A stretch of 61,775 bases of DNA, counting the filler. It is 5 parts of 5 records of this genome, joined end to end, with 100 filler letters (N's around TTAATTAATTAA, not from the genome) between each part and the next. Parts side by side here need not be neighbours in the genome. Positions count along the whole stretch, not along the records: positions 47,916 to 55,940 come from SRR31156797_1934; 4 more parts are not named here. One strand, written 5' to 3'. Both the position numbers and the translations under genes were made by a program. Shown in pieces: positions 1 to 61,775 of this stretch. Under the pieces are notes generated by a model, which worked only from the letters and a program-made list of their open reading frames with translations, was not told where the DNA came from and did no database searches. Positions within the stretch are counted from its first letter, which is position 1. Each line of letters opens with the position of its first letter.

Positions 1-936
1 CTGTCCTTCGCCAGAAAGGGGAAGAGCGCCTCGTCACCCGTCAATATCCATTCCCTTTTGAGCGGCCTCATCAAGGAAATATCGGGGAACCTGGACAAGA
101 GGATCCACATCAACAGCGCCAGGAAGGCGAGGCATCATACCATTTCTGGGGATAAGCCCCAGCTGAAGGCGGCCTTTCGAAACATCTGTACCAACGCGAT
201 ACAGGCCCTGTCTTACGGCGGCGAAATCTCCATCACAACGGAGAATGTGGATCTGGACGAAACCTACTGCCGGTACAGCCCCTTCAAACTGAAACCGGGA
301 CACTACCTGTCCATCGAGTTCAAGGATCAGGGAGAGGGAATCCCCCAGGAGAACCTCAAGAAGATATTCGAGCCCTTCTTTACCACCAGGACCGCCGGCA
401 GGGGCGTCGGGCTGGGGCTCGCCTCCGTATACGGAACGGTGGAACAGCACGGGGGCGCGGTCACCGTGTACAGCGAGCCGGGGGTCGGTTCCTCCTTCCA
501 TGTCTACCTGCCCCTGAGCAGCGACCAGGTCCTGCTCCATACGGGAGAGGAACCGGTCGTGAAAGGCGCCGGGACCATCCTCCTGGTGGATGACGAGGAG
601 TTTATCAGGATTACCGCTAAGGTGATGCTGGAGAACCTGAACTACAAGGTCCTGGTCGCGGAGAACGGCAGGGAAGGGTTGGATCTCTTCAGAGAGTCCC
701 CTGAGCCCATCGATCTGGTGATCCTGGACATGGCCATGCCCGTAATGGATGGCATGGAGACCTTCAGGGAGATGAAGACCCTTTCCCCCGATGCCCGCAT
801 ACTGCTGTCTTCCGGTTTCGCGAAAGAGGAAGACCTGGACAGCCTCCGGAAGATGGGGCTTATGGGCTATGTCAAGAAACCCTACCGGCGCGCGGAACTC
901 AGCAAGGCCGTCGCAGAGGTCATAGATCAGTCCTGA
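1..936 (+). CDS. Hybrid sensor histidine kinase/response regulator, C-terminal part (5'-truncated)
   Basis: Frame open from base 1 (LSFARKG). HATPase boxes NICTNAIQA, DQGEG, FEPFFTT, GVGLGL. Receiver motifs ILLVDDE, DLVILDMAMP, KP. Confidence 0.93.
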   Translation: MSFARKGKSASSPVNIHSLLSGLIKEISGNLDKRIHINSARKARHHTISGDKPQLKAAFRNICTNAIQALSYGGEISITTENVDLDETYCRYSPFKLKPGHYLSIEFKDQGEGIPQENLKKIFEPFFTTRTAGRGVGLGLASVYGTVEQHGGAVTVYSEPGVGSSFHVYLPLSSDQVLLHTGEEPVVKGAGTILLVDDEEFIRITAKVMLENLNYKVLVAENGREGLDLFRESPEPIDLVILDMAMPVMDGMETFREMKTLSPDARILLSSGFAKEEDLDSLRKMGLMGYVKKPYRRAELSKAVAEVIDQS

Positions 937-1012
937 CTCGTATTTTAAGTATACGTAATTTTCGATCTGCCTTATACTGTTTCTGAAATTCGAATAAATG
1001 AGGATCAGTTCC

Positions 1013-2050
1013 ATGAGTGCAGAATACTACTATCCCAAAGGCTATAAGCCTCTCTTGTCCCTCGAGGAGACCGAAAAGGCCATCGCCGACATCAAGGCCT
1101 TCTTCCAGACCTATTTTTCCGCCCAGCTCAGACTCCGCCGGGTAACGGCCCCCCTGTTCATTCAGGCGGGAACCGGTATCAACGACGATCTGAACGGCAT
1201 CGAAAAACCCGTATCCTTTCAGCCCAAAGGAATGGGCTTCACCGCGGAAATCCCCCACTCCCTGGCGAAGTGGAAGAGGATGATGCTCGGAGACTATAAG
1301 ATCGAGCAGGGCTACGGTCTCTACACGGATATGAACGCCGTCCGTCCCGATGAGGATCCCGATAACCTCCACTCTTTCTACGTTGATCAGTGGGACTGGG
1401 AGAAGACCATGGCTCCCGAGGAGCGGAACCTGGACTACCTGAAGTCGGTTGTCAAAAAGATCTACGCCACCATGAAGGCCACCGAGTTTATGGTGTACGA
1501 AAGCTATCCCGAGATCACACCCGTCCTGCCCGAAGAGATCAGCTTCGTTCACGCCGAAGAGCTGTGCAAGAAATACCCCGACCTGAGCCCCACGGAAAGA
1601 GAGTCCGAGGCCGCCAGAGAATACGGCGCGGTCTTCGTCATCGGTATCGGCGGCGAGCTTTCCGACGGAAAGGAACATGACGGCAGGGCCCCCGACTACG
1701 ATGACTGGAGCAGCCCCAACGGCGACGGCTTCAAGGGCCTGAACGGGGATATCCTCCTCTGGAATCCCGTACTGGAGAGGACCTTCGAGATCTCCTCAAT
1801 GGGTATCCGGGTGGACCGGGAAACCCTGGAGCGCCAGCTGAAGATCCGGGGATGCGAACAGCGGAAGGAGCTGCTCTTCCACAAGCGTCTTCTGGCCGGG
1901 GATTTCCCCCAGTCCGTGGGCGGCGGAATCGGCCAGTCCCGGCTCTGCATGTTCCTGCTGCGCAAGGCCCATATCGGCGAGGTCCAGGCCAGCCTCTGGC
2001 CCGAGAACGTACGCAGGGACTGCGAAGCCAACGGCATCGTTCTGATGTAG
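1013..2050 (+). CDS. asnA: Aspartate--ammonia ligase
   Basis: GINDDLNG, HSLAKWKR, HSFYVDQWDWE, HDGRAPDYDDW, SSMGIRV, GGGIGQSR motifs. ATG at 1013 preferred over 998. Confidence 0.97.
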   Translation: MSAEYYYPKGYKPLLSLEETEKAIADIKAFFQTYFSAQLRLRRVTAPLFIQAGTGINDDLNGIEKPVSFQPKGMGFTAEIPHSLAKWKRMMLGDYKIEQGYGLYTDMNAVRPDEDPDNLHSFYVDQWDWEKTMAPEERNLDYLKSVVKKIYATMKATEFMVYESYPEITPVLPEEISFVHAEELCKKYPDLSPTERESEAAREYGAVFVIGIGGELSDGKEHDGRAPDYDDWSSPNGDGFKGLNGDILLWNPVLERTFEISSMGIRVDRETLERQLKIRGCEQRKELLFHKRLLAGDFPQSVGGGIGQSRLCMFLLRKAHIGEVQASLWPENVRRDCEANGIVLM

Positions 2051-2059
2051 ATATGCCCT

Positions 2060-2081
2060 TCCCTGTCCGAGAGGACAGGGA
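2060..2081. terminator. Hairpin after asnA (TCCCTGTCC-GAGA-GGACAGGGA)
   Basis: Perfect 9-bp stem with GNRA loop 10 nt after the stop; no strong U-tract. Confidence 0.5.
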
Positions 2082-2148
2082 GTTCCGCGTCTGCCCTGTA
2101 CTGATTTCCTTTGCGAATATTCAGGAGAAGCCATCAGGAAAGTGATGA

Positions 2149-2290
2149 AGAAAAGGGCTTCGCTGTCCTGCGCAAACGTCTATATCCGAAGGCTGCAGGG
2201 ATGTTGTTGACCTGGATCTGTTTAAGTCCTTCGATCCGCTTGACCATGACAATCTTAGAAATCAGGCAGCTGAGGGTCGCTCGCTCATCA
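2149..2290 (+). pseudogene. Decayed group II intron reverse transcriptase/maturase fragment
   Basis: Frame 1, 2170-2256, reads AQTSISEGCRDVVDLDLFKSFDPLDHDNL, matching the RT consensus AQxYIxEGYxWVVDLDLEKFFDxVNHDxL. In-frame stops at 2143-2148 and no start codon. Confidence 0.65.
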
Positions 2291-2331
2291 GCAGTGGGGA
2301 ATGGAACACAACCGCGGTTGAATAGAAGCCG

Positions 2332-3105
2332 TTACCCTTTGACCACGCGTACGTCCACACCATGTTTCTCACTGAGAATATCTCTATCATTGTCACTCAA
2401 TTCGTCAGTTATAAAGAGATTTACTTTATCCCAGCCACAGATGGAGAAGAGGGAGGTTTTACCGCATTTCGTGCTGTCCGCAAGGAGACAGACATAGTTG
2501 GCAGCCTTAAGCATCATCTGTTTTGTCTGTCCCTCTACAATGTTTGAAGAAGACACACCCTTGACAATATCAAATACAGTGCTCCCCATAAAATACCAGT
2601 CAGCATTGATTGACCCGAGAACACCCGACGAGAGATCGCCGATGAGTGAATAGCTATGGCGGCGGAGCACCCCTCCAATGACAACTAACTCGATATGCTC
2701 ACATTCCTGCAACTCTTGTATTACAGGAAGGCTGTTTGTCACGACGGTCAGTTTTTTATTCTTGATATAGCTCGCAAGTATGGCTCCAGTTGACCCGGAG
2801 TCAATAATGACAGTATCTCCTTCCTCGATAAGATCAACCGCTTCCCGGGCTATCGCTTCTTTCTGGTTTCTGTTCTCATTGATGGTCGTACCGAATTCTC
2901 TGACGGAATTTTTATCTTCGGGAGAAACGGCTCCGCCATGGGTCCGAACGACAAGACCGTACTGTTCAAGATGGGCCAAATCGTTGCGGATTGTAACCAT
3001 GGACACTCCGTAAAGCTCCGCCAGCGCATTCACCTCTACATACGACTGATTTTTAAGTTGCTCTAAAATAGACTGGCGTCGGCTATATGCATTCATGGCT
3101 GGCAT
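2332..3105 (-). CDS. DeoR/GlpR (AgaR-like) transcriptional regulator
   Basis: HTH VSMVTIRNDL, RTHGGA, IIDSGST, VVTNSL, LADSTK. Confidence 0.95.
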   Translation of the reverse strand: MPAMNAYSRRQSILEQLKNQSYVEVNALAELYGVSMVTIRNDLAHLEQYGLVVRTHGGAVSPEDKNSVREFGTTINENRNQKEAIAREAVDLIEEGDTVIIDSGSTGAILASYIKNKKLTVVTNSLPVIQELQECEHIELVVIGGVLRRHSYSLIGDLSSGVLGSINADWYFMGSTVFDIVKGVSSSNIVEGQTKQMMLKAANYVCLLADSTKCGKTSLFSICGWDKVNLFITDELSDNDRDILSEKHGVDVRVVKG

Positions 3106-3165
3106 CTGGTTCTTTTCCTTACAAATGATTCGGCGGCGATCTGTAAATCGCCGCAGGACTCTGAA

Positions 3166-4893
3166 TTAACCCATCTTGAATCCGGAAGATAAATCGTGTC
3201 CCTGAGATCTGTTCATAGCATAAACGATGATGAATACAACAATCAACAGGATAACTGAAAGAGCGCTCGCTTCTCCCATATTTCCATCGGCAACCGCCCC
3301 GTAGATTTGTATCGGCACGGTACGCGTTTTAGAGCCATAAAGGAGTATCGTTGTGCTCAACTCTTGGAGAAGGGTGGAGAATGTAAGAATCGATCCGCTG
3401 AATATACCCGGGAGGATCAACGGGATACTAACCTTGCGAAAGGTGTAAATCCAGTTGGCGCCCGCTATCATTGAAGCTTCTTCCAGCGAGGGGTTGAGCT
3501 GTGTCAGGGATGCCGATACAGATCTATAGACATAGGGAGTCCTCCTGATCATATAACTGATGATTATGATCGTGTAGGTACCGCCGATGCTTATCAGATG
3601 GTTGCCGCTGAAAGCCGACAGAAGGGCTACGGAAACAACCGTACCGGGCAGGATGAAAGGGGCCATGATCGCCATATCCAGGATGGCTGCCCCTTTGGGT
3701 TTTCTCCGCTCGGTAATATAGGCGATCAGGCTGCCGAGAACGGCACAGAGAATCGTGGCCAAGGCCGAAAGGTAGAAGGAGTTGAAGAGCTCTTTGTGAG
3801 ATTTCTCGGGAATATGGAGGTAGTTCGAGAATGTGAATCCCTCAGGGAACAGTCCGTTCCATTCTTCGAAGAAGGACATGATGATGATACAGAACTGAGG
3901 CGCCAGAGAGATCATAAGGATCAGTAAACAGTAGATGACTGCGATGATCCGAAGCCCCTTGTGCGAGTGCTGTTCAAGGGCTGTGTGGGTTGCGGAGATG
4001 GTCTCATACTGTCTTTTGCTGACGATGTGCTTCTGGAACCAGAGGACAAATCCTGTGATGATCACGTTGACGACTGCAATCGAGGCAGCGCCGTTAAGAT
4101 CCCAGAACCCGTTAATCCTGAAGTATATAAGGGTGGGGAGGACATATTCTTCGCCGCCGATAATCGCCGGGATTCCAAAGTTTCCTATGGATCTGATGAA
4201 GACCAGCAGGGATGCTGCGCCGAGGGAGGGAATGATTAACGGGAAGGTAATCGTTCTGAGAATCCTCCAGCGATCGGCACCCATGAGCATTGCAGAGTCT
4301 TCAAGAAGGGCGTTGGCAGATGAAAAAGCGCCGTAGCTGAGCATAAAGACGAAGGGATAGTAAGTCATGGTCATGCAGAATATCATTCCGAACATGCCGT
4401 AGATACTCGGAATTTCTAAGCCTAAGGGCGCTAAGGGAATATTCAGAAAATGCCTTACAATCCCCTGGCGTCCCATCAGAATAACCCAAGAGAAGGCTCC
4501 GACAAACGAGGGCATGATAACCGGGAGTATTCCCAGGGAAAGCATCAGCTTTTTTCCGGGCACTTTTACTCTTGCGACAAAATATCCCATAGGGACGCCT
4601 ATCACGATGGAAAACATAGTGACCGATACGCCCACGACAAAGGAGTTCATCAAACTTTTGCGATAGAGGGCGCTGGTCAGAAACTTTGAAAAACCTGATA
4701 CGCTGAGGAAGTCGGCTCCAAACTTATTCCCCGGTTTCATGAAGGCCCGCAGCAGGGTGTTGGCCATCGGCCAGAACAGGAAGATACAAAGGAATGCCAA
4801 GGGCACGAAGAATACAAGGTGCGGAGTGTAGTCTTTATCTTGTAGAGCATTGATCTTCTTCTTGGAAAAAATCGTATCCGGAATATTGCTCAT
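3166..4893 (-). CDS. ABC transporter permease, FbpB/AfuB-type (two TM modules)
   Basis: Two EAA-like loops (LEDSAMLMGA, LEEASMIAGA) and about 12 hydrophobic segments. Confidence 0.92.
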   Translation of the reverse strand: MSNIPDTIFSKKKINALQDKDYTPHLVFFVPLAFLCIFLFWPMANTLLRAFMKPGNKFGADFLSVSGFSKFLTSALYRKSLMNSFVVGVSVTMFSIVIGVPMGYFVARVKVPGKKLMLSLGILPVIMPSFVGAFSWVILMGRQGIVRHFLNIPLAPLGLEIPSIYGMFGMIFCMTMTYYPFVFMLSYGAFSSANALLEDSAMLMGADRWRILRTITFPLIIPSLGAASLLVFIRSIGNFGIPAIIGGEEYVLPTLIYFRINGFWDLNGAASIAVVNVIITGFVLWFQKHIVSKRQYETISATHTALEQHSHKGLRIIAVIYCLLILMISLAPQFCIIIMSFFEEWNGLFPEGFTFSNYLHIPEKSHKELFNSFYLSALATILCAVLGSLIAYITERRKPKGAAILDMAIMAPFILPGTVVSVALLSAFSGNHLISIGGTYTIIIISYMIRRTPYVYRSVSASLTQLNPSLEEASMIAGANWIYTFRKVSIPLILPGIFSGSILTFSTLLQELSTTILLYGSKTRTVPIQIYGAVADGNMGEASALSVILLIVVFIIVYAMNRSQGHDLSSGFKMG

Positions 4894-4895
4894 TC

Positions 4896-6023
4896 TTAAT
4901 GCTCCTCGGGGGTGTAAAGTGAAATCAAACCATTTTTCAAAGAAACAAAGACATGATCGTTTTCCGCTATGCCGGGAACCATACCGGGCATATCGATCTC
5001 GAAACTCTGTTTAGAGATCGCGGAATCCACACTGACCTCATAGCGTACGAACTGACCGAGATGCTGAATGATGCTGACCTGTCCTTCTACAGAACCGTCT
5101 GTTTTCTCTTTTGCAATGATCAGCTGCTCCGGACGGGCGCCAAGGAGCACAGGAGATCCGGTACCAGTCGTTGTTCTCAGATGGTTGCGCTCTGCCTTAA
5201 CGGTCACCGCGGCGGAACTGTCGGCCAGTCTTACCTGAGCCTCTTTGCCGCAGCTGCTTCCCTCCGCAAGGGCTGCGGAAAAGAAGTTCATCTTTCCGAT
5301 GAAATTGGAAACGAAAGCGCTTCCAGGTTTGTTGTATAGTTCATCGCTCGTACCGATTTGCTCAACGACTCCTCTGCGGAGGACGGCAAGCCTGTCTCCA
5401 ACGGCCATGGCTTCTTCCTGATCGTGGGTTACGAATATGGTGGTGATATTCGTCGCCTTTTGTATCCTGCGGATCTCGGCACGCATGTAGCGTCTGAGTT
5501 TGGCATCAAGATTGGCCAGGGGTTCGTCAAGAAGGAGCAGATTGGGATCATAAACCAGGGCTCTGGCAATAGCGACGCGCTGCTGCTGGCCTCCGGAGAG
5601 CTCGGTAGGACTGGGATTTCGTTTCAGCTCTTCAGAGAGACCTACCAGTTCCATTACCTCGGTGACTTTCCGCTTGACATCCGCCTCCGGAGTCTTCCTT
5701 ACGCGCAGTCCGTAGGCCACATTTTCAAAAATGGTCATATGGGGATAGAGGGCGAAGCTCTGGAACACCATGCCGATATTCCTTTTGAAAGGGGGGATTG
5801 ATGTCATGTCTTTGTCACCGTAAAGGATACGGCCGCTGGAGATGGTTTCAAGTCCGGCAGTGCTGCGAAGCAGTGTCGTCTTTCCGCAGCCCGAAGGGCC
5901 CAATAGACAGAAGAGTTCGCCCGGCTCTATGGTAAAACCAACCTGACGCAATGCATGAACAGGATTCGCAGATCCCTCTCCGTAGGTCTTATTAACATTC
6001 TCATAGGTCAAATTTAAGCTCAT
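4896..6023 (-). CDS. ABC transporter ATP-binding protein (FbpC/PotA-like, TOBE domain)
   Basis: GPSGCGKT, LSGGQQQR, LLLLDEP, VTHD. Confidence 0.95.
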   Translation of the reverse strand: MSLNLTYENVNKTYGEGSANPVHALRQVGFTIEPGELFCLLGPSGCGKTTLLRSTAGLETISSGRILYGDKDMTSIPPFKRNIGMVFQSFALYPHMTIFENVAYGLRVRKTPEADVKRKVTEVMELVGLSEELKRNPSPTELSGGQQQRVAIARALVYDPNLLLLDEPLANLDAKLRRYMRAEIRRIQKATNITTIFVTHDQEEAMAVGDRLAVLRRGVVEQIGTSDELYNKPGSAFVSNFIGKMNFFSAALAEGSSCGKEAQVRLADSSAAVTVKAERNHLRTTTGTGSPVLLGARPEQLIIAKEKTDGSVEGQVSIIQHLGQFVRYEVSVDSAISKQSFEIDMPGMVPGIAENDHVFVSLKNGLISLYTPEEH

Positions 6024-6067
6024 TCATTTCTCCTTAGGGCAAAATGCATACGTTTTTAGATAAAATG

Positions 6068-6093
6068 CTTCCGGCCTGTGTGCGGCCGGAAGC
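6068..6093 (-). terminator. Intercistronic hairpin after the substrate-binding protein gene
   Basis: GCTTCCGGCC-TGTGTGC-GGCCGGAAGC, a perfect 10-bp stem. Confidence 0.7.
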
Positions 6094-6122
6094 AAATCGG
6101 AGCTGATCTTGATGATTCCTGA

Positions 6123-7121
6123 TCAGATCATCATATCGGAGAATCTGGTTGTCAGGTCTTCACGGATTTCCGCAGCTTCAACGGCATCGTAGGGGAAGAG
6201 CTTAATGTCTCCCAGGGAGGGAAGGTGCTTGGGGCCGGGGAGGTCGGGAATGACAACGCGGCGATTTCTAGTGTTCAGGATGATTTCGTAGGCATCTTTG
6301 CTTGTCATAAAGTCCATGAAGAGCTCGGCAGAGCGGGGATTGGGTCCGTTGGCTATGATCGCAGAGGCATCGAAACGGGCGCCTGTTCCTTCATCGGGGT
6401 AAACAAATGCGACGTCCGCTCCCTTATCGATATACTTGGCGATATTGTTTTCTCCCGTTGCGGTTATCGCATATTCACCGCGAGCGACCGATTCGGGACC
6501 GCTTGAGGAGGAGGCTACGAATACGGTGTTTTCGGCAAGCCGCTTGAGGAAGTCTTCTCCATAAAGCTTGTTCATCATATAGACCTGCGCATACGCTGAA
6601 CCGGACAGGGCGGGGTTGGCAAGAACGACTTCCCCCTTGTACCTGGGATCGGCAAGGTCTTTCCAGCTTGTGGGGTAGTCTTCAGGAGCGAGTAGTTCGG
6701 TGTTGATCATGAGAGCCTGAAGGGGCATTGAGAAACCGTAGTAACGGGGCGTTTCCGCCGTATCTCTTACGGATGCATCAATCTGATCGTGATTTACTGT
6801 CTTATAGGGGCGGAACAAGTCATATGCCGTATCGAAAGACTCTTTTGCGATGCCGATAAGCACGTCTCCTTCGGGGCCGGGCTGCTCTGCATTGAGTCTT
6901 GTCAGAAGTTCTCCCGATCCTGCGCGGATAACGCTGACAGAGATCCCGGGATGCAGCTCAGTAAACTTAGCCACAAGCGCCTGTGCTTCGTCTTCAGCCG
7001 CAGCACTCCATACCACCAGCTCTGTGGGTTCTCCCGACTTTTCCTCCTGTTCACCGCTGGCAAACACAGGCAGCACGACTAAACCCAATGTAATAAGGGC
7101 AACCAATACTAATCGTTTCAT
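6123..7121 (-). CDS. ABC substrate-binding protein, AfuA/FbpA-like
   Basis: Spirochaete-style signal (VFASGEQE), GSGELLTRL, PTSWKDL, ANPALSGSA, YPDEG. Confidence 0.9.
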   Translation of the reverse strand: MKRLVLVALITLGLVVLPVFASGEQEEKSGEPTELVVWSAAAEDEAQALVAKFTELHPGISVSVIRAGSGELLTRLNAEQPGPEGDVLIGIAKESFDTAYDLFRPYKTVNHDQIDASVRDTAETPRYYGFSMPLQALMINTELLAPEDYPTSWKDLADPRYKGEVVLANPALSGSAYAQVYMMNKLYGEDFLKRLAENTVFVASSSSGPESVARGEYAITATGENNIAKYIDKGADVAFVYPDEGTGARFDASAIIANGPNPRSAELFMDFMTSKDAYEIILNTRNRRVVIPDLPGPKHLPSLGDIKLFPYDAVEAAEIREDLTTRFSDMMI

Positions 7122-7152
7122 AATTCCTCCTAAATATTCCTTTAACGAAAAT

Positions 7153-7181
7153 ATTATAAATCAATATTTTCTAAAACGCAA
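7153..7181 (-). promoter_or_regulatory. Sigma70-type promoter for the ABC operon
   Basis: Minus strand TTGCGT-17 nt-TATAAT, about 30 nt upstream of the ATG at 7121. Confidence 0.65.
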
Positions 7182-7227
7182 TATAAATCTTTATAAAACA
7201 AAGATAACGAAAGCTTTAAGAAAGATA

Positions 7228-8052
7228 CTATAAGCATATTCGAAGATAACAGCGATCGTCGTAAGACATATTCCCTTCAGTAAAACCCTTCGTACTCTTG
7301 AATACGCGGTACAGGAGCGGGTCCTCGCTCAACACATTTTTCAGATAGTTTTCGCTTTCTTTGAGGGTCGGCATCGGTTTGGGGTAGCCGTCACTGGCCA
7401 GGACAAGGGAACGCGTACCGGCCGGGATCGGAATACAACTCACAAGGGTTTCCGGTATGGGAAAGCCATTGACAAGGGAATAGCCATGTATGGCACTCTC
7501 GTTGTTTACGACATAATGCTGACGCTTCAACAGGGGGAGAAGGAGCTCTCGCGTCTTGTCATTCTTTCTAAGGTTCTCGATCGTATTTCCCCGGGCCAGT
7601 TCCGTATCTACAAGGTATGCCCTCAATTCGGTCATGGCGTCTTCGATAGGGGTCGGGAAACGGATCAACTTATCATCTATCAGGGCCTGGCAATCTCCAA
7701 TCATCCATAGTTGCTGATGATGGACACTGAAAATGGCGGTGCAGGCCCCGGCTCGCAGTGCTGGATTCTGAACAACTTCTTCCAGCGCGCCGAGTTCCTC
7801 GTAGCTCTGATTCATCGCCGCAGTCAGGCGCAATAGAGTTTGCTGCATCGTTGCTTCATGGGGAATGCCTTTCAGCTCTGCGGCAACGCATTCTGCAGCG
7901 ATGCGTCCGGGAGTTCGTCCGCCCCAGAGGACCTCGTTCTTTGAGGTGCATCCATCGATGACAGCTGCAAAACTTTCGGTGATAACCAAAGCGTCTTCAC
8001 ACTGCGCAGGGTCTCCCAGCTTTCCTTCGATGAATTGTTCAATAATATTCAT
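7228..8052 (-). CDS. Hypothetical protein with PP2C/PPM-like phosphatase motifs
   Basis: CEDA, AVIDG, IGDC, LASDG and terminal DDR motifs in PPM order. Confidence 0.65.
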   Translation of the reverse strand: MNIIEQFIEGKLGDPAQCEDALVITESFAAVIDGCTSKNEVLWGGRTPGRIAAECVAAELKGIPHEATMQQTLLRLTAAMNQSYEELGALEEVVQNPALRAGACTAIFSVHHQQLWMIGDCQALIDDKLIRFPTPIEDAMTELRAYLVDTELARGNTIENLRKNDKTRELLLPLLKRQHYVVNNESAIHGYSLVNGFPIPETLVSCIPIPAGTRSLVLASDGYPKPMPTLKESENYLKNVLSEDPLLYRVFKSTKGFTEGNMSYDDRCYLRICL

Positions 8053-8063
8053 CTTCCTTCTCC

Positions 8064-9641
8064 TCAGTCGGGATAAACCGCCACACCCTCAGCCACATAA
8101 GCATCGGTGATGGATTTGATAATGCTATTGGCCATTTCGCAGAGTTCATTGTCATTTGAAACGACTTCCCATCTTGTCATTCCTTCTTCACTTCTGCTGA
8201 TGCGCTGGGCAACCTGATACCAGGGCTGTTCCATCTTCGTCTCAGCTGTGATTTGCACAGGGAGGCCGTAGCGGATAAGGGTGGCATCCAGATCACTGCC
8301 GTCATCCATAGTTTTTATACCCTTGAGTCCTTTCTCTATAAAGGCGTTCTCGACATCATGCATTACATTTTCCATACGGTCTTCCGCAAGGAAGTGACAG
8401 GGCCACTCACGGATCCTTGAGATCGAGAACTGTCTTTTCATTGCCTTCCTGTAGGCTTTTGGATTCTCATGCCAGAGCCGTGCCGTAAGGAGGGTAAAAA
8501 ACAGGGTATTTTCTGTTGAGACAAATCCCTTGCCGAAATCGTCAAGATCAACGGGGAAATTCATGTAATAGTGCGCTGTCTCTTCGCTGGCGACCAGATA
8601 TTGCTCTTTGAATCGATTCCGGAGAGATTCCTTGATAAAGGAGTGACCGTTTCGAATGATGTGAACTCCCATACCTCCGACGGCCTGATCGTGCATAGAC
8701 AAAGGGTTGGATTTTACATCGGAGTAGAGCTGAGGTTCCCAGGAATCCCCTTCAAAGTATCCCTGGTCGAAGGCGGGACGAAATATCTTTTCAATTTCCG
8801 GAGCCAGAATTGTCATATTGAAGGCAGGAGCCAGCTGATTCCCGCCGTTGTCCATGATATCCATTCGGTCACCGTCTCCGTCGAAGCAGAATCCAAAGTC
8901 ATATCTCTCCTTCGCCATCAGATCCCATGTGGGCTTAATACTGTCGCGGACTACGGGGTTAGGTTCCCCCTTGGGAAACATACCGTCGGGGATAAGGTTT
9001 TGCATCCGAACTGACGCACCGGCCAGCTCCAGGGCTTTGGCGACCTCAAAACCGATAGCGCCATTCAGAAAATCTAACAGAATTTTAGAATCCTTAAGGC
9101 TTCCCGGGGCCACTCCGGCAAGTCTCATTGAATAATCGATGAATTCGTTGGTATAGGATCTGATGCTTACATTCCCTCTGTTGAGGGATGCCGGGTGATC
9201 CCAGTCATCCGATACGTAGTATTCCTTGATTTTTGCTATGCCACCCTCTGGGCCGCATCCTGTTGCCAGGGTCCGCATTCCCGGAGCAATGAGCTTTAAG
9301 CCAATATAGTCCCTGGGATTGTGACTTGCTGTAAACATGATTCCGGCCGCATCCAGATGCTGCATACACGAATAATAGAATAAACAAGTAGACTCTTGGA
9401 GGGGGTTCACAACTACATTGATTCCGATCTCAGGGAAGAAATCGAGGGCTTCCTGTAAAAGAGTCGGAGCAGCCAGCCGTGCATCACGTCCCATCACCAC
9501 GGTATCTGTTTTCAATACCTCTATGTAGTACCGTCCGATAGCTCTTAAGAGTCGTGATGTCCGCTGCTTGTTCAGATTTATGCTTTTCGTTCGAATATCG
9601 TACACTTTGAACATGGAAAGATTGAGGTCTGCTTGGTCCAT
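8064..9641 (-). CDS. Alpha-D-phosphohexomutase (PMM/PGM) family protein
   Basis: FKVYDIR, GRDAR, TASHNP, FDGDGDR. ATG at 9641 preceded by an AGGAG RBS. Confidence 0.9.
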   Translation of the reverse strand: MDQADLNLSMFKVYDIRTKSINLNKQRTSRLLRAIGRYYIEVLKTDTVVMGRDARLAAPTLLQEALDFFPEIGINVVVNPLQESTCLFYYSCMQHLDAAGIMFTASHNPRDYIGLKLIAPGMRTLATGCGPEGGIAKIKEYYVSDDWDHPASLNRGNVSIRSYTNEFIDYSMRLAGVAPGSLKDSKILLDFLNGAIGFEVAKALELAGASVRMQNLIPDGMFPKGEPNPVVRDSIKPTWDLMAKERYDFGFCFDGDGDRMDIMDNGGNQLAPAFNMTILAPEIEKIFRPAFDQGYFEGDSWEPQLYSDVKSNPLSMHDQAVGGMGVHIIRNGHSFIKESLRNRFKEQYLVASEETAHYYMNFPVDLDDFGKGFVSTENTLFFTLLTARLWHENPKAYRKAMKRQFSISRIREWPCHFLAEDRMENVMHDVENAFIEKGLKGIKTMDDGSDLDATLIRYGLPVQITAETKMEQPWYQVAQRISRSEEGMTRWEVVSNDNELCEMANSIIKSITDAYVAEGVAVYPD

Positions 9642-9859
9642 TGAGGCTCCTAAAATATTTATATATTTTCGATTATACAATGAAACGAAAGAAAAAGAAA
9701 GGTTTTGTTGTTTTTAAATCGATGATTTGTATGGTTCTTTATTTTTGTTTGTGTTGCGTTGGGTAGGGTGTCCTTTTTAAATCGAAAGAAACATCCTTTG
9801 GAGATGGTGAAGCTTAGGGCTTTGCTTTAAGGCATCGTATTTTTTCCAATAGATCCAGA

Positions 9860-10759
9860 TTATATTTTCTGTTTCTTTCTCCACTCCCGTGGCGACGTAC
9901 CGAGCAGTCTCTGAAACTGTCTGTTGAATGAAGACTGGGACATGAATCCGCAACTATCTGATATCAGGGAGATGGGATGGTCACTGTTTTTCAGCTCATT
10001 GCAGGCTATGGCCAAACGCAGTTCGAGAAGAAATTCGATGGGAGCCTTGTCGAAAACCCTTTTGAAGCTGCGGGAGAAGGCGCGGGGGCTCATGAAGCAT
10101 ATCTTCGCCAGATCATCGATCTTTATCTTCCTGGAGTAGCAGGTATGGATATACTGTACCGCCGGGGCTATGCGCTCCAGAGCTGCTCCGTCAAGTTTCT
10201 CCTGTACTCCCTCAGTTAATTCACTCTTCCTTTCCTCCCTCAGCCTATGGATATCCACAAGCAGCTGGATGATCAGGGAGATGGCTGTCAGTTTGTAGAA
10301 AGCCTTTTTAAAACGGAGTTCGTCAACGATTCTGTCGACGGCCCGGCTTATTTCGGGGTACTCCGTGCCCGAGATAATACTGTTGACCGCCCTCTTGTCC
10401 CTGAAATTCGTCAGAGGGGTTTTCAGGATTTCCCTGTAATAGGGAAGGAGCAGAGCGTCGGCATCTATGAATAGGAAGGTCCATCGGCTGTCCGTTCCCT
10501 TCCGGGACTGGGCAAGATGTACCTCATCCTGCGATACGATGCTGACATCTCCGGTCGCATAGGGCTGAAACTCATTGCGGATATTGAACACGCCGTTGCC
10601 TTCATGGCAGAAACCGATTTCCAGGGTATTGTGGGAGTGAAGTTCTACGATAGGTTCATCCGACTGAATATAGCTGTACTGAAGGTAAACGGGAAAGTCC
10701 TCGGGGAGTTCTATGGGATGATAGTAGTACCCGAGAGGTTGTCTTTCTCTTTCTACCAT
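9860..10759 (-). CDS. AraC family regulator with cupin sensor domain
   Basis: LHSHNTLEI cupin; C-terminal double HTH (SPRAFSRSFK, CGFMSQSSFNRQF, SPREWRK). Confidence 0.95.
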   Translation of the reverse strand: MVERERQPLGYYYHPIELPEDFPVYLQYSYIQSDEPIVELHSHNTLEIGFCHEGNGVFNIRNEFQPYATGDVSIVSQDEVHLAQSRKGTDSRWTFLFIDADALLLPYYREILKTPLTNFRDKRAVNSIISGTEYPEISRAVDRIVDELRFKKAFYKLTAISLIIQLLVDIHRLREERKSELTEGVQEKLDGAALERIAPAVQYIHTCYSRKIKIDDLAKICFMSPRAFSRSFKRVFDKAPIEFLLELRLAIACNELKNSDHPISLISDSCGFMSQSSFNRQFQRLLGTSPREWRKKQKI

Positions 10760-10896
10760 AAAATGCCCTCCAGAGGATCGCCTATGTATATTCTATCCCA
10801 ACATGGCCGGATATGCATAATTTTTGCCTGAATTTACAAACATTTGCGGTTTTAAACACATAGAATAGAGCCAAGCTATTCAAAAAGGAGAGAAAT

Positions 10897-12228
10897 ATGA
10901 AATTGATGAAAAGCCTTTTTCTTATGTTTCTATGCGCTGCCGCCCTGGTTCCCGTCTTTGCCGGCGGTCAGCAGGACGGGGACGGAACGGCCACGCTGAC
11001 GGTCTGGTTGAACGGTGAGCCGGGAACGGTCAACGGTTACTCCCGGATCATGGAAGAGTTCGCCGCCCAGCATGAGAATGTAGATGTGGAAGTCGTTTTC
11101 GTCGGATCGGATCTGTTCAATCCGGCCCTCGTCCCCGCCCTGTCCAGCGGCGAAGGCCCGGATGTATTCATGTTCGGTACCGGTCCCGGTCAGCCGGCAG
11201 CCATTATCGAAGGCGGTCTGGTTCTCGATCTCACCGCTTATATGACGTCCTACGGCTGGGAGAAGATCATTCCCGAGGCCGTTATGAATTATACCTCCTC
11301 AGAAGGCATACTCTGGTCCGTGGGCGACCAGGTTGAGACCACCATGATGTTCTATAACAAAAAGATCTTTAACGATCTCGGTCTCTCCGTACCCGAGACT
11401 CTGGAAGATTTCTACAGCGTCTGCGATGCCCTGATCGCTGCCGGATACAAGACTCCCATCGGCCTCGGCGGAGCCGACCGCTGGCCCATCTCTCACTGGC
11501 AGTCCATGGTCTTCGGACGCTTCGGCGGCCCCGCGGGGGTGGACAAGGTTATGTTCGGAGACGGACGATGGGACGAGAAGGCTTTCGTGCAGGCCGCCGC
11601 CTTCCTCCAGGGGCTCTCCCAGAAGGGCTATTTCGGCTCTAATCCCAATGCTCAGGGCTATGGAGAGGTGATGGACAGCTTCTGGGCCGGGGATGTTCCC
11701 ATGACCTATACGGGTCCTTGGGTTATCAACGATGCGGTCACCAAGCTGGGAGAGAAGGTCAGGGACTTCTCTGTTTTTCAGCTCCCCCCCCTGGGAAAGG
11801 GACAGAAGATCTATCCCACAGAGAGCATCGGAAGCGGCTGGTATATAGGCGCGGGAACCAAATACCCCGATCTTTCCGCAGAGCTGCTGAACTATATGCT
11901 ACTGACCGATTCCTCCAGAGCACTGCTCCTTGAGAGCGGTACCAGCTGGCCCATCGGCCCTGTGGAAGAGGTCTTGAAAACCATTGATCTTCCCCTTTTG
12001 CGTGAACAGATGTCCAATCTGACAGACAGGTATAGGGGAAACGGTACCGTTCATGCCTTCCTCGATACCGTTCAGCCCACCGCCACCACCGAAGCGACCT
12101 ACAACGGGCTTCAGGGCCTCCTCAGCGCTGAGATAAGCCCCGAGACCTTCTGTATGGCCATTCAAAAGCAGTGGGAAGAGGATAAGGCCGAAGGGCTGAT
12201 CCTGAAGCCCGGCGGAGTGAGGCATTAA
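10897..12228 (+). CDS. Carbohydrate ABC transporter substrate-binding protein
   Basis: Signal VFAGGQQD, GEGPDVF, MFYNKKIF, VPETLEDF; GGAG RBS. Confidence 0.92.
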   Translation: MKLMKSLFLMFLCAAALVPVFAGGQQDGDGTATLTVWLNGEPGTVNGYSRIMEEFAAQHENVDVEVVFVGSDLFNPALVPALSSGEGPDVFMFGTGPGQPAAIIEGGLVLDLTAYMTSYGWEKIIPEAVMNYTSSEGILWSVGDQVETTMMFYNKKIFNDLGLSVPETLEDFYSVCDALIAAGYKTPIGLGGADRWPISHWQSMVFGRFGGPAGVDKVMFGDGRWDEKAFVQAAAFLQGLSQKGYFGSNPNAQGYGEVMDSFWAGDVPMTYTGPWVINDAVTKLGEKVRDFSVFQLPPLGKGQKIYPTESIGSGWYIGAGTKYPDLSAELLNYMLLTDSSRALLLESGTSWPIGPVEEVLKTIDLPLLREQMSNLTDRYRGNGTVHAFLDTVQPTATTEATYNGLQGLLSAEISPETFCMAIQKQWEEDKAEGLILKPGGVRH

Positions 12229-12356
12229 ATCGAATCGGTAATGCGAGCCCTGTCCTTGCCAGACAGGGCCTGACAAACGGGACGGATGAGTTCACTTCTC
12301 TTATGCGTCCTCATCCTCCCTGTTTGAGAGGGGAGCATCGCCCAGAGGTACGATAA

Positions 12357-13241
12357 ATGAGCAACAAAGTTTCCGAGGGACATTGGTCTGTCCCCTATTT
12401 TCTGATTCTGCCGACCTTCCTGATATACAGCTGGATCGTTGTCAAACCGATCGTAACGGTTTTCTTCCTGAGTTTTCATAAATGGAACGGTATACCTACG
12501 AAGGCGAAGCAGTTCGTAGGATTGAAAAACTTCACGAAGCTATTTGAAAACAAGATCTTCCTTATGTCCATCGGGAATACCTTTCTCTGGGTTATCCTTA
12601 TCCTTCTGGCGACTGTGGGACTGGGTTTCGTTATCGCCTATCTCCTGTCTCAGAAAATCAAGATGAGAACCCTTCTTCAAACCGTTTTCTTCCTTCCCGT
12701 ACTGCAGTCCCTGACGGCGACGGCCGTTATCTGGCGCTGGATCTATCAGCCCGGCGGGGCTCTCAATAAGATGATTTCCCTCTTCGCGGGGGACGAAGTC
12801 GTCATCGGATGGCTGGGGGAGACCTCCCTGGCCCTGCCCATGCTGTCGGTCGCTCATATCTGGAGTCAGGTCGGTCTGAGCATAGTCCTCTTTCTGACGG
12901 GGCTTCAGACAATAGATCCGGGGCTCTATGAGTCCGCCGAGATCGACGGCGCGGGATTCTGGCAGAGATTCGTTCATGTAACCGTTCCCTGTATGGTCAG
13001 CACGACGGCGACCGTGGTCATCATGGTTATGACCGGGGCCGCCAAATCCTTCGACCTGATCAAGGCCACTACCGACGGCGGCCCCATGGGAGCGACCGAA
13101 ATCCTGGCCACATATACCTATAAGGTGGGCATGACCCAGAACAAATACGGACAGGGATCGGCCGTCGCGGTCTTCCTGCTGCTTATCATCCTGCCCATTA
13201 CCGTAATCTACTACCGCAGACAGCAGAGCAAGGAGTTGTGA
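12357..13241 (+). CDS. Carbohydrate ABC transporter permease
   Basis: FVGLKNF and EAA loop LYESAEIDGA. Confidence 0.94.
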   Translation: MSNKVSEGHWSVPYFLILPTFLIYSWIVVKPIVTVFFLSFHKWNGIPTKAKQFVGLKNFTKLFENKIFLMSIGNTFLWVILILLATVGLGFVIAYLLSQKIKMRTLLQTVFFLPVLQSLTATAVIWRWIYQPGGALNKMISLFAGDEVVIGWLGETSLALPMLSVAHIWSQVGLSIVLFLTGLQTIDPGLYESAEIDGAGFWQRFVHVTVPCMVSTTATVVIMVMTGAAKSFDLIKATTDGGPMGATEILATYTYKVGMTQNKYGQGSAVAVFLLLIILPITVIYYRRQQSKEL

Positions 13242-14062
13242 TGAACAAAAAGACCACTTTTGTCGTATATCTGCTCCTGGCCCTTTTCTCCGTCTTTGTT
13301 ATCACTCCCTTGTTGCTGACTGTCTTCACGGCCTTTAAGGATCCTTCCGTTCCTTTGAACAATCCATGGAAGATTCCCTTCCCACCGGTTCTTAAGAATC
13401 TCGGATTTGCCTGGGCTGAGGGACATTTCGGCATGTATCTGAAGAACTCTGTTTTCATCTCAACCGTTGATGCGCTGATCATGGTTTTTCTGTCGGTGAC
13501 CACGGGTTATGCCTTTGCCTTTTTCAGATTCAAGGGCTCTTCCGTGCTGCTCAACTACTTCCTCCTGGGAATCATCGTTCCGCCGACGGCTATCATTATC
13601 CCTCTCTTTGTGACGGTGCGATCCCTTGGGCTGTATAACAACCACTTCGGAGTCGTTCTCGCGGACATAGCCCTGGCTCTGCCCATCTTCATCTTTCTGA
13701 TGAGGGGATTCTTCGTCACCATCCCGAAGGCCATGAGGGAGAGCGGAAGGCTGGACGGAGCGGGGGAGTTGATCATATTGATGAAGATCATCCTGCCCAT
13801 GGCGAAGCCGGCGGTCGTAACCGTTGCGCTTCTGGAGTTTATCTGGAGCTGGAACGATCTGCTGCTGAGGCTGGTCTTCCTTAGCAGAGACGCCTATAGA
13901 ACTATGACGGTGGGGCTGCTTTTTTTTCAGGGAACCATGACGAGAAACGTTCATGGCATTACCGCCGGAACTCTGATAATGATCGTCATCCCCATGGTGC
14001 TTTTTGCCTTCTTCAGACGTCAGTTTATCGAAGGAATGGCAAGCGGAGCCGTAAAAGGATAA
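13238..14062 (+). CDS. Carbohydrate ABC transporter permease
   Basis: ESGRLDGA, SWND, C-terminal GAVKG. Confidence 0.94.
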   Translation: MMNKKTTFVVYLLLALFSVFVITPLLLTVFTAFKDPSVPLNNPWKIPFPPVLKNLGFAWAEGHFGMYLKNSVFISTVDALIMVFLSVTTGYAFAFFRFKGSSVLLNYFLLGIIVPPTAIIIPLFVTVRSLGLYNNHFGVVLADIALALPIFIFLMRGFFVTIPKAMRESGRLDGAGELIILMKIILPMAKPAVVTVALLEFIWSWNDLLLRLVFLSRDAYRTMTVGLLFFQGTMTRNVHGITAGTLIMIVIPMVLFAFFRRQFIEGMASGAVKG

Positions 14063-14086
14063 TGTTAAACAATAGGATAAAAGATT

Positions 14087-15040
14087 ATGAGACAAGCATT
14101 TCTGAGTGACAAATCTTTTCTGGTGGGAGACCGGCCGATTCCGGAAATCAGGGACGACCAGGTCCTTGTGAAGACTCTGGGCTGCGGCATCTGCGAAGGG
14201 GACCTGTTCCGCTATTCCGAATCCGCCGGCAGCGCCGAATTGGTCCCTCTGGGCCATGAAGCCTCCGGAATGGTCGAGGCCGTGGGAAGTAGGGTGAAGG
14301 GTTTCAAGGCAGGAGATCTGGTAACCTCACTTCAGGGGGGCTATGCCGAATATTTCTGCAGCGGAGAGGACTATCTGGTAAAGATCCCCGAGGGGGTCGA
14401 TCCCGGGACGGCTCTGGGAGAGCCCCTGGCCTGCTGCGTCCATGCGGCGGAACGCTTTAACATCCGTTTGGGCGACCGGGTCGCGGTCATAGGCTGCGGA
14501 TATATGGGCATGGTCTGCATCCAGTTGGCCGCCCTGCAGGGCGCCTCATCTATCACTGCCATAGATCTCCTTCCCTGGAGATTGGAGGACGCGGCGGCCC
14601 ACGGCGCCGACAGGATCGTGAATTCCCGGGATCTTGATCCTGAGAACCTCCCTGCCGATCTGCAGGATTTCGATGTGGTGGTCGAAGCTACGGGTGCCGT
14701 TCCCGTCATCAAGCTGGGTACGAAAATGCTGCGCAATCATGGAACCCTGAATCTGGTGGGCTATCATCAGTCCGAGAACGGGATGCGCCGCATCGATATG
14801 AAGGAGTGGAATTTCAAGGCTCTGACAGTGGTGAACAGCCATATCCGTGATATGATGGAAAAACGGAAGGCCATGGATATCGCCATGAAGCTGAGAGCTG
14901 CGGGAAAGCTGGATACGGATTTTCTGATCAGCAATTACTCTTTTGAGGATATGAACCGGGCCTTCAGGGAGTTAACTGAGAGGACGGAGGGCCTTTACAA
15001 AGCCAATCTGCTGTTTAATATCTCAACCGAAGCGGTCTGA
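14087..15040 (+). CDS. Zinc-binding (MDR) sugar/alcohol dehydrogenase
   Basis: CGICEGD, GHE, EPLAC, GCGYMG Rossmann motif. Confidence 0.9.
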   Translation: MRQAFLSDKSFLVGDRPIPEIRDDQVLVKTLGCGICEGDLFRYSESAGSAELVPLGHEASGMVEAVGSRVKGFKAGDLVTSLQGGYAEYFCSGEDYLVKIPEGVDPGTALGEPLACCVHAAERFNIRLGDRVAVIGCGYMGMVCIQLAALQGASSITAIDLLPWRLEDAAAHGADRIVNSRDLDPENLPADLQDFDVVVEATGAVPVIKLGTKMLRNHGTLNLVGYHQSENGMRRIDMKEWNFKALTVVNSHIRDMMEKRKAMDIAMKLRAAGKLDTDFLISNYSFEDMNRAFRELTERTEGLYKANLLFNISTEAV

Positions 15041-15057
15041 AAGGAAGGTACGGATTT

Positions 15058-16088
15058 ATGAAGATCAGAGTGGGCATCATCGGCTGCGGGGGCATCGCTT
15101 TCAGCAAGCATATGCCGGGACTGGCAAAGCTGGATAACGTGGAGATAACCGCCTTCCAGAATCGCACGAGGGAAAAAGCGGAGAAGGCTCTGGCCCAGTT
15201 CGGCAGCGCCGGCGCCCGGGTGTACGACCGGTATGACGAACTGCTGGATGATCCTTCGATCGATGCGGTACATGTCTGCACCGCCAACGCCACCCATGCG
15301 GAGATCTCTATCGCCGCCCTGGAGAAGGGCAAGCATGTGATGTGCGAAAAGCCCATGGCCCTGAATAAAGGGGAGGCCCGGGCCATGAGGGACGCCGCCG
15401 TCCGGTCAGGAAAAAAGCTTTCTGTCAGCTATCAGAGTCGTTTCAGGGACGACGCGGTCTATCTGAAGAACAGGATCCGGGAGGGGGATCTGGGTCATAT
15501 CTACTATGCCCGGGCCCACGCCCTCCGGAGGCGGGCCGTACCGACCTGGGGGAGCTTCAACAGCATGAGCGACCAGGGCGGCGGATCCCTTATCGATATC
15601 GGAACCCATGCCCTCGATCTGACCCTGTGGCTGATGGATAACTATGAACCCCGTACCGTTCTGGGCAGCTGTTACAACGAGCTTTCCAAAGAGGATATCA
15701 CGGCCAATGCCTTCGGCCCTGTTCCAGCGGGCACTCTGGAGGTGGAGGAAGCCGCTTTCGGTTTCATCACCATGAAGAACGGGACCACTGTCATCCTCGA
15801 ATCCAGCTGGGCTCTGAATACCCTGACCCCGGGCGAGGCGAAGACCAGTCTCTACGGTACTAAGGCCGGAGCCGACATGCTGGACGGCCTGCGATTCAAC
15901 GGCGAAAGGGACGGACAGCTCTATACCATGAAGCCCGAGCTCTATCCCGAGGGGATGGATCACTGCGACTCCTCCCGGATCGTCTCCCCCGGAGACCGGG
16001 AAATGGCGGAGTGGATCAGGGCCATCGCCGAAGACAGGGACGCTCCTGTGACGGCGGAACAGGCCCTCGTGGTCACCGAGATTCTGGA
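15058..16088 (+). CDS. Gfo/Idh/MocA oxidoreductase (3'-truncated at contig end)
   Basis: GIIGCGGIA, HVMCEKP, GGGSLIDIGTH. Confidence 0.94.
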
Positions 16089-16188
16089 NNNNNNNNNNNN
16101 NNNNNNNNNNNNNNNNNNNNNNNNNNNNNNNNTTAATTAATTAANNNNNNNNNNNNNNNNNNNNNNNNNNNNNNNNNNNNNNNNNNNN
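16089..16188. other. Artificial contig linker
   Basis: N44-TTAATTAATTAA-N44, stops in all six frames. Confidence 0.99.
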
Positions 16189-16563
16189 GTAATGGACGAT
16201 AAAACAATCCTCGGCCGGTTCCCAGTAAGGTTCCGGTTCCATGTGGAACATGTAAACCCCCGGCCTTTTGATGGGGTAATCGGCCTTCCAGGCCGTATTC
16301 CCCATCACCCGGGTTTCCTTCAGATCGGCGAGAAGATCGTGGTTCCCGCCGCTGGCCGTAACCCCGAACACCCGCGGTTTCACCAGCGGCATCCCCGTCC
16401 CTTCAAAGGGGTGGGAAAAGGAGAGGACCACGGAAACGGTTCTGTTGTCCTCCTGCATAACCATGCTGTCGGAGGGGATGAGCATCCCGAAGTGGGCCGG
16501 AGCGGCCCCGGCGGAAAAAAGAACAGACCCCAATACAAAACCGAAAAACCATTTTTTCATCAT
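16189..16563 (-). CDS. DUF4198 family periplasmic protein (Ni/Co uptake-associated), 3'-truncated
   Basis: Signal peptide, then mature N-terminal HFGMLIP; FSHPFEG; MEPEPYWEPAEDCFIVHY. Confidence 0.85.
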
Positions 16564-16575
16564 TTCCCCCTCTCC

Positions 16576-16623
16576 CATAAAAAAAGCCACAAAAGGTTCT
16601 CCAACGATTCACCTTCGTGGCTT
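16576..16623 (-). terminator. Intrinsic terminator (attenuator) in the DUF4198 5' leader
   Basis: Minus strand AAGCCACGAAGGT...ACCTTTTGTGGCTT followed by a T-run, just before the RBS. Confidence 0.7.
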
Positions 16624-16686
16624 ACGATTAGATATTAATTAATCGGCCGGGGTTTCTCACCCCGTGGGGCTTCCTGCCCGGAACTT

Positions 16687-16715
16687 TTTGTACCGTAAGA
16701 TCGATTCACTGTCAA
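16687..16715 (-). promoter_or_regulatory. Sigma70 promoter for DUF4198
   Basis: Minus strand TTGACA-17 nt-TACAAA. Confidence 0.7.
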
Positions 16716-16800
16716 CCGTAAAAGGTATTCCGTTGAAATCATGGAATATTTTTTAGGGAATCGTAATGCCGAAGGCCGCCCCGTTACAGGATTGCCTAAA

Positions 16801-17340
16801 TCAGCGGATCGGTTTCTGCCACTCCTTGGCGAAAATCTCCCCGATTCGGCCCACCTGGCTCGGGTCTATTTTCATGGCCTTGGCAATCTCCCCGTAAAGT
16901 TTTCTGCGGTCATTGTTTTCCGCCGCCACCAGGCTTTTCAGATTCCGTTGTTCCTTCAGGCCCAGGCCCGCCGTGCCGGCCAGGGAAACATACCCGTTGT
17001 TATCTTCCCTTAAAAGGCCCTTTTCATAGAAGGGTTTCATTCGGGCATACCGGGCTTTCATCTGCTGTTTCAGCATTCGAATGCCGGGATTGGAGACCGT
17101 TAAGGGCTCGGCCGCCACTGCAAGGGGTGCAAAAAAAGCCGAAAAGGTTTTATTGGAAAGGCTGCTCTTTTCATTATCAAAAGATTTTTCACCGGAAGGC
17201 TTCTGCCCCCTGATTTCATCCACGATTTCCCCGGCCACGGATTCCACCTGTTCGGCGGGGAAATAGATGTTGATGGTGACGCAGGCGAAAATCATCAATG
17301 ATAAAAAGATCAGTGTCATCGGTCTTCTAAAGATCTTCAT
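16801..17340 (-). CDS. DUF1318/YdbL-like lipoprotein
   Basis: Lipobox IFAC, CVTINIYFPA, EDNNGYV, LVAAENNDRRKLY. ATG at 17340 with GGAGG RBS. Confidence 0.8.
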   Translation of the reverse strand: MKIFRRPMTLIFLSLMIFACVTINIYFPAEQVESVAGEIVDEIRGQKPSGEKSFDNEKSSLSNKTFSAFFAPLAVAAEPLTVSNPGIRMLKQQMKARYARMKPFYEKGLLREDNNGYVSLAGTAGLGLKEQRNLKSLVAAENNDRRKLYGEIAKAMKIDPSQVGRIGEIFAKEWQKPIR

Positions 17341-17363
17341 GGTAAAACCTCCCCGGAAGCTTT

Positions 17364-20360
17364 TCATTGAATAACGGGACCCCCCTTGGAATGGGTAATC
17401 CGTTTAATTCTTTTGAGCATGTCTTTAAATCCTACCCGATTGTCTTTGCTTTGATTTATCACATCCACCCCTGAAAAAAAACCTCTTTTCACCAGGTATT
17501 CCCTGCCCTCTTCCCGTATGGTGCCGCGGATCCTGAACAGATCATTTTCAAGGGTGGCATGGACGCCGATTTTTTCATAGGGAAATTCTTTGAAAAGGGA
17601 GATGAACATCCCGGCCACACCTACAAAAGGGCTTTGTCCGCCCCCCAGGCGAGCGATATTGTCCACGGCCTTTATACTGATTTTTTGGGGGGTATCATCG
17701 GTTTTGACCGTCTCCAGCAGCAGATCAAACCGCTGCAGCTGACCATTGCTGATCTCCAGTTTTTTTGCATACCCATTTAAAACACCCTCTATTTTCCCGA
17801 AAGAGGTGTTTTGGGTCATTTCAGCCAGGTTCAGGTGATGCCACCGGGCATTCAAGCCGTAAACGGGAAGGGCCGTAAAGAGCCCCCTGGCACCCACATG
17901 GGAGAGGGTTAAGGCCCCATCAAAAATGTTTGCCTCTATTTCCCCTTTACCCTGAAACCGCCCCCCCGCAATATGGACGGGGTCCAGGTGGCCTTCGGCA
18001 GTCCCCTTTACCGGGTGAGGCCAGATGCCTTTGAGGCTCGGTTCCAGCTGGAGATTCTTGAAGTGGAGCGATGATTGGATCACGGGTGATGGTCCCCCGA
18101 TGATCCGGGAGGGGCCCACGCGAACCGTTCCGCCCGGAACCGTTAAAGTCGTGGCATCGGGCATGAACAGACCATTCCATGGGGCCCGGATGGGGATATT
18201 CAACCCCTGCTCCGGCAGGAAGGGGAGCTTCATGGAACGAACCGACAGACCCCCTTCAAGATTTTGGGTTGCCGCTTCTTCCTTTACATTGGTCAACCGG
18301 ATGGGAAGGGACAAATGGATGCCGGTAAAAGTGTAAAGGGAATCCCCATGGAGCACGGATCCGTCTTTCCATGTGAAAACCCCTTTGGCGGTCCAGCGGG
18401 ACCGCTTTCCTTTCAGAGCCATTTTCCCCCCGATAATACCGTCCAGCTCGATTTTCGAAAGGGCCGGTTTCTCCGTCTGAAAAGGCTCCCGGATCAACCG
18501 GTGAAAGGGGCTTTGTAGTGGGGTATGGGGAATGGTGAGGGACAAATGGCCTTCATATCCGTCCCCCCCTTGAAACAACGTCCCCGTCACATGGGCCGTG
18601 GCGATCTTTTTCATCTCCAGGGACAAATTATCCAGCTTCAGCCGTTTCTTGGGCACCTGGTAGGCGCCGTTGCATTGTGCGGAAAAGGGGGTCTCCTTAA
18701 GATCAAAATAAAACCGGTCCATGAGAACCTCTCCCCCATGGGCATCCATCTCCATAAGGGCGGTTATGGTTGATGGGGGCGGTGTCATGCTCCCCGAAAC
18801 ACGGGCTTGAAGGGATATGTTTTCGCCCAGACAGGTTTCCCGGGGGTTCTGAAAATCAAATTCATCAAGGGCCAGTGCGGCGGAAAAGGAGACGGCGCCT
18901 TTTTTGTCCATTACCGCCTCAACTTCCATTCTGTCCATCCCTTGAAAGGTCCAATGGGGCGGAAGCAGTTTGAGTGCTCCGGCCGTGCGGATCAATCCCG
19001 ACTGTTTAGCCTTAGCCGTGAGCTTCAGGCCATTGTCATTCATTTGGAGGGTTGCCAGAATGTTGCTTAAAAGGGGAGATTGGAGCCGGATTTCGGGGAA
19101 ATTCAGGGAGCCATTGAGCATGTTCACCCGGCCTTTTGTGGCATTGATGACCATGTGCTCAACGGAAAATGCTTTTTTTTGTGCCATGTGTGTTATTTCG
19201 GGAATCCGGCAGGAAAGGTTCCGGATGTGGAAATGGGGGTAAGTTCCCGAAAAATTGATGGTTCCTTGGGCGGATTTCAGGGAAAAGCGTTTTTCCTTGA
19301 AGTCTATTCGATCCCCTGCCAGCTTCCCCCACAGTTTCAGGTCGGACACGGGCCCTTCAAGTGCAACCTGAGCCGTCATGAGACCATTTATATGGATCTT
19401 TCGGGTGCGGTATGAAACGGGACTCTTTTTCATGTTCCCGTTACAATGAAGGGTCCATTGGCCTTGATTCACCATCCCTAAAAGTGTTCCGGAAAAGTTC
19501 ATGGGTCCGGAAATATTGAAGTTGCCGGATTTTCCCTCAACACCTTTCAGGGTGAGGCTGAAACCGGTAATATTCATCTTCTGTTTCAGGTGGTCATAAT
19601 GGATATTTCCCCTTGCCCCAATATTTTGAACCTTTGCATCAGCGCTTTTTAAAACGCCATTTGGAAAGGCAAAGGTGAAATGAATTCGAGGGTCGGCGAG
19701 GGAGAAGGCGGTGGTGGTTTCCACATGAAAATCCGGAATGGCCATACTTGTATTTTCCCTCGGCAGGTCCATGAGAATGCCGCCTCGAATATGCATTAAA
19801 TGATCATTGTCGAGATGTGCCGAGAGTCCTGATACCTGAATCCGCCCGCCGTTCCATGGGGCAACCACAAGACCCTGACCCATTTCGCCGGCATCGATTC
19901 TGAAATCCTTGAAAAGAAAAAGGGAGATAAAAAATCCTGCCATGGATTTTAAAAAGGAGGGCGCTTCATTTTCGTTATTTCCAGAGTCCTTTGAAACAGC
20001 GGTTCCCCCTTCACGAACCCGGCATTCAAAACCGTTGATCCGCAGCGTTTTTACATGAAGGGTTTTTTTGCCAAAGCGCCCCTTCAGGAAGCAGTCCGCC
20101 GCAAAATCCCGAATTTCGGCGGAAAATCCATTTCCCCCGGACTGAAAAGAGATGCCTTTGGCGTTGATGCGTATGGGGTTCAGTGAATAATCCAGGTGTT
20201 CAATGGAAAAGGGGGCGCCGGTTGCCCGCGATACCGCTTTTTCAATGAGCCCCTTTACCTCGGGGGGATGGGTGTAATAGTAAATTCCCGCACCGGCCCC
20301 GAGTATGAGGAGGGAGAGGAGAATGCCGAACAGGATGAATAAGGTCTTTCTGACTGTCAT
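17364..20360 (-). CDS. YdbH/AsmA-like intermembrane bridge protein
   Basis: N-terminal TM anchor, long beta-rich body, C-terminal FPYEKIG; directly upstream of the YdbL-like gene. Confidence 0.65.
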   Translation of the reverse strand: MTVRKTLFILFGILLSLLILGAGAGIYYYTHPPEVKGLIEKAVSRATGAPFSIEHLDYSLNPIRINAKGISFQSGGNGFSAEIRDFAADCFLKGRFGKKTLHVKTLRINGFECRVREGGTAVSKDSGNNENEAPSFLKSMAGFFISLFLFKDFRIDAGEMGQGLVVAPWNGGRIQVSGLSAHLDNDHLMHIRGGILMDLPRENTSMAIPDFHVETTTAFSLADPRIHFTFAFPNGVLKSADAKVQNIGARGNIHYDHLKQKMNITGFSLTLKGVEGKSGNFNISGPMNFSGTLLGMVNQGQWTLHCNGNMKKSPVSYRTRKIHINGLMTAQVALEGPVSDLKLWGKLAGDRIDFKEKRFSLKSAQGTINFSGTYPHFHIRNLSCRIPEITHMAQKKAFSVEHMVINATKGRVNMLNGSLNFPEIRLQSPLLSNILATLQMNDNGLKLTAKAKQSGLIRTAGALKLLPPHWTFQGMDRMEVEAVMDKKGAVSFSAALALDEFDFQNPRETCLGENISLQARVSGSMTPPPSTITALMEMDAHGGEVLMDRFYFDLKETPFSAQCNGAYQVPKKRLKLDNLSLEMKKIATAHVTGTLFQGGDGYEGHLSLTIPHTPLQSPFHRLIREPFQTEKPALSKIELDGIIGGKMALKGKRSRWTAKGVFTWKDGSVLHGDSLYTFTGIHLSLPIRLTNVKEEAATQNLEGGLSVRSMKLPFLPEQGLNIPIRAPWNGLFMPDATTLTVPGGTVRVGPSRIIGGPSPVIQSSLHFKNLQLEPSLKGIWPHPVKGTAEGHLDPVHIAGGRFQGKGEIEANIFDGALTLSHVGARGLFTALPVYGLNARWHHLNLAEMTQNTSFGKIEGVLNGYAKKLEISNGQLQRFDLLLETVKTDDTPQKISIKAVDNIARLGGGQSPFVGVAGMFISLFKEFPYEKIGVHATLENDLFRIRGTIREEGREYLVKRGFFSGVDVINQSKDNRVGFKDMLKRIKRITHSKGGPVIQ

Positions 20361-20485
20361 CTTCTTTATGTTATGGAGCGGCTTGACTTCAACAAACCAT
20401 ATGGTTTACCGTACGGCAAAAGAATCATACATGAAACAGCGGACCTTTCACAACGGCTTTAACACTTTCTGGAGTTTTCCAAGGC

Positions 20486-21304
20486 ATGTCTTCCGGAATC
20501 ATCACACTTCTGACGGATTTTGGTCTGGAAGATCCCTATGTGGGGATTATGAAAGGGGTTATTCTGGGTCTGAACCCGGCGGCCGCAATTGTGGATTTGA
20601 CCCATCAGGTTAATCGGGGAGACATCCCCCAGGGAGCCCATCTCCTTCAGCAGTCCTGTTCTTTTTTCCCTCCGGGGGCCATTCATGTGGCGGTGGTGGA
20701 TCCGGGGGTGGGGACGGGCAGAAGGCCCATCACGGTCAAGAGCGGCGGCCGGTTTTTTGTGGGTCCGGATAACGGCCTCTTCTGGCCCGTCATCAAGGCC
20801 GATCCCCAGGCACAAATTATTCATCTTACAAATGAAAGGTTTTTTCGTCCACCGGTTTCCCGCACCTTTCATGGGCGCGATATCTTTGCACCGGTGGCAG
20901 CCCACCTCTCCATGGGTGCCGATCCCTTGAAAATGGGAAGTCCCATGGGAGATCCCGTGAGTATTCCGGATGACGGGCCGATCCGGGAGGGGGATACCCT
21001 TCTGGGCCGGGTGGCCAGGATCGACCACTTCGGCAATGTGATCACCAACATTCATCGCCAAGACCTGGTCCCTTTTCTCGGAAAGGGTGAAATGGTCATC
21101 CGGGTGGAAGGGAAACGCATTGAAAGGGTCCTGAAAACCTATGCCCATGGGGCAAGAGGCGAGTTGTTCGCACTGTTCGGCAGTACCGGCCACCTGGAAA
21201 TCGCCGTGAATTCGGGCCGGGCCGATCATCATTTGAATCTTAATGGGGCGAACGGCCTTCCGTGGGTGGCGGTGGATCGCGTCCCGTTTCCCCGGAAAAC
21301 TTAA
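20486..21304 (+). CDS. DUF62 SAM hydroxide adenosyltransferase (SAM hydrolase; chlorinase/fluorinase superfamily)
   Basis: LLTDFG, VVDPGVGTGRR, GPDNG, TFHGRDIFAP, IDHFGN. Confidence 0.92.
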   Translation: MSSGIITLLTDFGLEDPYVGIMKGVILGLNPAAAIVDLTHQVNRGDIPQGAHLLQQSCSFFPPGAIHVAVVDPGVGTGRRPITVKSGGRFFVGPDNGLFWPVIKADPQAQIIHLTNERFFRPPVSRTFHGRDIFAPVAAHLSMGADPLKMGSPMGDPVSIPDDGPIREGDTLLGRVARIDHFGNVITNIHRQDLVPFLGKGEMVIRVEGKRIERVLKTYAHGARGELFALFGSTGHLEIAVNSGRADHHLNLNGANGLPWVAVDRVPFPRKT

Positions 21305-21612
21305 AGGGATCTGTGGGCCAGATCTTTTAGATATGCCTCCCATTCCAGGGGGAGCAGATATTTTTTTTTGTTATTGCATTCCTTGCAGGCTGCAACCAGG
21401 TTCCCTTTTCGACTTTTCCCGCCCCGGATCAACGGCACCACATGGTCCATGGTCAGGTTTTCACGGCCCACCATGCGCCCGCAGTAGTAGCATTCACCCT
21501 TTTGAACACGGGCGTACCACCAGTTGGTACGCCTGAGACGCCGGGCCTTTTCCTTTTCACGCTTGATCTCCCTTTCATCAACCATGTTGAAATCAAATGG
21601 CATTTGAAACAC
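21301..21612 (-). CDS. Small HNH endonuclease family protein
   Basis: CYYC, TMDHVVP, NLVAACKECN; start uncertain. Confidence 0.9.
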   Translation of the reverse strand: MFQMPFDFNMVDEREIKREKEKARRLRRTNWWYARVQKGECYYCGRMVGRENLTMDHVVPLIRGGKSRKGNLVAACKECNNKKKYLLPLEWEAYLKDLAHRSL

Positions 21613-21620
21613 CTTCGTTG

Positions 21621-22463
21621 TTATTGATATTTTTTTTCCAGGTTCCGCATGATGGTATTGAATCGCTCATCATCCCCTTGGCCCCGGTTTACGGAAGGTC
21701 CCGGCGGGGCCGGGGGCCTTTGGAGGCTCCTCTCAAAAAAGGAGGTTTGGATGGGAGCATTCGCCGTCAGATTCAAGATATGATATACTTCCGTGGGGGC
21801 ATCTTCCAGGGCATATTCGATTTCATGGGGATACCATCCCGCGTCAATTTTCCGGTAGTCCTTATACCGGACCGTCACGAGCCTCCCTTCGGGGTCTCCC
21901 GGAAGAATATAAGACAGAAGCAGTGGGAAAAATCGCTTTTTATCCACCAGAAGCCTTGGACCGTCCGGATCCCGAGCCCCCACCCGGTAGGCCACAACCC
22001 CGTCGCACCGGTCATACCCCAGGTCCCGGGTCCGGATACCCAGTTGGAATAATAAGGCGGATATTTCGCCTTTGGGACTGGCCATCAAAAGCCACCGGTA
22101 CATGGCATCCGGATTCGGTTGCCGTATGGCCCGCTCGGGCGGTTTTTCCCTTTTCAGCACGTCATTTGCCGGGACGGGCACGGTTTTCGGCCTATTTGCC
22201 ACGGCATGGGGCGCGGCCATTTCCATGGACCGTTCGTACCGTGGCGTTTTAAGCCACAGTTTTTCCCTGAAAACCCTCTCCCGAAGGGGATCCCGGGAAT
22301 GGATGACATGGGTCGCCTGTTCAATAATCAAGGTATTCAGGGTGGCAAACTGTTTTCGAACCCTCCCCAGGATCTGCTCCAAAGGCATCACATAGGCGCA
22401 GACTTCACCGGCCATCAGCCATAAAAACATACAACCCATCAATATTATTTTGAATTTTTTCAT
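21621..22463 (-). CDS. Exported LolA-like/outer-membrane lipoprotein-sorting protein
   Basis: Signal peptide; YKDYRKIDAGWYPHEIE resembles the LolA-like C-terminal strands. Confidence 0.55.
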   Translation of the reverse strand: MKKFKIILMGCMFLWLMAGEVCAYVMPLEQILGRVRKQFATLNTLIIEQATHVIHSRDPLRERVFREKLWLKTPRYERSMEMAAPHAVANRPKTVPVPANDVLKREKPPERAIRQPNPDAMYRWLLMASPKGEISALLFQLGIRTRDLGYDRCDGVVAYRVGARDPDGPRLLVDKKRFFPLLLSYILPGDPEGRLVTVRYKDYRKIDAGWYPHEIEYALEDAPTEVYHILNLTANAPIQTSFFERSLQRPPAPPGPSVNRGQGDDERFNTIMRNLEKKYQ

Positions 22464-22668
22464 CCCTGATCTCCATGGCCGACCGGTAAAAATCTATGGA
22501 CGCAGAACATTCTCCACCCAGGACTATATCACAGCCTCCGTTCCAGACCAAATTAAAAACCTCCCTGATGAAATGTACGGCTCAATATCGCAACCTTGCA
22601 TAATCCGGCCTGTTGTGAGATGCTGATACGGGGTTAAAAATTCGCTTGAATGAAATTAGGGAGAAGGT

Positions 22669-25125
22669 ATGAAACATAAGCTTTCTAATCTAATTGACGC
22701 CGAAAAAAGTCAAAAGCTTCTCCATAGCTTTTGTGATGCGGTGGGCATAGCGGCCGCCATCGTTGATTTGGACGGCCAAGTCTTTGTGGGATCCCGGTGG
22801 CAGAAAATATGTTCGGATTTCCATCGTAAAGATGCACGGACCCGAAAGAAATGCATCGAAAGCAGCACCCTCCTTGCCAATGAGCTGCAACGGGGAAAGC
22901 CGTTTTCCATTTACCGATGCGGTAACGGCCTTACCGATGCCGCATCCCCCATCGTCATTGAGGGTGAGCATGTGGCCAATGCCTTTGTGGGCCAGTTCTT
23001 TCAGGATGTACCCGATCGTGATTTTTTTCTTGGGCAGGCCGCGGCATACGGCTTCGCGGAAGGGGATTATTTGGATTCCCTTGCCCAGGTTCCCATTGTG
23101 GCGGCTGAAAAGCTCCCCGCCATTTTGAATTTCCTCGCCACATTTGCGGAGATGGTGGCGGTGATGGGGATGGATCGGTTGAAGCAAATGGAAGCGGCCC
23201 GGGCCCTTAAGGAGAGCGAAGAAAAATTTCGAATCATCGTAGAGCACAGCAGTGAACTGTTTTATATCCACGATACGGAACATACCGTGACCTATGCGAG
23301 CCCCACTTCGGAAAACCTTCTCGGGTATACGCCGGAAGAAATGATGACAAACTGGACGAAATTGGCAACGGACAATCCCCTGAATGAAAAAGGGGTTCGC
23401 GTTACTGAAAAGGCGATCTCAACAGGTGAAAATCAAGCCCCTTACCTATTGGAATTACGAAAAAAGAACGGCACATTAGTACTCCTTGAAATCCATGAAT
23501 CCCCGGTGAAAGACATCTCCGGGAAAGTTGTGGCCATTTCCGGCGCCGCCAGGGACGTAACCGAACAGAAAAGGATTCAGCAGAAGCTGTTGAAGTCGGA
23601 AAAGGGCTTTCGCGACCTCTTTAACGCCATTACGGATCTCATTTATACCCAGGACCTTGAGGGCCGTTTCATCTCCGCCAACCGTGCCATGAGCAGGGTA
23701 TTCGGTTATGAAAAGGAGGCGTTCATCGGAAAACGGGCATCGGAGTTTATGAAACCGGAAATGAAGCCCCTCTTTGAAAGTGAATACCTGGAAAAGATCA
23801 AAACCAACGGGTATGTTGAAGGGGTATCCATCTATTTAACGAAAGCCGGCAACGAGATTTATATTGAATACCGCAGTTCGTTGGTGGAACCAGAAGATGG
23901 CGCGCCTTATATCAGCGGATCGGGAAGGGATGTGACGGAGCGTGTGTTATCCCGGCGAAAGATCAAACGCCTTCAAAAACAGATCGTCCAGTCCCAGAAG
24001 ATGGAAGCCATGGGGTTGATGGCGGGCGGCGTTGCCCATGACTTGAATAACATCCTGTCGGGGATCGTCAGCTATCCCGAATTGCTCCTGATGGGTTTGC
24101 CCGAGGACAGCCCGCTCAAAAGACCCATACAGACCATTTATGAATCGGGGAAGCGGGCCGCCGATGTGGTGGCGGATCTGCTGACCATGGCCAGGGGGGT
24201 GGCCACGGCAAAAGAGGTCTTGAATCTCAACAACACGGTCAAGGAATATATGGACTCCCCCGAATACCGGAATCTTTCAAATACCTACCCCGCTGTCCGT
24301 TTCAGAACCGAGTTGGCGTGCGACCTCCTGAACATGAGCGGCTCCGATACCCATATCCGGAAAACCTTGATGAACCTGGTCATCAACGCATCGGAGGCCA
24401 TTGAAGATCGCGGTACGGTCACCGTGGCCACCTTGAACCGGTATCTGGATGAACCCTTGAAGGCGTATCGGGATGTGTGCACCGGTGAATATGTCGTGCT
24501 GATCGTATCGGATGATGGCCCGGGCATATCTCCCGGGGATCTTGAAAGGATCTTTGAACCCTTTTATACCAAGAAAGTCATGGGCAGAAGCGGTACGGGC
24601 CTCGGTTTGCCGGTAGTCTGGAACACGGTCCGGGAACATAAGGGATACATTAATGTGGAGACCGGCGGAGCGGGAACGGTTTTTGAACTTTACTTCCCGG
24701 TCACAAGGGAGGAGAGGGTTTCTAAAAAAGAGCCTGTTCCGTTGAAAGATTACCTGGGGCATGGGGAGAAGATTCTGGTGGTTGACGATGAGGAAAGGCA
24801 GAGGGAAATCGCCTGCAACATGCTGGTCAAACTTGGATACAAGCCTGATGCCGTATCCAGTGGAGAGGCGGCTGTTCAATATGTGAAAGAAAGCGACGTG
24901 GATTTACTCGTTCTGGACATGATCATGCCCAAAGGGATGAATGGCCGGGAGACCTATGAGGAGATCATAAAGATCAACCCTTTCCAGAAAGCGGTCATCG
25001 CCAGCGGGTATGCAAAAACCCTGGAGGTGGATTTTGCCCGAAAATTGGGAGCGGGTCATTACATAAAGAAGCCGTACACCCTGGAAAAAATCGGCATCGC
25101 CGTCAAAAGGGAGCTGCGCGGATAG
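22669..25125 (+). CDS. PocR-PAS-PAS hybrid histidine kinase/response regulator
   Basis: PocR cysteines (CSDFH, C, YRCGNGL), two PAS domains, GVAHDLNN H-box, HATPase and REC domains. Confidence 0.93.
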   Translation: MKHKLSNLIDAEKSQKLLHSFCDAVGIAAAIVDLDGQVFVGSRWQKICSDFHRKDARTRKKCIESSTLLANELQRGKPFSIYRCGNGLTDAASPIVIEGEHVANAFVGQFFQDVPDRDFFLGQAAAYGFAEGDYLDSLAQVPIVAAEKLPAILNFLATFAEMVAVMGMDRLKQMEAARALKESEEKFRIIVEHSSELFYIHDTEHTVTYASPTSENLLGYTPEEMMTNWTKLATDNPLNEKGVRVTEKAISTGENQAPYLLELRKKNGTLVLLEIHESPVKDISGKVVAISGAARDVTEQKRIQQKLLKSEKGFRDLFNAITDLIYTQDLEGRFISANRAMSRVFGYEKEAFIGKRASEFMKPEMKPLFESEYLEKIKTNGYVEGVSIYLTKAGNEIYIEYRSSLVEPEDGAPYISGSGRDVTERVLSRRKIKRLQKQIVQSQKMEAMGLMAGGVAHDLNNILSGIVSYPELLLMGLPEDSPLKRPIQTIYESGKRAADVVADLLTMARGVATAKEVLNLNNTVKEYMDSPEYRNLSNTYPAVRFRTELACDLLNMSGSDTHIRKTLMNLVINASEAIEDRGTVTVATLNRYLDEPLKAYRDVCTGEYVVLIVSDDGPGISPGDLERIFEPFYTKKVMGRSGTGLGLPVVWNTVREHKGYINVETGGAGTVFELYFPVTREERVSKKEPVPLKDYLGHGEKILVVDDEERQREIACNMLVKLGYKPDAVSSGEAAVQYVKESDVDLLVLDMIMPKGMNGRETYEEIIKINPFQKAVIASGYAKTLEVDFARKLGAGHYIKKPYTLEKIGIAVKRELRG

Positions 25126-25138
25126 AAAAGTTTAAATT

Positions 25139-26446
25139 ATGACGACAGAACAAAAAATTGTTAGTGAAAAAGACTTTACCGGAATTCTGGAACCTTTTGT
25201 CAGTCCCCTTCTTTCCCTGTCTCACCACGCGGGGGCATCGGCGGATGAAAAGGATTCCAAACGGCTGCACATGGGCTTTTTGGCCAATGTGATCAAGTAT
25301 GCCTCCGATGCGGAACATCTGCTGGATCGATACCGGGCCCGGTACAATCTGAACTGGGTTTACTTCAGGGAACTAACGGCCAGCGCCAAAAATTTCGGAA
25401 AAGCCTCTTTCCTCCTTGAAGAACTCAAGCGGAATTTCAACCGGGATGATGTCTTCAATGGGGGAGAAAACCATTTTATCGAAAAAGCTGAATCGGTCTC
25501 ATCTTTTTTAAACCAGGTGATCGTTACTGTTTTTCTGGAACTTGGGAAAGAAGCCCGAAGGCTGGGAATATCCATTCCGGAGGAAAACCCCCTTTCAACT
25601 TACGGATTAAAGCTGCAAGAGGAGGTGATTCTTCCCCATACCATCGAAGAGTCGGCTGATTCAGAAATCGCTTTCACCACCCAGAAAATTCTGCATCGAT
25701 GCGTGGCATTTGAAGAAGAAGCCCGTTTTCTTGAAAGGGCCATTCAATCAAAGGCCCATGGCCTGGCTTCTCAAATTCCCCGTCATATCAACGAAGGGAA
25801 ACTGAGGCGTCTGGGTACCCGCCTGCACAACCTGGTGAGTTGGTACGATTCATACGTGGTGAACCACAGCATTGAAAGGGAGTTCCCGGAACTCAAAAAG
25901 ATTCGCGAGAGTTTTTCGGTGCAACTGAACCTCTCTAAAATAGGGACGATTCTGGCCCATTATTTTGAACGGCATCTCATGCTGCCGTCGCCGGTTGTGT
26001 CCAAGCTGAAAAACCTGGTATCCGTGGCCAGACTTCTGGAAGAAGCGCTTTTTTTCACTCTTTACTACCAGGTCAAATGCGTCCATTCCGCAAGGCGGTT
26101 TGCCGATGCCGTTTTACCCAATATGTTGGAAGAAGTCACCTATGACCTTCCCATACCCCATAGCCTCGGTTTCCATGCCCGCCCTTCGACCCTCGTGGCC
26201 AAGGTGGTTCAACAGCATGGGGCAGCGGTAAAGATGCTTGTGGACGACCAGGCTTTCGATGCGGGGAGTATCCTGGAGTTGCTGAGCGCCGGTGGATATG
26301 TGGTGACCAAAAGGCTGGATCAGGTCCGGTTCCGGGGGGAGAAACGTGCCCTGGACGATCTGAAAATCCTGGCTGAACACAATTACGGAGAGACGGAAAA
26401 CGGCAAAGACGCACCCCTTCCCGAGTCCCTTTCCTATTTGAGATAA
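25139..26446 (+). CDS. HPr-family phosphocarrier with a long N-terminal extension
   Basis: C-terminal LGFHARPSTLVAK (His15 equivalent) and DAGSILELL (Ser46 equivalent) after about 330 aa of unrecognised sequence. Confidence 0.85.
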   Translation: MTTEQKIVSEKDFTGILEPFVSPLLSLSHHAGASADEKDSKRLHMGFLANVIKYASDAEHLLDRYRARYNLNWVYFRELTASAKNFGKASFLLEELKRNFNRDDVFNGGENHFIEKAESVSSFLNQVIVTVFLELGKEARRLGISIPEENPLSTYGLKLQEEVILPHTIEESADSEIAFTTQKILHRCVAFEEEARFLERAIQSKAHGLASQIPRHINEGKLRRLGTRLHNLVSWYDSYVVNHSIEREFPELKKIRESFSVQLNLSKIGTILAHYFERHLMLPSPVVSKLKNLVSVARLLEEALFFTLYYQVKCVHSARRFADAVLPNMLEEVTYDLPIPHSLGFHARPSTLVAKVVQQHGAAVKMLVDDQAFDAGSILELLSAGGYVVTKRLDQVRFRGEKRALDDLKILAEHNYGETENGKDAPLPESLSYLR

Positions 26447-26452
26447 AGGATA

Positions 26453-27430
26453 TTACGGGTGATGAGAGAAATCCCCGTAACAAGGAAGACCACACAGGGA
26501 ACGGGTGTTTTTTACTGCGGCGATGACCGCCTTTTCCATGGCCCGTGCCGCCAGAAATCCCACCACGCTCAAATCCGCCTGAACAGGTCCCGTGGACATG
26601 GCAAAAACGGTATCCCCGTCATACATGGTGTGGGCCGGTCTGATGGCGCGGGCATAACCGTTCTGGGCCATTGATGCCAGTTTTGTGGCTTCGGTTTTGC
26701 TGAACCGGGCATTGGTGGCCACCACCCCGATGGTGGTATTGCCGCTGAAAAGATTTTTTTTGTGGGAAAAGGCGTTGAGCATAATCGTTTCGGTATCTTC
26801 AACGGTTTTCATGTCTTCCCCGAGAGGACCCGCCAGCCTTTCACCGGTCTCCGGATCCATCACATGGCCCAGGCAGTTCACGGCGACCATGGCGCCCACT
26901 TTCAGGTATTCTTCCGCTAAAGCGAAACTTCCCAGTCCACTTTTCATGGCACGCCCCATGCCGTAAATTTTCCCCACGCTGGCCCCTGTACCGGCCCCCA
27001 CATTGCCCTGGATGGACTCACCGGTTTCCGCATTTATGCACGCCTCATATGCCATCTCCTTGTCAGGCCGGATGGTGTGGTCGCCCAGGGCCAGATCAAA
27101 AAGTGCGGCGCCGCACACGATGGGCACACGGGTCACCTGAACATCAAATCCGATTCCCCTCTCCTCCAGATACTGCATGATGCCCGCTGCCGCATCCAGT
27201 CCGAAAGCACTCCCCCCGGCCAGAAAAATCCCATGGGCCTCCTGTACCAGGTTTACCGGGTTGAGCAGGTCCGTCTCCCGGGTTCCCGGCGCTCCGCCCC
27301 GTACATCCACACCCACGGCGGCACCTGCTTTGCTGATGATAACGGTAACGCCGGTGGGACCCGCCGGGTTCTGGGCATGACCCACCTGCAGCCCTTCAAT
27401 TTCGGTGAACGGGATTTCTTTCATCTCCAT
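26453..27430 (-). CDS. P1 family peptidase (S58, DmpA-like)
   Basis: TGVTV, RGGAPGTRETD, GGSAFGL, GNVGAGTG, NTTIG, DGDTVF. ATG at 27430 with RBS. Confidence 0.93.
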   Translation of the reverse strand: MEMKEIPFTEIEGLQVGHAQNPAGPTGVTVIISKAGAAVGVDVRGGAPGTRETDLLNPVNLVQEAHGIFLAGGSAFGLDAAAGIMQYLEERGIGFDVQVTRVPIVCGAALFDLALGDHTIRPDKEMAYEACINAETGESIQGNVGAGTGASVGKIYGMGRAMKSGLGSFALAEEYLKVGAMVAVNCLGHVMDPETGERLAGPLGEDMKTVEDTETIMLNAFSHKKNLFSGNTTIGVVATNARFSKTEATKLASMAQNGYARAIRPAHTMYDGDTVFAMSTGPVQADLSVVGFLAARAMEKAVIAAVKNTRSLCGLPCYGDFSHHP

Positions 27431-27744
27431 ATCTCTCCCAGGCTTTTCTTTTGATTTCCATGCTTTTGCTTTCATGCACAGCCGCATATTATCAAATATA
27501 CATGCTGAAAGACCGTGGTTCAAGGGAATAGCCGGGGTTTTTCTTCAATTTCAGCCATGGGGTTCGTTGAATGATCCGGTCTTGTTCATTTTTATGATGC
27601 ATGAAATTTTCCATTTTTCGGTTTGCAAATGCCCTAAATACGGTCTAAATTGCGCTAAGGCGGCAAGCCGCAGTTTTTTGGTTTTTTTGCCAATAAACTT
27701 CTTCTTTTTTGTGACGGAAAACCGGGTGCTAAGGTATTAAAACA

Positions 27745-29079
27745 ATGGCATTTTTAAAAGCAATCATCATGGTCACCATTCTTTCTTCCCTTCTATGGCT
27801 GTCCCAAAATACAGCCCGTTCACGGGAATTGGAGCCCGGGGTCAAAATGTATGGCCCATCAAAAAACCCACCGAGGGTTGAAATCCCTTGGTCTCCGGTT
27901 GATGAAGGGATAATGCCGAAAATTCCGCTCCGTCCCACGCCGGACACGGAGTGGACTTTTCACAAAACCTACGATAATGCCCATCCCGACGCAAATGAGC
28001 AACAGATGCTGTGGTTGATGAATCGCGCAAGGGCCGATCCCACACAAGAAGGGATATGGCTGGCAACCACGGATATTCCAAATATCGCCTCCGCGCGAAG
28101 CTATTTCAGTGTGAATGTGGTGATGCTTCAAAGCGAATTCGCCGGTTATGCCGCCAAGCCTCCCGCCGCCTTTGATGTCCGGCTCTACAATGGGGCCAAA
28201 GTTCATTCCGATGACCTGATTGCCCGCGACGCTCAGGACCACAATAATCAATTTCAAAGGGTTTCGGATGCCGGATTTTCCTATCTGCAGGCACGCGGGA
28301 ATGTGTTCTCCTATACGCAGGATGCAGTGTACGGTCATGCCGCTTTTAATATTGATTGGGGTTATGGCACCGGTGGAATGCAGGACGGACGGGGCCATCG
28401 CATGGCGATCATGTCCATTGACGGCGATTACACGAATGCGGGCATTGCCATGGTTTCGGAAAGCGACCCCGGGACGGATGTCGGTCCGCTGGTCACCACC
28501 GGGAACTTTTGTAAGGCCGATACCTCTCAACCCGATCATTACAATCGTTTTATTGTGGGGACGGTTTGGAATGATTTGGATAATGATGAAATGTATGATC
28601 CGGGAGAGGGGGTCGGCAATGTTACGGTCATGCCGAATTCCGGGACATATTACGCGGTTACTTCCAATAGCGGGGGTTATGCCATTCCGATCGGTTCCCC
28701 GGGCACCTATACACTGACATTTTCAGGGGCCGTGGATGGGATCAAAAGCGTGACTGTAGGGGCTGAGAGCGTCTTGCTGGATGACCCTTTCACGGTTCCC
28801 ACCGCCACATGTCCGTCCTGCTCCGGTGATGCCGTTCTTCTTGATGGCGTCACCTTTCCCTCCGGTGAGACATGCGCATGTACGGGCACCACCATTTCAC
28901 TTCTCAATGTAACGGTTCCAAACAATGCCACCGCCAATTTTACCGCATCAACGTCCATCACGGTAGGTCCGGGAACAACCTTTGAAGACGGCTCAAAGGC
29001 CACTCTTACCTCACCGGGCACCACATTCCAACCGGGATCTCATGTGGCAAGCGGCGCCGTATTACATGTGAGGCAGTGA
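27745..29079 (+). CDS. Secreted CAP-like domain protein with an Ig/SdrD-B-like domain and Cys-containing C-terminal tail
   Basis: Signal peptide, EQQMLWLMNRAR, GHRMAIM, GTVWNDLDNDEMYDPGEG. Confidence 0.7.
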   Translation: MAFLKAIIMVTILSSLLWLSQNTARSRELEPGVKMYGPSKNPPRVEIPWSPVDEGIMPKIPLRPTPDTEWTFHKTYDNAHPDANEQQMLWLMNRARADPTQEGIWLATTDIPNIASARSYFSVNVVMLQSEFAGYAAKPPAAFDVRLYNGAKVHSDDLIARDAQDHNNQFQRVSDAGFSYLQARGNVFSYTQDAVYGHAAFNIDWGYGTGGMQDGRGHRMAIMSIDGDYTNAGIAMVSESDPGTDVGPLVTTGNFCKADTSQPDHYNRFIVGTVWNDLDNDEMYDPGEGVGNVTVMPNSGTYYAVTSNSGGYAIPIGSPGTYTLTFSGAVDGIKSVTVGAESVLLDDPFTVPTATCPSCSGDAVLLDGVTFPSGETCACTGTTISLLNVTVPNNATANFTASTSITVGPGTTFEDGSKATLTSPGTTFQPGSHVASGAVLHVRQ

Positions 29080-29331
29080 TAAATTGGATCATCGCTTCAC
29101 CTGAAGGGACTGGCGGATGCCGGCATGGGGTATTCCCGCACCGGACCATACGGTATGGAGGTTTTACCGTACAATCATTTGAAATTGAAGTGCAGATCCT
29201 GAAATTTTCAAGGATTCTTCCGTGAAAATCCCCCGCTGTTTTGAGTAGCCCTTGAGACGTTTCGGCGCTCTGTGCTACAATGATTCCGAACCCGGTGTCA
29301 ATCAGACCCGCTCCGAAATGGTAGCGCACTT

Positions 29332-32137
29332 ATGTTTCATGGAATCCTCAAATGGGTATTATGGCTGACGGGCGTGCTGTGCTTAATGCTGATCCTTTTG
29401 GCCGCGGGACTGTTTTTTACGCCGGATATGGTTTCCACCGACTGGTTTCGACACCAGTTTGAAATGCGGGCCACCCAGACCCTTCACCGGTCCATTACCG
29501 TCCGGGATCTTCAATGGACCTGGAAAAAGGGGATCAGGGTAGAAGGGCTTGAGGCGGCCGATGCCCCCCCATATGGCAAGGGACCGCTTCTGTCGGTTGA
29601 TGAACTTCTTATTTTTGTTGATTTTGAACTGGGACGCAAACGCCTCATCGTGGATCTGGAAGCGGATGGCCTCAAAGCGAACCTGATCCGTCGAAAAGAC
29701 GGCCGCACCAATCTGGAGGCATGGCTTGCCCGGTTGAAGCCGGCCCGGGAAGCCGCGGAACCGGCCCGGGAGGCGCCGGATACGGAAAAGCCCGCAGCCC
29801 CCTTTACCCTGCCCGGCGATCTTACAGCGGAAATCAAATTGAGCAAAGCCCAATTGCGGGTGGAAGACCGGATGGAAAACCGTTTGCTCCAAATCCATGA
29901 CGGGACTTTCAACCTGGACATGCCCTCTCTCCTTTCAAAACCGGTGAATCTTACCATGAGCTCCCGTCAATCCATGGATGGAAAGGTCCTGCCGCCCCTG
30001 GATCTTTCTGCCCGTGCGGATCGTCTGGTGGATGAGACCGGTGTCCTCAATCTCGAGGCCGCCAACCTCAACATGAGCGGTGAACTGCCCGGGATCCATG
30101 TGGCAATGAAAGGGTCCATGGCACAAAAGGGTCTCCAGGGGGAAGTGAAAATGGATCTGGCGGAAGCCCTTTTACCGTTTATGCCCGGCGCCGTTCCGGA
30201 ATTGTCCGGTGCGATTCTGCTTCATACAAATGCACAACTTCAAAGGGATCAAAAGATCGGTTTTGATCTGCATTTAATTTGTAAAAATATCCTGGCGGCG
30301 GGGGGACCCTTGAAGGAAAAGCGGATCGGTCCCCTTTCCATGACCATGACCCAGAAGGGGCGCGCGGAACTTCCCGCCAGAATTGTGAACCTGGAGAGCG
30401 GTGAAATTAACTTAATGGAAAAAAGCGGTTTCTCTTTTAAAGGCCGCATAAAGATGGAAGAAAAAAACCGGGTCAATGTCAATGTGAGCCTGAACGGGGT
30501 CGCGATCCATCCGGATGAAATTCAAGACCTGGCCAAAGGGTTCATCCCCCATGGTATTGGGTGGAAAACCGTAAATAATACCCAAAGCCCTGGCTTTACA
30601 ATCGAGGAAGTTCAATTGAGCGGCACCCTTCCGGATGGAACAGCGAACCTGTCCGTGCGGAATATGACGTTGCACCTTGCAAAGCTGCATATGGCACCAT
30701 CAGAAGACCCTCTGAAAGTTGAAGATCTGACCCTGCGGGTGCCCCATACGGCGGTTCAGCTGAAAAACCGGTTTCCCAAAGACCTGGAAATGCGTCTGAA
30801 TCTTAGCGGGGAAAATATTCGAATCCCGGGGAAACAGCCCGTTTTACTGGATGAATGCCGAATATCATCTTTGAATGTGGCCATCAAAGAGATGTCCCTT
30901 TCACCGGAAGCCCTGTGGGGTGTGGCCGGCCGGATCACCCTTGAGGAGTCGGGGGTTTTCAGCGGCATCCGCCTGCCGTCCCGTAAGGATGGCACGGATC
31001 GTTTATCCCACGGGTTTATGGCCCATATTGACCTTCCTTCGGCGCCCGAAGCACGGGTGATGTTTGCCCGGGCCGACCTCTCTCTGGCCCCTTTGACAAT
31101 GGCGGAAATCCTCCCCCGTCCCCTGAAGGAAGAGCTGACCTTAAAGGGGCATGTAAAGGATGTGCGGATCACCCAACGAAAGCCTTTCAGACTGGATGTG
31201 GGGGAAATAAAAGCCGATGTGCGCTCGGGGGATGGTCTGGAACTTCACCTTCAAGGTGCGGCTTCCGATTGGGGCATGAAGGGATTTCGCACCGAAGGGC
31301 ATATGGGAATGGATCTTGGGCAGGTGCTGAGACTGGTTCCGGCTGCCTTCAGCAAAAAAGGGCGGTTTGCCGGCCGTGTGGAAACCGAGTGGCAGCTTCA
31401 AGGGAGGCTCCCCACCCAGGAGGAGATTGCAGGACTCACCGATAATACCCTGACCCTTGAAAACCGGATGCAGCATGCGCATTTTCTGGAAAAACTGGAT
31501 CTTAAAACAGAGCTTATGAATTTGACGGCCCTATTGCCCCTGAATTCCGGTGAGACGCTCTCGGCCCGGGGGATCCATACGGAAAGTCCCATCCACATCC
31601 GTACCGCCGATGGTCTGGAATCCGTTGCGGTTGAGGGGGAACTGAAAGTAAATAAATTCATGGCACTTCCATCTTTGGGGAAACTAAAGACGCCGCTTAC
31701 GGCCGGTCTTTCATTTCATGCCGTGAGCCGGAATCTCAATTCCCTGGAGTTGCGGGAAACCCTTCATTTGGCGCCCTTGGCCGTGGCCCAGACCCTTGAA
31801 CTGAATTTGAACAAATTGAACCGCCTCTTGAGAGGAAAAGAGAAACCGGACCTTTCAACCCTTCTGAAAAGAGTGGAAGCGAAAATCAATGCCGGTATCA
31901 CCATCAACACGGGACCCGGATTAGCCCCATTTGCCCGGGGGTTAAGCCTCGAAGGTCCCTTGAAAGGGGGCCTGGCCGTACAATTGCGGGGCGGAAAATC
32001 GGTTTCCATTGCAACCCATCTGGAAAGTGAAGGGATTCATGCGGCATTGCCTTCAAAATTTACCGTGGACAATCTAAGAACCCATCTTCAACTTAAGAAA
32101 ACCTATGATCTTGCCTTCGGTCCCCGGAAATCCGGAA
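29332..32137 (+). CDS. AsmA-family protein (3'-truncated)
   Basis: N-terminal TM anchor, LIRRKDGRTN AsmA-type motif, long beta-rich body. Confidence 0.75.
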
Positions 32138-32237
32138 NNNNNNNNNNNNNNNNNNNNNNNNNNNNNNNNNNNNNNNNNNNNTTAATTAATTAANNNNNNN
32201 NNNNNNNNNNNNNNNNNNNNNNNNNNNNNNNNNNNNN
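32138..32237. other. Artificial contig linker
   Basis: N44-TTAATTAATTAA-N44. Confidence 0.99.
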
Positions 32238-32238
32238 G

Positions 32239-33465
32239 GGAATTCGAATTATTGCACCTATTCCGGGTAGAGGAACTATTGGTATTGAAGTGCCAAACAG
32301 TGAACCGGAAGTTGTTTCGATGAAAGCTATTATAGGAGCTAAGAAATTTCAGACTACAAAATATGAATTGCCTATCGCTTTAGGTAAAACGATATCAAAC
32401 GAAACTTTTGTGATTGATTTAGCCAAAGCACCTCACATGCTGGTTGCCGGAGCTACAGGTCAGGGTAAATCTGTTGGTTTAAATGCCATCATCACGTCAT
32501 TATTATACAAAAAACATCCATCGCAACTCAAGTTTGTTTTGGTCGATCCTAAAAAAGTGGAACTGAATATTTACAGTAAAATTGAGCGTCACTTTTTAGC
32601 CAAACTGCCGGATGAAGACGACGAAGCTATTATTACTGACGTTCAAAAAGTTGTAACAACATTGAATTCATTAACCATTGAAATGGATGCTCGTTACGAC
32701 TTATTGAAAAAAGCACACGCCAGAAATATAAAAGAGTACAATCATAAGTTTGTAAAACGAAATTTAAATCCAGAGAATGGGCATCGTTTCTTACCTTATA
32801 TTGTTGTAGTAATTGATGAGTTTGCCGATTTAATTATGACGGCAGGAAAAGAAGTTGAAATGCCAATTGCCCGAATTGCTCAGCTGGCTCGTGCAGTAGG
32901 AATCCATATGATTGTTGCCACACAAAGGCCTTCAACCAATATTATCACCGGTGTAATTAAAGCGAACTTCCCAACTCGTGTTGCTTTTAAAGTAGCTTCT
33001 ATGATCGACTCCAGAACAATTCTGGATGCACCGGGAGCTAACCAGTTAATTGGTCGAGGCGATATGTTAATTTCTCAAGGCAGCGACTTAGTTCGTGTAC
33101 AATGCGCCTTTGTTGATACACCTGAGGTTGAAAAAATCAATGACTATATTGGCTCTCAAAAAGGTTACCCGAGTGCATTATTGCTGCCCGAATATGTTGG
33201 AGATTCAACAACATCTGAAGCTGGTGAAGTAGACATGAGTAACAAAGATGCCTTTTTTGAAGAAGCAGCCAGGGTTGTTGTGGCCAATCAATCCGGGTCT
33301 ACTTCCTTAATTCAACGAAGGTTCTCCATTGGCTATAACAGAGCTGGTAGAATTATAGATCAGCTGGAAGCTGCAGGTATTGTTGGTCCGTTTGAAGGCA
33401 GCAAAGCCCGCCAGGTTCTGGTTCCTGATGAAGTCTCACTAGAACACATACTAAAAGGCCTATAG
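32239..33465 (+). CDS. ftsK: DNA translocase FtsK (5'-truncated)
   Basis: IRIIAPIPG, AGATGQGKS, IDEFADL, ATQRPS, gamma domain IGYNRAGRII. Confidence 0.97.
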   Translation, partial: GIRIIAPIPGRGTIGIEVPNSEPEVVSMKAIIGAKKFQTTKYELPIALGKTISNETFVIDLAKAPHMLVAGATGQGKSVGLNAIITSLLYKKHPSQLKFVLVDPKKVELNIYSKIERHFLAKLPDEDDEAIITDVQKVVTTLNSLTIEMDARYDLLKKAHARNIKEYNHKFVKRNLNPENGHRFLPYIVVVIDEFADLIMTAGKEVEMPIARIAQLARAVGIHMIVATQRPSTNIITGVIKANFPTRVAFKVASMIDSRTILDAPGANQLIGRGDMLISQGSDLVRVQCAFVDTPEVEKINDYIGSQKGYPSALLLPEYVGDSTTSEAGEVDMSNKDAFFEEAARVVVANQSGSTSLIQRRFSIGYNRAGRIIDQLEAAGIVGPFEGSKARQVLVPDEVSLEHILKGL

Positions 33466-33533
33466 TTTTTTGGTATTGTTTTTGAAATTATGAAATCCAC
33501 TAACACAATAAAGAAGAATTTAAATTCAGAAAA

Positions 33534-34172
33534 ATGAAGCAACTGTTACTATTAATAGCATTTATCCCGGCTCTGGTTTCCGGGCAAAATCCAGAGAAAG
33601 CAAAAGAAATTTTGGATCAACTTTCTGCCAAAACCAAAACTTTTACAACTATTCAGGCCGAATTTTCATTTAGCCTCGAAAATCTACAAGAAGAAATCAA
33701 AGAAGAGTATTCCGGCAACATCGCTATTAAAGGAGAAAAATACAAAGCTAATTTAATGGATGTTGACACTTATTTTGATGGCAAAACACTTTGGACACAC
33801 ATGATTGATGCCGAAGAAGTAAATGTAGACGAACCGGATTTAGAAGATGAAGAAACACTCAACCCTGCTTCAATTTTCACTATTTATGAAACTGGTTTTA
33901 AATATGCTTTTTTAGGAGAAAACGAAGTGGATGGAATTACTGTATATGCTATTGATTTATTTCCGTTAAACAGAGACAAACCTTATTCCAGAATTAAATT
34001 AGAAGTAGATAAAGCAAAAATGCAGCTCTATACCATTAAACAAATAGGTAAAGATGGAAACAATTACACCATTCTGGTTAAAACATTAAAAACAAACACT
34101 CCAATGAACGACAATATGTTTGTGTTTGATGCAAACGCCAACCCGGATGTAGATATAATTGATATGAGATAG
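33534..34172 (+). CDS. lolA: Outer-membrane lipoprotein carrier LolA family
   Basis: Signal peptide, KGEKY, FDGKTLW; conserved ftsK-lolA order. Confidence 0.85.
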   Translation: MKQLLLLIAFIPALVSGQNPEKAKEILDQLSAKTKTFTTIQAEFSFSLENLQEEIKEEYSGNIAIKGEKYKANLMDVDTYFDGKTLWTHMIDAEEVNVDEPDLEDEETLNPASIFTIYETGFKYAFLGENEVDGITVYAIDLFPLNRDKPYSRIKLEVDKAKMQLYTIKQIGKDGNNYTILVKTLKTNTPMNDNMFVFDANANPDVDIIDMR

Positions 34173-34198
34173 AACAATTTTAAATATTATTTTTTTAT

Positions 34199-34225
34199 AA
34201 ATCCCCATCATTTTTGGGGATTTTT
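34199..34225 (+). terminator. Intrinsic terminator
   Basis: AAATCCCCA-TCATTTT-TGGGGATTT followed by Ts. Confidence 0.75.
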
Positions 34226-34329
34226 CGTTTAATAGTTTTTTACTTAACATTAACAATTAATTGAATTATTAAACCAAATATTCGAATCATAAGTATTATT
34301 TTAGCCATATATAATTTAATCATAAAACA

Positions 34330-35148
34330 ATGACAAAAGTGAAACTAAACCTATTTATCCTTATCCTTATTTGCTTTGGGTATGTGCAACAAATTTCCGC
34401 ACAAGATCAATTAATTAAAACCAATTCTGATACCATAAAATGTATCATTAAAGAAATTGGTGATGAAGAAATTAAATACCTATCGCCCGATATGAGCGAA
34501 AGTATTTTATTTGGAATCAATAAAGACCTTGTCAATAAAGTAATTTTGGCAAATGGAAATATATTGGAGTTTTCTGAGTATTTGTACGATCCTCAAAACT
34601 ATGTCTCCAACAAAAAAAATAATATTAAAATCGGATTCTTATCCCCATTATTTAACAGTACCAATATTTGTTTTGAAAAAAGCATTGAGCCTGGTCGAAG
34701 TTTTGAAACAACATTAGGAATTATTGGTGCAGGTTGGGATACTGGCGATTATAATGAATCAGGTATATTTATAAAGTTTGGTTATAAATTTATAAAAAGT
34801 CCGGATTACTATCTAAAAGGTCAGAAATTTGCTCACATTTTAAAAGGCACCTATATACGTCCTGAAGTTGCTTTTTCGTCTTATGCATACGATTATTATG
34901 GCTTTGATTATATTTCATTTGAAGAGTCTCCTTCCAGCCGACAAACAAATTATATGGGAGCTATATTATTGAATTTTGGTAAACAATGGATTTTTGAAAA
35001 TGGCTTTGTGGTTGATTGTTTTATTGGTGTTGGTTATGGGTTCGGAGATGACGAATACAGTTTTGGTCTGCACAAAGCTTTTATTGGTGGAGTTAATGAG
35101 TTTCCTTTAGCATTAACATCTGGCATCCGTGTTGGATGGAATTTTTAA
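34330..35148 (+). CDS. Hypothetical outer-membrane beta-barrel protein
   Basis: Signal peptide, amphipathic strands, C-terminal GIRVGWNF barrel signature. Confidence 0.6.
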   Translation: MTKVKLNLFILILICFGYVQQISAQDQLIKTNSDTIKCIIKEIGDEEIKYLSPDMSESILFGINKDLVNKVILANGNILEFSEYLYDPQNYVSNKKNNIKIGFLSPLFNSTNICFEKSIEPGRSFETTLGIIGAGWDTGDYNESGIFIKFGYKFIKSPDYYLKGQKFAHILKGTYIRPEVAFSSYAYDYYGFDYISFEESPSSRQTNYMGAILLNFGKQWIFENGFVVDCFIGVGYGFGDDEYSFGLHKAFIGGVNEFPLALTSGIRVGWNF

Positions 35149-35233
35149 TTTAAGATATACAACAAAAATATAATTACTTTTGTAAGCGTTTTGATAGACT
35201 TCAAAGCGCTTTTTCATTTTAATAAACAATCAT

Positions 35234-36268
35234 ATGCATTTCAATATTGAATCACCACAAACAACTCTTACTGAGCAAATCAATCATAAAATAAATACCA
35301 AAACCAAGCCCATTGGTTCTTTAGGTAAATTGGAAGATATAGCCCTTAAAATTTCTACAATTCAGAATACGCTAACTCCTGAATTAGAAAATCCTGCCAT
35401 ATTGGTTTGTGCAGGAGATCACGGGGTTACCGAAGATGGTGTAAGTCCATTTCCACAGGAAGTAACTTTTCAAATGGTTATGAACTTTTTAGGCAATGGT
35501 GCCGCCATCAATGTTTTTACCAAGCAAAATAATATTAAACTATTAGTAGCAGATACTGGGGTCAACTTTAATTTTGGACCTACGCCTAAACTTATTGATT
35601 TAAAAATTGCTCATGGGACTAAAAACTTTGCCAAAGAAGCGGCCATGACTATAGATCAATGTGAAAAGGCTATTTCTAACGGAGCAGATATGGTAGAAAA
35701 GCTAAACATAGAAGGTACAAACATTATTGGCTTTGGCGAAATGGGAATTGGCAATACAACTGCGGCTTCAGCTCTACTTTGTACCTATACTGGTTGTAAT
35801 GCTCAGGATGCAACTGGAGCAGGTACAGGAATGGATAAAGAAGGAATTAAGCATAAAGCATCCGTTATTGAAAAAGCGGTTCAATTGCATACTGATAAAA
35901 CCACTGCTCTGGAAAAACTAGCTGCTTTAGGTGGTTTTGAAATTGCAACCATTACAGGAGCAATGCTTAAAGCTGCTGAGCTTAAAATGACCATTATGGT
36001 AGATGGCTTTATCGTTACCTCAGCATTACTTGCATCTCATGCCATCAACCCAAAAGTTTTGGACTATTGTATTTTCTCGCACAAATCTCACGAAAAAGGG
36101 CATTCACTCATGCTTGATTATTTAAATGCAGAACCTATTTTAGATATTCACATGCGACTTGGAGAAGGAACTGGAAGCGCCGTCGCATTCCCAATTATTC
36201 AAAGTGCCGTTAACTTTTTTAATGAGATGAGTAGCTTTGAAGACGCCGGAGTCTCTAATAAAGATTGA
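35234..36268 (+). CDS. cobT: Nicotinate-nucleotide--dimethylbenzimidazole phosphoribosyltransferase
   Basis: TKPIGSLGKLE, AGDHG, GEMGIGNTT, GGFEI, MRLGEGTG. Confidence 0.97.
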   Translation: MHFNIESPQTTLTEQINHKINTKTKPIGSLGKLEDIALKISTIQNTLTPELENPAILVCAGDHGVTEDGVSPFPQEVTFQMVMNFLGNGAAINVFTKQNNIKLLVADTGVNFNFGPTPKLIDLKIAHGTKNFAKEAAMTIDQCEKAISNGADMVEKLNIEGTNIIGFGEMGIGNTTAASALLCTYTGCNAQDATGAGTGMDKEGIKHKASVIEKAVQLHTDKTTALEKLAALGGFEIATITGAMLKAAELKMTIMVDGFIVTSALLASHAINPKVLDYCIFSHKSHEKGHSLMLDYLNAEPILDIHMRLGEGTGSAVAFPIIQSAVNFFNEMSSFEDAGVSNKD

Positions 36269-36276
36269 GAAATGGA

Positions 36277-36370
36277 GAACTAGTAATTGGTCATTAGTCA
36301 TTGGCGAATATGTTATTTTGTAACTAGTGATTTAGTCAATTGCCAATGATCATTAGATCTTGGTTATTTA
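36277..36370. repeat. Degenerate heptamer tandem repeats (TCATTAG/TCATTGG-like) upstream of the four-helix-bundle gene
   Basis: tagtaat tggtcat tagtcat tggcgaa ... tagtcaat ... tcattag. Confidence 0.7.
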
Positions 36371-36417
36371 TTAAATTGCTAAAGAGTTTAATAAGTTAAA
36401 TGATTTAAAATATCAAA

Positions 36418-36786
36418 GTGACGAAATTAGATGAACTAAGAATTTACAATCTTGCCAATGAAATTGGTGATATAATATGGAAAGAGGTAACCAACTGGAA
36501 TTATCTCGAAAAAGATACAATTGGCAAACAATTGATTCGCTCTTCTGATTCTATGGCAGCAAACATAGCAGAGGGTTATGGTAGGTTTCATTTCAAAGAA
36601 AGCAAACAGTTCTTATACTATGCAAGAGGTTCTGCATATGAATCTATTTGTTGGATCACAAAGGCCGCTCGTAGAAATCTAATCAAAAACGAAACCCAAA
36701 TTCACCTCAGCTCACAACTGGAAACATTTTTAAAAGGACTAAATGCCTATATTAAAACCATAGGTAATAAGCCAATCAATAATTGA
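36418..36786 (+). CDS. Four helix bundle protein (23S rRNA IVS / bAvd-like family)
   Basis: QLIRSSDSMAANIAEGYGR and FLYYARGSAYE family signature. Confidence 0.93.
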   Translation: MTKLDELRIYNLANEIGDIIWKEVTNWNYLEKDTIGKQLIRSSDSMAANIAEGYGRFHFKESKQFLYYARGSAYESICWITKAARRNLIKNETQIHLSSQLETFLKGLNAYIKTIGNKPINN

Positions 36787-36831
36787 ATAATAACGACTAA
36801 CCAATGTCCAATTACTAATAACTATTGACTA
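36787..36831. repeat. Degenerate heptamer repeats, inverted relative to 36277-36370
   Basis: CCAATGTCCAATTACTA (36801-36817) is the reverse complement of 36281-36297 at 15 of 17 positions. Confidence 0.7.
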
Positions 36832-36846
36832 CACAAATCAATAATA

Positions 36847-37611
36847 ATGCAAGAATTAAGATTATTTTTTACCGCACTAATGTTTATTACAAGAATACCT
36901 GTTCCAAAGTGGGTTGGATATTCTGAAAAAAACTTAAACAAGTGCAATCGATACTTTCCCTTAGTTGGGATTTTGGTTGGAGGGTTTGGTGCATTTATTT
37001 TCTGGCTTAGCAGCTTCCTTTTCTCAAAAGAAATTTCCATCATACTTTCCATGGTTTCCACCATTTTATTAACCGGAGCTTTTCACGAAGATGGCTTTGC
37101 CGATGTATGTGATGGTTTTGGTGGTGGTTGGACATCAGAGAAAATTCTGGAAATTATGAAAGATTCCAGAGTAGGTGCTTATGGTATGATTGGTATGATC
37201 TTAATGCTGGCATTAAAGTTTTACGCCTTGGTTTCTATTCCTTCTATGCTGATCATTCCGACTCTTATTGCCAGCCACAGTATGAGTAGAACTATGGCTG
37301 TTTCCACCATGTATACTCTACCCTATGTAAGAGAAGACGAATTAAGCAAATCAAAACCTGTAACCAAAAATCTTCATATCCTTGATTTATGGATCGCTGC
37401 TATAATTGGACTAACATCCATCCTTATATTTCAAAACTGGGTAATTTATTTTACAGTTATTCCACTAATGGCAACGAAGTTTTTTTTGGATAGATATTTT
37501 AAGAAATGGATTGGAGGTTATGTAGGAGATTGCCTTGGAAGCATACAACAAGTTACAGAGGTAATCTTTTATTTAAGTGTTTTAGCTATTGTAAAATGGA
37601 TGACATTGTAA
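36847..37611 (+). CDS. cobS: Adenosylcobinamide-GDP ribazoletransferase
   Basis: FITRIP, TGAFHEDGFADVCDG, IMKDSRVGAYG, GGYVGDCLG. Confidence 0.97.
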   Translation: MQELRLFFTALMFITRIPVPKWVGYSEKNLNKCNRYFPLVGILVGGFGAFIFWLSSFLFSKEISIILSMVSTILLTGAFHEDGFADVCDGFGGGWTSEKILEIMKDSRVGAYGMIGMILMLALKFYALVSIPSMLIIPTLIASHSMSRTMAVSTMYTLPYVREDELSKSKPVTKNLHILDLWIAAIIGLTSILIFQNWVIYFTVIPLMATKFFLDRYFKKWIGGYVGDCLGSIQQVTEVIFYLSVLAIVKWMTL

Positions 37612-37612
37612 T

Positions 37613-38185
37613 ATGAAGGAACTCTATTTAATTCGACATACAACACCAGATATTAAACCTGGAATTTGCTATGGTCATTCAGATATAGATATTAACAGAA
37701 ATTTTAAAGAAGAATCTGCTCACATTAAAAATACTATACTGGATTTTACGCCTCAAATAGTTTATTCCAGTCCTTTAATAAGATGCAAAAAACTAGCAAA
37801 GAAACTTTTCCCTCACACCTATACTTCTTATTCTGATAACCTAAAAGAGATGAATTTTGGCCAATGGGAATTCTTACCTTGGTCAGATATACCTCAGTCT
37901 GAGATGGAAACATGGTCAGCAGATTTTGTCAACACCTCACCGCCACAAGGTGAATGCCTTCAACAACTTTACGATAGAACCATCCAGTTCTATAATCAAA
38001 CAATTTTATCTTCAGACAGTGAAAAAATAGCGATTGTAACACATTCTGGAGTTATGCGATGTATTTTGGCAAACCTGATGCAAATACCATTAAAAAATAT
38101 CTTTAAACTCAAGTTAAACTATGGAGCAATTATTAAAGTCGTCGTTCATGATAGTTTTGAGGAAATTGAATTTATAATTAGCTAG
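37613..38185 (+). CDS. cobC: Alpha-ribazole phosphatase (histidine phosphatase)
   Basis: LIRHT, SSPLIRC, EMNFGQWE, VTHSG; cob operon context. Confidence 0.9.
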   Translation: MKELYLIRHTTPDIKPGICYGHSDIDINRNFKEESAHIKNTILDFTPQIVYSSPLIRCKKLAKKLFPHTYTSYSDNLKEMNFGQWEFLPWSDIPQSEMETWSADFVNTSPPQGECLQQLYDRTIQFYNQTILSSDSEKIAIVTHSGVMRCILANLMQIPLKNIFKLKLNYGAIIKVVVHDSFEEIEFIIS

Positions 38186-38349
38186 ATCAATAGACTTTAG
38201 ACAAAAGACATGAGATTTATTCTAAATATGATTAATACACAAGCAATCATACCAAAGAATTCTTCGCTCTCCATAACCCAAACTTAGGTTGCCAGTTAAA
38301 TAACTATTGACTAATCAACCAACTACCATTGACCAATTAACGAATACAT

Positions 38350-38859
38350 ATGGCAAAAATTACTCTAATAACAGGAGGGCAACGTTCCGGGAAAAGCGCA
38401 TATGCGCAAAATGAAGCGCTAAAAAGAAGTCCAAAGCCTGTTTATTTAGCTACCTCAAGAATTTGGGATAAAGAGCACGAAAAACGCATTGAAAGGCATA
38501 AAGCAGATAGAGATAACAGATGGGAAAATATAGAAGAAGAGAAATACTTATCCAGGCATGATTTTAAAGGAAAAGTAGTTTTAATTGACTGTATTACTTT
38601 ATGGCTTACCAATTTTTACTTTGATAACAATAGTCATATTGAAAAGTCTTTAGATGAAGCCAAAGATGAATTTACAAAACTTGTAGAACAAGATGCTGAA
38701 TTTATTATTGTAACCAATGAAATTGGTCTTGGCGGTATGCCAGAAAATGAGATACAACGTAAATTCACTGATCTGCAAGGCTGGATGAATCAACACATTG
38801 CTCGACAAGCACAAGAAGTTATATTAATGGTTAGCGGAATCCCTTTGAAAGTAAAATAA
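38350..38859 (+). CDS. cobU: Adenosylcobinamide kinase/phosphate guanylyltransferase
   Basis: GGQRSGKS, RIERHK, DCITLW, VTNEIG. Confidence 0.96.
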   Translation: MAKITLITGGQRSGKSAYAQNEALKRSPKPVYLATSRIWDKEHEKRIERHKADRDNRWENIEEEKYLSRHDFKGKVVLIDCITLWLTNFYFDNNSHIEKSLDEAKDEFTKLVEQDAEFIIVTNEIGLGGMPENEIQRKFTDLQGWMNQHIARQAQEVILMVSGIPLKVK

Positions 38860-38880
38860 GTTTTCGAAATAAAACAGAAA

Positions 38881-38902
38881 GGGCAGGCTAAAAAGCCTGC
38901 CC
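38881..38902. terminator. Hairpin between the convergent cob and sus operons
   Basis: GGGCAGGCT-AAAA-AGCCTGCCC. Confidence 0.75.
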
Positions 38903-38969
38903 CCACTCACACAACTAAACCTTTAATCTATGTGTCCCACCACAGCTTAGTTGCTATTATTTATAACAT

Positions 38970-39770
38970 TTATTTTTTAGTTAAAACAAATACATTACTA
39001 CCCCATCCTCCTTGATCAACACTGATATCAAAAGACATATTATAGGTTCCATCGCAAGTGTTTAATTTACCTGTTCCACTATATTTAAAGTTTGTATAGC
39101 CCCATGCATCAGAAGCTAAAATTGTTTCTACTGCGGTTACTGAGTAATCATTCGGATCAATAATCATTTTTAAAGGACCTCCATCTTCAACTAAACCATC
39201 TAAAGCAGCCAAACCACTTACGTATACCACATAAGGATCTACTTCATCAACAGTAATAGTTATATCTCCATCAACTGCCCAATCATCACTCCAGCCATTA
39301 TATGCTCCTGAAGCTAAATCTGCATTATATCCACAAACAAGAGCTGGACTTACAACTTCTGTTGAGCGATAAAAGCTTCCATCATTAGGCGACTTCACTA
39401 CCACCTCAATACTGACTACTGTCCCTAATTCAATATCATTAACACTAACTCCTAAAGCCTCAGCAACACCTTTTAAACTTACTTCTACAGAAGCAGGAAA
39501 TGAAGCAATATCAATATATTTTACTCTTTCATATTGACCTTGTATTGAAACTTCAACGTAACCTTCCGAGGCTTCCGCATCAACATCAAAAGCAACAAAA
39601 GTATTATCCAAATCATTAGAATCAAAAGTAGCTGGGAATAAATTTGACACAGATGGAATTACAGCTCCTTTCTTTCCATAAGGAACAAGTACATCCTCCT
39701 CCTTATCAAAACAGCTAACAAGTAATGCAGGTAGAAGCATTACTATCATAAGCATTTTTATATTTTTCAT
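38970..39770 (-). CDS. SusCD-associated lipoprotein of unknown function
   Basis: Lipobox LVSC; directly downstream of susD. Confidence 0.7.
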   Translation of the reverse strand: MKNIKMLMIVMLLPALLVSCFDKEEDVLVPYGKKGAVIPSVSNLFPATFDSNDLDNTFVAFDVDAEASEGYVEVSIQGQYERVKYIDIASFPASVEVSLKGVAEALGVSVNDIELGTVVSIEVVVKSPNDGSFYRSTEVVSPALVCGYNADLASGAYNGWSDDWAVDGDITITVDEVDPYVVYVSGLAALDGLVEDGGPLKMIIDPNDYSVTAVETILASDAWGYTNFKYSGTGKLNTCDGTYNMSFDISVDQGGWGSNVFVLTKK

Positions 39771-39791
39771 ATTAATAATTTTTAAGATTAA

Positions 39792-41201
39792 CTATTTTGC
39801 CCACCAAACTTTATCATTAGAACCCTTTTCTGGCACCTTTGGATTTGATGATACCTCATCATTTGGATAAGGAAATCTTTCTGGAGGCAATGAAATTGAA
39901 TTATTCATAGAAGGAATACGAGTTCTTCTATAATCATTGTAAGCTTCTATAGGCTGAAATAACCAAAATGAAATATACTTTTGTGTAATTATATTTTCAA
40001 GGGTAAGGTTTCCTTCTCCTACAGAAACACTTGATTGTTCTATATAATCTTCAACATCACTTTCTGAAACTCCAGCTCTTATCAGACTAGCTTCTACTGC
40101 ATCTAAATATGCTGCATAAGCTAAAGCATCATTACTTTTCCTTAAATATGCCTCTGCCTCTATATACTTAACTTCGTCATAAGTAAATAATTCTTGTTCT
40201 GAAGTTGCTGTTAAATAAGTAGTACTTGCCCTCGAGTAAATATCACCTCCTTGATCAGTTAATGCACTTCCATTTGGCGCTGGACTATATTCCCCTCCAA
40301 CTTTACCAAACCACATGCTAATACGCGGATCACTTAATCCATCCATAATATTAAAAATTGTCGCACTAACTGCATGATGACTTCTATCATTTAGCTCTTG
40401 AAACCAAGGATTTTCACCCGTAGCAGAGTTTACGTATTTAGAAAATTTCATATCATCTGCTCCACTTGTAAAAGCATTTTCTACAGCACTAAGTGCATCA
40501 TCTGCGGATCCAATTGCATCAACATTGCTTAACCTATTATAAAATCTTGCTTTTAATCCATAAGCTGCTTTCTTCCATAGTCCAACATTACCTCCATATA
40601 TTAAGTCGGAAGTTCCAGGATTTCCTACAGATTCCTTATTCAGATCTTCAATTGCTGAATCCAATAATCCGATTATACTATCATAAACAGCTTGCTGAGT
40701 GTCAAATAACGGAGTACGATTTACATTTCCTTGTAGCGCCTCTTTCATCGGAATCTCTCCCCACAAATCCGTTAGAACACTGTAATTCATAGCACTTAAA
40801 ACTTTGGCTATACCTACATATGACCAATTCCCTGCTTCGGATCCCGTTGAAGCTTGATTAATAATTATCTTTAAGTCATTTAAGGAACTTGAATATGTAC
40901 TATTCCACACATTATTACCTATGCTAGAATTAATTCCTGTTCTTTTGTCCCCTTCCTCTAATTGTCCATGAACACCAGTTGTATGCTCAGCGAATACAGA
41001 TGAATACCAAGCAAGGTCTGTACCGTAAGTTTCAAATGCAGTAGAAAGAGTTGCTTGAGCCATCAGCAACTTTACAGGCACCTCTGTCGGACTATTAGGA
41101 TTTAATCCTATCTCATCCATTTTATCGTCTGAGCATGAAATAACAACAAAACTCAGATAAAGTATTGACAGAAAATATATTATTCTTCTCATAATTAACA
41201 T
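39792..41201 (-). CDS. SusD/RagB family nutrient-binding lipoprotein
   Basis: Lipobox VISC, TDLWGEIP, DLIYGG, QKYIS, RFPYP; start may be 41192. Confidence 0.93.
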   Translation of the reverse strand: MLIMRRIIYFLSILYLSFVVISCSDDKMDEIGLNPNSPTEVPVKLLMAQATLSTAFETYGTDLAWYSSVFAEHTTGVHGQLEEGDKRTGINSSIGNNVWNSTYSSSLNDLKIIINQASTGSEAGNWSYVGIAKVLSAMNYSVLTDLWGEIPMKEALQGNVNRTPLFDTQQAVYDSIIGLLDSAIEDLNKESVGNPGTSDLIYGGNVGLWKKAAYGLKARFYNRLSNVDAIGSADDALSAVENAFTSGADDMKFSKYVNSATGENPWFQELNDRSHHAVSATIFNIMDGLSDPRISMWFGKVGGEYSPAPNGSALTDQGGDIYSRASTTYLTATSEQELFTYDEVKYIEAEAYLRKSNDALAYAAYLDAVEASLIRAGVSESDVEDYIEQSSVSVGEGNLTLENIITQKYISFWLFQPIEAYNDYRRTRIPSMNNSISLPPERFPYPNDEVSSNPKVPEKGSNDKVWWAK

Positions 41202-41210
41202 AAATTAAAA

Positions 41211-44200
41211 TTAAAATTCTAAGATCAACTTACCTCCAAAACTACTAGTTTGTGGAAATGCTACATATTCCAGACCTTGACCATTCACAGCTCCTGTTGT
41301 ACTTGTTTCTGGATCAAAGTTAGGGTAGTTCGTCCACAAACCTAAATTCCTAGCAACAAAAGATACCGTTGCCTTTTTAACTAAATAATCTCCCAACCAT
41401 TTTTTAGGCAACATATATCCAACAGAGAGTTCTCTAAATCTAACAAAAGAGGTCTCCATCACATGAGCTTCATCTAAAGAACTTAATCTAGTATTCCAAT
41501 ATGTTTCTCCTCGAACAATTGCAATATCATTATCTCCTGTAATTACCAATTCACCACTATCGTCTAAATATCCTTTTGTACCTTCCAAAACAACTGGAGT
41601 AGTTCTATCTTCAGTTATATCAAGCATACCGTAAAGACGACCTAACCTATTATTTCCAGAATACATTTCACCTCCTTGCTTCCAATCAACTTGGGCAGTT
41701 ACCGTAACTCCATGTATTGTAATAGTATTTGTAAAACCTATTAAAAAATCAGGTTGTACATCTCCGATCTTTTTTGCATCAGATTCTGGAATTGGCATTC
41801 CATGATATGGACTTGATGGATCATCGAGCAAAACAACATTATTATTATCATCTCTTACATAACCAATACCATAAATAGATGGATAAGTTTGACCTGCTAA
41901 AGCTCTAATACTTGGAGAATCAAAACCTCCCAAATAAATATCTTGTACTCCTTCTGCTAAAGAAATCACTTCATTTTTATACTTTGTAAAGTTTGCAGCA
42001 ATATCCCATTGCAAATTAGATTTTTTTATCGGAGTTACTTGTAACATTAATTCATGTCCTGTACTTCTAAGTTTTCCAGCATTTCTAAGTTCAGCTTGAT
42101 AACCAGTTGAAGCAGCTAATGGAACACTAAATATTTGATCATCAACATCTGATTTAAAATATGTATAATCTAGCGTTACGCGATTATTAAGAAAATGAAA
42201 TTCACCACCTAACTCAATAGTTGTTGTGTTCTGTGGTTGCAGATCTACACTTCTCAGAGTAGAAGATTGCGAAAATCCATTAACTGAATTAAAAGGAAAC
42301 TCAATGCCATCACTTAAAAATCCACTACCAGCACCACCTTTAACATAAATATTAGTAATAGGATAGTTGCTTGGAGGAGCTTGACCTACTTGTGCATACC
42401 CAAAACGTAACTTACCAAAAGTCAAATACATCGGATCTATATCCAACAATTCAGTAAAGATGAAACTACCTCCTACAGAAGGATAAAAGAAGTCTCTATT
42501 ACCTTTCGCTAAATTTGAAACTCTATCAGTTCGGCCTGTCGCAGTTAAGTATACCATGGATTTGAATCCTATTGTTGCACTTCCATAAACTCCTGCAACC
42601 CTTCTCCTTGAAACATATTCAGAAGTTGTCTGAGTTGTAGTATTTGCCATATTATGATACCCTCCAATATCAAAACCAGTACCAATAACTGATAATTCTC
42701 TTGAATAAATATCATAAATTTCATTTCCGACTACACCAGTAACATCAAAGTCTCCAATCTTCTTATTATAAGATAAACTTAAGTTCGAATTAAATTGTCT
42801 TTGAGTATAAAGAAAATCAGTAATTTGACCTCCGCTTGGTGGAGATGTCCTTCCTCCTGTATTACCGGATCCTAATTCATATACTTCTTTTTGACTGTTT
42901 GAAATCTGATCTATCCCTAGTTGATATCTTAAATTTAAATCTTTAATAAGCTCATATTCTAGGTTTACATTACCTATTATTCGATCATTATCCTCTGTAA
43001 AGCTATTATTAGCAAGTGACCATCTTGGATTATCCATTGCTGACCTATAATGAATTTGCTCGAACATATTATCCTCCTTAGCATAAGGAGTACCCCATAA
43101 ATCATAACTTCTTGGAGCAAAATATGTTGTAAACAAAGGGTTAGATAGGTTACTACCACTAGGTAATTTGGTTACTGCCATTGTAGAAAACATAGCCGAA
43201 CCTCCAACTTTAAGTTTTTCAGATATTTTAAAATTGGCATTAACTTTTCCATTATAACGCTCCATTCCAGCTGGAGATATAACACCATCCTGATCTGTAT
43301 AACCAAAACTTACAGAATAATTTCCAATTTTTGTTCCCCTAGAAAAATTAATATTTGTAGTCAAAGTACCTCCTGTATCAAATAATGGGTCAACATTATT
43401 ATATACTTTTCCGTTTACAGTTTTTCCAACATTATTCACATATTCTCCTAAATCTTCAATCTTAGGTCCCCAAGACATAGATGTACCTTGACTAAAATTA
43501 CCATTATTTCCTTGAGCATATGTACTCTGAAGATTCGGTAACCTAGTAACAAAATCAGCGGTATATGAAGTTGAAACAGTTATAGTACCTTCATCTGCCT
43601 TTAGACCTTTTCCACTCTTTGTAGTTATTAAGACCACACCGTTACTTGCTCTTAACCCATATAATGCAGAAGCGGCAGGTCCTTTTAAAACATCTATAGA
43701 TTCAATATCCTCTGGGTCTATATCCAAAGAACGACTAGAAGCATCTGTACCACTAACACGATCTTGTGTAACTGCTTCTACAAAAATTGAGTTCGACTCT
43801 ATAGGCATACCATCAACAACAAATAAAGGTTGATTATTTCCAGATAGTGAGGTAGCTCCACGTATCGTCATATACGAGGAAGCCCCCGGCATACCAGAAG
43901 ATTGAGATACCGTAACCCCTGCGACCTTACCCTGAAGAGCATTAGTAATGTTAGGCTGAGAGGCATTTGTGATAATTTCTGATTCTACTTTTTGGGTTGC
44001 ATACGTCAATGCTTTCTTTTCTTTTCTTATACCCATAGCAGTTACTACAACTTCATCAATATCCTCAGTATCCGATTGCATAGTTACATTGATGGTAGAT
44101 TGCCCTGTAAAAGGAATTTCTTGCATCTGCATACCCACAAAGGTATACACTAAAGCCGTTGCATCTTCTGGTACGTTTAATTGATAAGAACCGTCCGGAC

Positions 44201-44363
44201 GAGATACAGTTCCGACGGTAGTGCCCTTAACAACAATAGATACTCCAGGAATCGCCTCACCAAGATTATCGACAACTTTTCCTGAAACAGCTTTTGTTTG
44301 GGCTGTCAAAGTCTCTAACCCTATAAATAGAATTAGTGACAGAAATAATGCTAATTTCCGCAT
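41211..44363 (-). CDS. SusC/RagA family TonB-dependent receptor
   Basis: EVVVTAMG, QPLFVVDG, IESIDVLKGPAASALYG, GVVLITTK, terminal Phe. Confidence 0.96.
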   Translation of the reverse strand: MRKLALFLSLILFIGLETLTAQTKAVSGKVVDNLGEAIPGVSIVVKGTTVGTVSRPDGSYQLNVPEDATALVYTFVGMQMQEIPFTGQSTINVTMQSDTEDIDEVVVTAMGIRKEKKALTYATQKVESEIITNASQPNITNALQGKVAGVTVSQSSGMPGASSYMTIRGATSLSGNNQPLFVVDGMPIESNSIFVEAVTQDRVSGTDASSRSLDIDPEDIESIDVLKGPAASALYGLRASNGVVLITTKSGKGLKADEGTITVSTSYTADFVTRLPNLQSTYAQGNNGNFSQGTSMSWGPKIEDLGEYVNNVGKTVNGKVYNNVDPLFDTGGTLTTNINFSRGTKIGNYSVSFGYTDQDGVISPAGMERYNGKVNANFKISEKLKVGGSAMFSTMAVTKLPSGSNLSNPLFTTYFAPRSYDLWGTPYAKEDNMFEQIHYRSAMDNPRWSLANNSFTEDNDRIIGNVNLEYELIKDLNLRYQLGIDQISNSQKEVYELGSGNTGGRTSPPSGGQITDFLYTQRQFNSNLSLSYNKKIGDFDVTGVVGNEIYDIYSRELSVIGTGFDIGGYHNMANTTTQTTSEYVSRRRVAGVYGSATIGFKSMVYLTATGRTDRVSNLAKGNRDFFYPSVGGSFIFTELLDIDPMYLTFGKLRFGYAQVGQAPPSNYPITNIYVKGGAGSGFLSDGIEFPFNSVNGFSQSSTLRSVDLQPQNTTTIELGGEFHFLNNRVTLDYTYFKSDVDDQIFSVPLAASTGYQAELRNAGKLRSTGHELMLQVTPIKKSNLQWDIAANFTKYKNEVISLAEGVQDIYLGGFDSPSIRALAGQTYPSIYGIGYVRDDNNNVVLLDDPSSPYHGMPIPESDAKKIGDVQPDFLIGFTNTITIHGVTVTAQVDWKQGGEMYSGNNRLGRLYGMLDITEDRTTPVVLEGTKGYLDDSGELVITGDNDIAIVRGETYWNTRLSSLDEAHVMETSFVRFRELSVGYMLPKKWLGDYLVKKATVSFVARNLGLWTNYPNFDPETSTTGAVNGQGLEYVAFPQTSSFGGKLILEF

Positions 44364-44653
44364 AAAACAAAAGGTTTAAATTAATAATTGTGTATTTAAA
44401 ATTTAAGACAATGCAATTGAGTTCGCAATAAGGTCTATTGCAAAAGATCATAGCTCTACCATAAGCAGATATATAAATACATACTTAACGATAGCTACAC
44501 GTATAGAGATTTAATCTCTATCTAAAAAGTTTGTTGAAATTTATTTTTGACTTCCATACGATTAAAGGTTTTTGTAATTAATTGGTAATATTTATGTGAG
44601 TTAACTTTATTTACAAAAGCGGGGGAACACTTATAATCTGTAAACAATGTTCG

Positions 44654-44661
44654 CAAATATA
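44654..44661 (-). promoter_or_regulatory. Bacteroidota -7 promoter element upstream of susC
   Basis: Minus strand TATATTTG matches TAnnTTTG. Confidence 0.5.
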
Positions 44662-45078
44662 TAATAATTTTAATATTATCTTAACAACTAAATTAGTTAA
44701 ACTACAAATTAGATTCTTTTATCTTTCAATTTGTATTAATCCATCTTTTCAAATCGAAATATATTTCGACAATTCTTCTTTCAGAACAATAACCTTTCTT
44801 GTTCTACAATGCAAACTTAAATATTTTTAATCTTTAAAACAAACACCCTTCATTTTTGAGGTGCATTTTTATTAAAATAAATAAATAATAAGGAATTACC
44901 CCTATTTTTAAAACACATACTCTTTTGTTTTTGTTTTTAACAATTCAAAAAAAGAGATTAAAAAAATGGAGCAAATTGCCACAACACTCTCAAATATACA
45001 TACAAAGCTTTCTATTTGCAAATTTATATGTCTTTTTGTTAATTTTTGTTAATATTTCATACTAATTAATACTTAACA

Positions 45079-45110
45079 AAAAAAGCCATCACGTAAGTGA
45101 TGGCTTTTTT
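45079..45110 (-). terminator. Intrinsic terminator after the decarboxylase beta gene
   Basis: AAAAAAGCCATCAC-GTAA-GTGATGGCTTTTTT. Confidence 0.85.
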
Positions 45111-45132
45111 AAAATTATTTAATTGTAAAATC

Positions 45133-46380
45133 TTACATTAAAAAGCTAAGCATAATACCTGCTGCTACAGCTGAACCAATTACACCAGATACATTTGGTG
45201 CCATAGCATGCATTAATAAGTGATTATTTGGATCTGTTTTTAATCCTTCATGCTGCACAACTCTCGCAGAATCAGGCACAGCAGAAACTCCAGCCGCTCC
45301 AATTAAAGGATTAATCTTATTATCCTTTTTAAGCATCACATTTAATAACCTTGCAAATAACAAACCTCCTGCGGTAGCAACCATAAACGATAAAGCACCT
45401 AAACCAAAAATCTTAAGCGAACTTACCGTCAGAAAGAAATCTGCTTGCGTAGAAGCACCAACTGTTACTCCAAGCAAAATGGTGATTATATTGATCATTG
45501 AATTACGAGCTGTATCTGCTAACCTTTCAGTAACTCCTGATTCTTTAAGTAAATTACCAAAGAATAACATACCCAATAAAGGTAATGCAGAAGGCGAAAT
45601 AAAGGTGGTCAGAATCATTCCTATTAAAGGAAATAGTATTTTTTCTGTTTTAGAAACTGCTCTAGGCGGTCTCATCTTTATAGCACGCTCTTTTTTAGGA
45701 ACAATTAATCGCATAATTGGCGGTTGAATTACCGGAACTAACGCCATATAAGAATAAGCTGCGATAGCAATAGCCCCCATTAACTCAGGCGCTAATTTTG
45801 AAGATAAGAAAATAGCTGTTGGCCCGTCTGCTCCACCAATAATACCAATAGCTCCAGCTTCCTGAGGAGTAAACCCTAACCAAGAAGCACCCAAAAAGGT
45901 AGCAAAAATCCCTATTTGAGCAGCAGCACCTAAAATCATTAATTTCGGATTTGATATTAAAGAAGAAAAGTCCGTCATTGCTCCTATACCAAGAAAAATC
46001 AGTGGCGGATAAACACCTTGTTGTACACCAAAATATAAGTAATTCAGCACTGATCCTTCTTCATACAGGCCAATTTTGTAGCCTTCTACAAACGGCACAT
46101 TTCCTAATAAAATACCAACACCAATAGGTATTAACAATAAGGGTTCATAATCATACTTTATAGCAAGAAATATAAAAAACAAACCAACCAAGATCATGAT
46201 AATATTACCAAACTCAACATTTGCAAATCCGGTAAAATTCCATAATGTTTGAAGGCCTTCTAAAGTCGCAGCTCCTGTTTGTGCGCCTCCTTCTACTGCA
46301 GCTGCAGCATCAGTACCAAATATCATTTGAATACCAAATACTACAGCAAACATCATCATTATTGTAACTAATTTCTTCAT
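45133..46380 (-). CDS. Na+-translocating decarboxylase beta subunit (MmdB/OadB)
   Basis: EPLLLIPIG, GAMTDF, IIGGADGPT, YSYMALVP, GVSAVP. Confidence 0.96.
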   Translation of the reverse strand: MKKLVTIMMMFAVVFGIQMIFGTDAAAAVEGGAQTGAATLEGLQTLWNFTGFANVEFGNIIMILVGLFFIFLAIKYDYEPLLLIPIGVGILLGNVPFVEGYKIGLYEEGSVLNYLYFGVQQGVYPPLIFLGIGAMTDFSSLISNPKLMILGAAAQIGIFATFLGASWLGFTPQEAGAIGIIGGADGPTAIFLSSKLAPELMGAIAIAAYSYMALVPVIQPPIMRLIVPKKERAIKMRPPRAVSKTEKILFPLIGMILTTFISPSALPLLGMLFFGNLLKESGVTERLADTARNSMINIITILLGVTVGASTQADFFLTVSSLKIFGLGALSFMVATAGGLLFARLLNVMLKKDNKINPLIGAAGVSAVPDSARVVQHEGLKTDPNNHLLMHAMAPNVSGVIGSAVAAGIMLSFLM

Positions 46381-46381
46381 A

Positions 46382-46807
46382 CTATTCAAATTCAATTAGA
46401 ATATCATTTTGAAGAACAGCATCACCAACAGCAACTTTTACATTCTTAACTACAGCATCTTTCTCGGCCAAAACATTGTTTTCCATTTTCATGGCTTCCA
46501 TTACAATAAGAACCTGACCTTTTTGAACTACATCTCCTGCAGCAACATCAATTTTAAATATATTTCCTGGAAGTGGTGCTTTTAAAGCTCCTGCCCCTGC
46601 ACCCTTTGTAGGAACGGCTCCTTCACCTGGTTTTCGTACTACTTCTTTACGAACCAACTTAGGTGTTTTACTACTTTTTTTAACTTCCTGATGAACCTCT
46701 ACTTCATAAGTAGTTCCATTCACCTCAATGGTAGCTACAGAATCTTCAAATTCCTTTAGCTCTACATTATAACGATTTCCTGCTACGGTAAATTCGAATT
46801 TTTTCAT
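46382..46807 (-). CDS. Biotin carboxyl carrier subunit (MmdC-like)
   Basis: EAMKMEN biotinylation motif. Confidence 0.95.
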   Translation of the reverse strand: MKKFEFTVAGNRYNVELKEFEDSVATIEVNGTTYEVEVHQEVKKSSKTPKLVRKEVVRKPGEGAVPTKGAGAGALKAPLPGNIFKIDVAAGDVVQKGQVLIVMEAMKMENNVLAEKDAVVKNVKVAVGDAVLQNDILIEFE

Positions 46808-46959
46808 GCGTATAAATTTTTCATTTGTTGCATGGAACTCACTTGAAAATATTAATATTCATCTTTATTAAAATGAAATATTAAACTTTTCTTGCTCGTT
46901 TCATTTGTCTATTTTTTAAGGTTTAGAACCACCGACTTTTTCTTAAATAAGACTGTGAT

Positions 46960-47307
46960 TTATTTTGGAAATCCCATATTGTTCATTCCATATACTTTTG
47001 AACTCCATGGAGAATAACGCCTTCTTACGTGCTTAATAGTAATAACATTACTTTCTTCGTCATGAGACTCATTAAAGTACATATACAATGCTGTTGCTAT
47101 AACTGCATTTGTTTCTCCTGAAATAGCTAATGGATCATCAACTATATTTTCTTTACCTTTTTCGCGACGAGGCTTTTTTGCACTTCTATTTATAATTTTT
47201 GGAATAGCTAAAAAGATGCCCACCAAAAAAAGTAAAGCTGCAAATACAATTACCCATCCTAAAAGTGTAATGGTCCAGGTTTCTGTGGTAACAACTAATA
47301 AATTCAT
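46960..47307 (-). CDS. OadG/MmdD family decarboxylase subunit
   Basis: Single N-terminal TM, AVIATAL, HDEES, YSPWSSK. ATG at 47307. Confidence 0.88.
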   Translation of the reverse strand: MNLLVVTTETWTITLLGWVIVFAALLFLVGIFLAIPKIINRSAKKPRREKGKENIVDDPLAISGETNAVIATALYMYFNESHDEESNVITIKHVRRRYSPWSSKVYGMNNMGFPK

Positions 47308-47392
47308 ATCTAATATTTTTATGATCTTTTCCTGTAATAAAACAAAGGGCAAATTCACAGATAATATGAATTTGCCTTTTAAGTTTTATGAA

Positions 47393-47815
47393 TTATAATG
47401 GAATATTACCATGTTTCTTTGGAGGTAAGCTTAGTTTTTTAGTTTGCAAGCTTTGTAAACCTCTTATAATTCTAAACCTTGAGTTTCTTGGCTCAATTAC
47501 ATCATCGATATATCCATAAGATGCAGCTTGGTATGGATTAGCAAATTTCTCTGTGTATTCTGCCTCCTTATCTGCAGCATATTTAGCTTTCTCTGCAGGA
47601 TCCTCAATTTTAGACATAGCTCTACCTTCCAGTACTTCGATAGCACCTTTAGCACCCATTACTGCAATTTCAGCTGAAGGCCATGCATAATTTAAATCAC
47701 CTCTAAGTTGCTTACAGCTCATTACATCATGTGCACCACCATACGACTTTCTTAAAGTAACTGTAATTTTAGGTACAGTTGCTTCACCGTAAGCAAACAT
47801 TAATTTTGCACCGTG
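47393..47815 (-). CDS. Acyl-CoA (methylmalonyl-CoA) carboxyltransferase subunit, 5'-truncated
   Basis: [35 protein letters not shown]. Confidence 0.95.
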
Positions 47816-47915
47816 NNNNNNNNNNNNNNNNNNNNNNNNNNNNNNNNNNNNNNNNNNNNTTAATTAATTAANNNNNNNNNNNNNNNNNNNNNNNNNNNNN
47901 NNNNNNNNNNNNNNN
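47816..47915. other. Artificial contig linker
   Basis: N44-TTAATTAATTAA-N44. Confidence 0.99.
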
Positions 47916-48010
47916 CCGCGAAGCATTGCGCTAAGAGCGCTAAGCTATTTGAATAATACTTAAACTTAGCGTACTCTGTGTATCTCTTTCTTAGCGTACT
48001 TTGCGTGAAA
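47916..48010. repeat. REP-like imperfect palindromic element
   Basis: GCGCTAAG twice, followed by the inverted CTTAGCGTACT twice. Confidence 0.55.
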
Positions 48011-48111
48011 TTTATTTATGCCGGGAATCCTTTGTTTCTCAAAAAAAATCGCTCCTCCCAGTACAGGAGAAACGATAAAAAGAAGAACACTTAACTTAAA
48101 TACACAATCTA

Positions 48112-48834
48112 TTATTCTTCACTGACTACTTCCTTTTTGGCTTTTCTGCGATTTTTAACCGTGTTGTTATTGGTTTCAATTATTTTATCTATCGTTAGGT
48201 ATATATCACCATATACCTGTGGTTGCACTTGATTCATAGCGGTCAGGTATACCAGTAACTGGTCGTTGATGATTTTAACCACCTCTTTTTTAATATCCGA
48301 AGCACTCTTTAACTGCGCTTCTATCGACGATTGTTTTTCATACTCCAGGCGTGTCTGTTCAAAATCGGTCTGTGCCGCCTGTAAACTTTCGCACATAGCC
48401 CCACAACCCGGAATCTGAGTCAATGCCGTCTGAATACTCCCCTCCTGAAAATCTCTTAACAAAGCATTAATCAAAGACGATTCTGATGCATACGTTTCAC
48501 TTGCAATACCTACCCCATAACGATCGAAAACCGCTTTTACTTTCATAGCTGCTTCTTGAATAACAGTGTCCGGATGTAGCACAAAACCCATCAATAAGTA
48601 ATGAATCCCTTTTACCAGGTTGTCTCTTACATCATCTTTTTCGGCCAATACCGATTCATACTTCGATCGCTTAATGGCATCGGATAATTGGGTATTCTGC
48701 TGCTCAAGGGCAGTAAACACACCACTTAAATAAGCATCTTCGCTTAGGTTGGCTTGTTGATAAGCTGAAATAATTCGGGCTGTTGTCGCATTAATTTCTG
48801 TAGTGCGACTGTAATAACCTAATTTGTTAATCAT
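48112..48834 (-). CDS. DUF6261-like helical protein
   Basis: 240 aa, predicted all-helical; LAEKDDVRD, VFDRYG, YASESSLINALL, IIETNN and a basic tail are typical of Bacteroidota DUF6261. Confidence 0.75.
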   Translation of the reverse strand: MINKLGYYSRTTEINATTARIISAYQQANLSEDAYLSGVFTALEQQNTQLSDAIKRSKYESVLAEKDDVRDNLVKGIHYLLMGFVLHPDTVIQEAAMKVKAVFDRYGVGIASETYASESSLINALLRDFQEGSIQTALTQIPGCGAMCESLQAAQTDFEQTRLEYEKQSSIEAQLKSASDIKKEVVKIINDQLLVYLTAMNQVQPQVYGDIYLTIDKIIETNNNTVKNRRKAKKEVVSEE

Positions 48835-48893
48835 GTTACTAATGTTTAAAGATTTATATTTGACCCTAAGGCCGTAGATTTCATAAGACTGGC

Positions 48894-49156
48894 TTTTACA
48901 GATGTAAAAACCTTGGTTTCAATTTAGATTCGTCTTTTACAGACATAAAATGCTCCCCCCGGAAAAATTGGCTCTTTTTACAAGTATAATTACCACCCCT
49001 TTTTATAAAACAGACTTTTTACGCGTGTAAAAAATAAAGCTTTATGAAGTTTGAGCATTTTACAGTCGTAATTTTGTCATCTGTTTTACGAAATGAGCTT
49101 TTTACGAGTGTAAAAGCATAAGCTTTTTTTAAAGCGAGCTTTTTACAAGCATAAAA
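48894..49156. repeat. Non-coding array of 7 palindromic TTTTAC-N4-RTAAWW motifs at 41-42 bp period
   Basis: Cores start at 48894, 48935, 48976, 49017, 49058, 49100 and 49141; intervening 25-26 nt differ. Confidence 0.9.
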
Positions 49157-49346
49157 GCCTCAATTATTATCAACATCAAATTACGTTTGTACAAAACACG
49201 ATTCACTAAAAAACATACGGGGATTATACAAGGTTATCCAGAAGAAAAGAAAAAACTCATAGCCTAAGGTTTGGGGTTTCACTACTTAATTATATCTCAC
49301 TATTCAAGATAATAAGAGAACGTAGTTTTTATCAAAATTTAAGCGT

Positions 49347-49511
49347 GACAAAAGCGTGACAAATCACTTTTGTTTGTTTTTCAATAGGTTACAGAGGTGC
49401 TTTTTTTATGATTTATGGGCGATTCGCTATTTGCCATTAGCCAAAAATGATTCGAGAGTGAGGTTTTGTAGTGTAAAAATTAGATAAATCTAGAACAAAA
49501 AAAGCGAACTG
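49347..49511. repeat. ~165-bp imperfect direct repeat, copy A
   Basis: Shares GACAAAAGCGTGACA, AAAAATGATTCGA, TGTAAAAATTAGATA and AAAGCGAACTG in order with 50258-50420. Confidence 0.85.
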
Positions 49512-49552
49512 ATTGACTTTATGTTCATTTTTAAGATTCTTTGTTTGCTTAA

Positions 49553-50197
49553 TCATTTATTTTTGGGAGAAACTAAAAATATTCGATACAATAAGGTAAG
49601 CATAAGCATTTCCATCAAAAAACATACAAATCCTAAACTGTTCGCCTCTGGCCATACGCTTATCTTATTTTCTAACAAAAAAACATGCCCTAAGTTTGAA
49701 CCACTCCCTTCAAAAGGAAATATAACCCCCTGAATAAAATTCCATGAAAAATGCATGCCTACTCCAATGCTAATTGACCTAAACATATAAGTGGCATAAA
49801 AAAGAGAAATGCCGGATAAAGTACAGTTAATTTGCAGCATAGGAAATTCGTCCAAATTAAAGTGCAGAAAACCAAATACTACAGAACTAATTAAACACAG
49901 GTAGATAATACTTTTGCTGTACTTTTTAGTTTTATCACTTATCCATTTTCTTAAAAACAGATATCTAAAGAGCAACTCCTCTACAAAAGCAACCAAAACA
50001 CAATAGCTTAATGATTGCATTATCCTATAAAAAGATATGGAATCATTATAAATATAACGTTCGTTTGAGTATGCCAATAAAAGTAAAGTAGAAAATGAAA
50101 AGGCTGAAATTAGAACTCCATATAAAAACAACATGGAATTGTGCTTAATCGCATGGTGCTTTGGTTTGTTGATTAATGACATGTGATCTGCATTCAA
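49553..50197 (-). CDS. CPBP family intramembrane glutamic endopeptidase (CAAX/Abi)
   Basis: EELLFR, FGFLH, MHFSWN motifs and multiple TMs; start may be 50182. Confidence 0.88.
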   Translation of the reverse strand: MNADHMSLINKPKHHAIKHNSMLFLYGVLISAFSFSTLLLLAYSNERYIYNDSISFYRIMQSLSYCVLVAFVEELLFRYLFLRKWISDKTKKYSKSIIYLCLISSVVFGFLHFNLDEFPMLQINCTLSGISLFYATYMFRSISIGVGMHFSWNFIQGVIFPFEGSGSNLGHVFLLENKISVWPEANSLGFVCFLMEMLMLTLLYRIFLVSPKNK

Positions 50198-50257
50198 TAT
50201 TTATCGATTAGTTTACGAAATAAAACAAATACAACTATTAAACAAATAAATTAATGC

Positions 50258-50420
50258 GACAAAAGCGTGACATATTATTTTTGTTTATTATTCAATAAGT
50301 TGCAGAATCATTTCTTTGATGCTTTATGAGCCATTAGCTGTTTGCCAATAGCAAAAAATGATTCGATGGTGAGATTTTAGCATGTAAAAATTAGATAGAT
50401 CTAGAGTAAAAAGCGAACTG
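50258..50420. repeat. ~165-bp imperfect direct repeat, copy B
   Basis: Collinear with 49347-49511 at an offset of about 910 bp. Confidence 0.85.
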
Positions 50421-50491
50421 CTTATTGTTGGCTGATCGCTGCTAACTGATATCTCAAAGATCAATTGAGCAAAACTAAGAGTAATTATACA

Positions 50492-50535
50492 ACAAAGGCT
50501 TGCTCTGAATTTAGAGCAAGCCTTTGTATTTTTTT
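50492..50535. terminator. Terminator downstream of the hypD activase gene
   Basis: ACAAAGGCTTGCTCT-GAATTT-AGAGCAAGCCTTTGT, a 15-bp stem. Confidence 0.8.
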
Positions 50536-50578
50536 ACTATCGAAATGTTAGCTTTTAATACTAAGTTAAACGCAGTTA

Positions 50579-50634
50579 ACTAATCATTGCTAACTGATTA
50601 CTGAAGACTGATTACTGTTAACTGAAAACTGCCC
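50579..50634. repeat. Heptamer tandem array (ACTGNNN)
   Basis: actaatc attgcta actgatt actgaag actgatt actgtta actgaaa actgccc. Confidence 0.8.
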
Positions 50635-51543
50635 TCACCCTCCAACACTAACTTTTATACCGTGAGATGCAAAAATAGAAATAGCCTTTTGAATATCTGT
50701 CTCATCCGGCGTTTCCAATTGGTAATCATGATAAACAGAACCCAGTTTTTGATGTTTACCATGGGCAATGTCATGATAAGGCAATAAATTCACCTCTCTT
50801 CTTAGCCAGGGCAAAGCACCTAAAAAGGCAGCTTCTTTCATCAACGTTTCCTCATCGGCATTCACTCCTTTTATAAAAGGAATACGAATAATAAAATCTA
50901 CATTATTCTCCGCCAACAAAGCGATGTTTTTTAAAATCAATTCATTGGAAACACCTGTGTATTTCTTGTGTATTTCCTCGTCAAATGCCTTTAAATCTAC
51001 CAAAAACAACTCGGTACGTTTGACCACTTCCATTAGCACTTTTTCAGTAGCAAATAAAGTCGTGTCCACTACCCTGTGAATCTGCTTTTCACCACAGCGA
51101 TCAAGCAACTCTATTAACTTACGATGATTCATTAAAGGTTCTCCACCTGAAAAAGTAACGCCTCCTTCTGACTGATCAAAAAAGATAGTCTCCCGCTCAA
51201 TAATGCGCATTAACTCGTCGTTGGTATATTCTTTTCCCGACATTTCAATGGCTTTGGTCGGACAAACTAATGCACATTGTCCGCACAGGGTACATTTTTC
51301 TGCATCCGTTTTTATTCCGTCGCGTGTGAGCTCCAAAGCACCTTCCGGACAAACTTCAATACATTTAACCGCACCAATACATTTAGATGCGGTATACATT
51401 TTTTGAGCATGCTCTGAAAGGCTTTCGGGATTATGACACCAAACACAGGACAAAGGGCAGCCTTTAAAAAACAAGGTTACCCGAATACCCGGCCCATCGT
51501 TAATGGCATATTTTTTTACATCGAATATTAAGCCTTTCCCCAT
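50635..51543 (-). CDS. Glycyl-radical enzyme activating protein (radical SAM, ferredoxin-like insert)
   Basis: DGPGIR, GCPLSCVWCHNPE, CTLCGQCALVCP, SGGEP. Confidence 0.96.
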   Translation of the reverse strand: MGKGLIFDVKKYAINDGPGIRVTLFFKGCPLSCVWCHNPESLSEHAQKMYTASKCIGAVKCIEVCPEGALELTRDGIKTDAEKCTLCGQCALVCPTKAIEMSGKEYTNDELMRIIERETIFFDQSEGGVTFSGGEPLMNHRKLIELLDRCGEKQIHRVVDTTLFATEKVLMEVVKRTELFLVDLKAFDEEIHKKYTGVSNELILKNIALLAENNVDFIIRIPFIKGVNADEETLMKEAAFLGALPWLRREVNLLPYHDIAHGKHQKLGSVYHDYQLETPDETDIQKAISIFASHGIKVSVGG

Positions 51544-53999
51544 TAGAACGACTCATTTTCGGTTCTGTCAATCACCTCTTGTTGAAGATCCTCATTCATA
51601 TCATTGAAGTAATCGCTATACCCGGCCATACGCACCAACAAATCTTTATAATCCTCCGGATTTTGTTGTGCAGCTAATAAAGTAGCAGTATCCACAATAT
51701 TAAACTGAATATGGTGACCTCCCAACGCAAAGTAACTTCTGATTAGTTTACTCAACTTGGTAATATCCTCATCGCGTTTAAGCAAGCTAGGCAGAAAACG
51801 TTGGTTCAATAAGGTTCCTCCAGATTTAGCCTGATCGATTTTTGTTAAGGAACGAATCACTGCCGATGGTCCGTTTACATCACATCCATGCGACGGAGAA
51901 GTTCCATCTGAAATAGACTTATATGCCAAACGACCATTAGGCGTTGCACCCATCACCTTACCAAAGTAAACATGGCAAGTAGTTGACAACATATTTAAAT
52001 GATAGGTTTCGCCTTTTGTATTCGGTTTACCATCAATGGTAGCTAACAAATCATTATACACTCTAACCGCAATATCATCCGCCAAATCATCATCATTACC
52101 AAAGAATGGTGTATTATTCAAAATAGTCTGACGTAATATTTCCTCACCTTCGAAGTTTTTAGAAACCACATCCAGTATTTTTTCCATGCTGAATGTTTGC
52201 TTCTCAAATACATGCGTTTTTAAGGTTGATAAACTATCTGTAACGGTACCTAGGCCAGTACACTGAATATAGTTGGTATTATATCGGGGACCAGCATCGT
52301 AATAATCCCTACCCCTTTTAATACAATCATCGGTCAAAACAGAAAGCAATGGAGCAGGTGCATATTTAGCAAACATACGATCGATGTAGTTGCTCACTTT
52401 TATCTTGAGGTCAACGATAAATTCCAATTGTCTTAAGAAAGCCTGGTACAATTCCTCGTAAGATGTAAACGAAAGAGGATCGCCAGTAGCCAAACCTGCT
52501 TTTTTGCCGGTAACCGGATCGATACCATTATTAAGTGTTACTTCCAGAATTTTAGGCACATTCAGATACCCGGTTAACACATACGCTTCTTTACCAAAAG
52601 CACCTACCTCAATACAACCACTACATCCACCTTCGCGTGCATCTTGTAATGATTTACCATGATTCAACATTTCGGTAATATAGGTATCCGGATTAAATAC
52701 AGAAGGATAACCATGTCCTTGACGGATTACATTACATCCGGCTTTTAGGAAACGATCAGGCGTGCGTGCACTAATATGAATAGAACTACCCGGTTGAAGA
52801 ATATGCAGTTCTTCAATAATTTCTAGCATAATGTAAGATACCTCGCTTGTACCATCACTACCATCAGATCGAACACCTCCGATATTGATATTTGTAAAGT
52901 CGTTATAGGTTCCACTCTCGCGGGCTGTAATACCTACTTTTGGAGGAGCAGGCTGGTTATTTACTTTAATCCAGAAACAAGATAACAGCTCTTTAGCCTC
53001 TTCTCTGCTTAAAGTACCCTTAGCAATTTCTTCATTAAAGAATGGCTCCAAATGCTGATCAAAATGTCCCGGGTTCATGGCATCCCAACCATTTAATTCG
53101 GTAATGGTACCCAGGTGCATAAACCAGTACATTTGTATCGCTTCCCAGAAAGTACGAGGAGCGTTAGCCGGAACCCAGCGACATACTTCTGCAATCTTTA
53201 AAAGCTCTTGCTTTCTTTTTTCGTCTTTCTCTGTCAAAGCCATTTCTTCGGCCAAATCCGCATGACGCTCTGCAAATACAATAGCTGCATCGCAGGAAAT
53301 ATCCATGGCTTTTAATTCTTCTAATTTATCGGTAGCTTCCGGATCGTTCATATAATCCAAACTGGCAATATGATCGGCTATATCCTTTTTAAAATCAAGT
53401 AATCCTTTTTTGTAGATCTTTCCATCCAGGGTAGTGTGACCCGGTGCTCTTTGCTCCATAAATTCGGTAAACAAACCGGCTTCATAAGCTGCTTTCCACT
53501 CTTCTGGTACGTGACTGAAAATACGCTCACGCTGCGTACGTCCTTCCCAATAAGGAATTACCTTTTTTTCGTAAGTATCTATATCTTCCTGAGAAATAGT
53601 ATAACGTTGTAATTCGCGCGTATTTAATACATTTAAATCATCTACCGAGTGGCAGGTAAGTTCAGGGAAAGTAGGAACTGACTTTGGGAAAGGTCCTCTT
53701 TCTGCTACAATCAATTCACCCTCGCCAATGTATAAAGTTTTCTTCTTACATATTTCAAGAAATGTAAGCGCTCTCAACACCGGAACAGAATATTTTCCGT
53801 AGTTCTCTTTGTAGAATTCGGTCTCTATCAAAGCTCTTTCAATCGATAAAGAAGGCTCGGTATCAACACTTAATTTTCTTAATTGTGCAATTCTTTCATT
53901 CATACCACCTCCTGCTACTTCTTTCGCTTCGGAGCCAAAATTACAAGTTGAATTGGCTGTTCTTTGTGGTGTAATATCAAGGTTTGTTTTTGTCTTCAT
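51543..53999 (-). CDS. hypD: trans-4-hydroxy-L-proline dehydratase (glycyl radical enzyme)
   Basis: FTEFMEQRAPGHT, ELNGWDA, ESGTYNDF, SGCIE, TTCHVYFG, RMAGYS. Alternative start at 53903. Confidence 0.9.
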   Translation of the reverse strand: MKTKTNLDITPQRTANSTCNFGSEAKEVAGGGMNERIAQLRKLSVDTEPSLSIERALIETEFYKENYGKYSVPVLRALTFLEICKKKTLYIGEGELIVAERGPFPKSVPTFPELTCHSVDDLNVLNTRELQRYTISQEDIDTYEKKVIPYWEGRTQRERIFSHVPEEWKAAYEAGLFTEFMEQRAPGHTTLDGKIYKKGLLDFKKDIADHIASLDYMNDPEATDKLEELKAMDISCDAAIVFAERHADLAEEMALTEKDEKRKQELLKIAEVCRWVPANAPRTFWEAIQMYWFMHLGTITELNGWDAMNPGHFDQHLEPFFNEEIAKGTLSREEAKELLSCFWIKVNNQPAPPKVGITARESGTYNDFTNINIGGVRSDGSDGTSEVSYIMLEIIEELHILQPGSSIHISARTPDRFLKAGCNVIRQGHGYPSVFNPDTYITEMLNHGKSLQDAREGGCSGCIEVGAFGKEAYVLTGYLNVPKILEVTLNNGIDPVTGKKAGLATGDPLSFTSYEELYQAFLRQLEFIVDLKIKVSNYIDRMFAKYAPAPLLSVLTDDCIKRGRDYYDAGPRYNTNYIQCTGLGTVTDSLSTLKTHVFEKQTFSMEKILDVVSKNFEGEEILRQTILNNTPFFGNDDDLADDIAVRVYNDLLATIDGKPNTKGETYHLNMLSTTCHVYFGKVMGATPNGRLAYKSISDGTSPSHGCDVNGPSAVIRSLTKIDQAKSGGTLLNQRFLPSLLKRDEDITKLSKLIRSYFALGGHHIQFNIVDTATLLAAQQNPEDYKDLLVRMAGYSDYFNDMNEDLQQEVIDRTENESF

Positions 54000-54220
54000 T
54001 CTGAGATAATGTTAATGAATTAGCCAGACTTCCATAGCCATATGGCCTGGATTACTGATAATCGGATTAATAAACTAATAGGTATTAATAAATAAGAAAT
54101 GCGGACTCAATCCACATTTAAATGAAGACTACAGGTATATCATTAAACAATGAAATAACCTACGGTAACTGTATATGAGATTATGTGCTAAAAACATATC
54201 TTTTAAACTGAATAGATATG

Positions 54221-54228
54221 CAAAATTA
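54221..54228 (-). promoter_or_regulatory. Bacteroidota -7 element upstream of hypD
   Basis: Minus strand TAATTTTG. Confidence 0.45.
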
Positions 54229-54366
54229 AAAAATATTTTATTTCAAAATACATCTGTATACGACTATCAGTAGGGTATATAGTTATTTTAGAATGTTTTT
54301 AAAATAAAATACCTGTCAATTATCAATGTTCGTAACATTTTTAAAGGCCAAACATCTCTAAACAAA

Positions 54367-54397
54367 AAAATCCCTTCTTAGATTAAGAAAGGATTTT
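54367..54397 (-). terminator. Terminator after the small wHTH gene
   Basis: AAAATCC(C)TTCTTA-GAT-TAAGAAAGGATTTT with an A-run on the + strand (U-tract on the minus strand). Confidence 0.65.
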
Positions 54398-54422
54398 AAA
54401 TATTATTTGATGCTAGATGAAT

Positions 54423-54599
54423 TTACTTAGGTTCCCAAAAACATCGTTTAGGAGAAACGATTAATTCCTCTTTTTTCAGTTTTGCCATGCCTTTGTCCAC
54501 TTCTTTACGTTCCAGGCCTGTTAATTCAACAATCTTTCCGGCATTTAGTGGCTGGCCGGCTTTTTTCATCGCATCTAAAATTTGTTCTGTTACTTCCAT
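54423..54599 (-). CDS. Small 58-aa winged-helix DNA-binding protein (not in the ORF track)
   Basis: Manual translation MEVTEQILDAMKKAGQPLNAGKIVELTGLERKEVDKGMAKLKKEELIVSPKRCFWEPK; followed by a terminator. Confidence 0.85.
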   Translation of the reverse strand: MEVTEQILDAMKKAGQPLNAGKIVELTGLERKEVDKGMAKLKKEELIVSPKRCFWEPK

Positions 54600-54743
54600 C
54601 TGGGTTTATGAAAATGATGTTAATAAATTAATAATGTCGGAAGGTAAAGTGAGAAGATGGATTTTTGTTCAAAATAAACATAACACTACTTTAAAATAAT
54701 TAATTAGTTTTGTCGAACCTAAACACTCATGTAATTATTAATT

Positions 54744-55940
54744 ATGACAATTAACCTTAAACAAACTTTAGTATTATTAGTATTCTTATTAATAAATGTA
54801 TCTGTTCATTCTGAACTAAATTTCAAACCTACCGGATATTTAGCTTTAGATATAAGATCAACTGATATTTCTTGCCCAGGAAACAACGATGGAGAAATAG
54901 AAATCATTGCTAGCGGTGGATCAGGAGATTATAAATACTCCATAAACAATGGTATTACATGGCAATACTCAGGTTTATTCGCAAACTTATCAGAAGGTAA
55001 TTATACTGTTATTGTAGTTGACAATATTTTATCCATGGAATCGCTTCCTGAAGACATCTATTTAACAGAATCCTCTCTTGCTGAAATAAATTTATCAGCA
55101 ATCTCACCTGTTTGTGATGGTATAACAACATTAACATCGCAGTTACCTTCAAATGCTATTTGGGCTTATTGGCAAATTGAAGAAGGTTCTGGTTCTTTTG
55201 AAGATGCAGCTTCTAACGAAACCTCCGTAACTGAATTAGGCCATGGAAGTAATGTGTTCAGTTGGAATGTATTTCTGGATAATGGATGTAGTCAAACTAC
55301 CTTTATTGAAGTAATTAACAATCAACCTAGCGAAGCTGCATTTCAAGATGACATTAGCTCTGTCAATACCTGTGGTTCTTCCTATAGCTTAGAAGCAAAT
55401 CTTCCTACTTACGGTACCGGAAGATGGTACGTTATTAGAGGAAGCGGAACTTTTACTGACAATACCAATCCACAAAGTGAAGTAAAAAATCTAAGTAAAG
55501 GAGAAAATATTCTTCGATGGGTCGTTTCAAACAACACCTGCTTGTCAATGAAGGATTTTAACATTAATAACCTGAAGGTTGAGGTAAGTGCAGGTCAGGA
55601 TACAACGGTTTGTTCCACCATAGCTCAATTACATGCTTCACCGGCAATGGATGGTACAATTGGAGAATGGAGTATTGTTAATGGCATAGGTAGCGGTGGT
55701 TTTCAACCTTCATCTGACAATCCGAATGCAACCGTGAGCAGTTTAGGAAATGGAAATAATGCTTTAATTTGGAGTATAGAAAACGAGGGCTGCATATCTG
55801 TAGACACTGTAATAGTAAGAAATGATAGACCTAAAAATGTTCAGGCAACACCTTTAATAGAAACAGATAATAACTATACAACTTTAATCGCTGCACCTCC
55901 TGTTATTGGACTACTCTTTATACGTATTATTGTTAAGTAG
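54744..55940 (+). CDS. Secreted surface protein with SprB repeat and Ig/PKD-like repeats (probably truncated)
   Basis: Signal peptide; ISCPGNNDGEIEIIASGGSGDYKYS; three repeats of W...GSG.F.....VxxLxxGxNxxxW. Confidence 0.75.
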   Translation: MTINLKQTLVLLVFLLINVSVHSELNFKPTGYLALDIRSTDISCPGNNDGEIEIIASGGSGDYKYSINNGITWQYSGLFANLSEGNYTVIVVDNILSMESLPEDIYLTESSLAEINLSAISPVCDGITTLTSQLPSNAIWAYWQIEEGSGSFEDAASNETSVTELGHGSNVFSWNVFLDNGCSQTTFIEVINNQPSEAAFQDDISSVNTCGSSYSLEANLPTYGTGRWYVIRGSGTFTDNTNPQSEVKNLSKGENILRWVVSNNTCLSMKDFNINNLKVEVSAGQDTTVCSTIAQLHASPAMDGTIGEWSIVNGIGSGGFQPSSDNPNATVSSLGNGNNALIWSIENEGCISVDTVIVRNDRPKNVQATPLIETDNNYTTLIAAPPVIGLLFIRIIVK

Positions 55941-56040
55941 NNNNNNNNNNNNNNNNNNNNNNNNNNNNNNNNNNNNNNNNNNNNTTAATTAATTAANNNN
56001 NNNNNNNNNNNNNNNNNNNNNNNNNNNNNNNNNNNNNNNN
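55941..56040. other. Artificial contig linker
   Basis: N44-TTAATTAATTAA-N44. Confidence 0.99.
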
Positions 56041-57345
56041 GATGTTTTTGTTGACTACCTAAAACGGTCGAATTATATGCTTCAGCAAGGTTTGAATGTT
56101 GCTGATGTTGCTTATTTTATTGGCGAGGATGTCCCTAAAATGACTGGGATTCCTGAGCCAGAACTTCCTGTGGGTTATCAATTTGATTATATGAATGCCG
56201 AGGTGCTCGAAAAAAATATGTCTGTAAAAGATGGCTTGCTTACCTTACCACATGGAACTCAGTACAGGATTTTGGTGTTACCAAAACTTGAAACCATGCG
56301 TCCTGAATTACTTGCAAAGATTAAGCAGTTGGTAAACGATGGAGCGGTTATTCTTGGTCCTGCGCCAAAACGTTCGCCCAGCTTGCAGAATCAGCCCGAA
56401 GGAGACCGCCATGTTCAGGAAATGGCTTCTGAATTATGGGGCAATATTGACGGTGAACGAGTGAAATCGCATAGATTTGGGAAGGGGCTGGTTATGGATG
56501 GATTATCTATGGAAGAAGCTTTTATGACAATAAACTGTATCCCAGATTGTAAACTTCCGCTAGATAACAGTATTCATTATGGTCACCGGACAATGGAAGG
56601 TGCCGAAATCTACTTTCTAAGTAATCAAACCAATGAAAATAAAGCAGTGAATCCTGAATTTCGTGTCACAGGTTTTCAACCTGAACTTTGGGATGCAACT
56701 ACTGGCTCTGTTCGGGAACTTCCTGCCTACAAACAATATGAGAATACAACATTGGTACCTCTAAAACTGGCTCCCTTCGAAAGTGTGTTTATCATGTTTC
56801 GCAAAAAATCAGGTAAAGCTAAATTGCATGGAGTAGAGGCAAATTATCCGACTCCAATTATTCTGGAGGATTTGAACAAACCGTGGAAAGTAAAGTTTGA
56901 CGCTTCGAAACGTGGGCCTGAAGAACCTGTAGTTTTTGAGACACTTAAAGACTGGTCACAGTCTTCCGACGACAGGATAAAATACTATTCAGGCATGGTG
57001 TCTTATGAGCAAACCTTTAGCATTGATACCTTGCCGGCTGGAGAAAACATCTTGCTCAACCTTGGCGATTTAACTGCTATGGCAAAAGTATATTTGAATG
57101 GAAAGTATGTTGGTGGACTGTGGACACAACCTTACCAAATTGATGTAACCGACTTTATAGCTTCAGGAAAAAATGACCTAAGGATTGATGTAGTTAACAC
57201 TTGGGTAAACAGGTTAATTGGGGATTTATCTTTACCTAAGGATCAACGTAAGACATGGTGCCCGGTTAATCCGTACAAAGCTAACAGCCCTTTGCAACGC
57301 TCCGGTTTATTCGGCCCTGTATCTGTCTTGGCTGTGAAGTATTAA
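56041..57345 (+). CDS. GH106 alpha-L-rhamnosidase-like glycoside hydrolase, C-terminal part
   Basis: DYLKRSNYMLQQG, ADVAYFIGED, PELWDA, IKYYSG, VVNTWVNRLIGD, SGLFGPV. Confidence 0.85.
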   Translation, partial: DVFVDYLKRSNYMLQQGLNVADVAYFIGEDVPKMTGIPEPELPVGYQFDYMNAEVLEKNMSVKDGLLTLPHGTQYRILVLPKLETMRPELLAKIKQLVNDGAVILGPAPKRSPSLQNQPEGDRHVQEMASELWGNIDGERVKSHRFGKGLVMDGLSMEEAFMTINCIPDCKLPLDNSIHYGHRTMEGAEIYFLSNQTNENKAVNPEFRVTGFQPELWDATTGSVRELPAYKQYENTTLVPLKLAPFESVFIMFRKKSGKAKLHGVEANYPTPIILEDLNKPWKVKFDASKRGPEEPVVFETLKDWSQSSDDRIKYYSGMVSYEQTFSIDTLPAGENILLNLGDLTAMAKVYLNGKYVGGLWTQPYQIDVTDFIASGKNDLRIDVVNTWVNRLIGDLSLPKDQRKTWCPVNPYKANSPLQRSGLFGPVSVLAVKY

Positions 57346-57838
57346 GCATAAAATGAGGAGTGTATTCACGATCTTTGTCTTGGATTTTCACCTGGATTAT
57401 GAGAACATACCAACTTACATCTATATTAACGTGAGTTTAAGGGAGACGATATATTGTACGCCATCATGCACTTGGAATTGTAAAAACAAAGAAGACAGTA
57501 GAATACTGTTTTCAAATTTATTTAGAAGATCAACTTACCTTTAACGTCTCATTATTTACACAACAGATAATCTCTTATCCCGAGCTCCGGTTATATTAAT
57601 AAATGCTGAAACCATTGGCGATAAGAATCCATATACTATTCTATTCTTGAAAAGTAGCTTGTAAAGTATGCCAGTATAATTTCAACAATTGTATGTATTC
57701 TGTTTTAAAAGAAAACAGCAATTAAATAAGTGGCATTTAAAAGAGGTTTAACTTGTTGTAAATAGCCAGTAACGCTTGAAAAACTTAAGCATTCGATAAA
57801 AAAAGTTTTTGAAAATTAGTAGATTAATGTTGTTTTGT

Positions 57839-57857
57839 TATATTTGTAGTACAAATA
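57839..57857 (+). promoter_or_regulatory. -7 promoter element overlapped by a palindromic GntR/FadR-type operator
   Basis: TATATTTG at 57839; perfect palindrome TATTTGTA-G-TACAAATA at 57841-57857. Confidence 0.65.
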
Positions 57858-57880
57858 GAACTAATACTCATTGAACTGGT

Positions 57881-58585
57881 ATGAACAGAGATTTGCACAC
57901 AACTACACTTGCTGATCAAGTAGAAGAAAAAATCATTGAATACATAAAGGAAAATAAGCTAGTGCCGGGGGACTCACTCCCGAATGAAATGCAATTTTCT
58001 GAATCGCTTGGGATTAGCAGGAATGTTGTGCGTGAAGCTATGAGCAGGCTTCGTATGCTGGGCTTAATTCAATCTCGGACCAAAAGAGGTATTGTTATTA
58101 CAGAGCCTCCTTTATTAAATGGTTTTAGAAAAGTTCTTGACCCAAATCTGCTTAGTATTAAAACAATTAAAGAAATGATGGGCATGCGAATTGCTTTGGA
58201 AATTGGTATTGCCGAGTTCTTGTTTGCAAATATTACTCCTCAGAATGTTTCTGAACTGGAAAATATTGTTTCCCGTCAGCAAGCCATTGGTATTAATAAT
58301 TTATCTGTAGAAGATGAGATGATTTTCCATGCAAAAATTTATGAAATTGCCGGGAATGATTTTATTCTTCAGTTTAATAAAATAATGCACCCGGTATTTG
58401 AATTTTCTAAACAGAATTATGAAAGCTATTTTTTACCTATAAACAGGAAATTGGATCAAAATGGAGAAATAGTCAGGCATATGGATCTTCTGGAACACAT
58501 CAAAAAAAATAATATAGAAGGATATCGTAGGGCAATAAAAATGCACTTAAAGCCTTATTGGGAATTTTTGAACAATTACGACTAA
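57881..58585 (+). CDS. FadR/GntR family transcriptional regulator
   Basis: PGDSLPNE, ISRNVVREA, FCD domain FHAKIYEIAGN. Confidence 0.94.
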   Translation: MNRDLHTTTLADQVEEKIIEYIKENKLVPGDSLPNEMQFSESLGISRNVVREAMSRLRMLGLIQSRTKRGIVITEPPLLNGFRKVLDPNLLSIKTIKEMMGMRIALEIGIAEFLFANITPQNVSELENIVSRQQAIGINNLSVEDEMIFHAKIYEIAGNDFILQFNKIMHPVFEFSKQNYESYFLPINRKLDQNGEIVRHMDLLEHIKKNNIEGYRRAIKMHLKPYWEFLNNYD

Positions 58586-58593
58586 TTTAACAT

Positions 58594-59499
58594 ATGAAAA
58601 TTAATAAGCTAAAAGGACTAATTGCTGCGCCGTTTACACCAATGAACGAAGACGGGTCGATTAACCCAACAGTTATTGGCAAATATGCAGAAAAGCTAAA
58701 AAAGGACGGGCTAAAAGGCGTTTTTATTTGTGGCACTACTGGCGAGGGAATGTTAATGACCAATGGTGAGAGAAAAACAATTACTGAAAAATGGATAGAA
58801 GAACAAACCGATGATTTTAAGGTAATTGTCCATGTAGGGACAACATCGGCAAAACAATCGAACGAACTGGCAGAACATGCCCAAAGTTCGGGTGCTTTTG
58901 CTATCGGCAGCATGGGGCCGGTTTTTCTGAAACCTTCTCGTGCCAAAGAACTTGTTGATTTTTGTGCTGAAGTGGCAGCAGGAGCTCCCGATTTGCCATT
59001 TTACTATTATCACATCCCTTCGGTATCGGGAATTGACCTTTCGATGGTTGACTTTCTAAAGGAAGCAGCCCCGCGTATCCCTAACCTTACCGGAATAAAA
59101 TTCACCCACAATAATTTTATGGAAATGCAACAATGCCTCCAGCTTGATAACGGAAAGTGGGATATCCTGCATGGTTTTGATGAGGTATTGCTTGCCGGTC
59201 TTGCCTTTGGAGCCAAGGGGGCTGTAGGCAGTACATATAATTTTATGGATCCTCTCTATAATCAAATAATACAGGACTTTCAAGAAGGAAATATTGAAAA
59301 GGCAAGGGAAAAGCAGGTTAAAACAGTAGAAGTAATTAATATCCTGTTAAAGTATAATGGGGCAATTGTGGCAGGAAAAGCATTGATGAAATCATTTGGA
59401 ATTGACTGTGGATTTTGTCGGGCACCATTGAAAAACTTGTCAGAAGAAAATTATAATAATTTGATAAATGATTTTAAAAGAGTGTTCTTTTTAAACTAA
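58594..59499 (+). CDS. nanA: N-acetylneuraminate lyase-like (DapA family)
   Basis: GTTGEG, YYYHIP, GIKFT (Schiff-base Lys), GFDE, GSTYN. Confidence 0.75.
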   Translation: MKINKLKGLIAAPFTPMNEDGSINPTVIGKYAEKLKKDGLKGVFICGTTGEGMLMTNGERKTITEKWIEEQTDDFKVIVHVGTTSAKQSNELAEHAQSSGAFAIGSMGPVFLKPSRAKELVDFCAEVAAGAPDLPFYYYHIPSVSGIDLSMVDFLKEAAPRIPNLTGIKFTHNNFMEMQQCLQLDNGKWDILHGFDEVLLAGLAFGAKGAVGSTYNFMDPLYNQIIQDFQEGNIEKAREKQVKTVEVINILLKYNGAIVAGKALMKSFGIDCGFCRAPLKNLSEENYNNLINDFKRVFFLN

Positions 59500-59674
59500 G
59501 GATCAGTATTTTATAGTTGTAGTCTGGTTGTAAACAAGTCGTGTGTGGCAACTGCAGAACCTGTAAAGCAACATGTTACAAAAATGTATAAACAACGATT
59601 TATTATAGAATATTAGTTTTTTATAAAACATTGATTTCTATCGGTATAAGAATATAGGATATAATAACCGAAAT

Positions 59675-60325
59675 TTGGTTACTGTCTTAAGTTTTATATC
59701 TAGCGACTACAATCCAGAACTTATTGGAGTGAAGAAAAGTAGCAATATATGGGAAGATTTTAAAAAGGGTGAGAAGTATGCTCTTTCCCATATCTATTAT
59801 CAAAATATTCAATTATTATATCGATATGGCAGAAAATTTTCATCAGACAATGAGTTAATTAAAGACACAATACAAGATTTATTCTTTGATTTAATAAAAT
59901 CGCGAAACAATCTTGGGGAGACAGACAATATTGCTTTTTATTTGATGGCCTCGTTTCGGAGAAAACTGCTACGAAACTTTAAAAAGAATTCATTTATAGA
60001 AAGTACGGAAGAAATCAATTATTTAGAAGCTCAAATTATTTATTCAGCAGAACAGGAATTGATCGGAAGGGAAGAGTTATCGCGCAAAGAAAAGATTTTG
60101 CAGAAAGCACTAAATGAATTAAGCTCAAAGCAGCGTGAAATACTGTTTTATCGTTATACATGTGATTTTGAATACGATCAAATTTGTGAAATCATGTCTC
60201 TCAAATATGATTCAGCAAGGAAACAGGTGCACAGATCCTTGCAAGCATTAAAAAAGATTCTGCCAGAAAAGGACATTATTCTATTTTTATTCTTTTCAAA
60301 TAAACCGTTGTTGAAAAAAATATAA
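59675..60325 (+). CDS. ECF RNA polymerase sigma-70 factor
   Basis: KDTIQDLF, LSSKQREIL, YDQICEIM; start may be GTG at 59729; followed by FecR. Confidence 0.92.
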   Translation: MVTVLSFISSDYNPELIGVKKSSNIWEDFKKGEKYALSHIYYQNIQLLYRYGRKFSSDNELIKDTIQDLFFDLIKSRNNLGETDNIAFYLMASFRRKLLRNFKKNSFIESTEEINYLEAQIIYSAEQELIGREELSRKEKILQKALNELSSKQREILFYRYTCDFEYDQICEIMSLKYDSARKQVHRSLQALKKILPEKDIILFLFFSNKPLLKKI

Positions 60326-60451
60326 TAATAACTTGCTGATATACAGCATGCATCCTGTGTTTTCTTAAAAAAAAAGTGGATAAACAATCTTTTTTGTCCA
60401 CAAAACAAAGTTGATGGTCTTTCTATATATAAACAAACTAAAGTTTTACTG

Positions 60452-61684
60452 GTGGATAATAAGTATTTAACATATACTTTAGATGAATTATTAGAAGATA
60501 AAAAGTTCATTGCATGGGTCTTAAAAGGTTCATACGAAAATGAGTGGGCGTATCTTCTTTCTAAAAATCCGAATCTCAATAATAAGGTATATAAAGCTCG
60601 TGAAATCATTCTCTTGTTGCGTGACACCTACGAGGTGATGGAAGAAAATGAAGTTCTTGAACTCTGGAAGCATGTCGAACAGTTTGATTCATTGCATCAT
60701 AAAAGAGTCAGAGGCATGAAAATTCGCAAGGCTGTTTCGTGGGCCGCAATTGTCGTTTCCCTAATTATGCTGGGAGGATTGACCTATCTTTACCTGAACA
60801 ATCAAAATGCAGAGTATCGTTTTAACGAAAATACAGTTCACTCAGGAACAAAGGATACGAAACTAATTTTATACACAGGAGAAGAGATTAAGTTAAAAGA
60901 GGGGCACTCTAAGATTTCAATTACCGAAAACGATGAATTACGCATTAATAATGATAGCGTGATCAACCTACAGGAAAAAATTAAGCGAGGAAAAGTACCT
61001 GTCGACATGAACGAAATAGTTGTCCCTTTCGGTAAAAACTCAGAATTGCTTTTGGTTGATGGTACAAAGGTGTGGCTAAATGCAGGTAGTAAATTGGCGT
61101 TTCCTTCTAAATTTAATGAAAAAATTCGCAAGGTTCACCTGGAGGGTGAAGCGTATTTTGAAGTGGTTCATAAGGCAGGACAACCGTTTATCGTTAATAC
61201 TTCTGATCTGAGTGTTGAGGTCTTGGGGACACGTTTTGACATTGCTGCTTATCCAAACGATAAAAAGATTCAAACCGTACTTATCGAAGGAAGTGTTTTA
61301 ATTAGAAAAGAATCAATATTTGGATTGGGAAAAAAAGAAGTCATGTTGAAGCCCAATCAAAAAGCTGATTTCAGTAAATTAAGTAAAGAAATAAGTGTGA
61401 CAAATGAACCTAATGCCGACTTTTTCATTGCATGGAAAGATGGATGGTTCAGCTTTACACAACAAAACCTAAAAGATATTTTTGCCAAACTGGAAAGGTA
61501 TTACAATGTAAAATTTGTATTTGAGGAAACTACATTATTTGATGAATTAATATCGGGAAAACTGGATCTGAAAGATTCATTGGAAGATGTTATGAAAGCA
61601 TTGGCCGATGTCGCACAAATAGAATATAAAATCAAAGATAAGCAAGTATTCATAGTACTAGAAAAAAAGAAATTCTCAGAATGA
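60452..61684 (+). CDS. FecR family anti-sigma factor
   Basis: DGTKVWLNAGS, LEGEAYFEV, VLGTRF, LERYYNV. Confidence 0.95.
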   Translation: MDNKYLTYTLDELLEDKKFIAWVLKGSYENEWAYLLSKNPNLNNKVYKAREIILLLRDTYEVMEENEVLELWKHVEQFDSLHHKRVRGMKIRKAVSWAAIVVSLIMLGGLTYLYLNNQNAEYRFNENTVHSGTKDTKLILYTGEEIKLKEGHSKISITENDELRINNDSVINLQEKIKRGKVPVDMNEIVVPFGKNSELLLVDGTKVWLNAGSKLAFPSKFNEKIRKVHLEGEAYFEVVHKAGQPFIVNTSDLSVEVLGTRFDIAAYPNDKKIQTVLIEGSVLIRKESIFGLGKKEVMLKPNQKADFSKLSKEISVTNEPNADFFIAWKDGWFSFTQQNLKDIFAKLERYYNVKFVFEETTLFDELISGKLDLKDSLEDVMKALADVAQIEYKIKDKQVFIVLEKKKFSE

Positions 61685-61691
61685 TAAAAAA

Positions 61692-61725
61692 GAAAACCGG
61701 ATAGCGGGCAGGCTTTCCGGTTTTC
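61692..61725 (+). promoter_or_regulatory. Hairpin between fecR and a probable downstream susC (ATG at 61771)
   Basis: GAAAACCGGA...TCCGGTTTTC inverted repeat. Confidence 0.55.
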
Positions 61726-61775
61726 AAAACTAAATTAAATAAAATTATTTAATCTAAACATTTCAAAATTATGAA

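Follow-up and report, generated by a model that had tools for sequence, protein, structure and literature searches.

A DUF6261 gene with an array of palindromes upstream

The window, by which we mean the whole stretch of 61,775 nucleotides that was analysed, carries on its minus strand a gene (48112..48834) whose 240-residue product, P0001, belongs to Pfam family DUF6261 (PF19775; E 5e-19; 69.2 bits, the cut-off being 27; match over residues 63-206). Upstream of this gene, on the same strand, lies an array of seven 16-bp palindromic cores (48894..49156), located at 48894-48909, 48935-48950, 48976-48991, 49017-49032, 49058-49073, 49100-49115 and 49141-49156 and spaced by 41, 41, 41, 41, 42 and 41 bp. 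The cores have the form TTTTACnnnnRTAA, or TTTTAYnnnnGTAAAA on the sense strand, and the nearest is 60 bp from the ATG. Core positions, spacings, gene family and distance to the gene all agree with the original prediction.

The pattern TTTTACNNNNRTAA has 11 strand-hits across the window against 0.56 expected, a count reached in 0 of 100 shuffles; ten of these fall inside the array and the other one, at 38614, is unrelated. Tandem Repeats Finder at score 30 did not pick up the array, a repeat search returned families with 41/83 spacing there, and a window-wide scan found it to be the only 40-43-bp array in the window. The palindrome sequence is common to all units of an array and the spacers differ between units; in this array the stems are 6 bp long, with 5 A:T pairs, the loops are variable and A-tracts lie mid-spacer on the sense strand. 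An eighth, distal and in-phase perfect dyad, TTTGTACAAA (49186..49195), sits 42 bp past the seventh core and has a counterpart eighth unit in L001, the locus of a close relative.

On the distal side, the array is preceded directly by a conserved block (49225..49375) that includes a tandem pair of AAGCGTGACAA at 49341-49362 and a -33/-7-like pair. This block has one other letter in 151 nt when compared with a contig of sequencing run X1, and over a slightly longer stretch (alignment columns 31-225) the window is 94.8% identical to L001; in G001, the genome of the nearest relative, the block is single-copy except for its first ~30 nt. It is possibly a promoter or regulatory region. A sigma-70-type promoter scan was uninformative, with 8 sites against 6.0 expected. 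On the proximal side, a tail of 59 nt on the minus strand (48835..48893) leads from the array to the ATG and is diverged between strains, with 31 of 50 aligned positions shared with L001. Between the two cores nearest the gene lies the heptamer TAAATTG (48920..48926, minus strand, at -92 on the sense strand), which resembles a box that relatives conserve near -86 to -103; the heptamer is not conserved in L001, and its likeness to the box may be due to chance here.

Downstream of the gene, a 13-pair stem followed by a T-run (48048..48076, minus strand) forms a terminator-like hairpin, which suggests a monocistronic unit, and homology to L001 stops just past it, at 48040. The eight neighbouring ORFs scanned include genes for Rce1-like, radical-SAM activase and PFL-like proteins and for oxaloacetate-decarboxylase-type subunits.

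The AlphaFold2 model of P0001 (pLDDT 89.6) is all-helical after the first ten residues, with nine predicted helices of which one covers residues 11-27 and another residues 34-84. Residues 1-10 are non-helical and modelled at pLDDT 86, so the N-terminal segment may pack on the bundle instead of being free. This segment belongs to an N-terminal arm, M-I-x-K-L-x-x-x-S-R-x-T-E, in which the conserved K4, R10 and E13 flank the variable residues 6-8 (G-Y-Y in P0001, encoded at 48811..48819 on the minus strand); at residue 8, most of 148 family representatives have N, K, Q or R. The family itself comprises 2306 representative clusters at E <= 0.001 in an alignment of relatives. Searches of Pfam, NCBIfam, PHROGs, PADLOC and PDB sequences found no DNA-binding domain in P0001: NCBIfam and PADLOC gave zero matches, PHROGs a single one to an uncharacterised family (E 0.026), and a PDB sequence profile search a best E of 0.21. 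Structural searches returned generic helical bundles (Foldseek against PDB, best E 0.03) and generic four-helix bundles (VIA wide, best Z 10.5, where the noise mark for helical proteins is ~13), and the top named match in the Protein Atlas, at 0.82, is a lead only. A homodimer prediction scored 0.22, the mark being 0.32. A profile of the N-terminal 50 residues built from 43 members had zero matches to ribbon-helix-helix families in Pfam, and in the PDB matched only Phd, at E 1.1.

The pairing of array and gene is a rule of the family

The flanks of DUF6261 homologues, singled out in the original prediction as the place to look for fixed-period arrays, were examined at about 75 loci with DNA context. 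In the 600 nt upstream of the gene, autocorrelation was strongest at a lag of 40-42 or 82-84 in 30 of the 31 usable loci of the genome set (33 loci, two being left out because their upstream sequence was too short); at the 31st, L017, lag 41 comes second. Scores at lag 40-43 ranged from 11 to 125 in upstream windows, as against a median of 2, a 95th percentile of 5.6 and a maximum of 15 in 229 control windows. The metagenome set consisted of 43 loci from a scan with the family alignment, a scan using a single protein as query having found nothing; L120, L140 and L145, which are without upstream DNA, were excluded, and an upstream array was present in 32 of 35 usable loci. The pairing of array and gene is a family rule.

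Within G001, eight of ten DUF6261 paralogues have an upstream array, two of the eight being degenerate as judged by eye; the palindromes are locus-specific even between these paralogues, and each array is single-copy. Among the loci that depart from the usual layout, paralogue L041 has no array, that of paralogue L038 comes immediately after the stop codon and that of L014 lies 410-606 nt away from the gene, while L054 (8 units) and L067 (3 units) are arrays without a DUF6261 gene. Nine more distant family members have a clear array in five cases, a weak one in two and none in two. Two further candidates were rejected: a second 'array' at L034 is a 7-bp microsatellite, and a 42-lag signal at an EF-G gene is coding sequence.

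The spacing of the palindromes is narrowly distributed (n=117; 41 bp 76 times, 42 bp 31 times, 43 bp six times and 40 bp four times; mean 41.33), and a 40-43-bp period is common to Bacteroidota, Ignavibacteria and Treponema despite their differing sequences. A scan of 20 relative loci found a conserved GTAA[AC]TT[GA] box in the interval from array to gene in 11 of them.

Probable sites in duplex DNA rather than an RNA array

Two models had originally been offered for the array, one of a transcribed CRISPR- or TIGR-like guide array and one of helically phased DNA sites on which the adjacent protein assembles. The second is supported by a fixed period of about four helical turns in three phyla, by the pairing with the gene in relatives and by a covariation of the palindromes with residues 6-8 that is described below; the first gained no support. 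The idea of a transcribed array with a role at the RNA level, whether through hairpins that give rise to guide-like small RNAs or as a structured 5' leader to which the protein would bind to exert translational feedback, has three observations in its favour. The weaker central T-run or A-run earlier noticed in the intervals proved to be a real and family-wide feature, and it is strand-specific: at offsets -20 to -17 from the centre of the palindrome, 50-59% of the units in 38 loci have an A-tract (four bases or longer, read on the sense strand of the gene), a share that falls to 36% at offset -16, and T-tracts reach at most 6%. The -33/-7-like pair lies in the conserved block upstream of the array in both the window and L001 (the promoter assignment was made by eye), so that the array could sit in a long leader, and the sense-strand RNA of the array folds better than shuffled sequences (z -3.4). 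We nevertheless consider an RNA role very unlikely, because stem mismatches are symmetric (58 G:T against 65 A:C), without wobble asymmetry or a strand-specific G:U excess, and because the 6-bp, A:T-rich stems are mostly absent from predicted RNA folds, with only ~2 of 7 unit hairpins present in the centroid fold. Conserved stems combined with variable loops suit a reading of duplex DNA through its grooves, as does a period kept at about four DNA turns across phyla. The GTAA[AC]TT[GA] box would place the array upstream of a candidate promoter in more than half of the relatives scanned, the array of L038 lies after its gene, a search of Rfam found nothing near thresholds, and the intervals are not free spacers, and probably neither unique nor foreign in origin, but share the A-tract motif.

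The array switches palindrome between strains in a kept register

The window strain and the L001 strain are 96-97% identical genome-wide, and their DUF6261 genes differ at 23 of 723 nt and at 7 of 88 4-fold sites. The array is hypervariable: 155 of 292 positions (53%) are identical, and all seven units have switched palindrome, from TTTTAC/GTAAAA in the window to TTGCAC/GTGCAA in L001. Its register is kept, with spacings of 41, 42, 41, 41, 41 and 41 bp against 41, 42, 41, 41, 42 and 41 bp, and the number of units is equal. In the contig of run X1, a 366-nt array stretch is swapped for 373 other letters. The change of palindrome is accompanied by seven differences between the two 97%-identical proteins, G6I among them. 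Three of the differences, K55N, K58N and N72K, were considered as specificity residues because they lie on one helix face, and were discarded, since positions 55, 58 and 72 give r -0.03 family-wide. As the tail and the first 18 codons have diverged as well, a single recombination tract could possibly have brought in both the array and the N-terminus in this particular pair.

Tandem 41-nt repeats are known from a MITE of Porphyromonas gingivalis, as two reports describe (PMC2575886, PMC4596501), and the array might likewise be a minisatellite without function, or belong to a mobile repeat such as Repeat C of that species, and lie near these genes by chance. Both the arrays without a DUF6261 gene in G001 and the strong difference of the array between strains would be in keeping with this. 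We regard it as highly improbable: the tie to one gene family holds in three phyla, an 800-kb sample of G001 contains one DUF6261-linked array and a single 3-unit array without the gene, spacers decay where palindromes are conserved, unit number and register are equal in two strains despite 47% divergence, and the array covaries with the protein.

Palindromes covary with residues 6-8 of the N-terminal arm

For 40 loci, identity at residues 6-8 correlates with palindrome similarity, given the identity of residues 20-230 (partial Mantel r = 0.38, 0 of 5000 permutations), in a type of test whose values shared ancestry can inflate. This set remained after removal of 7 near-duplicates and of 11 loci whose palindrome consensus was not clear, and two consensus cores were set by hand; without the hand-set cores the same test gives r 0.37 (0 of 2000). 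The covariation was replicated separately in the genome set (r 0.40, N = 22) and the metagenome set (r 0.40, N = 16), each with 0 of 2000 permutations. When 235 positions were scanned one by one, residue 8 had the highest value (0.30) and residue 7 the next (0.20); residue 6 was in fourth place (0.16), and position 179 scored 0.17. Control positions gave r 0.04 (15, 16 and 18) and r 0.06 (19, 23 and 26), the stretches of 30 and 60 nt that precede the ATG gave r 0.055 and 0.052 in an ungapped, noisy alignment, and synonymous identity in codons 2-16 gave r 0.024, a noisy value from at most nine codons.

In protein-site pairs there is an apparent correspondence between residues and bases, in which Lys8 occurs with TGGCA, Gln8 with TGGA(C/G)G, and Ile6 and Tyr/Trp8 with TTGCAC; L108 and L136 both have I-S-T at residues 6-8 and a palindrome similarity of just 0.42. 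A second closely related pair, L020 and L123, has proteins that are 95.7% identical and the palindromes TGACTaaacAGTCA and TTATCaaatGATAA. Here the palindrome and residues 3-14 have both changed, with T-T-T against A-I-N at residues 6-8, and the 88 nt from array to ATG differ at three positions only. Codon changes in the arm (51 nt, comprising Met, Gly and residues 1-15) are five non-synonymous and one synonymous, compared with 4 and 16 in the rest of the gene (Fisher p 0.0097). These data suggest that three residues near the start of the protein may read the palindromes. The controls on the tail and on synonymous sites, together with L020/L123, rule out a single recombination tract as the general cause of the covariation.

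The palindromes could instead be bound by another factor, or DNA structure such as cruciforms or bending could act by itself, with DUF6261 just the regulated gene and the covariation indirect or an artefact. Such an explanation would sit easily with the lack of a detectable DNA-binding fold in DUF6261, with the occurrence of arrays where the gene is missing, and with the intrinsic curvature that phased A-tracts confer without any protein. It is quite unlikely in our view, since palindromes that are locus-specific among the paralogues of one genome would require some ten different, unlinked binders, and a constraint of structure only would not hold one palindrome sequence throughout an array. 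Moreover, the covariation is specific to residues 6-8, recurs in each of two data sets and persists under the linkage controls, and non-synonymous change in L020/L123 is focused in the arm.

A model of phased docking sites

The reading we favour, and think fairly probable, is that the array provides phased DNA docking sites that are read by the N-terminal arm of the adjacent protein itself. DUF6261, probably in dimeric form, would recognise each 16-bp palindrome in duplex DNA through the short arm M-I-x-K-L-x-x-x-S-R-x-T-E, with the conserved K4 and R10 gripping the backbone and the variable residues 6-8 selecting the half-site sequence. Because the 41-42-bp repeat amounts to about four helical turns and the A-tract is phased with it, seven or eight protein units would come to lie on one face of curved DNA, where they could touch each other and build a higher-order complex beside the control region of the gene. 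Cooperative control of the gene's own transcription would be the most economical consequence, and rapid co-evolution of protein and site could give each paralogue and strain a private specificity. DUF6261 and its array likely constitute an undescribed, fast-evolving DNA-recognition module.

A variant in which DUF6261 does bind the array, only as a centromere-like or chromosome-organising handle or as an incompatibility or identity tag, with the complex positioning, pairing or marking DNA in the manner of sopC-SopB and parC-ParR, seems to us unlikely. Tandem units of ~41-43 bp, each with a 16-bp palindrome, do match centromere arrays; the array of L038 follows the stop codon as sopC follows sopB, that of L014 stands 410-606 nt from its gene, and a quick switch of specificity between strains is expected of incompatibility determinants. 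But no ParA-, ParM- or TubZ-type NTPase is found beside the gene, whose neighbours are metabolic, the loci are chromosomal and number about ten in one genome, and tblastn matched one of 72,556 plasmid records, in which the match is flanked by the housekeeping genes mnmG and ybeY.

The docking-site model can be extended to a bolder proposal, which we hold to be rather doubtful: that DUF6261 is the first of a hitherto unrecognised class of DNA readers, simple and re-programmable, in which a three-residue patch in a ten-residue arm would set the half-site, the conserved length of ~240 residues would act as a ruler for the 41-42-bp repeat, and up to ten mutually orthogonal protein-array pairs per genome would switch between strains under diversifying selection. 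Such switching would point to conflict or self-identity and not to housekeeping regulation.

With the docking-site model, a family of ~2300 representative clusters to which no function is assigned gains a testable activity, in that it would bind the phased palindromes of its own array sequence-specifically, and named specificity residues. If the model is true, the family adds a DNA-binding architecture that is new and escapes present domain and fold searches, and it supplies a natural set of orthogonal protein-site pairs. Its regulator and sites would then co-evolve so quickly that strains with 96-97% identity already differ, and the 41-42-bp minisatellites that are widespread in genomes of Bacteroidota, Ignavibacteria and spirochaetes would be explained.

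Comparison with known systems

That the protein-array pairing is undescribed, as first proposed, agrees with the literature searched, in which no description of it was found. New here are the inter-strain switch of palindrome in a kept register, the covariation of residues 6-8, the paired change in L020/L123 and the symmetry of mismatches. Repeat C of Porphyromonas gingivalis consists of tandem 41-nt units inside MITE464/MITEPgRS, a transposable element that has terminal inverted repeats of the ISPg1 type, Repeat A/B flanks around the 41-nt units and ~20 copies with one sequence (PMC2575886, PMC4596501). It shares with our arrays the 41-nt tandem units, a variable copy number, an intergenic position and a Bacteroidota genome, whereas the arrays described here are single-copy, locus-specific and tied to a protein family, a distinction drawn from the published description.

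Plasmid iterons are direct repeats of ~17-22 bp beside the rep gene at an origin; here the period is 41-42 bp, the context is chromosomal and the eight neighbouring ORFs include no Rep-like gene. CRISPR arrays, with near-identical repeats, unique spacers taken from foreign DNA and cas genes, and TIGR-Tas systems, in which a Nop-domain Tas protein is encoded beside an array of dual-spacer units, resemble the present array in that short palindromic repeats recur at regular spacing and the intervals between them differ. They are set apart from it by the 40-43-bp period found here in all lineages, the A-tract shared by the intervals, the imperfect repeats and the lack of wobble asymmetry; no Cas domain was found among the eight neighbouring ORFs scanned, and P0001 has no Cas-like or Nop-domain match, only DUF6261, with fold matches to generic helical bundles.

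The sopC centromere of plasmid F is composed of tandem direct units of ~43 bp, each with a 16-bp inverted repeat. The likeness to sopC-SopB (type Ia partition) is one of architecture only and consists in tandem units, here seven or eight of 41-42 bp, that carry a 16-bp inverted repeat and adjoin the gene of a putative binder. DUF6261 differs in that it has no ParB/SopB or helix-turn-helix match (and no PDB sequence match below E 0.2), in that none of the eight neighbouring ORFs is a ParA/SopA ATPase gene as in sopABC/ParABS, and in that its loci are chromosomal, at about ten per genome with a palindrome each of their own, the array usually lying upstream and not downstream.

Ribbon-helix-helix proteins such as ParR, which binds parC in type II systems, ParG, omega and Arc/MetJ, whose fold has an N-terminal beta-strand and two helices, are centromere or operator binders with sites at a period of 7-11 bp. 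DUF6261 is distinguished from them by its 41-42-bp period, its long C-terminal helical bundle, the absence of a partner NTPase and zero sequence matches to the family. It resembles them as a small protein whose N-terminus would read DNA and is followed by helices, a layout with which the predicted DUF6261 model (non-helical residues 1-10, a helix at 11-27 and another from 34) is compatible, and in the iterated sites that lie upstream of the gene encoding it; DUF6261, like these proteins, would be expected to assemble cooperatively and to regulate its own gene.

A phased palindrome array upstream of the DUF6261 gene

The seven palindromic cores originally predicted upstream of the DUF6261 gene are all present, at 48894, 48935, 48976, 49017, 49058, 49100 and 49141, and their predicted spacings of 41, 41, 41, 41, 42 and 41 bp are borne out; an eighth in-phase site, the perfect dyad TTTGTACAAA, lies at 49186-49195, 42 bp past the seventh core. 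The gene itself is an ORF on the minus strand (48112-48834; E 5e-19) with a terminator-like hairpin 3' of it (48048-48076), and its neighbours in the window are metabolic and unrelated. On the gene strand, the units share an invariant right end, GTAAAA, and have TTTTAC, TTTTAT, AATTAC or AATTAT as their left arm. TTTTACNNNNRTAA matches both strands of the window 11 times, against 0.56 expected and with at least 11 matches in 0 of 100 shuffles, and 10 of the 11 matches fall inside the array. Tandem Repeats Finder, run on the window, did not report the array; an autocorrelation scan identified it as the sole 40-43-bp array in the whole window. The observation is real and no artefact.

Across related loci the palindromes differ, while the units of any one array have one palindrome and differing spacers. 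The 117 centre-to-centre spacings (41 bp in 76 cases, 42 in 31, 43 in six and 40 in four) have a mean of 41.33 bp, close to four turns of B-DNA at ~10.5 bp per turn. What had been described as a weaker central T-run/A-run proves, across 38 loci, to be a spacer A-tract of at least four bases on the gene sense strand at a fixed offset: it occupies -20 to -17 relative to the palindrome centre in 50-59% of units and covers -16 in 36%, with T-tracts at the A-tract offsets in at most 6% of units. The spacers are therefore not free sequence, and CAAAAAGTGGAGC precedes the palindrome in many arrays.

The array accompanies DUF6261 across relatives

An alignment of 12 homologues was used to retrieve 33 genome loci from Prolixibacteraceae, Ignavibacteria/Melioribacteraceae and Treponema. 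Fixed-period arrays were found in the flanks of these homologues: over the 600 nt leading up to the gene, the strongest 5-mer autocorrelation lag was 40-42 or 82-84 in 30 of the 31 genome loci with enough upstream DNA, and in the remaining one (L017) lag 41 ranked second. The 40-43 lag score was 11-125 in these upstream windows, against a median of 2, a 95th percentile of 5.6 and a maximum of 15 in 229 control windows of 600 nt from elsewhere in these loci. A metagenome scan added 43 loci, with a 40-43-bp signal in 32 of the 35 usable ones; of the three misses, two were partial matches and one was a locus with just 300 nt of upstream sequence. In nine more remote family members, taken from a Riemerella record and further genomes, the array was clear in five, weak in two and negative in two.

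DUF6261 matches 10 loci in G001, the 5.7-Mb genome of the nearest relative, and six of these have a clear upstream array. Two broken-looking paralogues, L035 (around 3178620-3179087) and L040 (G001:C1, around 4047544-4047978), have upstream arrays that are degenerate as judged by eye, and in each case gene and array look as if they are decaying together. The stop codon of L040 sits exactly at position 8 of the N-terminal arm. At the paralogue L038, a 41-bp array of ATTGCAAnnnTGCAAT type lies directly 3' of the stop codon and not upstream (about 1990-2200, reverse-complement coordinates), and at the paralogue L041 no array was found. Sampling 800 kb of G001 at even intervals turned up one DUF6261-linked array and a single further array, of three units, that lacked the gene.

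Other repeats were seen in the course of these searches. An 8-unit 41-bp array (L054 1417-1720; G001:C1, about 3971785-3972090) has the window's palindrome type, TTTTACnnnnGTAAAA, with unrelated spacers; it lies ~300 nt upstream of a divergent 369-aa ORF, and tblastn found no DUF6261 gene beside it. Intergenic arrays of 21-bp period in G001 (L066 10200-10420, L095 5690-5990, L080 3520-3790 and L093 15600-15830), whose units include an ACAAAGTCATT type (two loci) and an ACACCTA type, are a class apart from the 41-42-bp arrays. A seeming second array at L034 (about 2813-2917, reverse-complement coordinates) was rejected as an (AAGTATA)n microsatellite of ~15 units that mimics a 42-bp lag; it adjoins a DUF6261 paralogue. 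At L014, the array lies 410-606 nt from the gene, with two copies of a ~100-nt element (...TCCGAAGGAATGAGATATCTT...) between them at about 2600-2990, which looks like a small mobile insertion displacing the array upstream.

The family comprises 2306 representative clusters at E <= 0.001 and is patchy: of 301 genomes sampled from the phylum, five, counting G001, gave a match above cut-off. Plasmids seldom carry it (one of 72,556 records), and phage records yielded one weak fragment. In the sole plasmid record (L097, NZ_CP072187.1 62845-69486), mnmG and ybeY adjoin the gene, and the record looks more chromosomal than like a plasmid backbone.

A hypervariable island in a conserved locus

The protein at the relative locus L001 is 97% identical to that of the window (seven differences), and the 3.7-kb flanks on either side of the window locus match G001 at 96-97% identity. 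The gene differs at 23 of 723 nt and at 7 of 88 4-fold degenerate sites; 71 of the 72 nt past the stop codon and 183 of 193 in the block upstream of the array are identical. By comparison, identity is 155/292 (53%) in the array and 31/50 in the tail between array and ATG. The array is thus a hypervariable island. Both arrays nonetheless keep one register (41,42,41,41,41,41 in the window against 41,42,41,41,42,41), spacers resemble their orthologues (0.50) more than they do non-orthologous spacers (0.36), and in all seven units the inner two positions of each arm have changed: TTTTAC/GTAAAA in the window, TTGCAC/GTGCAA in L001.

A contig from sequencing run X1 matches window 48040-48858 and 49225-49375, the 366 nt between being swapped for 373 other letters; the run may be the L001 relative's own sample, so the match does not count as independent. 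Within the conserved upstream block, AAGCGTGACAA is repeated twice in exact tandem (49341-49362), and the first ~30 nt of the block also occur at two other places in G001. Just downstream of the terminator, the window is N-masked (47816-47859 and 47872-47915) and synteny with G001 breaks; the oxaloacetate-decarboxylase-type operon to the left of this masked stretch maps 2 Mb away in G001.

Candidate promoter elements would place the array differently at different loci. Sixteen Prolixibacteraceae-type loci have a near-invariant TAnnTT box in common, and GTAA[AC]TT[GA] lies between array and gene, at -86 to -103, in 11 of 20 relative loci scanned. The latter resembles the Bacteroidota -7 element and, as a promoter element, would place the array upstream of the promoter at those loci. 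In the window and L001, where the tail is just ~60 nt, a -33/-7-like pair occurs in a strongly conserved block upstream of the array; were that pair the promoter, the array would sit inside the leader.

Residues 6-8 covary with palindrome choice

The DUF6261 N-terminus reads M-I-x-K-L-x-x-x-S-R-x-T-E, with K4, R10 and E13 conserved, positions 3, 6, 7, 8 and 11 variable, and residue 8 mostly N, K, Q or R. All five pairs of closely similar proteins with unlike palindromes show changes within residues 2-15 (window/L001, 97% identity; L020/L123, 95.7%; L107/L109, 86%; L129/L133, 83%; L111/L114, 81.5%), and two close pairs that share a palindrome, L019/L021 and L021/L115, show none there.

For a covariation test we used 40 loci, after removing 11 without a clear palindrome consensus and seven near-duplicates, with two consensus cores set by hand. 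Given the identity of residues 20-230, residues 6-8 correlated with the palindrome (partial r 0.38; 0 of 5000 permutations), and did so with the two hand-set cores left out (0.37; 0/2000), in the genome set alone (N = 22; 0.40; 0/2000) and in the metagenome set alone (N = 16; 0.40; 0/2000). The reverse test, of the rest of the protein given the arm, gave partial r 0.13 (9/2000 permutations). Among 235 positions scanned, the highest value was at residue 8 (0.30), followed by residue 7 (0.20); residue 6 came fourth (0.16), and position 179 was the one outsider (0.17).

Physical linkage of the array to the gene's 5' end does not account for this correlation. In the controls, partial r was 0.04 for positions 15, 16 and 18, 0.06 for 19, 23 and 26, -0.03 for 55, 58 and 72, 0.15 for 3, 11 and 14, 0.055 and 0.052 for the last 30 and 60 nt before the ATG, and 0.024 for synonymous identity of codons 2-16. 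Position 3, although closer to the array than 6-8, scored just 0.09 in the scan.

L020 and L123 provide the clearest example, with three differences in the 88 nt before the ATG. Their arm region (51 nt: Met, Gly, residues 1-15) carries five non-synonymous codon changes (S3N, T6A, T7I, T8N, I14A) and one synonymous, against four and 16 in the rest of the gene (Fisher p 0.0097), and the palindrome changes from TGACTaaacAGTCA to TTATCaaatGATAA. The L123 array (about 720-1110) is mixed: its five proximal units are of the new type and its distal units have other palindromes, one of them L020-type at the distal end, a mixture that suggests turnover by unit birth and loss.

Particular residues recur with particular palindromes: Lys8 with TGGCA..TGCCA (L005, L011, L024, L135), Gln8 with TGGA(C/G)G (L002, L007, L109, L131), Met-Thr-Asn at 6-8 with TCATTAnnTAATGA (L016, L122, L107), and Ile6 plus Tyr8 or Trp8 with TTGCACnnnnGTGCAA (L001 and the just ~40%-identical L126/L127). 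L108 and L136 are a counter-example: both have I-S-T, yet their core likeness is just 0.42. New here is comparative evidence that the adjacent protein itself reads the palindromes, via residues 6-8, and that it co-evolves rapidly with its sites.

Array sites as duplex DNA or RNA

In an AlphaFold2 model of the window protein (pLDDT 89.6), residues 1-10 are non-helical and the remainder is all-helical. Foldseek and VIA-align matched the model to generic helical bundles only, and neither family libraries nor a PDB sequence search gave a DNA-binding domain, so the proposed DNA reading rests on covariation and not on fold.

The original prediction weighed a transcribed array processed into guide RNAs, reminiscent of CRISPR or TIGR, against helically phased DNA sites bound by the adjacent protein. 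A selected RNA hairpin would be expected to show an excess of wobble pairs; over 1239 stem positions, the non-Watson-Crick pairs include 58 G:U if the RNA is sense and 65 if antisense, a near-balance that leaves this excess absent on both strands. The window stems are 6 bp, five of them A:T, and the centroid fold of the sense RNA contains about two of the seven unit hairpins; fold z-scores for the array were -3.4 (sense) and -2.3 (antisense), and an Rfam search gave no match. The RNA model is not supported. A period of about four helical turns, stems that stay conserved around variable centres in the window array, and the arrangements at L038 and L014 fit sites in duplex DNA better than an RNA; the covariation of palindrome with residues 6-8 likewise supports the DNA model.

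Comparison with known systems

The pairing of protein and array had been proposed to be undescribed, and we found no description of it in the literature searched, as far as its accessible text extends. There, DUF6261 appears in table entries only (a Streptococcus oralis variant list and an S. agalactiae pan-genome association), and among the matches listed for 41-bp palindromic tandem repeats in Bacteroides, none concerns such arrays by title or abstract. The window array belongs to a gene-array rule for which this literature gave no description. The closest parallel in print is the 41-nt Repeat C within MITE464/MITEPgRS of P. gingivalis (PMC2575886, PMC4596501), compared here by its published description.
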